64,000 nucleotides of DNA, from positions 920,605 to 984,604 of the forward strand of contig OZ241365.1 in the NCBI GenBank assembly GCA_965200555.1, written 5' to 3'. Numbering within the stretch: the first letter of the stretch is position 1; each line of letters opens with the position of its first letter. The position numbers and the translations under genes were made by a program. Positions 1 through 64,000 of the stretch are shown one piece after another. The DNA is from Dehalococcoidia bacterium. GTDB lineage: Bacteria > Chloroflexota > Dehalococcoidia > UBA2979. The notes beneath the pieces were generated by a model, which saw only the letters and a list, made by a program, of their open reading frames with translations, made no database searches and was not told where the DNA came from.

Positions 1-21
1 ACCCCGTCGCCGCGGCGGGCG

Positions 22-2577
22 TCACGAGGCGGCGAACGCGCGGCAGCGGATCGCCCGCTCGAGGTCGTCGTTGGCCTCGCGCAGCGAGCGCCGCAGCAGC
101 GGCAGCCGCTCGCCGAGCTCGCCGAGCAGCGCCAGCGAGCGGTCGAGCACGCGCTGCTCGACGCGGCCGTGGGGGAAGAGGCTGGCGAACCACGCGCGCG
201 TGAACTCGTTCTCGCGCCCGGCGAAGACCTCGGGCGCGCGCTCGAAGAACTCCATCGTCCAGGGTTCCAGCAGCCCGCGCTGGACGTGCCAGTGGAAGCC
301 GGACATCGCGGCGGCGGTGAGGTGCAGCGAGCCGTAGCCCTCCTCGCGGAAGCGCCGCCACGCCTCGGCCTTCACGGCGGCGTCGGGGACGGACGCCGCG
401 CAGCGCAGGGCGGCGCGCTGGCCGCGGTCCGAGGGGTCGCGCGCGCGCTCCGCCTCGACGCGCGCGTCCGCGCCCCCGGCGCCGTGCGCGACCGCGCGCG
501 CGGCGATCTCCCAGCGCATGTCCTGGTCCACCGTCAGCCCCGGCACGTCCAGTTCGCCGTCGGCGAGCGCCATCGCGCGCGCGAGGTCGCCGGGCGCGAT
601 CGCGAGGCCGATCAGCGCGCGCGCCCAGATGATGCGCGCGTCGGCGGCGGAGTCGTCCGCGGGCAGCGCGTTCAGCGCCTCCCACGCCACCTCCGAGAAG
701 CGGTGCGCCTCCTCCTCGCGGCGGTCGTCGGGCACGAAGCGCGCGATCGCCGTCGTGGCGGTGGCGAGCACCGTCTCGATCAGCTCGATGTCGGCCTCCG
801 CCGTCACCTTCGAGGCGGCCAGCGGCAGGTAGTCGGTCGAGCGCAGCTGGCGGTCGCGCACCATGTTCCACAGCGCCTGCCAGATCAGCTGCCGCAGCAG
901 CGGGTCCGCGATGCGCTCGAGGCGCTCCCGCACGTAGCCGAGCGAACGCTCGTCGAGCGCCACCTTGGCGAAGGCGTGGTCGTGCAGGTTCGGCATCACC
1001 AGCAGCGGCTCGGGCAGGCCGGCCGCCGCGGGCACATCGGTGCGCGGCCCGTCGATCGAGACGGCGAGGGCCTCGGCTTCGGCGCGCCCGCCGTCCTCGG
1101 TCACGAGCGCGACGTCGAGGCGGTGGGGGCGCAGCGTGGGGTGCTCCTCGGGCGCGGTCTGATCGATGGCGAGGGCGGCGATGCGGCCGTCCTCGGCGCG
1201 CCAGTCGGCGGCGACGGTGTTGAGCGAGGCGGTCTCGAGCCAGAGCGCGGCCCACTCGCGCAGGTCGCGCCCGGCGCCCTCGCCGATGGCGTCGAGGAAC
1301 TCGGCGAGGGTGGTGTTGCCGAAGGCGTGGCGGCGGAAGTAGCGGCGCATCCCGTCGCGGAAGGCGTCCGCGCCGACGGCGGCGACGAGCTGCTTGAGCA
1401 CCGCCGCGCCCTTGCCGTAGGTGATGCCGTCGAAGTTGAGGAAGGTGGCGTCGGTGTCCGGCACCTGCCCGGCGATGGGGTGCGTCGTCGGCAGCTGGTC
1501 CTGGCGGTAGGCCCACGCCTTCATGCCGGAGTTGAAGGCCAGCCACGCCGAGCCGAAGCGCGTCGCCTCGGCCATCGCGAGGTAGGCCATGTAGGTGGCG
1601 AAGCTCTCGTTCAGCCAGAGGTCGTTCCACCAGCGCATCGTCACGAGGTCGCCGAACCACATGTGCGCCATCTCGTGGAGGATGACCTCGGCGCGTCCGA
1701 GCCGCTGGTTGTCGGTCGGGGGGTCGCGGAAGACCATGCGCTCCGAGTGCGTGATCGCGCCGACGTTCTCCATCGCCCCGAAGTTGAACTCCGGCACGAA
1801 GACCTGGTCGTACTTGCCGAAGGGGTAGGGGTAGCCGAAGAACTCCGCGTAGAAGTCGAGCCCCTGCTTCGTCACCTCGAACAGCTCGCCGGCGTCGATG
1901 TGGGGCGCCAGCGACTCGCGGCAGAAGAAACCGAGCGGCACGCCGCGGTGGTCGCGCCGGAAGCCGCGGTAGGGGCCGGCGAGGAGCGCGAAGAGGTAGG
2001 TGGAGAACGGCGCGGTGCGCGCGAAGCGCCGCCGCACCCGCCCGTCCGCCAGCGGCGCGCGCTCCACCTCGGCGGAGTTGGCGATCAGCACCCATTCGGC
2101 GGGCGCGTCCACGGTCAGCTCGTAGGTCGCCTTGAGGTCGGGCTGGTCGAAGCAGGGGAAGAGGCGGTGGGCGTTGTAGGGCTCGAAGTTGGTGTAGAGG
2201 TACTCGGCGCCGTCCTCGGGGTCGACGAACTGGTGGAAGCCGTCGCCGGTGTGGTCGTAGTCGTGCTCCCAGGCGACGCGCACCTCGTTGCGCGCGGCCA
2301 GCGCCGCGGCCGGCAGCGTCAGCCGGTACGGCCCCGGCGAGGGCTCGACGGCCACGCCGTTGACCTCGAGGCGCTCGACGCCGCCGCCGCGGTGGTCGAG
2401 GTGGAGGTCGCCCTCGCCCGCGAGGCCGAAGCGGATCGCGGCCTCGCCGCGGTAGCGTTCCGCGCCGGGGACGAGGTCGAGCCGCAGTTCGTAGGAGACG
2501 CCGCCGACGCGGGCGGCGCGCGTGGCGGCCTCCTCCTGCGTCAGCACGTCGCGCACGGCGTCGGCCCCGGTCGTCAT
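22..2577 (-). CDS. pepN: Aminopeptidase N (M1 family metallopeptidase)
   Basis: Within the ORF 22..4620 the real protein begins at MTTGADAV (start codon complement at 2575-2577). It carries the GAMEN exopeptidase motif and the HEMAHMWFGD...E zinc-binding HEXXH motif. The 851-aa length is typical of PepN, and the stop TGA (complement) sits at 22-24. The upstream 680 aa of the ORF is Arg-rich artefact. Confidence 0.9.
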   Translation of the reverse strand: MTTGADAVRDVLTQEEAATRAARVGGVSYELRLDLVPGAERYRGEAAIRFGLAGEGDLHLDHRGGGVERLEVNGVAVEPSPGPYRLTLPAAALAARNEVRVAWEHDYDHTGDGFHQFVDPEDGAEYLYTNFEPYNAHRLFPCFDQPDLKATYELTVDAPAEWVLIANSAEVERAPLADGRVRRRFARTAPFSTYLFALLAGPYRGFRRDHRGVPLGFFCRESLAPHIDAGELFEVTKQGLDFYAEFFGYPYPFGKYDQVFVPEFNFGAMENVGAITHSERMVFRDPPTDNQRLGRAEVILHEMAHMWFGDLVTMRWWNDLWLNESFATYMAYLAMAEATRFGSAWLAFNSGMKAWAYRQDQLPTTHPIAGQVPDTDATFLNFDGITYGKGAAVLKQLVAAVGADAFRDGMRRYFRRHAFGNTTLAEFLDAIGEGAGRDLREWAALWLETASLNTVAADWRAEDGRIAALAIDQTAPEEHPTLRPHRLDVALVTEDGGRAEAEALAVSIDGPRTDVPAAAGLPEPLLVMPNLHDHAFAKVALDERSLGYVRERLERIADPLLRQLIWQALWNMVRDRQLRSTDYLPLAASKVTAEADIELIETVLATATTAIARFVPDDRREEEAHRFSEVAWEALNALPADDSAADARIIWARALIGLAIAPGDLARAMALADGELDVPGLTVDQDMRWEIAARAVAHGAGGADARVEAERARDPSDRGQRAALRCAASVPDAAVKAEAWRRFREEGYGSLHLTAAAMSGFHWHVQRGLLEPWTMEFFERAPEVFAGRENEFTRAWFASLFPHGRVEQRVLDRSLALLGELGERLPLLRRSLREANDDLERAIRCRAFAAS

Positions 2578-2775
2578 CGGCGTCTCCCGGCGTTGGCGCG
2601 GCGGCGGGCGGCGCGCCGCCCGCCGCTCCGAGTATAGCGCGCCGCCCGGCACGCTCAGCCCCCTCGGGCCGAACAGGATCGGGAGATCGCGATCGCCGGC
2701 GGCCCGCGCCGCGCCGCGTCCGCCGCCGCGCGCCGCCGTGCCAGCCTGCGCGACGCATCGAGGGGGCGCGAGGCG

Positions 2776-3687
2776 ATGGCCGAGGCGGGCGGCGGCGGGA
2801 ACGGCGATCCCGCGCCGTGGCTCGAGGGGCACGCCGGACGGCTGGGCGAGGCGCTCGGCCTCGACATCGAGATCACGGGGCGCGAGGCGGCCTGCCTGAT
2901 CGGCCGCGAGGCCGGCAGCGGCCGCGACGTGCTCGTCGGGGGCCGGCCGGGACCCACCGGCGACGCCGGCCTCGGCGGGCTGCTCGCCCGCGCCGCCGCC
3001 CTCGGCGCGCGCATCGTGGTGTGGGTCGGCGGCGAGGTGCGCGACGAGCACCGCGAGGCGATCCGCTGGCTCAACGCCTCGGACGCCGTCGCCTTCTTCG
3101 CCGTCGAGGCAACGGCGCCTCGCGGCGGCGGCCCGCTCCCGCGCCTCCGCGTGGCGGCGGGGCCCGCCCCGCCCGCGCGGGTCAAGGGCCGGCGGCCGCC
3201 GCCCGCGACCGCCGAGGGGAAGGCGTACCAAGCGTTCTACGGCGACCTGGTCGACCTGCTCAGGGAACGGCGCTTCACCGAGGCGCGCCGGAGCAGCGTC
3301 GGCACGGCCCCGTCGAAGACGTTCGGGTGGGGCATGAGGGGCTGCGCGGTGCGGATGGCGTTCGGGGAGGGCGAGTTCCGCGTCCAGCTCGTCGTCGAGG
3401 GCGGCACGAAGCAGCAGAACAAGGCGGTCTTCGACCGCCTGCACGCCGAGCGCGAGGCTATCGAGGCCGCACTGGGCGAGGCGCCCGCGTGGCTCCGCCT
3501 CGATCGCCTCAAGACGTCGCGCCTCGAATTCCGCAGGCCGGGATCGGTCGCGGCCTCCTCCGCCGCGGAGCTCGGCGAGCTGAAGCGCTGGGCCGCCGAC
3601 CTGCTGCCGCTCCTGCGCGACGTGTTCGGCCCGCGCGTCGCCGCGCTCAACCTCGACGCGCTGACCGCCGAGGCGCGCGAGGCGTGA
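2776..3687 (+). CDS. NucS-like PD-(D/E)XK nuclease-fold / DUF4268-like protein, degenerate paralog (catalytic motif lost)
   Basis: 303 aa and clearly paralogous to the next gene (WLxxHAxxLGxALGLxIE..., IVVW..., EHRxAIxWLN, AVAFFAVE, and the C-terminal ...RWAxDLLPxxRDxFxPRxAALxLDALxAEA). The segment corresponding to [32 protein letters not shown] is replaced here by LIGREAGSGRDVLVGGRPGPTGDAGLGGLL. Confidence 0.55.
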   Translation: MAEAGGGGNGDPAPWLEGHAGRLGEALGLDIEITGREAACLIGREAGSGRDVLVGGRPGPTGDAGLGGLLARAAALGARIVVWVGGEVRDEHREAIRWLNASDAVAFFAVEATAPRGGGPLPRLRVAAGPAPPARVKGRRPPPATAEGKAYQAFYGDLVDLLRERRFTEARRSSVGTAPSKTFGWGMRGCAVRMAFGEGEFRVQLVVEGGTKQQNKAVFDRLHAEREAIEAALGEAPAWLRLDRLKTSRLEFRRPGSVAASSAAELGELKRWAADLLPLLRDVFGPRVAALNLDALTAEAREA

Positions 3688-3750
3688 CCGCCGCCGCGCC
3701 GCCGCAACGCGGGGGCGTGCTACGCTGCGGCGCGAGGGGGCAAGCGGGCG

Positions 3751-4740
3751 ATGGCCGAGCTGGGCAGCATCACGAACGTGGACCCGCGCACCGTATGGCC
3801 GAACGAGGCCGGCGACTTCACGCCGTGGCTCGCGGAGCACGCCGACCTGCTCGGCGCGGCGCTGGGACTGGAAATCGAGACGGAGCAGCGCGAGGCCGCG
3901 GTCGGCGCGTTCAGCCTCGACCTGCTCGGCAGGGAGGTCGGCAGCGATCGCGTCGTGATCGTCGAGAACCAGCTGGAGCGCACCGATCACGGCCACCTCG
4001 GCCAGCTGCTCGCCTACGCCGCCGGCCTCGACGCGAAGATCGTGGTCTGGATCAGTCCCGACGTGCGCGAAGAGCACCGCGACGCCATCCACTGGCTCAA
4101 CGAGCAGACCACCGACGCGGTGGCCTTCTTCGCCGTCGAACTGGAGGTGTGGCGGATCGGGGAATCGCTGCCCGCTCCGCGCTTCAACGTGGTGGCAAGG
4201 CCGAGCGGATTCCAGCGGACGATCATACAGAGGACATCTGCCGCACCAAGCGAACGCGGCATCGCCTACCAGCAGTTTTTCCGTGACCTTGTGGGGCGGT
4301 TGCACGCACAACATCCCGGCTTTGCCCGCACTAATCTCGATCTGATCCGCTATGACAACTGGACAAGCTTTGGTGCGGGCCAATCCGGGTTCTCGATCGA
4401 GGCAGCGTTCGCACGCGATCGGTTCCGCGTCGATCTCTACATTTCCAATATGGGTACCGAACGGACCAGTGCAGCCTTCAACAGCCTGCATGGAAGCCGC
4501 GAAGCCGTAGAAGAAGAACTCGGCATGGCATTGGAATGGGAGCGGCTCCCGCGGACGTTCCGGGTAGCGGCATACCGGGATGGCGGTATCGACTCTGCCG
4601 AGGCCGTACTCGAAGCGCACAAGCGCTGGGCCGTCGACCTGCTCCCCCGCTTCCGCGACGCCTTCCAGCCGCGCATCGCCGCGCTCGACCTCGACGCGCT
4701 CGCCGCCGAGGCGTTCGAGTACGAGGAGGACGACGCATGA
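3751..4740 (+). CDS. NucS/EndoMS-like PD-(D/E)XK nuclease domain protein with DUF4268-type C-terminal region
   Basis: 329 aa. The N-terminal region has the LDLL...[25 protein letters not shown] pattern, matching the RecB-like nuclease core of NucS (DLL...VEIKR...QLTRYL) with ENQ in place of EIK. A GAGGGGG RBS lies 10 nt upstream. The stop TGA overlaps the hemB ATG (ATGA at 4737-4740). Family assignment (DUF4268) is from memory of Pfam and unverified. Confidence 0.6.
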
Positions 4741-5771
4741 CCATCGCCCCCACCGCTCCCGCGCCCACCGCCGCAGCCGCGCCGTTCGCGCGCACGAGGC
4801 GGATGCGGGCGAGCGAGGCGCTGCGCGGGCTGGCGCGGGAGACGCGGCTCGACCCCTCGGCGTTCGTGTACCCGCTGTTCGCCGTCGAGGGGCGCGGGGT
4901 GCGCGAGCCGATCGCGTCGATGCCGGGGCAGCGCCGGCTCTCGACCGACATGCTCGCGGACGAGGCGCGCGAGCTGCGCGAGCTGGGCGTGCGCGCGGTG
5001 CTGCTGTTCGGCGTGCCCGGCCGCAAGGACGCCGAGGGCAGCGGCGCGTGGGCGGCGGACGGCATCGCGCAGCGGGCGGCCTCGGCGCTGCGCGACGCCG
5101 ACCCGGCGCTCGCCGTGATCGCCGACGTCTGCCTCTGCGAGTACACCGACCACGGCCACTGCGGCCCCCTCGACGCGCGCGGCGAGGTCGTCAACGACGC
5201 GGCGGTCGAGCTGCTGGCGCGCACCGCCGTCTCGCTCGCCGAAGCGGGGGCCGGCATGGTGGCGCCCTCGGACATGATGGACGGGCGGGTCGGCGCCATC
5301 CGCGCCGAACTCGACGCGGCCGGCCACGCCGGGCTGCCGATCATGGCCTACAGCGCCAAGTACGCCTCGGCGTTCTACGGGCCGTTCCGCGAGGCGGCCG
5401 GCTCCGCCCCGGCGTTCGGCGACCGCCGCGGCTACCAGATGGACCCGCCGAACGTGCGCGAGGCCGTGCGCGAGGCCGCGATCGACGCCGCCGAGGGCGC
5501 CGACGCGGTGATGGTCAAGCCCGCGCTCGCCTACCTCGACGTGGTGCGCGCGGTGCGCGAATCGACCGGCCTGCCGCTGGCGGCGTACAACGTGTCGGGC
5601 GAGTACGCGATGCTGAAGGCGGCGGCGGCGCAAGGCTGGATCGAGGAGGAGCGCGCGGTGCTCGAAACGCTGACCGGCATCCGCCGCGCGGGGGCCGACG
5701 TCGTGATCACCTACCACGCCAAGGAGGCCGCGCGCTGGCTGCGCCGCGCTCCCGCCGGGGACGCCCCGTGA
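4737..5771 (+). CDS. hemB: Porphobilinogen synthase (delta-aminolevulinic acid dehydratase)
   Basis: 344 aa. Conserved HemB motifs are present ([19 protein letters not shown] metal/active-site region, [26 protein letters not shown] active-site Lys, VMVKPA). The ATG at 4737 overlaps the upstream stop. Confidence 0.92.
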
Positions 5772-6580
5772 GCGGCGGGGACGGCGCCCTCCCGCCCTTC
5801 GACGCCGGAGCGATCCGCGCCGTCGCCTTCGACGCCTACGGCACGCTCTTCGACTGGGACTTCCGCGCCTGCCTCGCGCAGGCGCTCGCCGAGCAGGGCC
5901 TCGCCGTCGAGGACCTCGACGCCGTCGCCCACAGCTTCGAGCAGGCGTGGAACAGGGTCAGCCCGTTCGCCGAACCCGGCGGCGGCGAGAAGCCCGACCG
6001 CGAGCTGCTGCTCGCCGGCGAGGCGCCCGAGTTCGTCACGACGTGGGAGATCTGGCGGCGGCAGTTCGCGTGGGTGTTCGGCGAGCAGGGCCTCGCCGGC
6101 GACGCGGGGGCGGGAGCCGACCTCTTCCGCGAGGTGCTGGGCCGCGCGCCGGCCTACCCCGACGCGCACGCGGCGGTGGACGCCCTCGCCGCGGCGGGCT
6201 ACCGGCTGGGGCTGCTGTCGAACGCCGACGAGGACTTCCTGCAGAGCGCGATCTCGCACAACCGGCTGCGCTTCTCCGTGATCCAGTCCTCGGAGTCGCT
6301 GCGCTGCTACAAGCCGCACCAGTCCACCTTCGGCGAACTCTGCCGGCGGCTCGGCTGCGAGCCGGGCGAGGTGCTGTACGTCGGCGACTCGCCGCAGGCC
6401 GACGTGCTGGGCGCGCGCCACGCCGGACTGCGCGTCGCCTGGCTGCGCCGCCGCGGCGACGGCTACGAGCTGCCCGAGGACTACCCCAGGCCCGACCGCG
6501 CCGTGGACTCGCTCGCCGCCGCCGCCGCCGTCCTCGGCGTCGGCGAGGCCGCCGGCGCCGCCGCCGGAGCGCGCTCGTGA
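5768..6580 (+). CDS. HAD-superfamily hydrolase (haloacid dehalogenase-like)
   Basis: It has the HAD motif [11 protein letters not shown], motif III K (CYKPH) and motif [16 protein letters not shown]. The GTG start at 5768 overlaps the hemB stop (GTGA), so the exact start is uncertain. Confidence 0.7.
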
Positions 6581-7899
6581 CCGCCGAGGGGCCGCGCGGG
6601 CCGGCGCGCGAGCGCTCGCGCGCGATCATGGAGCGCGCGCGCGCCGTGCTGCCGGGCGGCGTCAACTCGCCCGCCCGCGCCTACCGCGCCGTCGGCGGCG
6701 ACCCGATCGTGCTCGAACGCGGCGAGGGCGCGATCACCGTCGACGCCGACGGCAACGAGTACGCCGACTACCTCGGCTCGTTCGGGCCGCTGATCCTCGG
6801 CCACGCCCACCCCGCCGTCGTCGAGGCGGTGCGCGCCGCCGCCGCGCGCGGCGCCTCGTTCGGCGCCACCACCGAGGCCGAAGCCGAACTCGCCGAGCTC
6901 GTCGCCGACGCGCTGCCCTCGGTCGAGATGCTGCGCTTCGTCAACTCCGGCACCGAGGCCGCGATGAGCGCGCTGCGGCTCGCCCGCGCCGCCACCGGCC
7001 GCGACCTGATCGTGAAGTTCGAGGGCTGCTACCACGGCCACGCCGACGGCCTGCTCGCCGCCGCCGGCTCCGGCGTCGCCACCCTCGGGCTGCCCGACTC
7101 GCCCGGCGTGCCCGCCGCCTTCGCCGCGCAGACGATCGTCGCGCCCTACAACGACGCCGCGGCCGTCCGCGCCGTCCTCGAGGCGCGCCCGGGCGAGGTC
7201 GCCGCCGTGATCGTCGAGCCGGTGGCCGGCAACATGGGCGTCGTCGCGCCCGCGGCGGGGTTCCTCGAGGCGCTGCGCGCGCTCTGCGACGAGCACGGCG
7301 CGCTGCTCGTGTTCGACGAGGTGATCACCGGCTTCCGCCTCGGCTGGTCGGGCGCGCAGGGCCGCTTCGGCGTGCTGCCGGACCTCACCGCGCTCGGCAA
7401 GGTGATCGGCGGCGGCCTGCCGGTGGGGGCCTACGGCGGGCCGCGCGCGCTGCTGGAGCGGATGGCGCCGGCCGGCGACGTCTACCAGGCGGGCACGCTC
7501 TCCGGCAACCCGCTGGCGACCGCCGCCGGCCTCGCCACGCTGCGCGTGCTGCGCGCCGCCGAGACCGCCTACGAGCGCCTCGACGCCCTCGCCGCGCGCC
7601 TCGCCGGGGGCGTCGCGGCGGCGGCGGCGGACGCCGGCCTGCCCCTCGCCGTCGCCCGCGAGGGCTCGATGCTGACCCCCTTCTTCCGCGAATCGCCCCC
7701 GCGCGACTACGCCGAGGCCGCCGCGAGCGACACCGCGCGCTTCGCCCGCTTCCACCGCGCCATGCTCGACCGCGGCGTCCTGCTCCCGCCCTCGCAGTTC
7801 GAGGCGTGGTTCGTCTCCCTCGCCCACGACGAGGCGACGATCGACCGCACCGCCGCCGCCGCCCGCGACGCCCTCGCCGCGCTCGCGCGCGACGGGTAG
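6577..7899 (+). CDS. hemL: Glutamate-1-semialdehyde 2,1-aminomutase
   Basis: Strong HemL identity: LPGGVNSPARAY, FVNSGTEA, DEVITGFR, and the TALGKVIGGG PLP-binding lysine. The GTG at 6577 overlaps the HAD stop; an alternative ATG lies at 6628. Confidence 0.9.
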   Translation: MTAEGPRGPARERSRAIMERARAVLPGGVNSPARAYRAVGGDPIVLERGEGAITVDADGNEYADYLGSFGPLILGHAHPAVVEAVRAAAARGASFGATTEAEAELAELVADALPSVEMLRFVNSGTEAAMSALRLARAATGRDLIVKFEGCYHGHADGLLAAAGSGVATLGLPDSPGVPAAFAAQTIVAPYNDAAAVRAVLEARPGEVAAVIVEPVAGNMGVVAPAAGFLEALRALCDEHGALLVFDEVITGFRLGWSGAQGRFGVLPDLTALGKVIGGGLPVGAYGGPRALLERMAPAGDVYQAGTLSGNPLATAAGLATLRVLRAAETAYERLDALAARLAGGVAAAAADAGLPLAVAREGSMLTPFFRESPPRDYAEAAASDTARFARFHRAMLDRGVLLPPSQFEAWFVSLAHDEATIDRTAAAARDALAALARDG

Positions 7900-7950
7900 C
7901 CGCGCCCCTACGCCCGAGGCCGGCGATTGCCCCTCGCGGCATCGCGCCGG

Positions 7951-7997
7951 TATACTCGCGGCGAAGCGGTGCGCTCAACCGCGCGCGCGGTTGAGCG
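7951..7997 (+). promoter_or_regulatory. Putative dnaN promoter -10 (TATACT 7951-7956, within GCCGGTATACTCGCGG) followed by a perfect 26-nt palindrome (7972-7997, CGCTCAACCGCGC|GCGCGGTTGAGCG) in the 5' leader
   Basis: Read directly from the sequence. A TTGCCC -35-like hexamer sits 18 nt upstream. The palindrome lies between the -10 and the GTG start at 8021. Confidence 0.4.
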
Positions 7998-8020
7998 ATT
8001 GGGCCGGCGGGGGGCCGACC

Positions 8021-9310
8021 GTGCGCCTGAACGTACAGCAGGAAGACCTCCACCGCGGCCTCCGCGCCGTCTCGCGCGCCGTGCCCGCACGCAGCACCCT
8101 CCCGATCACGAGCAACATCCTGATCGAGGCCGGCAACGACGACGACGGCAGGGGCAGCCTCAAGCTCTCCGCCACCGACGCCGAGACCATCGCCATCACC
8201 TACACCGTGGGCGCCGAGGTCGAGGAGGACGGGGCGATCACGCTGCCCTCGCGCCTGCTCTCCGACTTCGTCGCCACGCTGCCCCCCGAACCCATCGAAC
8301 TCTCGCTCGCCGAGCGCTCGCGCCAGGTCAGCCTCGTCTGCGCCCGCAACGAGGCCTCGATCGGCGGCATGGCCGCCGAGGACTTCCCGCCGATCCCCCC
8401 CGTCGAGGACGGCGACACGATCCTGCTCGACCCGGGGGCGCTGCGGCGCTCCATCGATTACGTCGCCTTCGCCGCCGCCACCGACGACTCGCGGCCCGTC
8501 CTCACCGGCGTGCACTTCGGCATCCGCGAGGGCGCGCTCAAGCTGGCCGCCGCCGACGGCTTCCGCCTCGCCGTCCACACCGTCGCGCTGTCCGGCGAGC
8601 CTCCCGAACGCGAAGCGGTCGTGCCCGCCCGCGCTCTCACCGAGCTCGCCCGCCTGCTCGGCGAACGGCGCCTGCACGCCATCGAAGAGACGCGGCGGGC
8701 GGCCGACGCGGCCGAGGCCAGCGGAACGGACGGGGAGGCCCCCGACAACCTCAGGAAACAGGCCGACGAGCTGGACGCGACCCGCAGCGGCGAGGGCGGG
8801 GAGGACGTCCGCATGACGTTCAACGCCGCGTCCACGCAGGTGCTGTTCGACCTCGGCCACGCCACGCTCAGCGCCCAGCTGGTGCAGGGATCGTTCCCCA
8901 ACTACGAGCAGCTGATCCCGACCAGCCACACCACGCGCACCGAGGTCGGCCTCGGCGAGTTCACGCGCGAGACGCGCATCGCCTCGATCTTCGCGCGCGA
9001 CGGCTCCGGCATCGTGCGCCTCGTCGCCAGCCCCGGCGCCGACGGCGCGCCCGGCCAGCTCACCGTCACCGCGCGCGGCGAGCAGGGCGGCGACCAGGGC
9101 GGCAGCAACGAGGGCCTGATCGACGCGCTGGTCGAGGGCGAGGAGGCGAAGATCGCCTTCAACAGCCGCTACCTGACCGAGGTGCTCCAGGCCCTCGGCT
9201 CCGACCGCGTCACGATCGAGACCACGTCGCCCTCCAGCCCCGGCGTGCTCCGCCCCGTCGGCGACGACGACTACGTCCACGTCGTCATGCCGATGTTCGT
9301 GCAGTGGTAG
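8021..9310 (+). CDS. dnaN: DNA polymerase III beta subunit (sliding clamp)
   Basis: The N-terminus VRLNVQQEDLHRGLRAVSRAV aligns with the canonical MKFTVEREHLLKPLQQVSG. Three beta-clamp domains are present and the C-terminus ...VVMPMFVQW is typical. The track ORF starts at a TTG at 7991; I prefer the GTG at 8021. An about 45-aa acidic insert (EETRRAADAAEASGTDGEAPDNLRKQADELDATRSGEGGEDV) is present. Confidence 0.85.
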   Translation: MRLNVQQEDLHRGLRAVSRAVPARSTLPITSNILIEAGNDDDGRGSLKLSATDAETIAITYTVGAEVEEDGAITLPSRLLSDFVATLPPEPIELSLAERSRQVSLVCARNEASIGGMAAEDFPPIPPVEDGDTILLDPGALRRSIDYVAFAAATDDSRPVLTGVHFGIREGALKLAAADGFRLAVHTVALSGEPPEREAVVPARALTELARLLGERRLHAIEETRRAADAAEASGTDGEAPDNLRKQADELDATRSGEGGEDVRMTFNAASTQVLFDLGHATLSAQLVQGSFPNYEQLIPTSHTTRTEVGLGEFTRETRIASIFARDGSGIVRLVASPGADGAPGQLTVTARGEQGGDQGGSNEGLIDALVEGEEAKIAFNSRYLTEVLQALGSDRVTIETTSPSSPGVLRPVGDDDYVHVVMPMFVQW

Positions 9311-9429
9311 CGCCCGTCGCGTCCGCGCCCCGCCGGTAAGCGCCCTCGCGCCATCGGCACCCTCGGGCCGCGTCCCCACGCCTCGGCGGGATCGGGCCGC
9401 CTCGAACCGCGCTCGCGCGGCGAGGGCGG

Positions 9430-10773
9430 CTACGGCGTCGCGGCGTCCGGGCCGGGAAGCTCCGCTTCCCAGAGGATGCCGCCGGCGTCGTACTGGCCAG
9501 TGACGACGCGGACGAGGGGGTACGGGGGGAGTTCGACCGCCGTCATGCACCGCCCCCCGTGGTGCAGCCCGCCGTCGGCGAAAGCGAAGCCGGCGGTGTT
9601 GTACGGCTGCTCGCCTTCGAGGTCGTCCTCGCCGGCGGGGTAGTAGCGCAGGAAGAAGCGGCCCGCAGTGTCCGAGGCGGTGCACTCCTCCCGCGCCCAC
9701 GTCAGCGTGCGCCCGTCGAGGTACAGGCCGAAGGCCGCGTCCGCCGCCGGCTCGCCGGCCGTCGCGGCGTCCCAGCGGGCGAGCCACCCCCCGGCGTCGA
9801 GCGGGAACCCCGCGGCCCAGATCGTGCCGTCGGCGTCGTACTGGCCGGCGACGATGCGGTCGAGGCCGTAGGCGGGCGCCTCGACCGCCGTCATGCACCG
9901 CCCCCCGTGGTGCAGGCCGCCGTCGGCGAAGGCGAAGCCGGCGGTGTTGTACGGCTGCTCGCCCTCGAGGTCGTCCTCGGCGGCGGGGTAGTAGCGCACG
10001 AAGAAGCGGCCCGCGGTGTCCGAGGCGGTGCACCCCTCGCGCGCGAGGGTCAGCGTGCGCCCGTCGAGGTACACGCCGAAGGGGCCGCGCAACCTCGGTT
10101 CGCCGGACGTGGCGGCGTCCCAGCGGGCGAGCCACCCCTCGGCGGCGAGCGGGAACCCGGCGGCCCAGATCGTGCCGTCCTCGTCGTACTGGCCGGCGAC
10201 GATGCGGTCGAGGCCGTAGGCGGGCGCCTCGATCCTCATCATGCACATGTCCTCGTGGTACACGCCGTCGTCGGCGAAGCCGAAGCCGGCGGTGTTGTAC
10301 GGGTCCCCGCCTTCGAGGTCGTCCGCGTCGGCGGGGTAGTAGCGCACGAAGAAGCGGCCCGCGGTGTCCGAGGCGGAGCACTCCTCCCGCACCCAGGTCA
10401 GCGTGCGCCCGTCGAGGTAAAGGTCGAAGGGGCCGCGCAGCACCGGCCCGCCGGACGTGGCGGCGTCCCAGCGGGCGCGCCACGCCCCGGCGTTGAGCGG
10501 CGTCCCCCCGGACCCGGCGAGGCCGCCGCCGGAACCGGCAGCCGCCGTCGCGTCCGGCGTCGCCGTCGCGTCCGGCGCCGGCGCGGTCGGCGTCGCGGTG
10601 GGCGTGGGCGGGGCGGAGACGGCGGCCCCGTCCGGCAAGGGGCCTCCCGCGGGGTCGAACGGCACGACGAGCACGAAGACGGCGGCGGCCATCGCCAGCA
10701 GCACCGAAGCGGCGGCGAAGAAGTGGACGGGGCGTGCGGCCCGCAGGGCCGGCGCGACGAATGCCGACAGCAT
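9430..10773 (-). CDS. Secreted/membrane-anchored protein with three tandem ~116-aa repeats (unknown function)
   Basis: The start is MLSAFVAPALRAARPVHFFAAASVLLAMAAAVFVLVV (signal anchor), followed by a Pro/Thr/Ala-rich linker. Three repeats follow of W(L)ARWDAATSGxPxLRGPFxxYLDGRTLTxxREECxASDTAGRFFVRYYPAxxDDLEGxxPYNTAGFxFADxGxxHxxxCMxxxExPxYGLDRIVAGQYDxDGTIWAAGFPL. The upstream part of the track ORF (to 12102) is antisense artefact. Confidence 0.6.
   Translation of the reverse strand: MLSAFVAPALRAARPVHFFAAASVLLAMAAAVFVLVVPFDPAGGPLPDGAAVSAPPTPTATPTAPAPDATATPDATAAAGSGGGLAGSGGTPLNAGAWRARWDAATSGGPVLRGPFDLYLDGRTLTWVREECSASDTAGRFFVRYYPADADDLEGGDPYNTAGFGFADDGVYHEDMCMMRIEAPAYGLDRIVAGQYDEDGTIWAAGFPLAAEGWLARWDAATSGEPRLRGPFGVYLDGRTLTLAREGCTASDTAGRFFVRYYPAAEDDLEGEQPYNTAGFAFADGGLHHGGRCMTAVEAPAYGLDRIVAGQYDADGTIWAAGFPLDAGGWLARWDAATAGEPAADAAFGLYLDGRTLTWAREECTASDTAGRFFLRYYPAGEDDLEGEQPYNTAGFAFADGGLHHGGRCMTAVELPPYPLVRVVTGQYDAGGILWEAELPGPDAATP
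9470..10560. repeat. Tandem DNA repeat, period about 348 bp, three copies (encodes the protein repeats of the 9430..10773 gene)
   Basis: The same string (e.g. gtcatgcaccgccccccgtggtgcag) recurs at 9544 and 9892, with a diverged copy near 10240. Duplicated small plus-strand ORFs at 9668..9871 and 10016..10219 give near-identical peptides. Confidence 0.7.
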
Positions 10774-10908
10774 GGACGCCTTACCCCCGCGCGCCGTGGA
10801 GAGCGGAGCATAGGCGGGCGGACGCTTGACCGGAAGAGCGGGGGCTCGCTCGCGCGGAACGGCGCGGAGGGCGATACTGGCGGCGGCGGGGCCGCGGCAG
10901 GAGGCGTC

Positions 10909-12168
10909 GTGGCGTCCCGATCCCCCCGCATCGCGCACCTCGCACGGCTCGCGGTCGCCGTCGCGCTGCTGGCGGCGGCGGGTCTCGCGGCGCCCGCGGC
11001 CGCCGCCGGGCCGTTCGAGGCGGGCACGCGCCTCGTGCTGCGCGGCGAGAGCGGCGACTGCGTGCCGCTGCGCGCCGCGCCCTCGCTGTCCGCGTCGTCG
11101 GCGTACTGCGCGCCCGACGGCAGCGCCGCGACCGCGACCGGCGACCGCATCGCGGGCGACGGCCTCGACTGGGAGTACGTCCTCGCCGACGGGGGCCGCG
11201 GGTACGCGCCCGCCGCCCGCCTCGAACGCGCGGGCGCGGGCGGCGCGCCGCCCGCCGGGGCCGCGGCGCTGCCCGTCCCGCCGCCGGGCGGATTCGCGCA
11301 GGGCCTCGCGGGTACGTCGGACCCTCGCGGGCTGGTCGCGGCGCAGCCGTTCGCGGTCGCCGCGGTGTGGCTGTTCCAGCCGTCGAGCCAGACGTACCTG
11401 ACCTACGTCCCCGGCGCGCCCGCGTTCGTCAACACGCTCGGCGCCTCCTCGCTGCGCCCGGACAGCGCCGTCACCGTGCGGCGGGCGGGCGAGCTCGACC
11501 GCGCGGCGCTGCCGCCGCCCCCCGCCGCGCCCGCGGGCGCGGCGATCGAGGGCGCGCCGAACGTCTTCCCGGCGCCGCCCGCGGGCGGCTTCGCGCAGGG
11601 CGTCTCCGGCACGAACGACCCCGCCGCGCTCGCCGCCGCGCAGCCGTTCGGGGTGCGCGCGATCTGGGTGCTCGACACGCCCTCGCAGCAGTGGCTGACC
11701 TACATCCCCGGCGCGCCCGCCGCCGTCAGCACGCTCGCGCGCGGCCTGCTGCGCCCCGGCAGCATCGTCACGATCGGCGCGGCCGCGGCCACGACCGCGC
11801 CGGCGCCCGAACCCGAGGCGGGAACGACGATCGAGACCACGATCACGTACTACTACTGCGAGGGCACGGGCGGCGACGGCGGCGGCTTCTGCGGCTACAT
11901 GGCGAACGGCCAGATCGTGCACGCCGGGGCCGCCGCCTGCGCCCGCTCCCGCCTCGGCGAGCGCTTCCGCATCGTCGGCGACCCGACCGTCTACACCTGC
12001 GAGGACACGGGCGGCGCCGTCCACGGCCACCACCGCGACATCTGGTTCCGCTACAGCGCCGACGCCGCAGCCTGGGCGCGGCGGATGCTCGACGCCGGCC
12101 ATTTCGAGGATCGCCAGCTCGCCGACGGCAGCTGGCGGCGCTACGGCCGCATCGAGATCCTGCCGTAG
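10909..12168 (+). CDS. Secreted cell-wall-associated protein: SH3b-like domain, two ~65-aa repeats, C-terminal 3D domain (MltA/YabE/Rpf-type)
   Basis: GTG at 10909 is preceded by AGGAGG. The signal peptide is ASRSPRIAHLARLAVAVALLAAAGLAAPAAAAG. The C-terminus TITYYYCEGTGGDGGGFCGYMANGQIVHAGAAACARSRLGERFRIVGDPTVYTCEDTGGAVHGHHRDIWF...YGRIEIL matches the 3D-domain pattern (YC..G.T..G....G.vA......lG......G....v.DtGGAi.G..iDi.f...A..fG...v.iL). It is divergent from the repeat-protein gene, with a 135-bp shared intergenic region. Confidence 0.7.
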   Translation: MASRSPRIAHLARLAVAVALLAAAGLAAPAAAAGPFEAGTRLVLRGESGDCVPLRAAPSLSASSAYCAPDGSAATATGDRIAGDGLDWEYVLADGGRGYAPAARLERAGAGGAPPAGAAALPVPPPGGFAQGLAGTSDPRGLVAAQPFAVAAVWLFQPSSQTYLTYVPGAPAFVNTLGASSLRPDSAVTVRRAGELDRAALPPPPAAPAGAAIEGAPNVFPAPPAGGFAQGVSGTNDPAALAAAQPFGVRAIWVLDTPSQQWLTYIPGAPAAVSTLARGLLRPGSIVTIGAAAATTAPAPEPEAGTTIETTITYYYCEGTGGDGGGFCGYMANGQIVHAGAAACARSRLGERFRIVGDPTVYTCEDTGGAVHGHHRDIWFRYSADAAAWARRMLDAGHFEDRQLADGSWRRYGRIEILP

Positions 12169-12235
12169 CGGGCCCTCGCGCCGCCGGTCCGTGCGCGCCT
12201 CGCGCCGCCGCTCGCCGCGCCGCCGCCGCTGCGGC

Positions 12236-13663
12236 CTATCGCCCGCCGCTGCGCCCGATGTAGTCCGGGCTGCGGCCGTAGAAGGCGGCGGCGGCGTGCA
12301 TCAGCGTCTCCGACAGCGTCGGGTGCGGGTGCACGGTCAGTTCGAGGTCCTCCGCCACCGCCCCCAGCTCGATCGCCAGCGCCGCCTCGCCGATCAGCTC
12401 GCCCGCGCCGGGGCCGGCGATGCCGGCTCCGAGCACGCGGTGGGTGTGCGGCTCGATCACCAGCTTGGTCACGCCGTCGTTGCGCCCGAGCGTCGTCGCG
12501 CGGCCCGAGGCGGCCCACGGCATCGAGGACACGAGCACCTCGATGCGGCGGTCGGCGGCCTCGGTCTCGGTCAGGCCGGCCCACGCGATCTCGGGGTCGG
12601 TGTAGATCACGGCGGGGACGGCGGCCGGGTCCCACGCGGCGGGGCGGCCGGCGATGGCCTCGACGGCGACGCGCGCCTCGTGCGTGGCCTTGTGCGCGAG
12701 CATCGGCTCGCCCGCCACGTCGCCGACGGCGAAGACGTGCGGCTCGGCGGTGCGGCGCTGGGCGTCGACCTCGACGAAGCCGCGCGCGTCCAGCCGCACG
12801 GCGGTGCGTTCGAGGCCCAGCCGCGCGCTGTTGGGGCGGCGGCCGGTGGCGACCAGCACGCGCTCGAACTCGCAGTCCTCGGGCGGGCCGTCCGCGCCCG
12901 CGATGCGCGCGCGGACGGCCTCGCCGGTGTCCTCGATCGCCAGCACCGAGGTTTCGAGGCGGATCGCCTCGAAGTCGCGCTCGAGGCGGCGCTGGAGGTG
13001 GCGCACGAGGTCGCGATCGACGCCGGGCACGAGGCCGGCCGTCATCTCCACGACGGTGACGCGCGCGCCGAGCGCGGCGTAGACGCTGCCCAGCTCCAGC
13101 CCGATGTAGCCGCCGCCGACGACGAGCAGCGTCTCCGGCACGCGCTCCAGCTCCAGCGCCGAGGTCGAGTCGAGCACCCTCGGGCTGTCGAGGGCGAGCG
13201 CCGGGGGGCGCGCGGGGGCGGAGCCGGTGGCGACGATGGCGTAGTCGAAGCCGACGGTGCGCGCGGGGCCGCCGTCCGCGGGCGCGACGCTCAGCGCGTG
13301 GGGATCGACGAACGCCGCGCGGCCCTGCTCGTAGCGCACCCCGTGGCGGCGGGAGAGCTGGCCGAGGCCGCCCGTCAGGCGCTCGACGACGCCGCTGCGG
13401 AAGCCGCGCAGCCGTTCGAGGTCGATCTGCGGCTCGCCGAAGGCGACGCCCCACTCCTCGGCCTCCCGCGCCTCGCCGATCAGGGAGGCGACGTGGAGCA
13501 GGGCCTTCGAGGGGATGCAGCCGCGGTAGAGGCAGACGCCGCCGGGGTTCGGCTCCTCGTCGATCAGCGTGACCTGCATCCCGAGGCCGGCGGCGAGGAA
13601 GGCGGCGGGGTAGCCGCCGGGGCCCCCGCCGACGACGGCGAGGCGGACGCCTTCGTGGGTCAC
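12236..13663 (-). CDS. lpdA: Dihydrolipoyl dehydrogenase (E3)
   Basis: 475 aa with a GTG start. It has the FAD-binding GGGPGGY motif, the redox-active disulfide region GGVCLYRGCIPSK, the NAD-binding VVGGGYIGLELG motif, and the C-terminal dimerisation/His-Pro region HPHPTLSE. Confidence 0.9.
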   Translation of the reverse strand: MTHEGVRLAVVGGGPGGYPAAFLAAGLGMQVTLIDEEPNPGGVCLYRGCIPSKALLHVASLIGEAREAEEWGVAFGEPQIDLERLRGFRSGVVERLTGGLGQLSRRHGVRYEQGRAAFVDPHALSVAPADGGPARTVGFDYAIVATGSAPARPPALALDSPRVLDSTSALELERVPETLLVVGGGYIGLELGSVYAALGARVTVVEMTAGLVPGVDRDLVRHLQRRLERDFEAIRLETSVLAIEDTGEAVRARIAGADGPPEDCEFERVLVATGRRPNSARLGLERTAVRLDARGFVEVDAQRRTAEPHVFAVGDVAGEPMLAHKATHEARVAVEAIAGRPAAWDPAAVPAVIYTDPEIAWAGLTETEAADRRIEVLVSSMPWAASGRATTLGRNDGVTKLVIEPHTHRVLGAGIAGPGAGELIGEAALAIELGAVAEDLELTVHPHPTLSETLMHAAAAFYGRSPDYIGRSGGR

Positions 13664-13694
13664 GCGCGCTCCTCTCCCGCCGCGCCGCGGCGCG

Positions 13695-15122
13695 CTACAG
13701 CACCAGCTGCGGCGGCTCCTCGACGGCCTCGATGATCCAGTTGAGGGCGCGCGCGGCGTCGGCGCCGTCGATCAGGCGGTGGTCGACGGTGAGGCCGAGC
13801 GGCAGCCGCAGCCGCGGGCGGAACTCGCCCTCGATCCACACCGGCTCGCGCTCGGCGCGCCCGACGGCGAGGATGCCGACCTCCGGCGGATGCAGGATGG
13901 CGGTGAAGAAGCCCGTACCGAAGCCGCCGAGGTTGCTGATCGTGAAGGTGCCGCCCCGCAGCTCGTCGAGGCCGAGCCGCCGCTGGCGCGCCTTCGCCGC
14001 CAGCTCGCCGATCTCGACCGCGAGCTCGGTCAGCGACTTGCGGTCGGCGTCGCGCACGACGGGCACGACGAGGCCGCGCTCGGTGTCGGTGGCGACGCCG
14101 ACGTGGACGTAGCGGCGGTAGACGACCTCCAGCGTCGCGGCGTCGATCGAGGCGTTGAGGCGGGGGAAGGCCGCGAGCGCGCGGGCGACGACCTGCATCA
14201 GGATCGGCAGCATCGTGAGCGAGCCGCCGGCCTCGGCGACGCGGTCGCGGAACTGGCGGCGCAGCGCGTCGAGCTCGGTGACGTCGGCCTTCTGCTGGAG
14301 CGTGATGTGGGGGCTCTGCGTCCACGAGGCGCCGAGGGTGCGCGCCGTCGCGCGCCGCGTCGCCGACATCCGCTCGCGCTCGACCTCGCCGAACAGCGCG
14401 AGGTCGGGCAGCGGCAGCGCCGCGGGCGGGGCCTCGGCGGGCGGGGCGGCCCTCGGCGCGGGGGGCGGGGGCGGCTCGGGCGCGGCCCGCGCGGGGGCGG
14501 CGCCGGAGTAGAGCGCGGCCAGCAGGGCGCGCGCGTGCGCCTTCACGTCCTCGATCGAGACGCGCCCGCCGGGGCCGCTGCCGGCCACGTCGCCGATGCG
14601 GACGCCGATCTCGCGCGCGAACAGCCGCACCGACGGCGCGGCCGGCGCCGTCTCGCCCGGCGCGAGCGCGGCGGGCGGCAGCGCCGACGCGGGCGGCGCG
14701 ACCGGCGCGGCCGGCGGCGCGACGGGCGCGGCCGAGGCCGGCGCGGGCGTCGGGGGCGCCGGCGCGGCCTCGGCGGGCGGCGCGGGCGCCTCGGCGGCGG
14801 GCGGCGTGGACGCCTCGGCGGGCTGGGGGGCGGCCTCGCGCGGCGGGGGCGGCGCGGGGGCGGGCGGGGGCGAGGGCGCGGCGTCCGCGGGGGCGAGGGC
14901 GACGAGCGGCTGGCCGACGCGCACCACCTCGCCGACGGCGACGTGGACGGCCTCGATCACGCCCGCGTGCGGGGCGGGCACGTCGAGATTCGCCTTCTCG
15001 GTCTCGACCTCGATCAGCGGCTGGCCGGACTCGACGGCGTCGCCGGGGGCGACGAGGACGCCGATCACCTCGGCCTCCTCGATGCCCTCGCCGAGTTCGG
15101 GCAGGGTGAAATCGGCGGCCAT
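13695..15122 (-). CDS. aceF: Dihydrolipoamide acetyltransferase, E2 component of the pyruvate dehydrogenase complex (one lipoyl domain + PSBD + catalytic domain)
   Basis: The start is MAADFTLPELGEGIEEAEVIG, and the lipoyl-lysine sits in ETEKA. A Pro/Ala linker is followed by a peripheral subunit-binding domain (VRLFAREIGVRIGDVAGSGPGGRVSIEDV). The catalytic domain has DHRLIDGADAA (catalytic His/Asp). A GGAGGA RBS is present. Confidence 0.88.
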   Translation of the reverse strand: MAADFTLPELGEGIEEAEVIGVLVAPGDAVESGQPLIEVETEKANLDVPAPHAGVIEAVHVAVGEVVRVGQPLVALAPADAAPSPPPAPAPPPPREAAPQPAEASTPPAAEAPAPPAEAAPAPPTPAPASAAPVAPPAAPVAPPASALPPAALAPGETAPAAPSVRLFAREIGVRIGDVAGSGPGGRVSIEDVKAHARALLAALYSGAAPARAAPEPPPPPAPRAAPPAEAPPAALPLPDLALFGEVERERMSATRRATARTLGASWTQSPHITLQQKADVTELDALRRQFRDRVAEAGGSLTMLPILMQVVARALAAFPRLNASIDAATLEVVYRRYVHVGVATDTERGLVVPVVRDADRKSLTELAVEIGELAAKARQRRLGLDELRGGTFTISNLGGFGTGFFTAILHPPEVGILAVGRAEREPVWIEGEFRPRLRLPLGLTVDHRLIDGADAARALNWIIEAVEEPPQLVL

Positions 15123-15145
15123 GCGTCCTCCGCGCTGCGCTCGCC

Positions 15146-17893
15146 TCAGGCGAGCCGGGGGTTGACCTTGCCGGGGTCGATGCCGAGTTCGGCGACGGCG
15201 CGCCGCGGCAGGGCGGGGTCGACCGCGCCCTCGCGGGCGAGGGCCCAGAGCGCGGCGAGCGCGACATGCTTGGCGTCCACTTCGAAGTGGTCGCGCAGCG
15301 CGGCGCGCGTCTCGCTGAGCCCGAAGCCGTCGGTGCCGAGCGAGACGAGGCGGCCCGGCAGCCACTTCGCGATCGCGTCCGGCAGCGACTTGAGGTAGTC
15401 CGAGGCTGCCACGAACGGCCCCTCGGCGTCCGCCGTGATCGTCTCGAGGTACGAGCGGCGGGGCGGCTCGCCGGGGTGGAGCATATTCCAGCGCTCGGCG
15501 TCGAGGGCGTCGCGGCGCAGCTCGCTGTAGCTGGTGACGGACCAGACGGCGGCGGCGACGCCGTAGCGTTCGCCGAGGATGCGCTGCGCCTCGGCCACCT
15601 CGTTGAGGATGGCGCCGCTGCCGAGCAGCTGGACGCGCGGGCCGCCGGCGTCGGCGGGGCGGAGGCGGTACATGCCGCGCAGCACGCCCTCGGCGGCGCC
15701 GTCGGGCATCGGAGGCTGGCGGTAGGCCTCGTTGGTGACGGTGAAGTAGTAGATGACGGGCTCCTGCAGCTCGTGCATGCGGCGGATGCCCTCGCGCACG
15801 ATCGCGGCGATCTCGTAGGCGTAGGCCGGGTCGTAGCTGACGACGCTGGGCACGACCGAGGCCAGCACGTGGCTGTGGCCGTCCTGGTGCTGGAGGCCCT
15901 CGCCCTGCAGCGTGGTGCGCCCGGCCGTGGCGCCGACGAGGAAGCCCCGCGCGCGCGAGTCGGCGGCGGCCCAGATCAGGTCGCCCACGCGCTGGAACCC
16001 GAACATCGAGTAGAAGATGAAGACCGGCAGCGTGCACGCCCCGTGCACCGCGGCCGCCGTCCCCGCCGCGATGAACGAGGCGAGCGCCCCGGCCTCGGTG
16101 ATGCCCTCCTCGAGGATCTGGCCGTCGGTCGATTCCTTGTAGTAGATGAGGCTGTCGGCGTCGACGGGTTCGTAGAGCTGGCCGACGTGGGAGTAGATGC
16201 CGGCCTCGCGGAAGAGCGTCTCCATGCCGAAGGTGCGGGCCTCGTCGGCGACGATCGGCACGACGTGGGGGCCGATCGTCTCGTCGCGCAGCAGCTGGGC
16301 GAGCAGCCGCACGAAGGCGAGGGTGGTCGTGGCCTCGCGCTCGCCGGTGCCGGCGCGGAACTCGTCGTAGATCGTCTCTGCGGGGGCGATGCCGGCGCAG
16401 GAGATGGTGCGGCGCAGCGGCAGGAAGCCGCCCAGCGCGCGGCGGCGATCGTGGATGTAGCGGATCTCGGGGCTGCCCTCGTGCGGGCGGTAGAGCGGGG
16501 CGTGCACGACCTCGGCGTCGCTGAGCGGCACGCCGAAGCGGTCGCGGAACTCCATCAGCTCGTCTTCGTTGAGCTTCTTCTGCTGGTGGGTGATGTTCTT
16601 GCCCTCGCCCGCCTCGCCGAGGCCGTAGCCCTTGATCGTGCGGGCGAGCACGACGGTGGGCGCGCCGCGGTGGCGCACGGCGGCGTGGTAGGCGGCGTGC
16701 ACCTTGTCGGGGTCGTGCCCGCCGAGGCGCATCGCCCACAGCTCGTGGTCGCTGAGGTGCTCGACCATCCGCAGCAGGCGCGGGTCGGCGCCCCAGAAGT
16801 GGCGGCGGATGTAGGCGCCGCCGGCCACGGTGTACTTCTGGTACTCGCCGTCCACGACCTCGCCCATGCGGCGGGCGAGCAGGCCGTCCTCGTCGCGCGC
16901 GAGCAGGGCGTCCCACTCGCCGCCCCACAGCACCTTGATCACGTTCCAGCCCGCGCCGCGGAAGACGGCCTCCAGCTCCTGCACGATCTGCCCGTTGCCG
17001 CGCACCGGCCCGTCGAGGCGCTGGAGGTTGCAGTTGATGACGAAGATCAGGTTGTCGAGCTGCTCCCGCGCCGCCAGCGAGATCGCGCCCAGCGACTCCG
17101 GCTCGTCCGTCTCGCCGTCGCCGAGGAACGCCCACACGCGCGCGTCGGACGGCTCCTTCAGCCCGCGGTCGGCGAGGTAGCGCATGAACCGCGCCTGGTA
17201 GATCGCCATCAGCGGCGAGAGACCCATCGAGACCGTCGGGAACTTCCAGAAGTCCTCCATCAGCCACGGGTGGGGGTACGAGGACAGCCCCCCGCCCTCG
17301 GCCAGCTCGCGCCGGAAGTTGAGCAGCTGGCGCTCGCTCAGCCGCCCCTCGAGGAAGGCCCGCGCGTAGATGCCGGGCGAGGCGTGGCCCTGGATGTAGA
17401 TCAGGTCGCCGCCGCCCGGATCGCCGGCGCCGCGGAAGAAGTGCTGGAAGCCCACCTCGTAGAGCGTGGCCGCCGAGGCGAAGGTGGAGATGTGGCCGCC
17501 GATGCCCTCGACGCTCTGGTTGGCCGTCACCACCATCGCCATCGCGTTCCAGCGCACGAGGCTCTTGATGCGCTGCTCGACGGCGAGGTTGCCGGGGTAC
17601 GGCGGCTGGCGTTCGGCCGGAATGGTGTTGACGTAGGGCGTGCGCGAGGTGACGGGCAGCGGCGCCATCTCCTTCTGCGCCTCCAGCTGCAGCTCGCGCA
17701 GCAGCTCGGCGACGCGGCCGGGGCCGCGCCGGTACCGCACCTCGTGCAGCGACCGCCGCCACTCCTCGGTCTCGATCGCGTCGAGCTCGGCCTCGACGGC
17801 CTCGCGCGCAGCGGCGCCGCCCGCGCCGTTCCCCCCGTTCGCCGCCGCCGCGTCCGCGCGAGCCGCCGCCGCCCGCAGCCCCTCGATCGTCAT
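15146..17893 (-). CDS. aceE: Pyruvate dehydrogenase E1 component (homodimeric AceE type)
   Basis: 915 aa starting MTIEGLRAAAARAD. AceE-type motifs run throughout (TPYVNTIP, GGHISTFASAA, GDGETDEPES ThDP-binding motif, and so on). The start codon ATG overlaps the lipA stop (ATGA at 17890-17893). Confidence 0.9.
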   Translation of the reverse strand: MTIEGLRAAAARADAAAANGGNGAGGAAAREAVEAELDAIETEEWRRSLHEVRYRRGPGRVAELLRELQLEAQKEMAPLPVTSRTPYVNTIPAERQPPYPGNLAVEQRIKSLVRWNAMAMVVTANQSVEGIGGHISTFASAATLYEVGFQHFFRGAGDPGGGDLIYIQGHASPGIYARAFLEGRLSERQLLNFRRELAEGGGLSSYPHPWLMEDFWKFPTVSMGLSPLMAIYQARFMRYLADRGLKEPSDARVWAFLGDGETDEPESLGAISLAAREQLDNLIFVINCNLQRLDGPVRGNGQIVQELEAVFRGAGWNVIKVLWGGEWDALLARDEDGLLARRMGEVVDGEYQKYTVAGGAYIRRHFWGADPRLLRMVEHLSDHELWAMRLGGHDPDKVHAAYHAAVRHRGAPTVVLARTIKGYGLGEAGEGKNITHQQKKLNEDELMEFRDRFGVPLSDAEVVHAPLYRPHEGSPEIRYIHDRRRALGGFLPLRRTISCAGIAPAETIYDEFRAGTGEREATTTLAFVRLLAQLLRDETIGPHVVPIVADEARTFGMETLFREAGIYSHVGQLYEPVDADSLIYYKESTDGQILEEGITEAGALASFIAAGTAAAVHGACTLPVFIFYSMFGFQRVGDLIWAAADSRARGFLVGATAGRTTLQGEGLQHQDGHSHVLASVVPSVVSYDPAYAYEIAAIVREGIRRMHELQEPVIYYFTVTNEAYRQPPMPDGAAEGVLRGMYRLRPADAGGPRVQLLGSGAILNEVAEAQRILGERYGVAAAVWSVTSYSELRRDALDAERWNMLHPGEPPRRSYLETITADAEGPFVAASDYLKSLPDAIAKWLPGRLVSLGTDGFGLSETRAALRDHFEVDAKHVALAALWALAREGAVDPALPRRAVAELGIDPGKVNPRLA

Positions 17894-18786
17894 CGCGCCG
17901 CCTCCCGCCGCCCGGCTCCCTGCTGCTCCTCCGCGCGCCACGAGCTCCGCACCAGCGGCCCGCACTCGGCGTGGCGGAAGCCGATCGCCCGCGCGTGCGC
18001 GGCGATCTCCCCGAACTCGTCGGGATGCCAGTAGCGCTCGACCGGCAGGTGCTTCGCCGAGGGCCGCAGGTACTGGCCGACCGTCAGCAGCTCGCAGCCG
18101 TGCTCGCGCAGGTCCTCGATCGTGGCCTTGACCTCGGGCATCGTCTCGCCGAGGCCGACCATGACGCCGGACTTGGTGGTCATCGCCGGGTCGAGCTGCT
18201 TGACGCGGCGGATCAGGCCGAGCGACCGCGCGTAGCGCGCCTTCGGGCGCACCCGCCGGTACAGCCGCGGCACCGTCTCCGTGTTGTGGTTGAGCACCAC
18301 CGGCCCCGCCGCGACGACGGCGGCGAGGGCGTCGCGGTCGCCCTCGAAGTCCGGGATCAGCACCTCGACGCGCGCCGCCGGCAGGCGGCGGCGGATCGCG
18401 CGGATGCACGCCGCGAACACGCTCGCCCCCCCGTCCGGCAGGTCGTCGCGGTTGACCGAGGTGATCACCACGTAGTCCAGCCCCAGCGTCTCGACCGTCC
18501 GCGCCAGCCGGTACGGCTCCAGCGGGTCCAGCCCGGCCGGGCGGCCCGAGGTCACGTCGCAGAAGCCGCAGGCGCGCGTGCAGACGTCGCCGAGGATCAT
18601 GAACGTCGCCGTGCCGCGGTTGAAGCACTCGCCGATGTTGGGGCAGCGCGCCTCCTCGCACACGGTGTGCAGCTCCTGCTCGCGCAGCAGCCGCTTGATC
18701 GCGGTGAAGCGCTCGCCCGCCGGAAACGGCGCCTTCAGCCACGCCGGCTTGCGGGCCGGCCGCCGCGCGGGCGCCTCAGCGGGCAC
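17890..18786 (-). CDS. lipA: Lipoyl synthase (radical SAM)
   Basis: It has CEEARCPNIGEC (auxiliary cluster), CTRACGFC (radical-SAM CxxxCxxC), and RSSW near the C-terminus. Length is 298 aa. Confidence 0.92.
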   Translation of the reverse strand: MPAEAPARRPARKPAWLKAPFPAGERFTAIKRLLREQELHTVCEEARCPNIGECFNRGTATFMILGDVCTRACGFCDVTSGRPAGLDPLEPYRLARTVETLGLDYVVITSVNRDDLPDGGASVFAACIRAIRRRLPAARVEVLIPDFEGDRDALAAVVAAGPVVLNHNTETVPRLYRRVRPKARYARSLGLIRRVKQLDPAMTTKSGVMVGLGETMPEVKATIEDLREHGCELLTVGQYLRPSAKHLPVERYWHPDEFGEIAAHARAIGFRHAECGPLVRSSWRAEEQQGAGRREAAR

Positions 18787-19534
18787 CGGCGGCCTCCGCC
18801 CCCGCCGCGCGCGCCGCCCCGCCGGGCGCCGCCCCGCCGATCGAGGCGTCCTCGGCGAGCCGCATCGCGAAGACGGAGCCGAACGCGGCGGCCATCGCGT
18901 CCTCGACCGCGCGCATCGGCGGCGCGCCGTCCGGCAGCAGCCCGGCCATCGAGGCGACCCCGGCCCCGGCGATGCCGCACGGCACGATCCGCCCGAACCA
19001 CGAGAGGTCGGTCGAGACGTTGAGCGCGAGGCCGTGGCGGCTGACGCCGCGGCTGACGCGCACGCCGACGGCCGCGATCTTCGCGTCCCCCACCCACGCG
19101 CCGGGCCGCCCCTCGGCGCGGGCGGCCCCGATCCCGAACGCGCCGAGCGTCGCGATCGCGACGTCCTCGAGGCGCCGCACGTAGGCGGCGGCGCCGAGCC
19201 CGCGGCGGCGCAGGTCGAGGATCGGGTAGGCGACGAGCTGGCCGGGGCCGTGGAAGGTGACGTCGCCGCCGCGGTCGGTCGCGACGAGATCGGCGCCGCG
19301 GCGCGCGATGTCCTCGGGCGTGGCGAGCAGGCTGTCGCGCCGCCCGCGCGCGCCGAGGGTGAACACCGGCGGGTGCTCCAGCAGCGCGACGGCCTCGGGG
19401 CCGCGTCCGGCGGCGAGCGCCTCGGCGGCGGCGAGCTGCCAGCGCAGCGCGTCGCCGTAGGCGAGCACGCCCGCGCGCCACAGCGCGACGTCCGCCGTCG
19501 CCTCGGCGCCGCGCGCTGCGCGGATGGCGGTCAT
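18776..19534 (-). CDS. lipB: Octanoyltransferase (lipoyl(octanoyl) transferase)
   Basis: The start is taken at MTAIRAARGAE (ATG complement at 19532-19534), which is in-frame in the ORF 18776..19696. Motifs include RGGDVTFHGPGQLVAYPILDL, the AKIAAVGVRVSRGVSRHGLALNV active-site Lys, and VPCG. It overlaps the lipA start by 11 nt. Confidence 0.85.
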   Translation of the reverse strand: MTAIRAARGAEATADVALWRAGVLAYGDALRWQLAAAEALAAGRGPEAVALLEHPPVFTLGARGRRDSLLATPEDIARRGADLVATDRGGDVTFHGPGQLVAYPILDLRRRGLGAAAYVRRLEDVAIATLGAFGIGAARAEGRPGAWVGDAKIAAVGVRVSRGVSRHGLALNVSTDLSWFGRIVPCGIAGAGVASMAGLLPDGAPPMRAVEDAMAAAFGSVFAMRLAEDASIGGAAPGGAARAAGAEAAGAR

Positions 19535-19711
19535 GCGCCCTCCTCCGGCGCGGCCCCCGCGGCCCGCGCCTCCACGCAGTATAGGCCGCGCCGCCCGATA
19601 GCCGACGCTGCGACGTAAACGCCGAACTCCTTCCCGTGGTCGTTCCGATCCTCGCCCGGCCCCGGGACCTGCAGCTGGCGCGCCGGGGCGCGACACGCCC
19701 GGCGGAGCGCG

Positions 19712-20104
19712 TCAGCCGCGGGCGGGCGGGAGCTGCATCAGCTGGAGGGTGTTGCCGTCGGGGTCCTCGAACGTGGCGATGCGGCCGCCCCAGGGTTCGG
19801 CGGACGGCTCGCGCACGAAGGCGACGCCGGCCGCGCGCAGCCGCGCGGCGGCGGCCTCGACGTCGGCCACGGCGAAGTTGAGGAGGACGCGGCGGGAGTC
19901 GGCGTTGGCGCCGCGCACCCCGTCGTGCGCGCCGATCGTGAGGCGCACCCCGCCCCACTGGAAGTTGACGTGGCCCGGCCGGTCGGCCCGCGGCGTCAGG
20001 CCCAGCGTGTCCGCGTAGAAGGCGCGCAGCGCCCCGAAGCGCTCCGGCGCGACCCCGAGGATGACGCCGATCACCCCGCCGATCGCGTCCCCGCCGCCGC
20101 TCAC
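19712..20104 (-). CDS. VOC-family (glyoxalase/bleomycin-resistance fold) protein
   Basis: 130 aa. Pattern of a hydrophobic core plus H...E...: VNFQWGGVRLTIGAHDG ... GVAFVREPSAEPWGGRIATFEDPDGNTLQLMQ is typical of the VOC fold. Confidence 0.7.
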   Translation of the reverse strand: MSGGGDAIGGVIGVILGVAPERFGALRAFYADTLGLTPRADRPGHVNFQWGGVRLTIGAHDGVRGANADSRRVLLNFAVADVEAAAARLRAAGVAFVREPSAEPWGGRIATFEDPDGNTLQLMQLPPARG

Positions 20105-20158
20105 CGCGTCCCCGCTCCTCGCCGCCCGCGCGCGCCGCCCGGCCCCTCGGCCCCTCGC

Positions 20159-20395
20159 CTAGACGGGGAGCGCCTCGGCGGGCTCGCCGCGCGCGGCGTA
20201 GACCTCGCGGATCGCCGCCTCCAGCTCCTCCATCGAGCGGTAGGAGCGGTCGGGGATGGAGGCGAGCACGGCGAACACCTCGCGGTCGATGCCGCCCTGC
20301 ATCCGCGAGCGGCGCACGACCTCGTCGCGCGATGCGGGGAACAGCAGCCCCGCGAAAGCGTTGCGGTAATCGGCCCTGCCGGCGTGTACGACCAT
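20159..20395 (-). CDS. DUF2795 family small protein
   Basis: 78 aa. The ...ASRDEVVRRSRMQGGIDREVFAVLASIPDRSYRSMEELEAAI... pattern matches DUF2795 (recalled, not verified). Confidence 0.55.
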   Translation of the reverse strand: MVVHAGRADYRNAFAGLLFPASRDEVVRRSRMQGGIDREVFAVLASIPDRSYRSMEELEAAIREVYAARGEPAEALPV

Positions 20396-20481
20396 CGAGC
20401 CGCCTCCTCTCCCGCCGCCATCCTAGCGGCGTCCGCGCGCGGCGGCGAGCGCGCGCCGGCGGCGGCCGCTATCGTGGGGCC

Positions 20482-20631
20482 GTGCCCTACCGCGAAACGC
20501 CCCGCGAGGCGCGCTGCCGCTACTGCTTCGCGCCGACGGCGCGCGCCTGCATGCGCTGCGCCCATCCCGTCTGCGGCGACTGCGAGGCCCGCCACGACGC
20601 CTCGTTCGAGCACCGCGACTACACCGGCTGA
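20482..20631 (+). CDS. Possible small Cys-rich (zinc-ribbon-like) protein
   Basis: There is a GTG start and 49 aa with CRYC...CMRCAHPVCGDC. No homology is recognised, and it could be spurious. Confidence 0.25.
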   Translation: MPYRETPREARCRYCFAPTARACMRCAHPVCGDCEARHDASFEHRDYTG

Positions 20632-20640
20632 GCGCGCCCC

Positions 20641-20718
20641 TCGCGCCCCTCGCCCCGCGGGCCGGGGGTATACTCGCGGGCGCGCCGGCGGCCCGCCCGC
20701 CGGGGATCGGTTCGCGCC
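20641..20718 (+). promoter_or_regulatory. Conserved upstream element U1 (CCTCGCCCCGCGGGCCGGGGGTATACTCGCGGGCGCGCCGGCGGCCCGCCCGCCGGGGATCGGTTCGCGCC-ATG), putative promoter/leader with -10 TATACT at 20669-20674
   Basis: The element repeats nearly identically before each paralog (U2 21796..21871 with TATACT 21832-21837; U3 22925..23002 with TATACT 22953-22958). Confidence 0.45.
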
Positions 20719-21669
20719 ATGCGGTGGCGCTTGGCGTCCTTCGGTCTCGCGTTCCTCGCGATGGCGACCGTTGCCGTCGCGGTCTCCGTGCGCGGCGGCG
20801 GCCCGGCGCAGCCCCTCGTGGCGCCGACCGCGACCGTCGCGCCCGATGTCGCGCCCACCTCCCCGCCGATCCCGCGGGTGGCGCTGGGCCGCTATCTCGA
20901 GGGCGGAGGCACCTACGCCTTCCCCGGCGGCGCCTGGATCTTCGACGTGCCCGAGGGCATGCAGCTGCAGCACCACTGGCGGGCGAGCGGTGGCAGCGCA
21001 ACCTCTTACGGGTTCCTGAATCAGGCGACCGGCGCCTCTTTCAGTTTCAACGTGAAACCGGACAGCGCAGAGTTCCAGCTACAGGCACAGGCCACAATTC
21101 CCGCAGCTCGCGAGCTCGCTTCCGTTTGGCTGGACGCCGTAGAGGCGTCCGTCCGCCGCCCGCCGGGCTTCGTGGAGCCTCCGCCCACGCCCGTCCCGGG
21201 GCCGGGCGCGAACCCCGACGGCGTCCCCTACCTCCGCGGCTACGGCCTCCACGAAGAGGTGTTCGCGGGCGGGCGCACCTACGCCACTCCCGACGACCAG
21301 TGGCTCGTCGACGTGCCGGCCGGGCTCAGCGTCATGTTCCACGAGAATACCCAGGCCATGCCGACCTGCCTGGCACCCTCGACGGCGGCCTCGTGCGGTG
21401 AAGCCGTCGACACCTACGGTTTCGACGCCGTCGGGATACGGTCGAGCGTCTACATCAACAAAACGACGGGCAAGTTTGCTGGACGGAGCGGGGTCGTCAA
21501 CCCGCAGATGGATGCGTTGGCTGCTTCGTTCAAATCGGTTCGCGCCATGCGGTGGCGATGGGCGTCCTTCGGTCTCGCGTTCCTCGCGATGGCGGCCGTT
21601 GCCGTCGCGATCACCGTGCGCGCCGGCGACCCGGCGCAGCCCCTCGCGACGCCGACCGTTCGGTGGTGA
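20719..21669 (+). CDS. Secreted paralog P1 (signal anchor MRWRLASFGLAFLAMATVAVAV + two copies of a GGRTY...DVPxGM module), C-terminally fused in frame to a truncated next unit
   Basis: Read from the track translation. After ...MDALAASFKSV the ORF reads through RAMRWRWASFGLAFLAMAAVAVAITVRAGDPAQPLATPTVRW*, which is the N-terminus of another unit and indicates an unequal-crossover junction. Confidence 0.55.
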   Translation: MRWRLASFGLAFLAMATVAVAVSVRGGGPAQPLVAPTATVAPDVAPTSPPIPRVALGRYLEGGGTYAFPGGAWIFDVPEGMQLQHHWRASGGSATSYGFLNQATGASFSFNVKPDSAEFQLQAQATIPAARELASVWLDAVEASVRRPPGFVEPPPTPVPGPGANPDGVPYLRGYGLHEEVFAGGRTYATPDDQWLVDVPAGLSVMFHENTQAMPTCLAPSTAASCGEAVDTYGFDAVGIRSSVYINKTTGKFAGRSGVVNPQMDALAASFKSVRAMRWRWASFGLAFLAMAAVAVAITVRAGDPAQPLATPTVRW

Positions 21670-21793
21670 AGCCGTCGACACCTACCGTTTCGACGCCGTC
21701 GGGATACGGTCGAGCGTCTACATCAGCAAAACGACGGGCGAGTTTGCTGGACGGAGCGGGGCTGCGCTGGCTGCTTCGTTCAGGAAGCCGTAG
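21661..21793 (+). pseudogene. Orphan C-terminal fragment of a paralog unit (GEAVDTYRFDAVGIRSSVYISKTTGEFAGRSGAALAASFRKP*)
   Basis: Out of frame with P1; it matches the canonical unit C-terminus (...VNSQMDALAASFRKP*). Confidence 0.45.
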
Positions 21794-21795
21794 AA

Positions 21796-21871
21796 ACCGG
21801 CCTCGCCCCGCGGGCCGGGGGTATACTCGCGGGCGCGCCGGCGGCCCGCCCGCCGGGGATCGGTTCGCGCC
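21796..21871 (+). promoter_or_regulatory. Conserved upstream element U2 (TATACT 21832-21837)
   Basis: Near-identical to U1 and U3. Confidence 0.45.
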
Positions 21872-22927
21872 ATGCGGTGGCGCTTGGCGTCCTTCGGTCT
21901 CGCGTTCCTCGCGGTGGCGGCCGTCGCGGTCGCGATCGCCGTGCGCGCCGGCGGCCCGGCGCAGCCCCTCGCGGCGTCGACCGCGACCGTCGCGCCCGAT
22001 GTCGCGCCCACCGCCGCGCCGACGCTCACCCCCGAGACAGCTCCGGCGCCCACCCCCACGCCGATCCCGCAGGTGGAGCCCGGCGACTTCCTCGAGGGCG
22101 GACGCACCTACGCCCTCCCCGGCGGCGCCTGGATCTTCGACGTGCCCGAGGGCATGCGCCTGTGGCACAACGGAGACGAACCGGGGAAGAACCCCGGGGA
22201 CCCGCCGAACGGCTTCGGCTTCATGGACCGCGTGACCGGCTCCCTGATCACCATCTACCTGCGGCCGGACGGGTCCCTCGACTTCTACGGCTTCAACTAC
22301 GGGTCCACTCCCGAGGCCCGCGAGCTCGCGGACGCCTGGCTGCCCGCGATCGAGGCGTCCCTCCGCCGCCCGCCGGGCTTCGTGGAGCCTCCGCCCACGC
22401 CCGCGCCCGTCTTCCCGGGTCCGGGCGCGAACCCCGACGGCGTCCCCTACCTGCGCGACTACGGCCTCCACGACGAGGTGTTCGCGGGCGGGCGCACCTA
22501 CGCCACTCCCGACGACAAGTGGCTCGTCGACGTGCCGGCCGGGCTCAGCGTCATGTTCCACGAGAATACCCAGGCCATGTCGGTCTGCCCGCCGGGCTCG
22601 AGGGCCTCGTGCGGTGAAGCCGTCGACACCTACCTTTTCGACGCCGTCGGGATATGGTCGAGCGTCTACATCAGCAAAACGACGGGCAAGGTCGCTGGAC
22701 GGATCGCTGGACGGAGCGGGGATGTCAACTCGCAGATGGATGCGTTGGCCGCTTCGTTCAGATCGGTTCGCGCCATGCGGTGGCGCCGGGCGTCCTTCGG
22801 TCTCGCGTTCCTCGCGATGGGGGCCGTTGCCGTCGCGATCACCGTGCGCGCCAGCGAGTTTGCTGGACGAAGCGGGGTCGTCAACTCGCAGATGGATGCG
22901 CTGGCTGCTTCGTTCAGGAAGCCGTAG
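21872..22927 (+). CDS. Secreted paralog P2 (most complete copy; signal anchor, PT linker, two GGRTY...DVPxGM modules, C-terminus ...ASFRKP)
   Basis: 351 aa. It contains the in-frame micro-unit insert RAMRWRRASFGLAFLAMGAVAVAITVRA before the canonical C-terminus. Confidence 0.55.
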   Translation: MRWRLASFGLAFLAVAAVAVAIAVRAGGPAQPLAASTATVAPDVAPTAAPTLTPETAPAPTPTPIPQVEPGDFLEGGRTYALPGGAWIFDVPEGMRLWHNGDEPGKNPGDPPNGFGFMDRVTGSLITIYLRPDGSLDFYGFNYGSTPEARELADAWLPAIEASLRRPPGFVEPPPTPAPVFPGPGANPDGVPYLRDYGLHDEVFAGGRTYATPDDKWLVDVPAGLSVMFHENTQAMSVCPPGSRASCGEAVDTYLFDAVGIWSSVYISKTTGKVAGRIAGRSGDVNSQMDALAASFRSVRAMRWRRASFGLAFLAMGAVAVAITVRASEFAGRSGVVNSQMDALAASFRKP

Positions 22928-23002
22928 AACCGGCCTGCCCGCGGGCCGGGGGTATACTCGCGGGCGCGTCGGCGGCCTGCCCGCCGGGAATCGGTTCGCG
23001 CC
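22925..23002 (+). promoter_or_regulatory. Conserved upstream element U3 (TATACT 22953-22958)
   Basis: Near-identical to U1 and U2. Confidence 0.45.
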
Positions 23003-23737
23003 ATGCGGTGGCGCTTGGCGTCCTTCGGTCTCGCGTCCCTCGCGGTGGCGGCCGTCGCGGTCGCGGTCGCCGTGCGCGCCGGCGGCCCGGCGCAGCCCCT
23101 CGCGGCGTCGACCGCGACCGTCGCGCCCGAGGCCGCGCCCACCGTCGCGCCGACGCTCACCCCCGAGACAGATCCGGCGCCCACCCCCACGCCGATCCCG
23201 CAGGTGGAGCCCGACGCCGACCTCGAGGGCGGACGCACCTACGCCCTCGGGGGCGCCTGGATCTTCGACGTGCCCGAGGGCATGCGCCTGTGGCACACCG
23301 GGGGACCGCCGGGCGGCTTCGGCTTCATGGACCGCGTGACCGGTTCCGTGATCACCATCTACCTGCAGCCGGACGGGTCCCTCGACTTCTACGGCTTCAA
23401 CCACGGGTCCACCCCCGAGGAGCGTGAGCTCGCGGACGCCTGGCTGCCCGCGATCGAGGCGTCCGTCCGCCGCCCGCCGGGCTATGTGTACCCTCCGCCC
23501 ACGCCCGCGCCCGTCTTCCCGGGGCCGGGCGCGAACCCCGACGGCGTCCCCTACCTCCGCGACTACGGCTTCCACGAAGAGGTGTTCGAGGGCGGGCGCA
23601 CCTACGCCACTCCCGACGACCAGTGGCTCGTCGACGTGCCGACGGGCATCAGCATCCGCTTGGGCCTTGTGTTGGTTATGGCACATACCCTGCATACCCC
23701 GCACCCGCCCGCCACCGAAGCGTATAAAATTTTCTAA
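23003..23737 (+). pseudogene. Paralog P3, C-terminally disrupted
   Basis: Homology to P1/P2 holds up to ...WLVDVPTGISI and then diverges into a lower-GC segment (about 23650-23830), ending KIF*. The canonical C-terminal motif (YLDMLAASFRR) reappears in another frame (ORF 23424..23981), and further unit fragments extend to about 23960. Confidence 0.5.
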
Positions 23738-24116
23738 TGACGCGGACACGGCGGAATGGATAGCCGTCAGCAAGGACAGAGGCAGAGTCGTCGGTATCAG
23801 TGGCCAGCCCGGTCGTCCCGACAACACGTATCTGGATATGCTGGCTGCCTCGTTCAGAAGGAACTCCACGCCTGCAGACACCTCGACGCTCGTCTCCGCG
23901 CTCTGCTGCGCGCTCCTGCTCGGCCTCAACGCAGCACGCCGATCCCGCAGGCGGCGCTCGGCGCGTTCTCGCGTCCCGTAATCCGATCGCCGGCGGGCCG
24001 GACGGCGCGCCGCGCCCGCGCGCCGGCGCGGGCCGCGGGCACGCGCAGGAAGCGCCGCCGCAGCGCGGCGGGCCGCGCCGCTTCACGCGGCGAGGGGCGG
24101 CGCGTACCCTTGAGGC

Positions 24117-24965
24117 ATGACTGGACGCGGGCCGGGGCGCGCCGCAGCGGCGTCCGCAAGCGCCGTCGTCGGCGTCATGGACTCCGGCGTCGGCGGCCTC
24201 AGCGTCGTCGAGGCGATGCAGCGCGCGATGCCGGCGCTGCCCGTCCGCTACCTCGCCGACACCGCCCGCTTCCCCTACGGCGACCGGCCGGCGGCGGAGA
24301 TCGCCGCGCGCGTGCTCGAACTCGGCGAGCGGCTCGCGGGCGAGGGCTGCGCGCTGCTCGTCGTCGCCTGCAACACCGCCTCCTCGGCCGCCCTCGAATG
24401 GCTGCGCGAGCGCCTCGACGCGCCGGTGGTGGGCATGGAGCCGCCGCTCAAGCCGGCCGCCGAGCGCACCCGCAGCGGGCGCGTGGCCGTGCTCGTGACC
24501 GCCGCCACCGCGGGCGGCGAGCGGCTGGCGCGGCTGCACGCCAGCCACGCCGCTGGCCGCGAGGTGCTGACCGTGCCCATGCCGGGCCTCGCCGACCTCG
24601 TCGAGGCGGGCGAGCTGGCGGGGCCGCGCGTCGCGGCGATCCTCGAGGCGGCGGCGGCGCGGCTGCGCGCGGCCGGCGTCGACGAGGTGGCGCTGGGGTG
24701 CACGCACTACGCCTTCCTGCGGCCCGCGCTGGAGGCGCTGCTCGGCCCGGGCGTCGGCGTCATCGACGCCGCCGAGCCGGTCGCGCGGCGCGTGCGCCAG
24801 CAGCTGGCCGAGCACGGCCTGCCCGCGCCCGCCGGCGGCCCTCCCGCCGAGGCCGAGTGCGCCGCCACCGGCGACCCCGAGGCGTTCGCGGCGAGCCTCG
24901 AACGCCTGCGCGCCGCCGGCGCCCGCCTGCCCGCGCTGCGCCTCGCGAGCGGGGCGGCGGCGTGA
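24117..24965 (+). CDS. murI: Glutamate racemase
   Basis: MDSGVGGLSV (canonical FDSGVGGL), the active-site Cys in VVACNTAS, and the second Cys in GCTHY. An alternative start is the ATG at 24177. The stop overlaps the pyrF GTG (GTGA). Confidence 0.88.
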   Translation: MTGRGPGRAAAASASAVVGVMDSGVGGLSVVEAMQRAMPALPVRYLADTARFPYGDRPAAEIAARVLELGERLAGEGCALLVVACNTASSAALEWLRERLDAPVVGMEPPLKPAAERTRSGRVAVLVTAATAGGERLARLHASHAAGREVLTVPMPGLADLVEAGELAGPRVAAILEAAAARLRAAGVDEVALGCTHYAFLRPALEALLGPGVGVIDAAEPVARRVRQQLAEHGLPAPAGGPPAEAECAATGDPEAFAASLERLRAAGARLPALRLASGAAA

Positions 24966-25786
24966 GCGCCGCGCCCGCGCCGCGCACCTTCCGCGAGCGC
25001 CTCGAGGCCGCCGCCGCCGCCCACGGCTCGCTGCTCTGCGTCGGCCTCGACCCCGACCCCGAGCGCATCCCCCGCGGCGTCGCCGTCCGCGACTTCCTCG
25101 CCGCGATCGTCGAGGCGACCGCCGACCTCGTGTGCTGCTACAAGCCCAACGCCGCCTTCTTCGAGTCGCGCGGGCCCGAGGGCTACGAGGAGCTGAGGGC
25201 GCTGATCGCGTCCCTCCCCGACGGCGCGCCGGTGCTGCTCGACGCCAAGCGCGGCGACATCGGCCACAGCGCCGGGCACTACGCGCGCGCCGTCTTCGGG
25301 CAGCTCGGCGCGCACGCCGTCACCGTCAGCCCCTGGCTCGGCCGCGACGCGGTGGAGCCGTTCCTCGCGTGGGAGGACCGGCACAGCTTCGTGCTGTGCC
25401 GCACCTCGAACGCGGGGGCGGGCGACTTCCAGGACCTGCGCGCGGGCGAGGGGGGCCGTCCGCTCTACCTCGAGGTGGCGGCGGCGGCGGCGGCGTGGAA
25501 CGGGCGCGGCAACGTCGGCCTCGTCGTCGGCGCGACCTGGCCGGACGAGGCGCGCGAGGTGCGCGCGCTCTGCCCCGACATGCTGCTGCTGCTGCCCGGC
25601 GCCGGCGCGCAGGGCGGGGCGCTGGAGGACGCCGTCCGCGCGGCGCGCGACGCGAACGGCGGCGGCGTCATCGTCAACGCCTCGCGGGACGTGCTCTACG
25701 CCTCGGACGGCGCGGACTTCGCCGCCGCCGCCCGCCGCGAGGCGCGCCGCCTGCGCGACGCGATCGAGACGGCGCGGCGGTCGTGA
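24962..25786 (+). CDS. pyrF: Orotidine 5'-phosphate decarboxylase (type 2)
   Basis: It has LCVGLDP, DAKRGDIG (catalytic DxKxxD), and a length of about 275 aa, typical of the actinobacterial/type-2 PyrF. Confidence 0.88.
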   Translation: MSAAPAPRTFRERLEAAAAAHGSLLCVGLDPDPERIPRGVAVRDFLAAIVEATADLVCCYKPNAAFFESRGPEGYEELRALIASLPDGAPVLLDAKRGDIGHSAGHYARAVFGQLGAHAVTVSPWLGRDAVEPFLAWEDRHSFVLCRTSNAGAGDFQDLRAGEGGRPLYLEVAAAAAAWNGRGNVGLVVGATWPDEAREVRALCPDMLLLLPGAGAQGGALEDAVRAARDANGGGVIVNASRDVLYASDGADFAAAARREARRLRDAIETARRS

Positions 25787-25812
25787 GGCGCGCCCGGCCC
25801 GCCACGGCGTTC

Positions 25813-25842
25813 GTTGACGCCCTCGGATGGGCGAACCTACAC
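25813..25842 (+). promoter_or_regulatory. Sigma70-like promoter TTGACG-18 nt-TACACT upstream of the bifunctional nuclease gene
   Basis: TTGACG is at 25813-25818 and TACACT at 25837-25842. A GGAGG RBS precedes the ATG at 25877. Confidence 0.4.
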
Positions 25843-25876
25843 TCCGCAGCGGCCCGGCGCGGAGGCGGGCCGTCCG

Positions 25877-26467
25877 ATGATCGAGATGACTATCGAGTCG
25901 ATCCGCGTGAGTCTCCGCAACTACCAGCGGGTCGTGATCCTGCGCGAGCAGGGATCCGACCGCTACCTCCCGATCTGGATCGGCCCCGCCGAGGCCGACG
26001 CCATCGCCGTCCGCCTGCAGGAGCAGTCCGTCGCCCGCCCGCTCACCCACGACCTGCTCAACAACGTGATCGGCGAGTTCGGCGGCGCCGTCCGCTTCGT
26101 CGTCGTCAACGACCTCGAGAACGACACCTTCTTCGCCCGCATCCACGTCGAGCACGACGGGCGCACGATCGAGGTCGACTCGCGCCCCTCCGACGCGATC
26201 GCGCTGGCCGTGCGCGCGGGCGTCCCGATCTACGCCAGCGAGTCCGTGCTCGACCGCGCCGGCGTCCTCCTCAACGCCGAGGGCGAGCGCGTCGAGGAGG
26301 CCGGCCAGCCTCCCGCCGTCACCCCCGAGGAGCTGGAGAAGCTGTCCGCCTTCAGCGACTTCATCGGCGAGCTCGACCTCGACACCCTCGGCGAGGGCCC
26401 GGACAGCGGCGACGGAGGCGGCGGGGACGAGGACGACGAGGGCGGCGCGCCGGCGGCCGGCCGCTGA
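25877..26467 (+). CDS. Bifunctional nuclease family protein (BFN/DUF151 domain) with acidic C-terminal tail
   Basis: MIEMTIESIRVSL...YLPIWIGPAEADAIA...RPLTHDL....RIHVE...DSRPSDAIALAVRAGVPIY is a good match to the BFN-domain pattern. The start is chosen at the ATG with an RBS rather than the track start at 25814. Confidence 0.7.
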   Translation: MIEMTIESIRVSLRNYQRVVILREQGSDRYLPIWIGPAEADAIAVRLQEQSVARPLTHDLLNNVIGEFGGAVRFVVVNDLENDTFFARIHVEHDGRTIEVDSRPSDAIALAVRAGVPIYASESVLDRAGVLLNAEGERVEEAGQPPAVTPEELEKLSAFSDFIGELDLDTLGEGPDSGDGGGGDEDDEGGAPAAGR

Positions 26468-26526
26468 CGGCGGCGCGCCGGCTTCCGCGTCCGCAGCCCC
26501 GCGCGGGCCCGCCGCGTGCGGGCGCT

Positions 26527-26555
26527 TTGATCGATGGATCGGCGCGTGCTAGTCT
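26527..26555 (+). promoter_or_regulatory. Putative ATP synthase operon promoter TTGATC-17 nt-TAGTCT
   Basis: TTGATC is at 26527-26532 and TAGTCT at 26550-26555, about 30 nt upstream of the atpZ-like GTG. Confidence 0.35.
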
Positions 26556-26586
26556 CCCGACGGCCTCGCGGCGGAGGGACTGGCGC

Positions 26587-26820
26587 GTGGCCGTATGGAG
26601 ATCTCCGGCGGTCGGGCTGATCGGCATCGGCTTCTACCTGGCCACGTCGATCGTCGGGCTGACCATCGTGGGGACGCTGCTCGATCGCCGGTTCGGAAGC
26701 GAGCCGGTTCTCACGCTGGCGTTCCTGGTGCTGGGGCTGCTGGTGGGCTTCACGGGAGCGTGGCGGCAGCTGCGGACGGTGCTCCGCCACGCGGACGGGC
26801 GGAGCGGGGAGAGTCGCTGA
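26587..26820 (+). CDS. atpZ: AtpZ/AtpI-family small membrane protein preceding atpB
   Basis: It has a GTG start with a GGAGGG RBS and is 77 aa with two TM helices (AVGLIGIGFYLATSIVGLTIVGTLLD...VLTLAFLVLGLLVGFTGAW). It ends one codon before the atpB GTG. Confidence 0.6.
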   Translation: MAVWRSPAVGLIGIGFYLATSIVGLTIVGTLLDRRFGSEPVLTLAFLVLGLLVGFTGAWRQLRTVLRHADGRSGESR

Positions 26821-28231
<1,411 letters not shown>

Positions 28232-28271
28232 GGCGCCCTCGGGCGCGGCGCGGCGAGCGGGGCGAGGGACG

Positions 28272-28916
28272 ATGATCGAGCGAATGCGCGGAAGCGCGGC
28301 GCGGCCCGGCGCGCGCGCGGCGGCCGTGGCGGGCGGGCTGCTGCTCGCCGCCGCGCCCGCCGCGGCCGGCGCGGCGGAGGAGGCCGGCAGCGGCGGCATC
28401 GCCGCGCTCGGCTTCAGCCTGCCCTCGCTGGTGTCCAACCTGATCAACTTCACGATCCTGCTGATCGTGCTGCGGGTCTTCCTCTACAAGCCCGTCCTGC
28501 GGCTCCTCGACGAGCGCAAGGCGCGCATCCAGGAGGGCCTCGACGCCGCCTCGCGCGCGGCCTCCGACGCCTCCGACGCCGAGGCCGAGGCGCGGCGCAC
28601 GATCGAGGACGCCCAGCGCCAGGCGCGCGAACTCGTCGCGCAGGCGCAGGAGGGCGCAGCCCAGCTGCGCGCCGAACTCGAGGAGCGCGCCCGCGCCGAC
28701 GCCGAACAGATCGTCGCCCGCGCGCGCGAGGAAGTGCAGACCGAGCGCGACCAGGCGATCGAACTGCTCCGCCGCGAGTTCGCCGGCCTCACCATCGTCG
28801 CCGCCGAGCGCGTCACCCGGCAGTCGCTCGACCGCGCGGCCCACCAGCGCCTGATCGACGAGGTGCTGGCCGAGGGCGGCCCCGGCGGCGGCGGCGGCCT
28901 GGCGGGCGGAGGCTAG
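28272..28916 (+). CDS. atpF: F-type ATP synthase subunit b
   Basis: It has one TM helix ([20 protein letters not shown]) followed by a long charged coiled coil, and a Gly-rich C-terminal tail. Confidence 0.85.
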
Positions 28917-28919
28917 GCG

Positions 28920-29468
28920 ATGGCCGAGGCGCGGGACGTCGCGGGCCGCCGCTACGCGCTGGCGATCATGGCCTTCCTCGACGAGGACGAGGCCTCCGCC
29001 GCCGCCTGGAGCGCCGCCGTGGACGGCCTCGAGGCGCTGACCTCGCAGGCCTCCTACGTCGCCGCGCTGCAGTCCGACGGCATGACCGACGAGCGCTTCC
29101 GCGCCGTCGCCGAGCGCGTCGCCCCCGGCATCGGCGGGCCGCAGCTCAACCTGCTGCGGCTGCTGCGCCGCAAGAACCGGCTCGCGCTCGGCTCCTCGAT
29201 CGCCTCCTACTACCGCGAGCTGCTGGACGAGCGGCGGGGCGTGGCGCGGGCGCTGGTCCGCACCGCCGTCGAGCTCGACGACGAGCGCAGGCGGCGCTTC
29301 GGCGAGGAGCTGGCGCGGCGCACCGGGCGCAGCGTCGAACTCGAAACCGAGGTCGATCCCGACCTGATCGGCGGCGCGGTGATCCGCATCGGCGACCGCC
29401 TGATCGACGGGTCGACGCGCGCGGCGCTGCGCGGGCTGCGCCAGCGCCTGGAGCAGGGAACCCTCTAG
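28920..29468 (+). CDS. atpH: F-type ATP synthase subunit delta (OSCP)
   Basis: Position within the operon, a length of 182 aa, and the C-terminal [16 protein letters not shown] motif typical of delta. Confidence 0.85.
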
Positions 29469-29500
29469 CGGCGCCGCGCGCCGGGGAGCGACGGGAAGTC

Positions 29501-31009
<1,509 letters not shown>

Positions 31010-31053
31010 CGGCGGCCGCGCGCGCGGGAAGCTGAGGCGGAGGAGCCAACGGG

Positions 31054-31953
31054 ATGCCGGGCGCAGGCCAGGTTCGCGCGATCCGCGATCGCATCCGGTC
31101 GGTCGAGAACACGGCCAAGGTCACGAAGGCCATGGAGCTGGTCGCCGCCTCGAAGATGCGGCGGGCGCAGGATCGCGCGCTCTCGGCGCGGCCCTACGCC
31201 GAGCACATGCGCGCGGTGCTGCGGAGCCTCGCCCGCACGGCCGGCGGCGGCGACGCCGAGGAGCTGCACCCGCTGCTGGAGCAGCGGCCGGTGCGCCACT
31301 TCGCCTTCATCCACGTCACCGCCAACCGCGGCCTCGCCGGCGGCCTCAACTCCAACATGAACCGCGCCGGGGCCGCGCTCGCCCTCGAACGCCAGCCGCA
31401 CGCCGAGCGCGTCTCGGTGATCGCGGTGGGGCGCAAGGGGCGCGACTTCTTCCGCCGCGCCGGCTTCCCCCAGCTCGCCGAGTTCACCGACCTCGGCGAC
31501 TACCCGGGGGCCGCCGACACCCTGCCGATCGCGCGCATCGTCGTCGAGGACTACGCCGCGGGCGAGATCGATCAGGTCTACATCGGCTTCCAGCAGTTCG
31601 TGAACACCGCCGTGCAGCGCCCCGCCGTGCGCCAGATCCTGCCGATCCAGCCGCCCGCGGGGGACGAGGACGGCGAGGGCGCGGCGGCGGGCGCCGACTT
31701 CATCTTCGAGCCCTCGCCGCGGGCGCTGCTGGAGACGCTGCTGCCGCGTTACGTCGAGATGCAGGTCTACGGCGCGATCCTCGAGGCCTCCGCGTCCGAG
31801 CAGTCGGCGCGGATGGTGGCGATGCGGGCCGCCACCGACGCCGCCAACGACATGGTGGGCGGCCTCACCCTCACCTACAACAAGGCGCGGCAGGAACTGA
31901 TCACCAGCGAACTGCTCGACATCGTCGGCGGCACCGCCGCCGTCGAACGCTAG
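31054..31953 (+). CDS. atpG: F-type ATP synthase subunit gamma
   Basis: The N-terminus IRDRIRSVENTAKVTKAMELVAASKMRRAQ and the C-terminus ITSELLDIVGG are canonical gamma sequences. Confidence 0.92.
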   Translation: MPGAGQVRAIRDRIRSVENTAKVTKAMELVAASKMRRAQDRALSARPYAEHMRAVLRSLARTAGGGDAEELHPLLEQRPVRHFAFIHVTANRGLAGGLNSNMNRAGAALALERQPHAERVSVIAVGRKGRDFFRRAGFPQLAEFTDLGDYPGAADTLPIARIVVEDYAAGEIDQVYIGFQQFVNTAVQRPAVRQILPIQPPAGDEDGEGAAAGADFIFEPSPRALLETLLPRYVEMQVYGAILEASASEQSARMVAMRAATDAANDMVGGLTLTYNKARQELITSELLDIVGGTAAVER

Positions 31954-33435
<1,482 letters not shown>

Positions 33436-33439
33436 CGCC

Positions 33440-33883
33440 GTGCCGCTGCGGCTCTCCGTCGTCACCGCCGAGCGCGAGGTCGCCGCGCGCGACGACGTGC
33501 AGCGCCTGATCGTCCCCACCACCGAGGGCCAGATCACCGTGCTGCCCGGCCACGCCGCGCTCATGGCCAGCCTCGACGTCGGCGAACTCGTCGCCGTCTC
33601 CGCCGGGGAGGAGGAGCCGATGGTCGTGCACGGCGGCTTCCTCCGCGTCCTGCGCGACGAGGTGACGGTGCTCGCCGACGCCGCCGAGCGCGTGGACGAG
33701 ATCGACGAGGCCCGCGCCGAGGCCGCCCGCGAGCGCGCCGCCCAGCGCATGGCCGGCGGCGGCGCGCCCGCCGACGGGGCGCTCGACCTCGCGCGCGTGC
33801 GCGCCTCGATGCTGCGCGCGCAGATGCGTATCCGCGTGCGCCGCAAGCGCCGCCCCGGCGGCGCCCCCTCCGCCCGGCCGTAG
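33440..33883 (+). CDS. atpC: F-type ATP synthase subunit epsilon
   Basis: A GTG start preceded by AGGAG. The protein has a beta-sandwich followed by a helical C-terminus (LRLSVVTAEREV...VLPGHAALMASL...). The track ORF extends upstream out of context. Confidence 0.8.
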   Translation: MPLRLSVVTAEREVAARDDVQRLIVPTTEGQITVLPGHAALMASLDVGELVAVSAGEEEPMVVHGGFLRVLRDEVTVLADAAERVDEIDEARAEAARERAAQRMAGGGAPADGALDLARVRASMLRAQMRIRVRRKRRPGGAPSARP

Positions 33884-33940
33884 GCGCCACGCCCCGCCGC
33901 GCGGCGCGCTGCGATACGGGGCGCGACGGAGCACCGACCG

Positions 33941-34531
33941 ATGACGACTGTCGAGGCGACGGCGACCGGGGCACGGCTGCTGACCGCCGGCGACCTGCTG
34001 CGGCTGTCCTCGCAGGGCGTGCGCGGCGAGCTGATCATGGGGGTGTTGCACGAAACCGTGGCGGCGGGACTGAGACACGGCCGGATCGCGGCTCGGCTGA
34101 TCATGCGGCTGGGCGAATACGTCGAGCCGCGAGGCCTCGGGACCGTGGTCGGCACGGACTCCGGCGTGCTGCTGGATCGCGAACCCGACACCGTGCGCGA
34201 GCCGGACGTCGCGTTCTTCTCCGCGGACACGCTGCCCCTCGACGCCGACATCCCCGGCTACGCGGATGTCGTCCCCGGCCTCGTGGCGGAGATCCGCTCC
34301 CCCGGCGACACGCTGCGCGAGGTCCACGACAAGGCGCGGATGTGGCTGAGCTACGGCGTCCGCCTCGTCTGGGTGGTGCGCCCCGAGGAGCGCGCCGTCG
34401 ACGTCCACCGCCCCGGCGAGGTGATCGCGACCCTCGGCGAGGGCGACGCCCTCGACGGCCACGACGCGCTGCCCGGTTTCGCCTGCGAGGTCGCCGCCCT
34501 CTTCGGCCCGACGCCCGCTCCCGCGTCCTGA
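33941..34531 (+). CDS. Uma2-family endonuclease (DUF820, restriction-endonuclease-like fold)
   Basis: It matches the typical pattern: GELIMG....V...H...L...G.V......REPDVAFFS...P..VVPGLVAEIRSPGD......KARMWLSYGVRLVWVV. Confidence 0.7.
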   Translation: MTTVEATATGARLLTAGDLLRLSSQGVRGELIMGVLHETVAAGLRHGRIAARLIMRLGEYVEPRGLGTVVGTDSGVLLDREPDTVREPDVAFFSADTLPLDADIPGYADVVPGLVAEIRSPGDTLREVHDKARMWLSYGVRLVWVVRPEERAVDVHRPGEVIATLGEGDALDGHDALPGFACEVAALFGPTPAPAS

Positions 34532-34596
34532 GCCGTCGCGCCGCGCGCGTTCGCCGCGGCCCGGCGGGATCGCGCCGGCGGCGGCGGCCCTGCCGC

Positions 34597-35490
34597 CTAC
34601 TCTCCCTCGCGCTGGGAGCGGCGGAAGAAGCCCTCGAGGTCGCTGAGCAGGTCCTCGGCGGAGGGGAGGTCGGCTGCGCCGCCGTCCGCGACGGACGGGC
34701 CGGCGTCGGCGTCGTACTGCTCCTCGAGGTCGCGGACGTAGGCGGCGGCCTCGCTCGACTCCGCCAGCGCCTCGCGCACCTGCTCGGCGTACTCCTCGGC
34801 GCGCGCCTCGACGTCGGCGAGCGAGGTGCGGAGGCCGAAGCCGCGGTCGATGACCTCGACGAGCGCCGCGATCGCCCGCGGGTTCGGCCCCGCCGAGAGG
34901 TAGTGCGGCGCCTGCGCCCAGAGGCTGGCGTTGCGCCAGCCTCGCGACCGGTGCGAGAGGTTGAGCACCCCGACGATGCCCGTCGGCCCCTCGTAGCGCG
35001 ACTCCGGCACCTCGAGGCCGAACTGGCGCTCGAACCCGTCGTCGGAGGCGGAGAGCGTGACCGGCAGCGGGCGCGTGTGCGGCACGGCGGCGGCCTGCGC
35101 CGCGATGGTGATGCTGGTGGTGACGCCCGCCGCCTCCATCAGGTCGGCCACCGCCTCGCTGAAGGTGCGCCAGCGCAGGTGCGGCTCGGCGCTCGACAGC
35201 AGCAGGAAGTCGCGATCGGCGCCCTCCGGCGAGGCGACGCGGAACTTCGGCACGGGCCAGTCGATGGTGCGCCGCTCGCCGTCGAGGCGGACGATCGGGC
35301 GCTGCACGGTGAAGTCGAAGAACGGCTCCGGCTCGATCTCGGCGAGGTCGCTCGCACCCCACTGCTCGCAGAGGTGGTCGATGGTGGCGAGGGCGGCGCC
35401 GCCGAAGTCGTTGAGGCCGGAGAAGGCGGCGATCAGCACCGGATCGCGCAGCGGGCGCACCTCGCCGATCGCGCGCAGCGCCTCGTGCAT
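34597..35490 (-). CDS. PAC2 (proteasome assembly chaperone 2)-family protein
   Basis: LIAAFSGLNDFGGAALATIDHL...IVRLDGERRTIDWP resembles the Rv2125-like PAC2 family. A GGAGGG RBS is present. The upstream part of the track ORF is artefact. Confidence 0.6.
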   Translation of the reverse strand: MHEALRAIGEVRPLRDPVLIAAFSGLNDFGGAALATIDHLCEQWGASDLAEIEPEPFFDFTVQRPIVRLDGERRTIDWPVPKFRVASPEGADRDFLLLSSAEPHLRWRTFSEAVADLMEAAGVTTSITIAAQAAAVPHTRPLPVTLSASDDGFERQFGLEVPESRYEGPTGIVGVLNLSHRSRGWRNASLWAQAPHYLSAGPNPRAIAALVEVIDRGFGLRTSLADVEARAEEYAEQVREALAESSEAAAYVRDLEEQYDADAGPSVADGGAADLPSAEDLLSDLEGFFRRSQREGE

Positions 35491-35534
35491 GGCCTCTCCC
35501 TCCGGCGCGCGGGCGCGGCCCCGCGCCCGATCCA

Positions 35535-36164
35535 TCATACGCCGCCGGCGCTCCCCGCTCCGGCGCCGGCGCGACGGCGCGTCCACAGCAGCCAGCCCGC
35601 GGCGGCGGCCAGCAGCCCCGCCGTCAGCGCCACCGCCACGAGGTCGAAGCGTTCGGCGAGGAACGCCTCGAAGCGGTCGCCCCAGAGGAAGATCGCCGCC
35701 CCGAACGCCCCGAAGCGCAGCCCCCGCCCCAGCAGCGAGGCGAACACGAACGGCGCGCGCGGGACGCCGAGCACCCCGGCGGCGACGGTGCAGACCTTGT
35801 AGGGGATCGGCGTGAGGCCGGCGATCACGATCGCCCAGAAGCCGTAGCGCGCGAACAGCGCCTCCGCGCGCGCCTCCTTGCCGCGCCCGAAACGCTGCAG
35901 CAGCGGCCGCCCGAGCCGCACGCCGAGCCAGTGCCCGGCCAGCCCTCCCGCCGTCGAGGCGACGGTGGTGAGCGCGGCGAGCGCCAGCGCCGCGTCGGGG
36001 TTGCGGAGCGCGAGCGCGATCAGCAGCGGGTCGGGCGGCAGCGGGAAGAAGATCGCCTCGGACGCCGTGACGAGGGCCAGCGCGATCGGCCCGGCGGGGC
36101 TGTCGGCCCAGGCGACGAGCCAGTCCCCGAGGTCGTGCAGCCGGGCGCGGAGGGAGTCGAGCAC
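35535..36164 (-). CDS. YqaA/DedA-like (VTT domain) membrane protein
   Basis: SPAGPIALALVTASEAIFFPLPPDPLLIALAL is the YqaA-family signature; multiple TM helices. Confidence 0.65.
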   Translation of the reverse strand: MLDSLRARLHDLGDWLVAWADSPAGPIALALVTASEAIFFPLPPDPLLIALALRNPDAALALAALTTVASTAGGLAGHWLGVRLGRPLLQRFGRGKEARAEALFARYGFWAIVIAGLTPIPYKVCTVAAGVLGVPRAPFVFASLLGRGLRFGAFGAAIFLWGDRFEAFLAERFDLVAVALTAGLLAAAAGWLLWTRRRAGAGAGSAGGV

Positions 36165-36301
36165 CGTACGCGCAGCGTGCGGCGTGGCGCGCCAGCGGGC
36201 AAGCGGCGGCGCGCGCGCCTCCGGGGATCGAGGGAAACGCGGAGCGCGGCCCCGCCCGCGGCGCGGCGGCGGGCGGGGCCGTACGGGGCGCGGAGCCTAG
36301 T

Positions 36302-37350
36302 TGTAGGTCCCAGGGAGGTTGTTGACAGGCGAGGAGCCTCGCTGCTGCCGTTGCGTGAGCAACAGCGACGACGGCAGGAGGCTCCTCGTGTCCCACCCTA
36401 ACGCACGGTTGACCCCGAAGGCGCGCCTCGACCTCGTGTTGGAGGTCGAGGCCGGCTGGACCCGGGCCGAGGCGGCGCGGCGGTTCCGTGTCTCGCGCGC
36501 CACCGCCGCCAAGTGGGTGCGCCGCTACCGCGGCGAGGGCGAGGCCGGCCTGCGCGACCGCTGCTCACGCCCGCGCCGGTCGCCCGGCATCACGGCGCCG
36601 TCCGAGGCGGAGGCCGTCCTCGGGTTGCGCCGCGAGCGCGGCTGGGGGCCGCACCGCATCGCCTGGGCGCTGGGCATGGCCCCCTCCACCGCATACGCCG
36701 TCCTGCGCCGGGCCGGTCTCCACCGCCGCGACCGGATGCACCGCGTCAGCCGCGAGGTCGTGCGCTACGAGCGCGGCAGGCCGGGCGAGCTGCTGCACCT
36801 CGACGTCAAGAAGCTCGGGCGCGTCCCGCCGGGCGGCGGCAAGCGCTTCGCGCCCGGCTTCGCGGAGACCCGCAGCGGACCGAGGGGCAGGGGCAGGGGC
36901 GGCGGCGGCATCGACTGCGTGCACGTCGCCGTGGACGACCGCTCGCGCTACGCCTACGCCGAGGCGCTGCCGGACGAGCGCGGCGTCACCACCGCGGCCT
37001 TCCTCGAGCGGGCGATCGCCCGCTTCGCCGGCCTCGGCGTGCGGGTGGAGCGGGTGCTCACCGACAACGGCGGGAACTACCTCAGCGGCGCCTTCCGCGA
37101 GATGGCCGCGGCGCACGGGGTGGGGCTGCGGCGGACGAGGCCGTACCGGCCGCAGACCAACGGCAAGGCCGAGGCGTTCATCAAGATCCTGCAGGACGAG
37201 TGGGCGTACCGGCGCGCCTACGGCTCGAACGCGGAGCGGCTCGCCGCGCTCCCGCTCTTCCTGAGCGAGTACAATCACGCCCGTCCGCACGGCGGCATCG
37301 GCGGGGCCGTCCCCGCCTCCCGCCTGTAAACAACGTCCCTGGGACCTACA
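36302..37350 (+). mobile_element. IS481-family insertion sequence (1049 bp) with 28-bp imperfect terminal inverted repeats (TGTAGGTCCCAGGGAGGTTGTTGACAGG / ...CCTGTAAACAACGTCCCTGGGACCTACA) and 6-bp target site duplication CCTAGT (36296-36301 and 37351-37356)
   Basis: The TIRs (26/28 identity) and the flanking direct repeats were read directly. The single ORF encodes an IS481-type DDE transposase. Confidence 0.85.
36388..37329 (+). CDS. IS481-family transposase (HTH + DDE rve integrase core)
   Basis: GTG start with AGGAGG 7 nt upstream. VSHPNARLTPKARLDLV is the typical IS481 N-terminus, and the DDE-domain motifs include HLDVKKL..., VHVAVDDRSRYAY, and TDNGGNY...NGKAE. Confidence 0.85.
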   Translation: MSHPNARLTPKARLDLVLEVEAGWTRAEAARRFRVSRATAAKWVRRYRGEGEAGLRDRCSRPRRSPGITAPSEAEAVLGLRRERGWGPHRIAWALGMAPSTAYAVLRRAGLHRRDRMHRVSREVVRYERGRPGELLHLDVKKLGRVPPGGGKRFAPGFAETRSGPRGRGRGGGGIDCVHVAVDDRSRYAYAEALPDERGVTTAAFLERAIARFAGLGVRVERVLTDNGGNYLSGAFREMAAAHGVGLRRTRPYRPQTNGKAEAFIKILQDEWAYRRAYGSNAERLAALPLFLSEYNHARPHGGIGGAVPASRL

Positions 37351-37351
37351 C

Positions 37352-37708
37352 CTAGTGGCCGCCGCCCGCGGCGCAGCCGCAGCCGCCGCCACCGCCGGAG
37401 GACTGGGCGTTGGGGGCGTCGATGGTGAAGCCCTTCCGCATCAGGTCGTCCTCGGTGTAGCCGATCGAGGCGCCTTCGAGGCTGACGGCGGCGCCGGGGT
37501 CGACGATGAAGCGCACGCCGTGGATGTCGAGCACGGCGTCGTCCTCGGCGGGGCGGTCGATGCCCATGGCGAACGAGGGGCCGCTGCAGCCGCAGCCGCC
37601 GCCACGCTCGAAGATACGCAGGCCTTGCGCCTCGTCCTCGCGCTGCTGGGTGACGATCATGCCGAGCCGCTGCGCCGCGTCCTCGCTGACGGTGAGGGTG
37701 AGAGTCAT
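37352..37708 (-). CDS. HesB/IscA-family iron-sulfur cluster insertion protein
   Basis: MTLTLTVSEDAAQRL...GLRIFERGGGCGCSGPSFAMGID...GVRFIVD...SIGYTED....GFTIDAPNA...CGC is the IscA/ErpA pattern. The stop codon lies inside the right-hand IS target duplication. Confidence 0.75.
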   Translation of the reverse strand: MTLTLTVSEDAAQRLGMIVTQQREDEAQGLRIFERGGGCGCSGPSFAMGIDRPAEDDAVLDIHGVRFIVDPGAAVSLEGASIGYTEDDLMRKGFTIDAPNAQSSGGGGGCGCAAGGGH

Positions 37709-37858
37709 GTGGCTCCTCCGCTGCGCCGCGCCGCGTCCGCGCGACGCCCCCAGCATGACGCCGCCCCCGCCCCGTGGCAAGCGCCCCGCCCTCGCCCGGC
37801 CGCGGCTCCGGCCTCGCCGAAGCCGCGATCGCGCGGGCGTTCGCCGCGAGGCGAGGCG

Positions 37859-40800
37859 TCAGGGCGCGGCCCGCAGCCTGGCGGCGGCGGAGGCGACGAT
37901 CGCGTCGAACAGCGCGCCCACGTCCCGGGAAGCCGTTCCCGAAGCGCCCGCCGCCGCTGCATCGATCAGGCGGCCGTGCTCCTCGCCGGTGAAGCCGTCC
38001 ACGAGCAGCAGCGAACCGCTCTCTTCGTCGTCCAGCCTCACCGTGAACGTCCCGTCGTCGTTGAGCGCCCATCCACGGTAGACGAGCGTCATGCCCGCCG
38101 GTACGTCGACGACGAGGCCCGACGAGACGCGGTACGCGCGTGCGCCCTCGACCGGCTGTCCGCGACGCATCCGCGGGATGCCGTCGGCTCCCACCTCGAG
38201 GGGCGGCGGCGGGCCCCACCGGAACTCGACGGCGGCATCGGCTTCGACACGGAACCTGCCGTCGGCATCGTGGCAATCGTACTCGTAGGCTACTCCTTCG
38301 ACGGAAAATCGCTTACGAGGCGGCATGGGCGGGTCCGCCAGCACGGCCGTCACCTCGTAGTGACCCCAGCAGCCGTCGGCGTGCCATACGGTGAATTCGT
38401 CGCCGACCTCGACCCCGCCGTAGAAATTGGACCGCGATACGCCCCCTGCGTCCGTCGGGTGCACCAGCAGGCCTCCGGCGTGATCTCGAATCCACGCAGA
38501 TCCACTAAACCCGCTCGTCAGGTCGCTGGCGTCCTCGAGGAAGGCGTAGCTGCCCGGCGCGATGGCGCCGCCCGTCGTGTCGCGTCGGTGGTAGCGCAGC
38601 ACGGCCTCGCCCTCGCCGGTCCTCGCGGAGGCGGCGATCAGGTCGAACAGCGCGCCCACGTTCCTCGCCGCGCCGGAAGCGGTGACGCGGCGGCCGGTCT
38701 CGCCGCCGTGCCAGCCGCCCACGAGGAGCAGCGAGCCGCTGGCTTCGTCCTCCAGTCTCGCCGAAACCGTCCATGCGTCGTTGCGCGTCCACCCCCTGTG
38801 GACGAGCGTCATCCCCGCGGGCACGTCGACGACGAGGGACGACGAGACGCGGTACGCGCGTCCGCCCTCGGATGGCCGACCGAGGCGCAGCCACGGGATG
38901 CCGTCTGCTCTCGCGTCGGGCCGCGCGGAGGCGGCGATCAGGTCGAACGCCAGGCTCACGTCCGGGCGCGATCCGGGAGTGATCGTGCGTCCGAAATCCG
39001 CGCCCGTCTCGGCGGCAAGAAACAGGCGGGAGCCGCTCTCCTCGTCCTTCAGCACGACTTCCTCTTCGCCGGGGGAAGGATTGCTGAGGATCACCCAAGC
39101 GAATATCAACCTCATGCCCGCCGGTACGTCGATGACGAAACTGCGTCCGCGCTCTCCGAGACGATACGTCCCGCCTCCGACCGGCTGGCCCTGCCGCATC
39201 CACGGGATACCGTCGGCGCCTACTTCGAGGGGCGGCGGCGGACCCCACCGGAACTCGATGGCGACAGCGGGTTCCGCGGTGTCGCCGCAGCCTTCGCTTT
39301 CGTAGGTGACGCTCTCGATGGCGAACCGCTTGCGCGGCGGATCGGGCGGGTCCGCCAGCACGGCCGTCACCTCGTAGTGGCCCCAGCAATCCGCGGCGAC
39401 CCATGCGGTGAACTCGTCGCCGGCCTCGACATCTCCATAGAAGCCCGACCGCGACACGCCGCCGGCGTCCGTCTGGTGCACCAGCAGACCTTCGCCGAAG
39501 ACGCTCAGCCACGCGGAACCGGCATCCCCGCCCGTCAGGTCGCTGGCGTTCCTGAGGAAGGCGTAGCTGCCCGGCGCGATGGCGCCGCCCGTCGTGTCGC
39601 GGCGGTCGTAGGGCAGCACAGCCCCGCCGGCGGGCTCGGGCGGGCGGCAGAGGCCGAGCGCGGCCTCGATCGCCGCGGCGGGGTCGCCGCCGCGCATCGC
39701 CCCGGCGTAGCCGCGCACCGAGCATTCGAGGCCCGACGCGGCGTCGAAGACGCGCACGAACACGCTCAGGCGCGGGTCGTGCGCGGGGCCGGGCGGGCTG
39801 TAGCGCACGAGCGCCGGACGCCCGCCGGCGACGCGCGCCTCGGTGACGGACGAGCCGTCGCCGCCGCGCGCCGCCCAGACGTAGTCCGGCTGCGCGCCGA
39901 GGCGCCGCACCTCGGCGCGCAGCGCCGTGCGGCCGGCGGCGTCGTCCCAGATCGCGCGGTAGCCGTCCGCCGGGGCGGTGCGCGTGCCCGCCTCCGCCAG
40001 CGCGAGCGTCCAGCCCTCCGGCAGCCCCGCCGGGTCGCGCCAGAGCGCGATCCGTCGGCGCGCCTCGGCCGCGTCCGAGGTCTCGAACGGCGCGGCGGCG
40101 TCTCCCGGCGGCGGCGAGGCCCCGCCCCGCGGCTCGACCGACGCGCCCGCGGCCGGCAGCGCGCGTCCGTCCGAGGGCGCCGCGACGCCCTCCCAGTCGG
40201 TCGGGATCAGCAGCCACGGCCCGTGGCGCGCGGGCGCCTCCAGCGTTGCGGCGGCGAGGGGCGGAGGGTTCCACGAGACCTCGGCGTCCGCGTCCGCCGC
40301 GATCGCGCCCGCGCAGCCGGCCGCGGCCCAGGTCAGCGGTTCGACGGCGAACCCGTCGCGCTCTCCCCGCGGGAGCGCAGTCGCCAGATACCGCACCCAG
40401 CAGCCGTCCGCCGCGCGCCATTCGAGGACGCCGCCGGCTTCCGCGCCCTCGTAGGCGAGGGCCGCGCCGTCCGCGCCCGCGCCGAGGCGCAGCACGGCGG
40501 CGTCGCGGCGCAGGCCCTCCCACGTCGCGATCGGCTCGCCGTCCGCGTCGAGGAAGGCGTACGCGCCCGCCGCCAACGCCTCGCCCGTCGCGTCGAGGCG
40601 GTCGTAGCGCGCCGTCGGCGGCGGCGCGCCGGGCGGCGCCGGCGTCCCGTCGGCGCAGGCGAGCAGCAGCGGCTCGCCCGCGGGCGGCGAGGCGTCCTCG
40701 TGGCGGTCGAGGAAGGCGCGGTTGGCGGCGGCGGACGCGCCGAAGCGGTAGCGGACGAAGCCGCCGTCCGCGCCGTTCGCCCACGCCGAGCGCAGCGCGC

Positions 40801-41338
40801 AGCCGCCCGCCGCGGACGCCGCGCCGCCGAGCCTCTCGAGCGTCCCGCCCGGCCACGCGATCAGCTCCACGCCGCGCGTGGGCGGCGGCGCGGCGAGCGG
40901 CCACGGCGAGGGCGCGGGCGGCGGATCGAGCCGCGCGAGGAAGCCGCTCGCCACCCACCCGCCCAGGCGCGGGCCGGCGGCGACCGCCTCCCATACGTAG
41001 CCGTCGGCCTCGGCGCGCTCGCCGCGGGCGGTCAGCCCCGTGCCCTCGGGCAGGCAGGCCGCGATCGGCGCGGCGAGGGCGGGCGCGGCGCGCAGGTTGA
41101 GGCAGGTGTCGCCGGCGGTGTCCACCACGACGCGCGCCCCCCCGGCGAGCGGCCCGCCCGCGTCCGCGCGCCCGCCCCCGAGGGCGAGCGCGGCCAGCGC
41201 GAGGGCGGCTGCGAGCAGCGCGAGCGCGTCGCGTCGAGGGCGCATCGTGCGGCCTCCGATCGCGCGCAGCATACGCCGCGCGGCGCGGGCGGCGGCGTCA
41301 GGCGCCGGAGGGGGAAGGCCGTCCGGCGTCCGCGGCAC
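37859..41338 (-). CDS. Large secreted surface protein (SH3b-like N-domain + two ~330-aa internal repeats containing GGxxY...DVPAGM modules)
   Basis: Track ORF of 1159 aa. The probable true start is the internal ATG near 41270 (MRPRRDALALLAAALALAALALGGGRADA signal peptide), which avoids overlap with the DUF4145 gene end at 41298. The module DGIPW(L/M)R..G....GG.(T/A)YR.......V(I/V)DVPAGM.L occurs three times, and the VLPYDRRDTTGGAIAPGSYAFL... repeat occurs twice. Confidence 0.6.
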   Translation of the reverse strand: MPRTPDGLPPPAPDAAARAARRMLRAIGGRTMRPRRDALALLAAALALAALALGGGRADAGGPLAGGARVVVDTAGDTCLNLRAAPALAAPIAACLPEGTGLTARGERAEADGYVWEAVAAGPRLGGWVASGFLARLDPPPAPSPWPLAAPPPTRGVELIAWPGGTLERLGGAASAAGGCALRSAWANGADGGFVRYRFGASAAANRAFLDRHEDASPPAGEPLLLACADGTPAPPGAPPPTARYDRLDATGEALAAGAYAFLDADGEPIATWEGLRRDAAVLRLGAGADGAALAYEGAEAGGVLEWRAADGCWVRYLATALPRGERDGFAVEPLTWAAAGCAGAIAADADAEVSWNPPPLAAATLEAPARHGPWLLIPTDWEGVAAPSDGRALPAAGASVEPRGGASPPPGDAAAPFETSDAAEARRRIALWRDPAGLPEGWTLALAEAGTRTAPADGYRAIWDDAAGRTALRAEVRRLGAQPDYVWAARGGDGSSVTEARVAGGRPALVRYSPPGPAHDPRLSVFVRVFDAASGLECSVRGYAGAMRGGDPAAAIEAALGLCRPPEPAGGAVLPYDRRDTTGGAIAPGSYAFLRNASDLTGGDAGSAWLSVFGEGLLVHQTDAGGVSRSGFYGDVEAGDEFTAWVAADCWGHYEVTAVLADPPDPPRKRFAIESVTYESEGCGDTAEPAVAIEFRWGPPPPLEVGADGIPWMRQGQPVGGGTYRLGERGRSFVIDVPAGMRLIFAWVILSNPSPGEEEVVLKDEESGSRLFLAAETGADFGRTITPGSRPDVSLAFDLIAASARPDARADGIPWLRLGRPSEGGRAYRVSSSLVVDVPAGMTLVHRGWTRNDAWTVSARLEDEASGSLLLVGGWHGGETGRRVTASGAARNVGALFDLIAASARTGEGEAVLRYHRRDTTGGAIAPGSYAFLEDASDLTSGFSGSAWIRDHAGGLLVHPTDAGGVSRSNFYGGVEVGDEFTVWHADGCWGHYEVTAVLADPPMPPRKRFSVEGVAYEYDCHDADGRFRVEADAAVEFRWGPPPPLEVGADGIPRMRRGQPVEGARAYRVSSGLVVDVPAGMTLVYRGWALNDDGTFTVRLDDEESGSLLLVDGFTGEEHGRLIDAAAAGASGTASRDVGALFDAIVASAAARLRAAP

Positions 41339-41951
41339 GCCCGTCGAACTCGCGCCGCCGCGCCTCGTTCCTGCCGGGAGCGACGAAGTAGTAGTCGAAC
41401 AGCCCGTCCACGACCTCCAGCGCCCACTCCGCCTCGCCGGGGCCGACGGGCATGATCTCGCCCGTATGCTCCGACTCGATCGGGTGAGCGGCGAAGTTCC
41501 CGATCTCGCGCAGGTAGTGGAGGTTGCGGCTCAGCGCCGAGGGAGTGCGTTCGTCCTCGACGAAGGCGCCGATCTGCCGGGCAAGGGTCGTCTGCTCGTA
41601 ACCGCCTTGCCCGGTCAGCACCTGCTGCACGATCCGGCGCGCCAGCGCGGCGCTCGCCTGCGGGCTGAGCGCGAGGATGGCGACGGCCTCGGCGTAGTCG
41701 GAGCGCAGCGGTTCGGGGACCTCGGGCGGAGCCGTGCGGCCGGTGGCGTTCCGCGGGTAGGCGACGTACTCTTCCACCTCCTCCTCCACCTCGCCGTCGC
41801 CCCTGCCCGCGCGGATCCGGATGATGCTCTTGCGGCACCGAGGGCACAGCGTGCTCTGGACGTAGACGGTGGCGTTCTCGCCGGGACTGTCGGTCGACAG
41901 CGCATTCCGCCACTGGTCGTGAAACTCGATCGTGCAGTGCGGGCACTTCAT
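41298..41951 (-). CDS. Zinc-ribbon + DUF4145 (HEPN-like) domain protein
   Basis: The start is MKCPHCTIEF...LCPRCRKS (C4 ribbon), and the C-terminal domain carries the LHYLREIGNFAAHP motif characteristic of DUF4145 (membership of the HEPN clan is recalled, not verified). It lies 22 nt downstream of recQ on the same strand. Confidence 0.55.
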   Translation of the reverse strand: MKCPHCTIEFHDQWRNALSTDSPGENATVYVQSTLCPRCRKSIIRIRAGRGDGEVEEEVEEYVAYPRNATGRTAPPEVPEPLRSDYAEAVAILALSPQASAALARRIVQQVLTGQGGYEQTTLARQIGAFVEDERTPSALSRNLHYLREIGNFAAHPIESEHTGEIMPVGPGEAEWALEVVDGLFDYYFVAPGRNEARRREFDGRAADAGRPSPSGA

Positions 41952-41973
41952 CGCTTGTTCCCCCCTCCCCCCG

Positions 41974-44289
<2,316 letters not shown>

Positions 44290-44392
44290 CCTACACGACG
44301 AACGCGAGTTCGCGCACCCGCGCGAGCGGATGCGCCGGGGTGCTGCGCGGCCCCCGCCCCGCCCTCGGAGGCGGCAGGCCGCGCGCGGCGGC

Positions 44393-45484
44393 TCAGGCCC
44401 CGGCGGCGATGCGCCTCCTCGCGGTCAGCGCGGCGGCGCCGAGGAGCAGCGCCGAGGCGGCGAGCAGGCCAGCCTTCGGCGCGGCGGGGGCGGACGCATC
44501 GGGCGCGGCGAGGCCGGCGTTGCCGGTCGCCGGGGCGCCGGGCGCCGCCGTCGCCGCGCCCGCGCCGGCCTGCGCGGGCAGGACGCCCGGCACGGGGAAG
44601 GTCGCGATGCGCTGCGCCCAGCCGTAGGCCTGGACGATGCCCCCGCGCGCCGAGATCAGCGAGGCGGCGGCCCCGGACAGCGCGGCCTTGCCCTCCTCGA
44701 GGCTGTCCGCCGCGAGCGCGGCCTGCGTCTGCCCGCGCACCCGCAGCGTCCGCGCCTCGGCGATGGTGGCCATGTAGTCCACCTGCGCCGCGAAGACGTC
44801 GATGCCGGGGCCGTGGGCGCCCGCCAGCAGTTCGGTGTGGATCGCGGCCTCCTCCGCCAGCAGCAGCTCGTCGAGGGCGAGCAGCCGCCGGGCGGCTTCG
44901 CGGAAGCCGTCGAGGTCCTCGGCCGCCATCGCCTCGTTCGCCACGCCGATCGCCAGCTGCAGGTCGTCGCGGATCGCGATCAGCAGGCCGGGCCGATCGG
45001 GATCGCCGGGACCGTGCACGTGCGCCCCTTCGGCGAGGCCGTGCGAGATCAGGTGCTGCACGTGGAGCAGCAGCGCCGGGGGGTGGGTGTAGGAGTAGAC
45101 CACCTCCGACGGCTCCGCGCCGTCGTCCGGCACGGGCTCGAGCGAGATCTCGACGGTGTCGTATCCCAGTCCGAGGACGTTCGCTGCGCCGGGGGCGCGC
45201 CAGGCGTGGTCGATGGCGCCAGCCTCGACCGCCATGACGCCGGTGCTGACGCGGGCGCCGGTGGCGCTGTTCACCAGCCAGCCCTCGTACGCCCTGTCCG
45301 CCGGCAGCGGCGCGACGCCGTCGATGTCGTAGACGAGGCCGTCGCCGAGCGCCGTCACGTCGGCGAGCAGGACGAGGCCGACGCCCTCGAAGCGGTGGCG
45401 GTCGGCGCGCGCCGTCCCCGTCGCGAGCGGCGCGAGGAGCAGCAACAGCAGCCCCGCCGCCGCGAGCACCCTGGACCACGTCAT
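44393..45484 (-). CDS. Secreted protein with anti-sigma-K RskA-like C-terminal-type domain and C-terminal hydrophobic anchor
   Basis: Signal peptide MTWSRVLAAAGLLLLLLAPLATGTARA. AYEGWLVNSATGARVSTGVMAVEAG...LGLGYDTVEISLEPVPDDGAEPSEVVYS matches the extracytoplasmic RskA domain pattern (Y.lWli...g..S.G.f.........vTvEP.GGS..PT). The C-terminal LLAASALLLGAAALTARRR forms a hydrophobic anchor. No cytoplasmic anti-sigma domain is present. Confidence 0.5.
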   Translation of the reverse strand: MTWSRVLAAAGLLLLLLAPLATGTARADRHRFEGVGLVLLADVTALGDGLVYDIDGVAPLPADRAYEGWLVNSATGARVSTGVMAVEAGAIDHAWRAPGAANVLGLGYDTVEISLEPVPDDGAEPSEVVYSYTHPPALLLHVQHLISHGLAEGAHVHGPGDPDRPGLLIAIRDDLQLAIGVANEAMAAEDLDGFREAARRLLALDELLLAEEAAIHTELLAGAHGPGIDVFAAQVDYMATIAEARTLRVRGQTQAALAADSLEEGKAALSGAAASLISARGGIVQAYGWAQRIATFPVPGVLPAQAGAGAATAAPGAPATGNAGLAAPDASAPAAPKAGLLAASALLLGAAALTARRRIAAGA

Positions 45485-45534
45485 CGCGCACCTCCCGCCG
45501 CCCGCGGCGATGCTGGACGCCGCCCGCGCGCGCG

Positions 45535-46089
45535 TCAACCGCCGCCCTCCTCGCCGCCCGCGAGCTCGCCGTCCTCGCCGAGGCCGGCGAGCTCGCGGGC
45601 GCGGGCGACGAGGGCCGGCACGCCCGCGATCTCGCCCTCGACGGCGATGTGGGCGCCGCCGCGCGCGACCAGCCGCCAGCGCACGTTGCCGAGCGTCTCC
45701 ACGCGCTCGATGCGTTCGAGGTCGCTCCAGCGCAGTTCGCGCCGCACCTCGCCGCGGTGCAGCGCCAGCGCCGCCTCGCGCGTGAGCGCGATCGCCGTCG
45801 CCGTGCCCCGCCACGTGAACCACACCACCGGCAGCTGCAGCACCAGCACCACGCCGAGGAACGCGCCGAACCCCGTCGCCTCCGCCGATCCCGCAAGGAA
45901 GCCGATCGCGAGGAAGAGCGCGCACCCGATCAGCGGCAGCGCGAACGAGGCGTGGTTCCACCAGTGCGAGAGGTTGGGGTGCGCCGCCACCACCTCGAGG
46001 CCGGACAGCGCCTCGCGATCCTCGCGCCGCAGCGCGGCGAGCGGGCCGGAGGCGGCGGGCGGCGCGTCGCCGGGGCGGTCGCTGGTCAC
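45535..46089 (-). CDS. Membrane protein with bacterial PH (bPH_2/YdbS-like) domain
   Basis: Two TM helices (FALPLIGCALFLAIGFLAG, FGAFLGVVLVLQLPVVWFTW) are followed by a PH-like beta-rich domain. The start is uncertain (GTG at 46089 or ATG at 46167). Confidence 0.45.
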   Translation of the reverse strand: MTSDRPGDAPPAASGPLAALRREDREALSGLEVVAAHPNLSHWWNHASFALPLIGCALFLAIGFLAGSAEATGFGAFLGVVLVLQLPVVWFTWRGTATAIALTREAALALHRGEVRRELRWSDLERIERVETLGNVRWRLVARGGAHIAVEGEIAGVPALVARARELAGLGEDGELAGGEEGGG

Positions 46090-46232
46090 AGCGGCAGGGT
46101 AGCGCCCCGCGGCAGGACGCGGCGAGGCCGCCCGCTCCGGCGGACATCCGCATATTGATCCTCGCATTTGATGCTTCTAGCCTTGCGGGTATGCTCGCGG
46201 GGTGCGTGCGGGCTCGCGGAAGGAGTGGCGCG

Positions 46233-48665
46233 ATGGGTTCGGTGTGGCATCTCGCGCGGAGGCCCCTCGGCCTGCTGCTGACGCTGGCGCTGGCGGTCTC
46301 GCTCGTCGCCGCGTGCGGCGGCGACGACGACGGCGGCGAGCAGCTCAAGCTCGGCTTCCTCGTCGACTTCACCGGCGGCCTCGCCGAGTACGGCGAGTCG
46401 GCGCAGACCGGCATCGACCTCGCGATCCTGCACATCAACGCGGCGGGCGGCGTCAACGGCCAGGACGTGGTCTACGTCACCGGCGACACCCGCGTCGACC
46501 CGACGCAGGCGACCGAGGAGGCGCGCCGCCTCGTCGACGTCGAGGGCGTGCACGCGATCGTCGGCCCGCTGTCGAGCACCGCGACGCTGGCCGTGGCGGA
46601 GAGCGTGACCGGGCCGGGCGGCGTCCCCCAGATCTCGCCGTCGGCGACCTCGCCCGCGCTGACCACGGTGGACGACGACGGCTACCTCTTCCGCACCACC
46701 ATCTCCGACGCCGCGCAGGGCGTGGTGCTCGCCCAGCTCGCCGCCGAGGAGGGCTACGACAACGTCGGCGTGATCCACCGCGACGACGCCTACGGGCAGG
46801 GCCTCGCCGAGGCCTTCGCCGCCGCCTTCGGCGGCCGCAGCACCCTCGCCGCCTACCCCGACGCCGGACAGGCCTCGTACCTCTCCGAGCTGCAGGCGGC
46901 GGCGGCCAACGGCGCGGACGTGCTGCTCGCCATCGGCTTCGCCGAGACCGAGATCTTCGTCCGCGAGGCGCTGGAGCAGGGCCTCTTCTCGGCGTTCCTG
47001 TTCTGCGACGGCAACAAGAGCCAGGACCTGATCGACCAGCTCGGGGCCGACAACCTCGAGGGCTTCAAGGGCACGGCCCCGGGCAGCGACCCCGAGGCGC
47101 CCTCGACGATGGCGTGGAACGCGGCCTACGTGGCCGAGTACGGCGCGCCGCCCGCGCTGCCGTTCGTGCGCGAGACCTACGACGCGGTGGTCGCGCTCGC
47201 GCTCGCGGCCGAGGCCGCCGGCTCGACCGGCGGCGCCGCGATCCGCGACCAGCTGGCGCGCATCGGCGGCCCCGGCGGCGCTGCCTTCCTCGCCGACGCC
47301 GACGGCGTGCGCGCCGCCCTCGAGGCCGTGCGCGCGGGCGACGACATCGACTTCGTCGGCGCCGCCACCTCGGTGGACTGGGACGGCGCCGGCGACGTGC
47401 CCTCCGGCTTCGTCGAGATCTGGGAGTACCGCGGCGGCGAGCCGGTCACGCTCGACACCGTGCCGTTCGACCTCGCGGCGCCGGCCGCCGCGGCGACGCC
47501 CGCGGCGACCGAGGAGCCGGGCGAGCAGCTGCGGATCGGCTTCCTCTCCGACTTCACCGGCGCGCTCTCCGAGTACGGCGAGGGCACGCTGGCGGGCGCG
47601 CGGCTGGCGATCGCCCACCTCAACGCCGCGGGCGGCGTCAACGGCCAGGACGTGACGCTCGTCACCGGCGACACCCGCGTCGAGACCGTGCAGGGCGTCG
47701 AGGAGGCGCGCCGCCTCGTCGACGTCGAGGGCGTGCACGCCATCGCCGGGCCGCTGTCGAGCAACGTCACCCTTGCCGTCTCGGCGTCGGTGACGACGCC
47801 GGGCGGCATCCCCCAGATCTCGCCCTCGGCGACCTCGCCCGCGCTGACCCAGGCCGAGGACGACGGCTACCTCTTCCGCACCACCGGCTCCGACTCGGTG
47901 CAGGGCGTGGTGCTGGCCGGCCTCGCCAAGAGCGAGGGCCACGACAACGTCGGCGTGATCTACCGCGACGACGCCTGGGGCCAGGGCCTCTCCGAGGTCT
48001 TCGCCGCCAACTTCGACGGCACGGCCACGCTCGCCTCCTACAACGCCAACGGCCAGCCCAGCTACATCGCCGAGCTGCGGCAGGCCGCCGGCGAGGGCGC
48101 GACGGCGCTGGTGGCGATGGGCTTCGCGGAGACCGAGGTGTTCCTGCGCGAGGCGATCGAGAACGGCCTGTTCACGACCTTCATCCTCACCGACGGCAAC
48201 AAGAGCGAGGAACTGATCGAGCAGATCGGCGCGGACTACCTCGAAGGCACGGTCGGCACCGCCCCGAGCAGCAACCCCGACGCGCCCTCGACGGTGGCGT
48301 GGGACGCGGCGTGGCTCGTCGAGTACGGCGACACGCCGGCGCTGCCGTTCGTGCGCGAGGCGTACGACGCGGTGATCGCGATCGGCCTCGCCGCCGAGGC
48401 CGCCGGCTCGACCGACGGCGCCGCCATCCGCGACGCGCTCCCGCGCATCGCCGGCCCGCCCGGCGACGCCTACATCGCCGGCCCGATCGGCGTGGCCTCC
48501 GCCATGCAGGCCCTGCGCGCGGGCGAGGACATCAACTACGAGGGCGCCGCCACCCCGATCGACTGGGACGGCGCCGGCGACGTGACCTCCGGCTTCATGG
48601 AGATCTACGGCGTCCGCGACGGCGCCCTCGTGACCGTCGAGGTGCGCGCCTTCACCCTCGAGTAG
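46233..48665 (+). CDS. Fused tandem double substrate-binding lipoprotein of a branched-chain amino acid (Liv/type-1 PBP) ABC transporter
   Basis: The lipobox is LVAAC with a GGAAGGAG RBS. There are two complete SBP units (about residues 30-415 and 430-810), each beginning EQL(K/R)(L/I)GFL.DFTG.L.EYGE...IAHLNAAGGVNGQDV...GDTRV...EEARRLVDVEGVHAI.GPLSS. A TATGCT -10-like element lies at 46187-46192 inside the GCGGGTATGCTCGCGG motif. Confidence 0.75.
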   Translation: MGSVWHLARRPLGLLLTLALAVSLVAACGGDDDGGEQLKLGFLVDFTGGLAEYGESAQTGIDLAILHINAAGGVNGQDVVYVTGDTRVDPTQATEEARRLVDVEGVHAIVGPLSSTATLAVAESVTGPGGVPQISPSATSPALTTVDDDGYLFRTTISDAAQGVVLAQLAAEEGYDNVGVIHRDDAYGQGLAEAFAAAFGGRSTLAAYPDAGQASYLSELQAAAANGADVLLAIGFAETEIFVREALEQGLFSAFLFCDGNKSQDLIDQLGADNLEGFKGTAPGSDPEAPSTMAWNAAYVAEYGAPPALPFVRETYDAVVALALAAEAAGSTGGAAIRDQLARIGGPGGAAFLADADGVRAALEAVRAGDDIDFVGAATSVDWDGAGDVPSGFVEIWEYRGGEPVTLDTVPFDLAAPAAAATPAATEEPGEQLRIGFLSDFTGALSEYGEGTLAGARLAIAHLNAAGGVNGQDVTLVTGDTRVETVQGVEEARRLVDVEGVHAIAGPLSSNVTLAVSASVTTPGGIPQISPSATSPALTQAEDDGYLFRTTGSDSVQGVVLAGLAKSEGHDNVGVIYRDDAWGQGLSEVFAANFDGTATLASYNANGQPSYIAELRQAAGEGATALVAMGFAETEVFLREAIENGLFTTFILTDGNKSEELIEQIGADYLEGTVGTAPSSNPDAPSTVAWDAAWLVEYGDTPALPFVREAYDAVIAIGLAAEAAGSTDGAAIRDALPRIAGPPGDAYIAGPIGVASAMQALRAGEDINYEGAATPIDWDGAGDVTSGFMEIYGVRDGALVTVEVRAFTLE

Positions 48666-48688
48666 CGGAGCGCGCGCCGCCGCACCGC

Positions 48689-48716
48689 GAGGGGCGGCCT
48701 CCGGGCCGCCCCCTCC
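48689..48716 (+). terminator. GC-rich hairpin downstream of the SBP gene (GAGGGGCGGCC-tccg-GGCCGCCCC(C)TC), candidate intrinsic terminator without U-tract
   Basis: An 11-bp stem with one bulge and a 4-nt loop, sitting 24 nt after the stop. Confidence 0.3.
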
Positions 48717-48770
48717 GCGTCCGCGCGCGGAGCGGGCGCGCCTCGCCGGGACCGGGTGTAGGATGCCGCC

Positions 48771-50453
48771 GTGACGCGGAAGCTGGCGCTGGCGGGACTG
48801 GTCGTCGCCGTGCTCGTCGCGGGCGCGGCGTCCGCGCTGGCGCAGGACGCAGGGTCCGAGGTGCGGATCGCCGCGCGGCGGCTCGCCGACGGGCGCGTCG
48901 AGTTCGCGCTGCAGCCCCGCTCCGGCGGCGGCTGGGGCGCGCGCGTGCTGCCGTCCAGCCGCTACTTCCCCGCGAACGCCGCCGTCGGCCGCTGGCTCAG
49001 CTCCTCGCCGGTGGACGCCGGCGGTGTCGAGGTGCGGATCAGCGCACAACGGCTCGCCGACGGGCGCGTCGAGTTCGCGCTGCAGCCGCGCGCGGGCGGC
49101 GGCTGGGGCGAGCGCGTCCTGCCGTCCAGCCGCTACTTCCCCGCGAACGCCGCCGCCGGCCGCTGGCTCAGCTCCTCGCCGGTGGCGCTCGGCGGCGCGG
49201 CGGCGATGACGGGCGACGATCCCGCCTCGTGCGCCCTCGCCGACCATATCGACCGCGTGAGGGCCGCGACGTTCCAGGTGCGGACCGCCTCCGGCGCCGG
49301 TACGGCCTTCTACATCGGCAACGACGAGTGGCTGACGAACCACCACGTCGTCGAGGACGCGACGCGGGCCGAGCTGGTCCACGGCGGCACTCGCCTCTCC
49401 GCCGCCGTCGCGGGCAGCCTGCCGGGGTACGACCTCGCGCTGCTGAGGGCGCGGCCTCCGTCCTCGGTGCGCCCGCTCCGCCTCGCCGCCGCGAGGCCGG
49501 CGGTGCTGGCGAGCGTGGCGGTGGTGGGGTTCCCGCCCCCCGTCTCGGGCACCCCGTCGGCCACCCGCGGGGTGGTGTCGAAGCACGCCCCGTTCTCCCA
49601 ATTCCCGGACCAGCTCGACGGCAGCGGCGTCGTGCTGCAGACCGACGCCGAGATCAACCCCGGCAACAGCGGCGGCCCCATCGTCGACGGCTGCGGTACG
49701 GTGGCCGCCGTCGCCACGTTCAAGCGGTCCTCGTCGCAGGACGGACGCGACGTCGACGGCATCGGCTTCGGCGTCGCCGCCGAGACGGTCGCCGCGCGGC
49801 TCGCCCAGCTGCGCTCTACCGAGCATGTGGCGGGAGGCGCGCCGCAAGCCGCCGCCGAGGCCGCCTTCAATACCTGTATGGCGAACTGGGGCGACACCTA
49901 TGGCAACCAGATTGGGGCCACTCTCGCCGCCATCCGCACTGTTGAGGACATCGAGGACGAGGTTACCGGGTGGGGCGTACCCACCTCTTACATTACCGCC
50001 ATCTACGCCGACCCCAGCATCATTCCCCCCGGTGGTCTCTTCGTAACCCCGGGGTTTCCCCTCGGCACTGATAGCCCAGGCGTTTTCAGAATCTTCGGTG
50101 GCAACTTTGACAACCTGCGGGCGCTGATCCAAGGGGCCACTGGGGTTGCGATTATTCGCGACGACTCGATCGGTTTCGCTACAGCGGCGACTCGTCGCGA
50201 GACGCTCTCTGTGGACAGGTTCTTCTTTCGGCTGGATATTATTCGCGAGACTTGGCATTACTCCATCAGCCCGTGGTTCGCTCCTGCCGATCAGGGGCCG
50301 TTGAGTCTGGACTTCACAGCTGCGAAGAACTCTCTGGAGGCTAACAGGCTTCGGCTGGTGGGGCTGCAGGCGGCTGACCGAGACAACTGGGAACGCTACT
50401 GCGCGTCGGCGGCTGGACAAACTGTTGGGCCGGACGAGCATACCCCCCGATAG
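48771..50453 (+). CDS. Secreted trypsin-like (S1/chymotrypsin family) serine protease with two N-terminal ~52-aa tandem repeats and a C-terminal extension encoded by lower-GC DNA
   Basis: Signal peptide MTRKLALAGLVVAVLVAGAASALA. The repeats are EVRIAARRLADGRVEFALQPRSGGGWGARVLPSSRYFPANAAVGRWLSSSPV, present twice. The catalytic His is in TAFYIGNDEWLTNHHVV and the Ser in NPGNSGGPIVD. From about 49860 the coding DNA drops to roughly 58% GC. Confidence 0.7.
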   Translation: MTRKLALAGLVVAVLVAGAASALAQDAGSEVRIAARRLADGRVEFALQPRSGGGWGARVLPSSRYFPANAAVGRWLSSSPVDAGGVEVRISAQRLADGRVEFALQPRAGGGWGERVLPSSRYFPANAAAGRWLSSSPVALGGAAAMTGDDPASCALADHIDRVRAATFQVRTASGAGTAFYIGNDEWLTNHHVVEDATRAELVHGGTRLSAAVAGSLPGYDLALLRARPPSSVRPLRLAAARPAVLASVAVVGFPPPVSGTPSATRGVVSKHAPFSQFPDQLDGSGVVLQTDAEINPGNSGGPIVDGCGTVAAVATFKRSSSQDGRDVDGIGFGVAAETVAARLAQLRSTEHVAGGAPQAAAEAAFNTCMANWGDTYGNQIGATLAAIRTVEDIEDEVTGWGVPTSYITAIYADPSIIPPGGLFVTPGFPLGTDSPGVFRIFGGNFDNLRALIQGATGVAIIRDDSIGFATAATRRETLSVDRFFFRLDIIRETWHYSISPWFAPADQGPLSLDFTAAKNSLEANRLRLVGLQAADRDNWERYCASAAGQTVGPDEHTPR

Positions 50454-50682
50454 TGAAGGCTCGTGCCCCTCGAACTTCAGCGCCGTCGTGACCGAACCCG
50501 AGCGTTAGCCGCGCCGATCCCTCGCGCGAGCCTCGATGCGTCGCGCGGCGTCAGCCGGCGGGGGCGAGCGGGGCCGCCGCCGGGTAGAACACAGCGGATG
50601 CTCGCCCGACAGCGGGGGCATCAAAGGCACGCCAGCTCCCAACGGCCGCTGGTTCCACTTCATGCACATCCTGCTGTGGCAG

Positions 50683-51786
50683 CTAGGTCAATCCCAAAAG
50701 GAACTCGCGAGGCTGGCGCACACGCTTAATCCTGAAGTTGGCGACACGTACCCCATCATCAGCAAGGTACGTTGTCTTGCGAGACCCTTCTCGCACTGCA
50801 GTGATGTAATCGTTGAACCGCCTGATCATCACATCCCTTTTCTCCCAATCAAGAGAATCCCACCAAGTGGGAGCAATACAGAGACTTTCGGACGCTTCGA
50901 TCAAGAAACGAATCAAGGCATCAGGCATGTCTTCCCGTCCTATGCTCAGTAGCGACTTGGCGAATCGCACCGGGGCTGTTGATCCACGCAACCAGGACAG
51001 AATAACCGCACCACTTCCGGGAGTTGCTATACTGGAAACAAGCAGTTGCTCCATGGGGATATCGACTTGCATCTGATTCTGTAGCAAATTTCCTTTAAAA
51101 TCGCAGTCTGGCATCCATGCGAAGCTCGCGAGTATCGGCGGATGTCGGTCCGTTTCCAACACGAGAGACCGGATTTCATCGAAACGGCTCATCTGCAGGT
51201 AACGATCCAAATCCGCTTTGACCCTTTGCAAATCCGCACGCCCGAGACGTATGCCTATTCTCTGGTGGTTCAAAAACTCTTGAGTCTCCTTTTGTCCCGC
51301 TGGGGGCATCCCGCGGTCAGCGTTGAGTTTAGCCCACTGGATGTGTTGTTCTGCTCCGATCTTGAAGTACAGCTCACGACTGGCCGCCCTGAAAGCGAAG
51401 AGGAAGTTCTGCTGATCCGAAAAATCGATGGTATTCCCTTTCTCGATGGGATCGAACAACGCATCATGCGCTTGGCAGAATCCTCTGAAGATAGATGCTT
51501 GGCTGACACCGAACAACCTCGGAAGCACTTGGTGGTCACTCACTGCGCGCCTGAAGTAATAGACATGTCCACCCTCAGCGATAGCGGACAACATGGCGAG
51601 CTGCACACCGTGGGCGCGTATGGCGGGGCCGCAGCCTGTCGGCGCATCCGGGTGCAAGCATTCCTCGCGCCCGACGAAGTAAGTTTGTTCGGCTCGGTGC
51701 ATCTCAGAAAGACTCAAGGGGGGTTGATCTTCGCGCCCGCGATGGCACTGAGCGAACTCGACGCCAGAGTCACACCAGCACAGCAT
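50683..51786 (-). CDS. SEC-C metal-binding motif protein of unknown function on a ~50% GC island
   Basis: The start is chosen at MLCWCDSGVEFAQCH (C-x-C-x-S-G-x5-C-H, the SecA C-terminal SEC-C motif). The rest of the 367 aa has no recognised domain. The track ORF extends upstream to 51963 in high-GC DNA that overlaps the livM 3' end. Confidence 0.5.
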   Translation of the reverse strand: MLCWCDSGVEFAQCHRGREDQPPLSLSEMHRAEQTYFVGREECLHPDAPTGCGPAIRAHGVQLAMLSAIAEGGHVYYFRRAVSDHQVLPRLFGVSQASIFRGFCQAHDALFDPIEKGNTIDFSDQQNFLFAFRAASRELYFKIGAEQHIQWAKLNADRGMPPAGQKETQEFLNHQRIGIRLGRADLQRVKADLDRYLQMSRFDEIRSLVLETDRHPPILASFAWMPDCDFKGNLLQNQMQVDIPMEQLLVSSIATPGSGAVILSWLRGSTAPVRFAKSLLSIGREDMPDALIRFLIEASESLCIAPTWWDSLDWEKRDVMIRRFNDYITAVREGSRKTTYLADDGVRVANFRIKRVRQPREFLLGLT

Positions 51787-51898
51787 ATCCCGGCGGCCCC
51801 TACCTGCGCTCTGGATGGTAGCACTCCACGTTGCCGTCTCGCAACTGCAGGTCGATACACCCCGACTGATATCGCCGCCCGCGCACGGCACGCGGCGG

Positions 51899-52990
51899 TC
51901 AGCCGGCGAGGGCGCGGAGGCGCGCGCGCAGCGCGGCGAGGGGCGAGCCGGGGCCGCCTCCACCGCCGCCTCCCTCGCCGCGCGGGGCGAAGCGGCTGAC
52001 GATCGCGCGCTCGGGGACGAGGCCCTGCGGGCGCGCCAGCACGAACAGCACGATCAGCAGCCCGATCGCCACCCGCCGCAGCACGAACACGCGCGTCCCG
52101 AGGAAGTCCGGCAGGCTCTCCTGGAACAGCGGCAGCCCGAACCACACGAACGCCACCACCAGCGCCCCCACGACGGCGCCGCGGTTGTTGCCGCTGCCGC
52201 CCACGATCACCATCGTCCAGACGAGGAACGTCATCAGGTTCTCGAACGAGTCGGGCGCGATCGTGCCGTAGCGGTGCGCCCAGATCGCGCCCGCCAGCCC
52301 CATCAGCGCCCCGCCCAGCACGAAGCTCTGCATCCGGTAGCTGGCCGTCCACTTGCCGACCGAGCGCGCGGTGTCCTCGTTCTCGCGGATCGCGCGCAGC
52401 ACGCGGCCCCACGGCGAGGCCGTCGCCCCCCGCACCGCGACGAACACGGCGGCCAGCGTCAGCAGCGTGATCGCCAGCAGCACGAGGTCGTAGTCGATGC
52501 CGCGCTCGCCGGCGGCGGCCTCGAACGGCCTCGGGATGCCGTTGAGGCCGCGCGCGCGGTTGACGAGGCCCTCCTGCGTGTTGGCGATGCTCCGCAGGAT
52601 CGAGGTGATGCCGATCGTCGCGATCGCGAGGAAGTCGTCGCGCAGCCGCAGCGTCGGCAGCCCCACCAGCAGCGCGAGCGCGGCGCCGGCGGCCATGCCG
52701 CCCAGCCAGCCGATCGGGATCGGCAGCTCGTACCCGCCGACGTAGCTCTCGAACTGGCCGGGCGGGTCGAGCGTCAGCAGCGCGCTGGCGTAGGCGCCGA
52801 CGGCGAGGTAGGCGATCACGCCGAAGTTGACCGTGCCGGTGTAGCCCCACTGCACGTTCAGCGCGAGCGTGGCGATGCCGAGGATCGCCGCCGTCGTGAG
52901 GAACCCGACGGTCCAGTTCGCGCCGCCGGTCACGGAGATCTGCAGCGCCCCGTCGAGCGGCAGTCCCGCCAGCCCCGCCAGCGCCTCCAC
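51899..52990 (-). CDS. livM: Branched-chain amino acid ABC transporter permease (LivM-like)
   Basis: It is polytopic and has the LivM pattern ...NFGVIAYLAVGAY...; the C-terminus is Gly-rich. Confidence 0.8.
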   Translation of the reverse strand: MEALAGLAGLPLDGALQISVTGGANWTVGFLTTAAILGIATLALNVQWGYTGTVNFGVIAYLAVGAYASALLTLDPPGQFESYVGGYELPIPIGWLGGMAAGAALALLVGLPTLRLRDDFLAIATIGITSILRSIANTQEGLVNRARGLNGIPRPFEAAAGERGIDYDLVLLAITLLTLAAVFVAVRGATASPWGRVLRAIRENEDTARSVGKWTASYRMQSFVLGGALMGLAGAIWAHRYGTIAPDSFENLMTFLVWTMVIVGGSGNNRGAVVGALVVAFVWFGLPLFQESLPDFLGTRVFVLRRVAIGLLIVLFVLARPQGLVPERAIVSRFAPRGEGGGGGGGPGSPLAALRARLRALAG

Positions 52991-52999
52991 GCCGCGCCC

Positions 53000-53920
53000 C
53001 TATCCCGCGCCCTGGATCGAGGAGCCGAACAGCCCGCGCGGGCGGACGATCAGCATCAGGATCAGGATCGCGAACGGCACCCCGGGCTTGAACCCGGTGT
53101 CGATCCACAGCGTCGAGACCTCCTGCGAGACGCCGACGACGAGGCCGCCGACGAGCGCGCCCCACGGGTTGCCGATGCCGCCGAGGATGACCGCGGCGAA
53201 CATCGGCAGCAGCAGGAACTCGAAGCCCGCGTCGAAGCGCAGCTGGGACTGCACGGCGAACATCACGCCGGCGACGGCCGTCAGCGCGCCGGCGATCACC
53301 CACGTCGCCTGGCGGATGCGGTCGGTGTCGATGCCGCTCGCCTCGGCGAGCTGGGCGTTGTCGGAGGTGGCGCGCATCGCCGTGCCGATGCGGGTGCGGT
53401 GCAGCAGCAGGTGCAGCGCCGCCGCCAGCACCAGCGTGAGCGCGATGATCAGCGCGTGGTCGGGCTTGATCCTCAGCCCGCCCGCGAACGCCCACGCCTC
53501 CTGGATGCCCGTCGAGTAGCGCTCCGGCGAGGAGCCCCACAGTCCCTGCACCACCGCCTGCAGCAGGATCGCGATGCCGAGCGCGGCGATCTCCATCGTC
53601 AGGAAGCCGCTGCCGCGCGTCCGCAGCCGCCGGAACACCAGCCGCTCCGCCGCGACCGAGACCGCCGCCACGCCCGCGCACGCGAACGCCACCCCCCCCA
53701 GCATCCCCCACCCGATCGAGAACGGCCCGATCGGGCTGCCCGCCAGCCCGAGGTTCACGACCACGAAGAACGCGAGGTACATCCCCAGCGTCATCATGTC
53801 CGCGTGCGCGAAGTTCGCGAACTTGAACACCCCGTACGTCAGCGTCAGCCCCATCGCCCCCAGCCCGACGATCGAGCCGACGATCACGCCGACGATGACG
53901 AGCTGGACGAACTCGATCAC
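53000..53920 (-). CDS. livH: Branched-chain amino acid ABC transporter permease (LivH-like)
   Basis: MIEFVQLVIVGVIVGSIVGLGAMGLTLTYGV... has the LivH signature, and the protein is 306 aa. Confidence 0.82.
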   Translation of the reverse strand: MIEFVQLVIVGVIVGSIVGLGAMGLTLTYGVFKFANFAHADMMTLGMYLAFFVVVNLGLAGSPIGPFSIGWGMLGGVAFACAGVAAVSVAAERLVFRRLRTRGSGFLTMEIAALGIAILLQAVVQGLWGSSPERYSTGIQEAWAFAGGLRIKPDHALIIALTLVLAAALHLLLHRTRIGTAMRATSDNAQLAEASGIDTDRIRQATWVIAGALTAVAGVMFAVQSQLRFDAGFEFLLLPMFAAVILGGIGNPWGALVGGLVVGVSQEVSTLWIDTGFKPGVPFAILILMLIVRPRGLFGSSIQGAG

Positions 53921-54690
53921 GCGCCGCCTCCGCCGTCCGCCGCCCCCGCCGCGGCGGCGCCGTCCGCGCCCGCCTCGGCGGCGTCGAGGCCGAGGAACAT
54001 GCGGCCCACGTCGGCGTTGGCGAGCATCTCCGGGCCGGGCTGCTCGTGCGCCTTGCGGCCGTCGACGAGCAGGTAGCCGCGGTCGGAGATGGCGAGGGCC
54101 TCGCGCGCGTTCTGCTCGACCATGAGCAGCGCGACGCCGCGCTCGCGCACCTCGCGCAGGCGCTCGAAGATGCCCTCGCGGCGGCTCGGCGAGAGGGCGG
54201 CGGTCGGCTCGTCGAGCAGCAGCACGCGCGGCTCCAGCATGAGCGCGCGCGCGATCGCCAGCGCCTGCCGCTGCCCGCCCGAGAGGTGGGATGCGCGCGC
54301 GCCGGAGCGCTCGTCCAGCTCGGGGAACATCCGCAGCACCTCGGCCGCCCGCTCCGCCGCGTCGCCGCGCCGCTGGTACCCCCCCATCTCGAGGTTCTCG
54401 CGGATGCTCAGCGACGGGAACACGTTCTCGGTCTGCGGCACGAACGACGCCCCCAGCCGCACCATCCGCGAGGGCGCCTCGTCCGTCACGTCGCGCCCGT
54501 CCAGCAGCACCCGCCCTTCCCCGACCGGCAGCAGCCCGAAGATCGCCTTCAGCAGCGTGGACTTGCCCGCCCCGTTCGGCCCGATGATCGTGACCAGCTC
54601 GCCGCGGTCGAGGCGCAGCGACACCTCGTGCACGATCATCACGCCGTCGTAGCCCGCGCTGACGCCCTCGGCCTCCAGCAGCGCGCTCAC
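53917..54690 (-). CDS. livF: Branched-chain amino acid ABC transporter ATP-binding protein (LivF-like)
   Basis: Walker A GPNGAGKST, the signature LSGGQRQ, and Walker B LLLDEP. The GTG start overlaps the livG stop (GTGA). Confidence 0.82.
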   Translation of the reverse strand: MSALLEAEGVSAGYDGVMIVHEVSLRLDRGELVTIIGPNGAGKSTLLKAIFGLLPVGEGRVLLDGRDVTDEAPSRMVRLGASFVPQTENVFPSLSIRENLEMGGYQRRGDAAERAAEVLRMFPELDERSGARASHLSGGQRQALAIARALMLEPRVLLLDEPTAALSPSRREGIFERLREVRERGVALLMVEQNAREALAISDRGYLLVDGRKAHEQPGPEMLANADVGRMFLGLDAAEAGADGAAAAGAADGGGGA

Positions 54691-55457
54691 CGGTACTGGC
54701 TCCCGAGGTAGGCGGCCTGCACGCCGGCGTCCTCCAGCACCGTGCGCGGGTCGCCCGTGATCAGCACGCTGCCGTTGGTCATCACGATCAGGCGCTCGCA
54801 CAGCCGGCTCATGAAGTCCATGTCGTGCGCGATCACGAAGAACGTGACGCCGAGGCGCTCGCGCAGGCCCTCGATGTGCCCGGCGAGGCGCATCGCGAGC
54901 GTGGGGTTGACGCCGGCGCTCGGCTCGTCGAGCAGGATCAGGCGCGGTTGCGCCATCAGCGCGCGCGCCAGTTCGAGCAGCTTGCGCTGCCCGCCCGAGA
55001 GGTTGCCGGCGTAGTTCCACGCCTCGCGTTCGAGGTCGACCTGCGCCAGCACCTCGTGCGCCTGCTCGGCGACCTCGCGCTCGCGGGCGGCGACGCGGCG
55101 GGGCCGCAGCCAGCTCTCCCACACGTGCTCGCCGGGCTGCTCCCCGGGCACGACCATGAGGTTCTCGAGCACGGTCAGAGCGCCCAGTTCCTGCGGTATC
55201 TGGAAGGTGCGGACCAGCCCGCGCCGGAACACGCGGTGCGGCGGCAGGCCGGTGATGTCCTCGCCGCCGAGGCGCACGCGGCCCTCGTCGGGGCGCAGCG
55301 ATCCGGCGATGCAGTGGAAGCAGGTGGTCTTGCCCGCGCCGTTGGGTCCGATCAGCCCGGTGATCGAGCCCTCGGCGACCTCGAAGGCGGCGCGATCGAC
55401 GGCGCGGAAGCCCCCGAAGCTCTTGACCAGCCCCTGCACGTCGAGCAGCGCGTCCAC
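54687..55457 (-). CDS. livG: Branched-chain amino acid ABC transporter ATP-binding protein (LivG-like)
   Basis: Walker A GPNGAGKTT, the signature LSGGQRK, and Walker B ILLDEP. The start is taken at the GTG (VDALLDVQGL). Confidence 0.8.
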   Translation of the reverse strand: MDALLDVQGLVKSFGGFRAVDRAAFEVAEGSITGLIGPNGAGKTTCFHCIAGSLRPDEGRVRLGGEDITGLPPHRVFRRGLVRTFQIPQELGALTVLENLMVVPGEQPGEHVWESWLRPRRVAAREREVAEQAHEVLAQVDLEREAWNYAGNLSGGQRKLLELARALMAQPRLILLDEPSAGVNPTLAMRLAGHIEGLRERLGVTFFVIAHDMDFMSRLCERLIVMTNGSVLITGDPRTVLEDAGVQAAYLGSQYR

Positions 55458-55605
55458 CGGCCCGCCCCGTTCGCGGCCCCGCCCCGCGGTCCGTCGCGGC
55501 GATGCTATCCCCGCGCACGGCGCGGCGATAGTATGCCGGCGGGCGCGGCGGCGGAGCCGGGGGCCGCCCGAGGCCCCGGCGAGAAGGGCGACGGGGGGCG
55601 GCGCA

Positions 55606-56490
55606 GTGGAGATCGGCGTCACGTTCCCGCAGACCGAGATCGGCGGCGACCCCGCCGCCGTGCGCGACTTCGCGCAGGCCGCCGAGGACGCCGGCTACGC
55701 CTACCTCCTCGCCTACGACCACGTGCTGGGCGGCGACCCCTCGAAGCACGACCTCGGCGGGCCGTACACCCACGAGTCGATGTTCCACGAGCCGTTCGTG
55801 CTGTTCGGCTACCTCGCGGGGCTGACGGGGCGCATCGGGCTGGTCACGGGCATCGTGATCCTGCCCCAGCGCCAGACCGCGCTGGTCGCCAAGCAGGCGG
55901 CCGAGGCGGACGTGCTGTCCGGCGGGCGGCTCACCCTCGGCGTCGGCATCGGCTGGAACCGCCTCGAATACGAGGCGCTGGGGCAGGACTTCGCGACGCG
56001 CGGACGCCGCTCGGAGGAGCAGGTGCGGCTGCTGCGCCGGCTCTGGGACGAGCCGCTCGTCACCTTCGAGGGCGAGTTCGACCGCGTGCGCGACGCCGGC
56101 ATCCACCCGCGGCCGGGGCGCCGCATCCCGATCTGGTTCGGCGGCGGCGCCGACGCCGTGCTGCGCCGCGCCGGACGGCTCGGCGACGGCTGGCTGCCCC
56201 TCGGCCGCAGCGACCCCGCGCGCGAACCCGGCGAGGTGCTCGCCCGCTTCGAGCTCGTGCGCGCCAGCGCCCGCGAGGCCGGGCGCGACCCCGGCGCGCT
56301 CGCCCTCGTCGGGCGCGTCGAGGCCTCGCGCGGCCCGCTCGAGGCGCAGCTGGAGCAGGCGCGCGGCTGGGCCGCGGCCGGCGCGACGCACGCCACGCTC
56401 AACACCCTCGGCGCGGGCCTGCGGACGCCGCGCGAACACATCGAAGCCGTCGCCGCCTTCGCCGAGGCGCGCCGGAGCGAGGGGCGGTGA
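55606..56490 (+). CDS. LLM-class (luciferase-like monooxygenase) F420-dependent oxidoreductase
   Basis: VEIGVTFPQTEIGGDPAAVRDFAQAAEDAGYAYLLAYDHV...ILPQR...TLGVGIGWN is typical of the TIGR03619-like F420-dependent LLM family. It has a GTG start. Confidence 0.7.
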   Translation: MEIGVTFPQTEIGGDPAAVRDFAQAAEDAGYAYLLAYDHVLGGDPSKHDLGGPYTHESMFHEPFVLFGYLAGLTGRIGLVTGIVILPQRQTALVAKQAAEADVLSGGRLTLGVGIGWNRLEYEALGQDFATRGRRSEEQVRLLRRLWDEPLVTFEGEFDRVRDAGIHPRPGRRIPIWFGGGADAVLRRAGRLGDGWLPLGRSDPAREPGEVLARFELVRASAREAGRDPGALALVGRVEASRGPLEAQLEQARGWAAAGATHATLNTLGAGLRTPREHIEAVAAFAEARRSEGR

Positions 56491-57767
56491 CGCCGCCCCG
56501 CAGGGGGCCGCCGTCGCCGTCGCCCCTGCTGCTGGCCGCGGCGGCGCTGTGCGCGCTGTTCGCGGCCGCCGCCTGCGGTGGAGGCGGGAGCGAGCCGCTG
56601 ACGATCGGCCACCTCGCGAGCTACACGGGGCCGCTCGGCTACATCGGGCCGGTGACGGAGCGCGGCGTCGAGCTGGCGATCCGCGACCTCAACGCCGCGG
56701 GCGGCGTGCTGGGGCGCGACGTCGTGCTCGTCGCCGCCGACACGGCGGGCGACCCGGCGCAGGCGGTGCGCGAGGCGCGCCGCCTGATCGAGAACGAGGG
56801 CGTGCACGCGATCGTCGGCGGCAGCGGCAGCGAGGTCACGCTGACGTTCGTCGAGGCGGTCGCGGGACCCCGCGGCGTGCCCGTGATCACGCCCTCGGCG
56901 TCCTCGCCGCGGCTGGCCTCGGCGGACGACGGCGGCTACCTCTTCCGCGCCATCTCCTCGGCCGGCCTGCAGGCGCGGGCGCTCGCCGCCCTCGCCGCCC
57001 GCGAGGGCATCGGCAGCGTCGGCGTGCTCTACCGCGACGACGCCTGGGGGCGCGGCTACTTCGAGGCGTTCGCCGCCGCCTACGGCGGCGCGATGTCCGC
57101 CGTCGCCTACTCCGCCGCCGGCCAGGCCTCGTACCGCGAGGAGCTGCGGCTCGCGGCCGAGGGCGGCGCCGATCGCCTGATCGCCATCTCCTTCCCGCCC
57201 GAGACCGCCGTCTTCGTCGCCGAGGCGATCGACGGCGGCTTCTTCCGCCGCTTCCTCTTCACCGACGGCTCGAAGAGCCTCGGCCTCGCGGACGCCGTCG
57301 GCGCCGGGGCGCTCGAGGGCTCGCGCGGCACGGCGGCGGGCGCGGACCCGTCGAGTCCGGCGGCGCTGGCCTGGGACGCGGGCTACGCCGCCGCCTACGG
57401 CGGGCCGCCTCCGGCCGGCTCGCCGCACGCCGCCTACGCCGTCGAGGCGCGCGCCGCCTACGACGCCGCCGTCGCGATCGCCCTCGCCGCCGAGGCGGCA
57501 GGCTCGCTCGGCGGCGTGGCCATCCGCGATCGCCTCCCCGCCGTCGCCGGGCCGCCCGGCGCCGCCTACCTCGCCGGACCGGAGGGCGTGCGCTCGGCCC
57601 TCGCCGCCGTGCGCGCGGGCGGGACGCCCGACTACGAGGGCGCCGCCACCTCGCTCGACTGGAACGCCGCCGGCGACGTGGCCGAGGGCCTCGTCGAGAT
57701 CTGGGAGTGGCGCGACGGCAGCATCGTCACCGCCGAACTCGCCTCGTTCCGCGAGGACGCACCGTGA
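56487..57767 (+). CDS. Liv-type ABC transporter substrate-binding lipoprotein
   Basis: Lipobox AAAACGG. It is homologous to both halves of the fused SBP (LTIGHLASYTGPLGYIGPVTERGVELAIRDLNAAGGVLGRDV...). The GTG start overlaps the LLM stop (GTGA). Confidence 0.75.
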   Translation: MTPPRRGPPSPSPLLLAAAALCALFAAAACGGGGSEPLTIGHLASYTGPLGYIGPVTERGVELAIRDLNAAGGVLGRDVVLVAADTAGDPAQAVREARRLIENEGVHAIVGGSGSEVTLTFVEAVAGPRGVPVITPSASSPRLASADDGGYLFRAISSAGLQARALAALAAREGIGSVGVLYRDDAWGRGYFEAFAAAYGGAMSAVAYSAAGQASYREELRLAAEGGADRLIAISFPPETAVFVAEAIDGGFFRRFLFTDGSKSLGLADAVGAGALEGSRGTAAGADPSSPAALAWDAGYAAAYGGPPPAGSPHAAYAVEARAAYDAAVAIALAAEAAGSLGGVAIRDRLPAVAGPPGAAYLAGPEGVRSALAAVRAGGTPDYEGAATSLDWNAAGDVAEGLVEIWEWRDGSIVTAELASFREDAP

Positions 57768-59941
57768 TCGCGCGGGCCCGCGCCGCGCTCGCCCGCCGCG
57801 CGCGGGCCGCGCTCGGGGCCGCGCGCCGCGCGCCGAGGCCGCTCGCGTCGTGGCTGCTGCTCGTCCTCGGGGCGCTGCTGCTGATCGCGGCGCAGCTCAC
57901 GCTCTGGACCGAAAGCGCGCTGTTCGACTCCGACGGCTTCGCCGACCGCGCCTCCGCGGCCCTCGGCGACGAGCGGGTGCAGGCCTACGTCGCCTCGTTC
58001 ATCGTCGACCAGCTGATCGAGCGCGGGTCGTCCGAGCTGGTGGCGGCGCGTCCGCTGATCGAGGCGGCGGTGCAGGCCGTGATCGGCAGCGCCGCGTTCG
58101 AGCAGCTCTACGACACGGCGCTGCGCCAGACGCACCGCGCGCTGCTCGGCGACGAGCCGATCGTGCTCCAGATCGTGGACGCCTCGGTGGTGGTGCGGAG
58201 CACGCTGGAGAGCTTCAACCCCGACCTCGCGGCGTCGCTGCCGGAGATCGACGCCTCGCTGGAGGTGGCGGACTCGGTCTACGTGGACGGCGTGCTGCGG
58301 GTGGCGAATGCCGTGCGCTTCCTCGCGCTCGCGCTGCCGCTGCTGGCCCTCGCCGCCTTCGCCGGCTCGTGGGCGGTCGCGCGCGGACGCCGGGGCGCGC
58401 TCATGCGCGTCGGCGTCGCAGCGGTCGCCGTCGCGCTGCTGACGGTGCTCGCGCTCGACGCGGCGCGCGCCGTGCTCGCCGCCGCCGTGGGCGGCGGGCA
58501 GGCCGGCGAGGCCGTCGAGGGCGCGTGGAACGCCTTCCTCGGCGACCTCCGCAGCTGGAACGTCGCGATCGGCGCCGCCGGCGCGGTGCTGGCGACGGCG
58601 GCCAGCCCGTGGATGGCCGGCCGCAGCCCCCTGCAGGCGCTGCGGCGGCTCGGCGGCCTGAGCGTCGCGCCCGGGACCGGCGCGTGGCAGCTGGCGCGCC
58701 CCCTCGCCCTCGTCGCCGTCGGCGCGATCGCCCTGCTCAACCCCCGGGGCTTCGCCGATCTCGCGATCGCCGTCGGCGGCATCGTCGCGATCTACCTCGG
58801 GCTGGCCGAGCTCGCGCGCCTGCTGCGGCGGCCCGCGCTGCCCTCGGCCGAGGGGCTGGCGCGCGCCGCGTCCGGGGCCGCCGCGCGGCGTCCGGCGGCG
58901 CGCGTCCCGACCCGCGCCGTCGCCGTCGCCGCGCTGCTGGCCGCCGGCGCCGTCCTCCTCTGGACGCAGCTGCCCGGCCTGCTGCCGTTCGGCGGCGGGG
59001 CGGCCGAGGCGCGGCCCGCCGTCTGCAACGGCCACGCCGCGCTCTGCGACCGCCGCGTCGACGAGGTCGCCTTCCCCGCCACCCACAACTCGATGTCCTC
59101 GGCCGCCGAAGGCTGGCTCCTCGCCACCCACCGCGACGGCATCGCCGCGCAGCTCGAGGCCGGCGTGCGCGGACTGCTGATCGACGTCTGGTACGGCTTC
59201 CCCACCGGCGCCGGCGTCGTCACCGAGCGGCTCGGCGGCGACCGCGAGGCGCTGGCCGAACGCTACGGCGAGAGCGTGATGGCCGCGCGCGACCGCGTCG
59301 CCGCCGCGCTCGGCGCCGACGCCTCGCGCGCCCTCTACCTCTGCCACGTCTTCTGCGAAGCCGGCGCGACGCCCCTCGGCGACGCGCTCTCCGGTATCCG
59401 CCGCTTCCTCGTCACCAACCCCGGCGAGATCCTGATCGTCGTCGTCCAGGACGAGGCTCCCGCCGCCGACGTCGCCGCCGCGTTCGCGGAGGCCGGCCTC
59501 GACCGCTACGCCTACGCGCACCCCGGCCCGGCCGAGCCGTGGCCCACCCTCGGCGAGCTGGCCGACCGCAACGAGCGCCTGATCGTGATGACGGAGAAGG
59601 CCGCCGCGGCGCCGCGGCCGTGGATGCATCGCGGCTTCGAGCTGATGCAGGAGACGCCCTACTCGTTCCGCTCCGCCGGGGAGCTGAGCTGCGAGCCCAA
59701 CCGCGGCCCCGCGGACGCCGCGCTGTTCCTCGTCAACCACTGGATCGAGGACGTGTCGCCCTCGATCGCGGACGCCGAGCGCCTGAACGCGCGCGACTTC
59801 CTGCTCTCGCGCCTGCGCCGGTGCGAGAACGAGCGCGGCCTGCTCCCCAACCTCGTCGCCGTCAACTTCTACCGCAGCGGAGACCTCTTCGCCGCCGTCG
59901 ACGAACTCAACGGCGTCGCCGCCGGGACGGTCGCCGAGTAG
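57764..59941 (+). CDS. Polytopic membrane protein with C-terminal PI-PLC-X-like (PLC-like phosphodiesterase) domain
   Basis: About 8 TM segments occupy the N-terminal 420 aa. The C-terminal FPATHNSMSS...GVRGLLIDVWYG...LYLCHVFCE resembles the phosphatidylinositol-specific phospholipase C X-box catalytic His region. The GTG overlaps the SBP stop (GTGA). Confidence 0.55.
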   Translation: MIARARAALARRARAALGAARRAPRPLASWLLLVLGALLLIAAQLTLWTESALFDSDGFADRASAALGDERVQAYVASFIVDQLIERGSSELVAARPLIEAAVQAVIGSAAFEQLYDTALRQTHRALLGDEPIVLQIVDASVVVRSTLESFNPDLAASLPEIDASLEVADSVYVDGVLRVANAVRFLALALPLLALAAFAGSWAVARGRRGALMRVGVAAVAVALLTVLALDAARAVLAAAVGGGQAGEAVEGAWNAFLGDLRSWNVAIGAAGAVLATAASPWMAGRSPLQALRRLGGLSVAPGTGAWQLARPLALVAVGAIALLNPRGFADLAIAVGGIVAIYLGLAELARLLRRPALPSAEGLARAASGAAARRPAARVPTRAVAVAALLAAGAVLLWTQLPGLLPFGGGAAEARPAVCNGHAALCDRRVDEVAFPATHNSMSSAAEGWLLATHRDGIAAQLEAGVRGLLIDVWYGFPTGAGVVTERLGGDREALAERYGESVMAARDRVAAALGADASRALYLCHVFCEAGATPLGDALSGIRRFLVTNPGEILIVVVQDEAPAADVAAAFAEAGLDRYAYAHPGPAEPWPTLGELADRNERLIVMTEKAAAAPRPWMHRGFELMQETPYSFRSAGELSCEPNRGPADAALFLVNHWIEDVSPSIADAERLNARDFLLSRLRRCENERGLLPNLVAVNFYRSGDLFAAVDELNGVAAGTVAE

Positions 59942-59994
59942 GCGCGCACGGCCCGACCTCGAACGAGGCGCCCTCCGGCGCCGTGCGCCTCGCG

Positions 59995-60675
59995 TCAGCG
60001 TTCGGCGGCCTGCCGGCGGAGCCAGTCGCGCACGAAGGGGTTGTGCTCGCGCTCGAAGCCGATCGAGGTCTCCTCCATGTGGCCGGGGAGGACGAGCGTC
60101 TCGTCGGGGAGGGCGAGCAGCTTGCCGGTGATGCTGTCCATCTCCTGCTCGTAGGAGCCTCCGGGGAAGTCGGTGCGGCCGATCGAGCCGCGGAAGAGGG
60201 TGTCGCCGCTGAACAGCAGGCCCGCGTCCTCGGCGTAGTAGCTGACGGAGCCGCCGGTGTGTCCGGGAGTGGCGATCACCCTCAGCCGCAGCCCGTCCGC
60301 CTCGACGATGTCGCCGTCGCCGACGTAGCCGTCGGGGGCGGGCGGCCCCTGCGAGGCGTCGAAGCCCATCTGCGAGGCGCCCGCCTGCCAGCCGTCGCGG
60401 AGCAGGCCGAGATCGGCCTCGTGGAGCAGGAAGCCGGCGCCGGTGGCGGCGTGGACGCCCTGCACGCCCATGATGTGGTCCACGTGGGCGTGGGAGTTGG
60501 CGATGGTCTTGATCGTCACGCCCATGTCGCGGGCGAGCGCGAGCACCTCGTCGTGGTCGCCGCCGGGGTCGATGCAGATCGCCTCGCCGGTGCGGCGGTT
60601 GCCGACGACCCAGCAGTTCTCCATGAACACGCCGACGACGATGCCGCGCACCATGAGTTCGTTCGCGACTTCCAT
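59995..60675 (-). CDS. MBL-fold metallo-hydrolase (glyoxalase II-like)
   Basis: HAHVDHIMG (HxHxDH), plus ATPGHTGGS, and later DTLF, ...GH.... Confidence 0.8.
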   Translation of the reverse strand: MEVANELMVRGIVVGVFMENCWVVGNRRTGEAICIDPGGDHDEVLALARDMGVTIKTIANSHAHVDHIMGVQGVHAATGAGFLLHEADLGLLRDGWQAGASQMGFDASQGPPAPDGYVGDGDIVEADGLRLRVIATPGHTGGSVSYYAEDAGLLFSGDTLFRGSIGRTDFPGGSYEQEMDSITGKLLALPDETLVLPGHMEETSIGFEREHNPFVRDWLRRQAAER

Positions 60676-60773
60676 GCCCGCATTCTACGCCCGCCGCGCC
60701 GTCGCGCGAGCCGCCCGCCGACGCCGCGCCTCGCAGCCCTCGATACGCCTCGAGGCGCGGCGCTACGCCGGGC

Positions 60774-60908
60774 CGGGGCCGAGCAGCGCGGCGGCGAGGA
60801 AGCCGACGGCGGCCTCGCGCACGTGCGGGGGCGCGTCGGCGTGGCCGCCGGGGTTGGCGAGCAGGCGCTTGTCGGCGGAGCCGATCGCGTCGTAGAGGGC
60901 GAGCGCGT
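60774..60908. repeat. 135-bp perfect direct repeat (copy A) of the 3' end of the alpha/beta-hydrolase gene; copy B at 61671..61805
   Basis: Identical strings from CGGGGCCGAGCAGCGCGGCGGCGAGGAAGCC... to ...GTCGTAGAGGGCGAGCGCGT at both sites. Together they flank a 762-bp lower-GC insert (60909..61670). Confidence 0.85.
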
Positions 60909-60922
60909 GGCGTCAGGCTGCC

Positions 60923-61570
60923 CTAAGCGCCCTTCAGGAAGGTCACCGTCACCTTGCCCTTGCTGCGGATACCGCGACGGCCCGCGAGGACGCTCAACCC
61001 GCCGGTCAGGATCAGCCGCCCGGCGTGGATGTGGCTCCCTTGCGTATCCTGCCCCTCGATCCGGTACCCGTTCCTGAGGAGTACGCCCGCTTCGTTCTCG
61101 TAACGCTCGATACCCTTGTCATCGGAGTCGTACTGCCGAACGACCACCGGCTTCGTGTAGCTGCTGGTGATCCGCCCCAGGTCATAAGCGCTGAGTCCGC
61201 CGGGCTGGCCGCCCTCGGCCAGTACCTCGTCGATCAGGCGCTGGTGGGCCGCGCGGTCGAGCGACTGCCGCAGGGTGGATTGCCGTGGATTGCTGGGGCG
61301 CACTGCGATGATGATCAGCCAGAGCACCAGCACGGCGAAGACCAGCCAGAAGACTGGCCAGAAGAAGGGTTCCAGCACGTCCGTGATGGTACGCGCTTCG
61401 GCGGTTCGCTCCGCGGGAGGCCCGAAACAGTCGTCGCGCGCCTCGCACGCTTGCCGAGCCCGCTCAAGCTCTGCAGCGTCCTGCGTCCGATCCTCTGCGG
61501 GCTGCTGTGCACACGCGATCATGAGCAAGGCAATCCACACCAGCGCCCCGGCCAGCAGCCGTCCGTTCAT
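60923..61570 (-). CDS. Lipoprotein-like membrane protein of unknown function (cassette gene), chimeric: contains a 64-nt near-identical copy of the atpF 3' end
   Basis: ATG at 61568-61570 preceded by a GGAAGGAAG RBS. The signal/lipobox is MNGRLLAGALVWIALLMIAC, and there is a second TM helix FFWPVFWLVFAVLVLWLIIIAV. The segment [20 protein letters not shown] is identical to the AtpF C-terminus; the DNA at 61207..61270 versus atpF 28819..28882 has 1 mismatch. The C-terminal ~90 aa is unrecognised. Confidence 0.5.
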   Translation of the reverse strand: MNGRLLAGALVWIALLMIACAQQPAEDRTQDAAELERARQACEARDDCFGPPAERTAEARTITDVLEPFFWPVFWLVFAVLVLWLIIIAVRPSNPRQSTLRQSLDRAAHQRLIDEVLAEGGQPGGLSAYDLGRITSSYTKPVVVRQYDSDDKGIERYENEAGVLLRNGYRIEGQDTQGSHIHAGRLILTGGLSVLAGRRGIRSKGKVTVTFLKGA

Positions 61571-61659
61571 CGGCGTGCTTCCTTCCGGGAACCTGCTCGC
61601 CGCTCCGCGCACCCCGCTGGCCGGGGCGAACTATACACCTCGCCTCACGGCGAGCGGCG

Positions 61660-62400
61660 CTACGGCGGATCGGGGCCGAGCAGCGCGGCGGCGAGGAAGC
61701 CGACGGCGGCCTCGCGCACGTGCGGGGGCGCGTCGGCGTGGCCGCCGGGGTTGGCGAGCAGGCGCTTGTCGGCGGAGCCGATCGCGTCGTAGAGGGCGAG
61801 CGCGTCCGCGCGCGGGAACAGCTCGTCGTCCCACTGCATCACGAACAGCACGGGGCAGCGCAGCCGCGGCGCGTCGGCGGCGAGGCGCGCGTAGAGGCCG
61901 GCCCCGGCGCCCCCGCCGCCGGACGACAGCCCGCACAGCCCGAGCACCGCCGCGCGCGGCCGCCCGTCGGCGGCGACGAACGGCAGCCCGAACATCGTGC
62001 CCATCGAGACGCCGCCGTAGGCGACGCGGGAGCCGTCGATCGCCTCGAGCGCGGCGAGGGCGTCGAGCGTCGCGCGCCAGTCGGCCGCCATCGAGTCGGC
62101 GGCGGCCTCGCCGTACCCGGGTTCCGCGGCGCCGGGGGCGGGGGCGCGGTCGCCGTGGAACGGGCCGTCGATGGCGGCGGCGGCGATGCCCCTCGCGGCG
62201 TAGGCGAGGGCGTAGGCGGTGCGGCTCTCGTCCCGCTTGTGGCCGGCGCCGCCGTGGCCGAGCAGCACCAGCGGCGCGGGCGTCCTCGCGGCGGCGGGCG
62301 TCCACAGCACGCCGGGCACGGTCGCGCCGCCGCGCGGCACGCCGAAGCGCCGCTCGGTTGCGGCGCCGCGATCCTCGGCCTCGCCGATCCACTCCAGCAC
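61660..62400 (-). CDS. Alpha/beta hydrolase (dienelactone hydrolase-like)
   Basis: GVSMGTMFG (nucleophile elbow GxSxG), a C-terminal ...GGHADAP catalytic His region, and a GTG start preceded by AGGAGGatcgAGGAGG. Confidence 0.7.
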   Translation of the reverse strand: MLEWIGEAEDRGAATERRFGVPRGGATVPGVLWTPAAARTPAPLVLLGHGGAGHKRDESRTAYALAYAARGIAAAAIDGPFHGDRAPAPGAAEPGYGEAAADSMAADWRATLDALAALEAIDGSRVAYGGVSMGTMFGLPFVAADGRPRAAVLGLCGLSSGGGGAGAGLYARLAADAPRLRCPVLFVMQWDDELFPRADALALYDAIGSADKRLLANPGGHADAPPHVREAAVGFLAAALLGPDPP

Positions 62401-62591
62401 GCCGCCTCCTCGATCCTCCTCGATCGCCGCGCCTCCCGCGCCGCGCGCCCCTCGGGTTGCGCGCGACGGCGCGGGAGCCTGTATGATGCCGCGCACCGCG
62501 GGCGTGCGCGCGCGCGCCGGCGCGGGTATGATGGCGCGCCGCGAGGCGGAGCGCCGCCGCTGCGGGCGGGGGCGCGGGAAAGGGCCTGACG

Positions 62592-63545
62592 ATGGGTCGG
62601 TACATCATCCGGAGGCTGCTGACCGCCCTCCCGTCGCTCGTGATCGTGACGATCCTGATCGCCGGCCTGGTGCGGCTCCAGCCCGGCGACGTGGTGATGG
62701 CGCGCCTGTCCGAAGCGGGCTACGTCGAGCAGGAAGACATCGACAGGATGCGGGCCGATCTGGGCCTCGACAAGAGTTTCCCTCAGCAGTACGTCGAGTG
62801 GGCGCTCGGCGTGCTGCGGGGCGACCTCGGCGAATCGCTGTGGAGCGAGGGGACGTCGGTGCTGGGGCAGCTGGGTCAGCGCTCGCGGCTCTCGGTGCAG
62901 CTGGCGCTGATGGCGATGTTCGTGGCGGTGCTGGCGGCGATTCCGCTGGGCATCATCTCGGCGGTGCGCCAGGACAGCTGGATGGACTACGCGTCAAGGC
63001 TGTTCTCGATCTCGGGGCTGTCCATCCCGGACTTCTTCCTGGCGACCATGCTGCTGTACGTACTCTCCGTCTGGGTCGGGTGGCTACCCGAGTTCGGCTA
63101 CACGCCGCCGTGGGAAGACCCGTGGAAGAACTTCACGGCCCTGATCTTCCCGGCGCTGATCGTGGGCTACCGCTTCAGCGCGATCAGCGCGCGCATGACG
63201 CGCTCGGCGATGCTCGAGGTGCTGCGCCAGGACTACGTGCGGACGGCGCGGGCCAAGGGGCTGGTGGAGCGCGTGATCATCTTCAAGCACGCGCTGCGTA
63301 ACGCGCTGATCCCGGTGATCACGATCATGGGCAGCCAGCTGACGTTCCTGCTCGGTGGCCTCGTGATCATCGAGACCGTGTTCTCGCTGCCGGGCGTGGG
63401 CCGGATGGGCGTCGACGCGATCCTCGTCCGCGACTACCCGAGCGTGCAGGGCGTGGTGCTCTTCACCGCGCTCCTGTTCATCTTCTCGAACCTGCTGGTC
63501 GACCTCTCGTACGCGCTGATCGACCCGCGCATCCGGTACTCGTAG
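62592..63545 (+). CDS. ABC transporter permease (OppB/DppB-type, binding-protein-dependent transport system inner membrane component)
   Basis: MGRYIIRRLLTALPSLVIVTILIAGLVRLQPGD is the canonical OppB N-terminus, and there is an EAA-like loop ...YVRTARAKGL. -10-like TATGAT elements lie at about 62481 and 62527. Confidence 0.82.
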   Translation: MGRYIIRRLLTALPSLVIVTILIAGLVRLQPGDVVMARLSEAGYVEQEDIDRMRADLGLDKSFPQQYVEWALGVLRGDLGESLWSEGTSVLGQLGQRSRLSVQLALMAMFVAVLAAIPLGIISAVRQDSWMDYASRLFSISGLSIPDFFLATMLLYVLSVWVGWLPEFGYTPPWEDPWKNFTALIFPALIVGYRFSAISARMTRSAMLEVLRQDYVRTARAKGLVERVIIFKHALRNALIPVITIMGSQLTFLLGGLVIIETVFSLPGVGRMGVDAILVRDYPSVQGVVLFTALLFIFSNLLVDLSYALIDPRIRYS

Positions 63546-63582
63546 GCCGGCGCGACGAGGCGCAGGAAAGGCGAATCGACTG

Positions 63583-64000
63583 ATGGCGACGACGACCGCG
63601 GACGCCACCTTCTCCGGCATCGCCGCGCGGCAGCGCCACCCGGCGCTGGACTCGACGATCAAGATCGTGCGCAGCCCGGTGGGCGCCGGGTCGTCCGCCG
63701 TGATCCTCGGGCTGATCGCGGTGGCGGCGCTGGCGCCCTGGATCGCCCCGTTCGACCCGCAGGAGATCTCGCGCGACAAGCTGGTCGCGCCGGGCGAGGC
63801 CGGGCACCTGCTCGGCGCCGACGGGATCGGCCGCGACATCCTCTCGCGCCTCATGTACGGCGCGCGCATCTCGCTCTACGCCGGCTTCCTGACCGTCGGC
63901 TTCGGCACGCTGGTGGGAGCGATCATCGGGCTCGTGTCCGGCTTCGCCGGCGGCTGGGTCGACCTCACGATCCAGCGCGTGGTGGACGCCATCCAGTCGT
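63583..64000 (+). CDS. ABC transporter permease (OppC/DppC-type), 3'-truncated by window end
   Basis: ...PWIAPFDP......LLGADGIGRDILSRLMYGARISL is the typical OppC N-terminal region. It follows the OppB-type gene. Confidence 0.75.
   Translation, partial: MATTTADATFSGIAARQRHPALDSTIKIVRSPVGAGSSAVILGLIAVAALAPWIAPFDPQEISRDKLVAPGEAGHLLGADGIGRDILSRLMYGARISLYAGFLTVGFGTLVGAIIGLVSGFAGGWVDLTIQRVVDAIQS

Follow-up and report, generated by a model that had tools for sequence, protein, structure and literature searches.

Integrative elements that target gene 3' ends, such as islands, ICEs, IMEs and tyrosine-integrase phages, insert into the end of a gene, supply a replacement end, are bordered by attL/attR-like direct repeats and have a composition unlike that of the host. 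In Campbell integration, as seen with suicide plasmids and with IS26 translocatable units acting via RecA, a copy of the homology lies on each side of the insert, the target is restored on one side, and the product is reversible and can be amplified. In the AUDs of Streptomyces, units bounded by direct repeats expand in tandem, and both the repeats and the units are kilobases long. Integron cassettes are single promoter-poor genes of ~0.5–1 kb that are able to exist as circles. The CIMEs of streptococci carry att sites at both ends but genes for neither recombination nor transfer (reviewed in PMC5704250; catalogued in PMC6323972), and their definition refers to a cognate ICE or IME that shares the att site and has an integrase. 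In Rhs, CDI and T6SS effector loci, entry via gene-end homology pushes the old 3' end downstream as a relic, and these displaced 3' ends are known as 'orphan' modules (PMC5361080).

Here, we describe a locus with likenesses to each of these systems. It lies in a 64,000-nt stretch of Dehalococcoidia bacterium contig OZ241365.1, which was analysed as a whole and is referred to below as the window. The host genome belongs to the sponge-associated Chloroflexi. We interpret the locus, with slightly better than even confidence, as a Campbell-type insertion-duplication, in which a ~0.9-kb circle underwent one recombination with the 3' end of a chromosomal hydrolase gene. In gene orientation, the order is hydrolase, A_R, P, cassette gene, s, A_L, native spacer and MBL (Table 1).

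Table 1. Features of the cassette locus and of the atpF source region, in window coordinates.
Feature	Coordinates	Strand	Characteristics
MBL-fold hydrolase gene	59995–60675	-	Pfam Lactamase_B, 3.8e-32; in relatives, follows the alpha/beta hydrolase as a conserved neighbour
Native hydrolase-MBL intergenic spacer D	60676–60756	-	Hairpin (fold); TAGAAT box, 7 nt upstream of the MBL ATG
A_L, displaced non-functional native hydrolase 3' end	60757–60908	-	Last 48 codons, ending ...LGPGPA*; contiguous with spacer D
Spacer s, 14 nt, from cassette stop codon to A_L	60909–60922	-	By alignment, s/A junction homologous across all the strains and also in L002 (sister lineage)
Cassette gene, 215 aa	60923–61570	-	Intact 215-codon ORF
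atpF-derived patch in cassette gene	61197–61270	-	Encodes 21 residues; 63/64 match, or 70/74 with a 3-nt gap
P, cassette-borne leader/promoter region	61571–61653	-	Stable stem-loop (fold z-score -3.2), TATAGT box, RBS
A_R, copy now completing the hydrolase ORF	61654–61805	-	Ends ...LGPDPP*; encodes the conserved ANPGGHAD motif
Alpha/beta-hydrolase gene, insertion target	61660–62496	-	Pfam Hydrolase_4 and Abhydrolase_1; 97 relatives found
Patch source, last ~25 codons of atpF	28818–28891	+	Just beyond the Pfam ATP-synt_B match

The segments 60774–60908 and 61671–61805 are identical over exactly 135 nt, with the exact match extending 0 nt further on either side, and 762 nt lie between them. The repeat goes on leftward to 60757 and 61654, giving 152-nt copies that differ at three positions (60768, 60772 and 60773; C/G, G/A and C/T), all at the stop-codon end. 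With small indels allowed, it also takes in the stop codon and the first hairpin downstream. The GC content of the segment between the copies is 67.2%, compared to a window mean of 74.6% (SD 4.5%), which places it in the lowest 5% of 745-nt windows; GC3 is 0.83 in the cassette gene versus 0.95–0.97 in neighbouring genes. An initial reading of this DNA, made from the sequence only, had reported two 100% identical copies 762 bp apart, enclosing a lower-GC segment with a single minus-strand gene, and both observations were borne out. A GGAAGGAAG motif precedes the ATG of this gene. No consensus sigma-70 promoter was found in P, and consensus promoter and terminator scans gave nothing. Neither tRNAs nor Rfam families were found anywhere in the 64-kb window.

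The 762-bp segment is an insertion, because the hydrolase gene directly precedes MBL, without a cassette, in at least 15 related Dehalococcoidia species (L007–L020, L022 and L024). The spacers of these empty sites are 45–150 nt long and can be aligned with 60676–60756; those of L007–L011 have GCGGGCGGCT and TAGAAT in common with spacer D. The downstream copy A_L is the displaced native gene end and a dead relic. It is contiguous with the native spacer, and A_R is contiguous with the cassette leader, the polarity expected of a single crossover within A. ANPGGHAD, which contains a GGH motif, is among the most conserved peptides of the hydrolase family and is encoded in A, so the duplication was needed to keep the enzyme.

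No recombinase was detected among the annotated neighbours in the window (55.6–64 kb, covering the immediate neighbours and 10 further ORFs, of 54 predicted genes), which spans 64 kb of a genome of ~2.5 Mb, nor in conspecific strain L085, where the flank covered was ~9 kb long towards the hydrolase and 2 kb towards MBL. The cassette boundaries carry no inverted repeats, and A shows no attC-like fold. The sequence-only reading had described integration at a gene 3' end with a duplication preserving the host gene, and a tiny payload without an integrase, and had proposed a comparison with the empty site in related genomes. The empty hydrolase-MBL sites, the single gene and the lack of an integrase among the neighbours examined agree with it on each point.

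The perfect identity of the two copies had also been taken as the sign of a recent event, which the comparison of strains does not bear out. The arrangement recurs in strains of the same species from other samples (L085 at 98.3% identity, on a contig of 17 kb; L086 at 96.3%), and in L088. It also occurs in sister lineage L002, with a homologous s/A junction and a cassette protein that is 63% identical. Every carrier examined (the window, L085, L086, L001, L087, L088 and L002) has the same minimal content and the same A/P and s/A junctions. Between strains, the cassette (98.3% and 96.9% identity) is as diverged as its flanks (98–99%). The relic A_L is decaying: it has a 27-nt deletion in L086 and L088, a 1-nt deletion in L001 and L087, and an IS end in L088. 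The insertion is thus old and predates the divergence of the conspecific strains. It probably also predates the split from the sister lineage, and it appears to be vertically inherited. A duplicated arrangement in relatives, which had been considered as a possible ancestral state, does occur in the conspecific strains and in L002, but at least 15 related species show the empty site.

Given the age of the insertion, the likeness of the copies more likely stems from gene conversion or recombination between them. The two copies differ by three mismatches and one gap in L085, by three mismatches in L002 and by the 27-nt deletion in L086. Within a genome the copies are 97–100% identical, while the hydrolase ends of the two lineages differ by ~11%, so either gene conversion or repeated re-integration from conspecific donors is needed.

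The mechanism that we infer runs through a circular intermediate and depends on RecA, with gene conversion between the copies and with excision or amplification that still goes on. The circle would have carried the last ~150–180 nt of the hydrolase gene together with its terminator hairpin (A), the leader P, one gene and the 14-nt spacer. A single crossover in A would leave A_R keeping the hydrolase intact and A_L as the dead relic. The crossover was presumably made by the host homologous recombination machinery, as the long homology and the lack of a recombinase gene, inverted ends and an attC-like site suggest. Gene conversion would keep the two copies alike, and the same repeats would permit looping-out or tandem amplification of the unit and so account for closed 900-nt cycles in metagenomes. 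The unit may still loop out or amplify.

Three metagenome contigs of 900–1054 nt are such closed cycles. Two of them (L001, 900 nt; L087, 902 nt) come from different samples, are linearised at different points and each have an exact 55-nt terminal overlap; the third (L004) is 1054 nt long with a 30-nt terminal overlap. The cycle contigs contain the s-A-P junction, and the window holds one cassette copy. These contigs hint at circles or tandem amplification, although in a de Bruijn graph the same cycle also results when the unit is integrated once and its exact repeat exceeds k. Separate ~0.9–1.0-kb contigs of the unit appear in several assemblies. As a practical warning, the exact 135-nt repeats lead short-read assemblers to output the unit as ~0.9-kb "circular" contigs.

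The cassette shares the general architecture of gene-3'-end integrative elements, and its flanking repeats carry the 3' end of a target gene that is restored. In contrast to these elements, it is only ~0.9 kb in size, carries one cargo gene, lacks an integrase, an excisionase and a defined short core, and is apparently inherited vertically. It has no integrase of its own, and the sole gene between the repeats has no family in Pfam, NCBIfam, PADLOC or PHROGs. Like a CIME, the cassette has att-like repeats at a gene 3' end and encodes no recombination, mobility or transfer genes. CIMEs, however, are much larger, and the genes checked included no ICE or IME that could be its cognate partner, sharing the att site and supplying an integrase. 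The likeness to AUDs lies in the tandem expansion of a repeat-bounded unit, which would give closed cycles in assemblies, but AUD repeats and units are kilobases long, while the cassette measures ~0.9 kb and its tandem amplification is only putative. Rhs, CDI and T6SS orphans are variant toxin tips with immunity genes, whereas the ends at this locus are near-identical and show no sign of a toxin-immunity pair. The product of Campbell integration has the identical structure; what sets the cassette apart is that it is natural, tiny and without a replicon or IS.

Of the other explanations, the one that survives best is a non-autonomous site-specific integrative element, resembling a very small CIME, with the A copies as attL and attR and a tyrosine or serine recombinase provided from elsewhere in the genome or by a helper element. 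We consider it unlikely. The classic gene-3'-end architecture, with a duplication restoring the target gene, is what such an element would produce, and the closed cycles from three datasets agree with it. Some integrases are known to use identity blocks of 50–180 nt. Relatives of the cassette gene also occupy a second site: in L003 and L004, the related gene adjoins the 3' end of pth, of which a fragment of ~125 nt is likewise duplicated; this could reflect a site-specific system with several targets. However, no conserved short core common to the hydrolase and pth fragments was seen by eye. They share just the 10-mer GCGCGAGGCC, which in DNA of ~75% GC was judged uninformative and was rejected as a recombination core. 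No integrase occurs in or near the cassette or in the neighbour genes checked, and the co-divergence of the cassette with its flanks and the decay of the relic argue against frequent movement. Furthermore, no copy was found in PLSDB plasmids, INPHARED phages or IMG/VR. The full-length alignment and the C-terminal domain were each run against JGI metagenomes, and neither scan gave a cassette match.

It is rather improbable that a larger integrative island entered the hydrolase 3' end and then shed its integrase and all but one cargo gene by internal deletion, leaving the unit as a remnant. The att-like flanking repeats without a recombinase and the GC and GC3 values below those of the host would suit such a remnant, and IS481-family elements, active around the gene in relatives, could drive deletions. 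Yet the same minimal content and junctions recur in every carrier, including the sister lineage, and no larger version was seen among 80 related loci. There is also no scar sequence, as the gene ends 14 nt from A_L and the leader begins at the A_R stop codon.

Quite improbable, too, is a one-off illegitimate event without a circle, in which ~150–180 nt were duplicated and foreign DNA trapped, either through a template switch during replication or through homology-facilitated illegitimate recombination (HFIR) of a linear donor with its anchor in the end of the hydrolase gene. Trapping of foreign DNA by one-sided homology anchors is known (PMC5361080 and papers cited there; PMC3240628). Other microhomology or slippage scars are present at the locus, namely the junctions of the atpF patch and a 10-nt tandem duplication in the linker of the cassette gene. 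L004 retains a hydrolase fragment that reaches 85 nt past the A boundary, which favours such an event and indicates that the cassette gene once adjoined a longer hydrolase segment. On the other hand, by our reasoning, HFIR as described usually deletes rather than duplicates recipient DNA, and a duplication would need two recipient copies. Moreover, the closed cycles from three datasets would go unexplained unless they were purely graph artefacts.

An assembly artefact, that is, a collapsed or mis-threaded repeat, has a negligible probability: exact 135-nt repeats can mislead short-read assemblers and the unit does appear as separate ~0.9–1.0-kb contigs, but independent assemblies from other samples run hydrolase-A-gene-A-MBL with distinguishable copies (L085, L086 and L002), and a protein identical to that of the window sits on a 2.49-Mb contig, so the source assembly is probably long-read.

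Several element classes were rejected. An integron cassette is likewise a single promoter-poor gene that can exist as a circle, but the present unit has no attC palindrome, conserved core sites, array or IntI, and its flanking repeat is host coding sequence. The region after its stop codon folds no better than shuffled sequence (z-scores -1.5 and -0.3). The core heptamer is not conserved, since a GCCTAAC-like heptamer in some strains is GCCTGAC in the window, L086, L087 and L002. An integron array was dismissed because a single unit lies between two conserved housekeeping-type genes. An IS, MITE or transposon does not fit the lack of boundary inverted repeats and a duplication of at least 152 nt. 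A diversity-generating retroelement was rejected because no RT occurs among the neighbours and the mismatches are not confined to adenines.

The cargo is a single gene, and its product has a mosaic layout. A predicted signal peptide with a putative lipobox (LMIAC) comes first, followed by an extracytoplasmic helix that contains Cys, a single TM helix, the helix derived from atpF and, at the C-terminus, an alpha/beta domain of ~85 aa. Every full-length homologue has L-M-I-A-C-A-Q unchanged, and in the AlphaFold model residues 3–21 form the N-terminal helix. Both fit the predicted lipoprotein-type signal and the TM helix noted in the sequence-only reading. AlphaFold modelling of the C-terminal part, also suggested there, gave the ~85-aa unannotated alpha/beta domain. 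This domain matches P0005–P0016 over a GxHxHAGRLxLTGG...RSKG core with E-values from 1e-18 to 1e-27. Its family has 280 representatives in 1.84 billion proteins, and SHOCT is present in 44 of 85 members. The domain is rare and unannotated, and it is usually fused to SHOCT or zinc ribbons.

The atpF-derived helix is encoded by a patch from the ATP synthase subunit b gene (atpF, 28272–28916, plus strand). Positions 61207–61270 match the reverse complement of 28818–28881 at 63 of 64 positions, and no such match arose in 100 shuffles. Alignment thus confirmed the identity of the fragment described earlier, with its atpF coordinates one base off (28819–28882). Capture of the fragment by the cassette gene is upheld by homologues without the patch (P0002–P0004 and P0030–P0034). 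The patch is present in 11/11 cluster-1 proteins and absent in clusters 2–4. Its right junction, CCCGGCGG, is native cassette sequence that is also found in L002, and its left junction consists of CACCC and a 2–3-nt filler. The L002 linker was rejected as a diverged atpF patch, with a local alignment score of 20 against a shuffle maximum of 19. By sequence comparison, the transfer went from the resident atpF to the cassette gene, after the lineage split. A ~70-nt piece was copied in frame into the gene linker, by microhomology-bounded templated repair or a gene-conversion event. The cassette protein as a whole is not ATP synthase subunit b: it has no ATP-synt_B Pfam match and has just the ~24-residue AtpF C-terminal tail in common.

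On a conservative reading, the locus is a clean natural insertion-duplication that preserves an enzyme gene and leaves a datable relic copy. It also documents how ~70 nt of a core bioenergetic gene passed, in frame, to a gene unrelated to it, and it flags a rare unannotated domain of ~85 aa. A more far-reaching view, which we hold to be improbable as a whole, is that the unit is a recombinase-free single-gene minicircle of 0.9–1.05 kb persisting in sponge-symbiont Dehalococcoidia. Such a minicircle would capture host gene 3' ends of ~125–180 nt (alpha/beta hydrolase here, pth in another lineage) as homology arms for Campbell integration by host recombination, restore its target, and loop out again or amplify. 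Its protein, having copied the subunit-delta-binding tail of subunit b, might use it to touch the stalk of the ATP synthase. Should host recombination and a captured gene end be all that the unit needs to move or amplify, it would rank as roughly the smallest integrative gene vehicle on record, and it would offer a route for orphan genes to spread in symbiont populations with few classical mobile elements.

The repeated hydrolase 3′ end is identical over 135 nt in its two copies (60774–60908 and 61671–61805), with the exact match ending on both sides, and 762 nt separate the copies, exactly as described in the sequence-only reading. Similarity reaches 60757 and 61654 (152 nt, three mismatches at 60768, 60772 and 60773) and, if small indels are allowed, continues beyond the stop codon and enters the first hairpin that follows. 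The DNA between the copies has a GC content of 67.2%, while the window as a whole averages 74.6% (SD 4.5%), and GC3 was 0.83 in the cassette gene versus 0.95–0.97 in its neighbours. Both the lower GC and the single minus-strand gene between the repeats thus agree with that reading.

Features of the cassette locus, its protein and other regions of the window
Feature	Position	Strand	Remark
MBL-fold hydrolase gene (MBL)	59995–60675	-	
Native hydrolase-MBL spacer (D)	60676–60756		
Downstream repeat copy (A_L)	60757–60908		
Spacer (s)	60909–60922		14 nt
Cassette gene	60923–61570	-	intact, 215 codons, GGAAGGAAG motif ahead of ATG
Cassette leader (P)	61571–61653		
Upstream repeat copy (A_R)	61654–61805		
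Alpha/beta-hydrolase gene	61660–62496	-	insertion target
Signal helix	residues 3–21		AlphaFold model
Helix	residues 26–44		AlphaFold model
TM helix, confident	residues 63–90		AlphaFold model
atpF-derived patch as helix	residues 95–118		AlphaFold model
Small alpha/beta domain	residues 129–213		AlphaFold model
DUF4268 gene	3751–4740		GC3 0.82
Three tandem paralogous genes	20650–23740		~245–350 aa, GC3 0.86–0.92
IS481-family IS, complete	36263–37389		~69-nt imperfect terminal inverted repeats
IS481 transposase	36319–37329	+	Pfam rve, rve_3, LZ_Tnp_IS481
Secreted trypsin-like protease	48771–50453		Pfam Trypsin_2, GC3 only 0.86
Low-GC island	50500–51960		51–58% GC
426-codon ORF in island	50683–51963	-	weak SEC-C motif near N-terminus

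Other regions of the window also deviate in composition. The sharply low-GC island, whose ORF gave SEC-C as its sole Pfam signal, is probably foreign DNA, and the DUF4268 gene, whose GC3 is lower than usual in this genome, may also have been acquired. The repeats of the three tandem paralogues are 77–96% identical, and the two paralogues scanned matched no Pfam family.

The closest relatives of the hydrolase (71–72% amino acid identity) belong to Dehalococcoidia/Chloroflexota MAGs, many relatives being from sponge bins (SB06xx) or chromosome-scale MAGs. In at least 15 related species (L007–L020, L022, L024) the hydrolase is directly followed by the MBL-fold gene, and a cassette homologue is absent from all of them. 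This comparison with empty sites, suggested earlier, identifies the cassette as an insertion. The empty-site spacers (45–150 nt) align with window 60676–60756 and share a GCGGGCGGCT element with it; A_L plus spacer D therefore corresponds to the gene end and intergenic DNA as they were before the insertion. A_R, now joined to the hydrolase, is contiguous with cassette DNA. The repeat encodes ANPGGHAD, a conserved motif of the hydrolase family that presumably carries the catalytic His, and without duplication of A the insertion would leave the enzyme truncated. The empty sites and the restoring, ANPGGHAD-bearing A_R bear out the proposed 3′-end insertion with preservation of the host gene: at this locus a single gene has indeed entered the 3′ end of another by insertion-duplication, and the unit carries no recombinase of its own.

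A TAGAAT box lies 7–8 nt before the MBL ATG (window 60676–60690; empty sites L007–L011) and is conserved across species; this suggests that the MBL transcript is leaderless or near-leaderless. In the closest relatives, L005 (6715–6845) and L006 (1240–1610), REP-like palindromic units (CCCTCACCCC ... GGGAGAGGG) fill the hydrolase-MBL spacer, the L005 contig terminating within them. This makes the spacer a hotspot for insertions in other lineages too.

The order hydrolase-A-gene-A-MBL recurs in independent assemblies of other samples with distinguishable copies, which rules out an assembly artefact. The conspecific strain L085 (17-kb contig) is 98.3% identical to the window, and its copies differ by three mismatches and one gap; L086 (96.3% identical) has a 27-nt deletion in the downstream copy, and L088 combines the same deletion with an A_L interrupted by an IS481-like end. 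A protein identical to the cassette protein (P0021) is recorded on a 2,490,836-nt contig, so that the window was presumably assembled from long reads. Cassette CDS identity to the window was 98.3% in L085 (flanking genes 98.4–98.8%) and 96.9% in L086 (98.0–98.9%). Segment by segment, between-strain divergence of the cassette matches that of its flanks, indicating vertical inheritance. The sister lineage L002 shares this layout and has an s|A junction homologous to that of the window; compared with the window, it is 63% identical in the cassette protein and ~89% in the hydrolase end, and its two A copies differ at three positions. Consequently, the earlier assumption that perfect repeat identity marks a recent event is not supported: the insertion is older than the strain radiation and probably older than the split from the sister lineage. 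Copies of A are 97–100% alike within a genome, whereas hydrolase ends are ~11% apart between the two lineages; either gene conversion or re-integration from conspecific donors would account for this likeness.

In the cassette protein, L-M-I-A-C-A-Q and ACEARDDCFGPP are invariant among full-length homologues. The former and the AlphaFold model (mean pLDDT 73) agree with the lipoprotein-type signal, TM helix and C-terminal domain noticed initially. As to topology, the N-terminus would be lipid-anchored outside the cell and the C-terminal domain cytoplasmic. The family of this domain is rare (a search of 1.84 billion proteins found 280 representatives, E <= 1e-3), its usual partners being SHOCT (44/85 members) or zinc ribbons.

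The internal patch (61207–61270) aligned with the reverse complement of 28818–28881 in atpF at 63 of 64 positions, or 70/74 with one 3-nt gap allowed, and 0/100 shuffled controls were as good. The match reported from the sequence thus held, with its atpF coordinates one base off. The patch shares its frame with AtpF residues ~183–206, the extreme C-terminal tail just past the ATP-synt_B Pfam match (residues 53–181). It is found in 11/11 members of the window's own 90% cluster and is absent from the other homologue clusters (2–4); the L002 linker has no significant similarity to the window's atpF. On the right the patch is bounded by CCCGGCGG, which belongs to the cassette itself and also occurs in L002; on the left it is bounded by CACCC with a 2–3-nt filler. 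This distribution and these junctions indicate transfer from atpF to the cassette, after the sister-lineage split and with the cassette already resident in this species; one synonymous change among the 64 nt is in line with such an age. The patch was probably acquired by a microhomology-bounded templated event. Just upstream, in the linker, a 10-nt tandem duplication (CAATCCAC(GG/CC), CAATCCACGG/CAATCCACCC; 61275–61300, minus strand) adds a further scar of the slippage type to this short region. Subunit b contacts subunit delta through its C-terminal tail; that the patch might confer subunit-delta binding is pure speculation.

A more distant gene version (51–56% amino acid identity, without linker) lies convergent to pth in contigs L003 and L004, pth being identified by a Pfam Pept_tRNA_hydro match on a 68-aa fragment. 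Read as a circle, L004 holds a contiguous pth 3′ fragment (~125 nt), a ~100-nt segment also present in L003, a decayed piece of the hydrolase gene that extends 85 nt past the A boundary and lacks the last ~110 nt and, finally, leader and gene. The linear L003 continues into a longer pth stretch, with an IS481-derived MITE (~200 nt) after the gene's stop codon and a fragment of a ARRLADGRVEFAL-repeat gene upstream (205–273). The cassette gene therefore travels with short host-gene fragments. In the window, two 171-nt tandem repeats encoding a ARRLADGRVEFAL-type module precede the protease gene. In L089 (1473–2021), one cluster-2 strain, the gene is followed by an IS and a rhodanese gene 3′ end, the relic repeat and MBL being replaced. 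This IS, a 90%-identical copy of the window IS481 element, is inserted at the CTAG made by the cassette gene's stop codon, and the stop codons flanking it share the CTAG target; L089 shows either a further, third context in the genome or the outcome of a rearrangement mediated by the IS.

Contigs L001 (955 nt) and L087 (957 nt), from different samples, each carry the same 55 nt at both ends, so that the closed units measure 900 and 902 nt and include A in full together with P, gene and s; both have a 1-nt deletion close to the s|A junction, and their linearisation points differ. L004 (Logan, 1084 nt) overlaps itself by 30 nt at its ends. The record names of L001 and L087 resemble SPIRE naming, and SPIRE reports MEGAHIT as assembler (PMC10767986). 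In a de Bruijn graph the same cycle also arises from one integrated copy whose exact repeat exceeds k, so these contigs do not prove that free circles exist. Yet with chromosomal flanks at equal depth, L001 and L087 would be expected to end at the branch points, and neither does, which hints at an excess of the cassette unit, as circle or tandem array.

For the only gene of the unit, searches of Pfam, NCBIfam, PADLOC and PHROGs gave no family. Neighbours in the window encode a luciferase-like monooxygenase, a periplasmic binding protein, a 725-aa protein, MBL, hydrolase and ABC permeases, and the ~9 kb beyond the hydrolase in L085 encode HNH, Dcm, Vsr, Yip1, aconitase and a MazE/PIN pair; no recombinase was found among them, in keeping with the tiny, integrase-free payload first described. 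A Vsr, DNA cytosine methylase and HNH nuclease trio occupies L085 4459–6487, ~3–5 kb beyond the hydrolase and outside the window. The unit has no inverted ends or attC-like fold, and searches of phage, plasmid, IMG/VR and JGI collections gave no relatives. For these reasons we somewhat favour host homologous recombination on a circular intermediate, in which a circle {A-P-gene-s} would recombine once within A of the chromosomal hydrolase end. All three mismatches between A_L and A_R sit at the stop-codon end, the polarity expected of such a crossover. A gene end of ~125–180 nt is duplicated around the gene at two different sites (hydrolase, pth), which is compatible with a homology-arm mechanism or with a site-specific system with several targets. 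Of the alternatives, a site-specific recombinase acting in trans ranks first but is unlikely. Deletion from a larger island is less probable still, because the minimal content and the junctions are alike in all carriers. A single illegitimate event, for which the HFIR literature offers a comparison (PMC5361080, PMC3240628), is the least probable.

In function the unit resembles a very small integrative element. It lacks, however, the integrase of its own that defines those elements. The insertion is old and inherited, and the unit is possibly still excisable or amplifiable.
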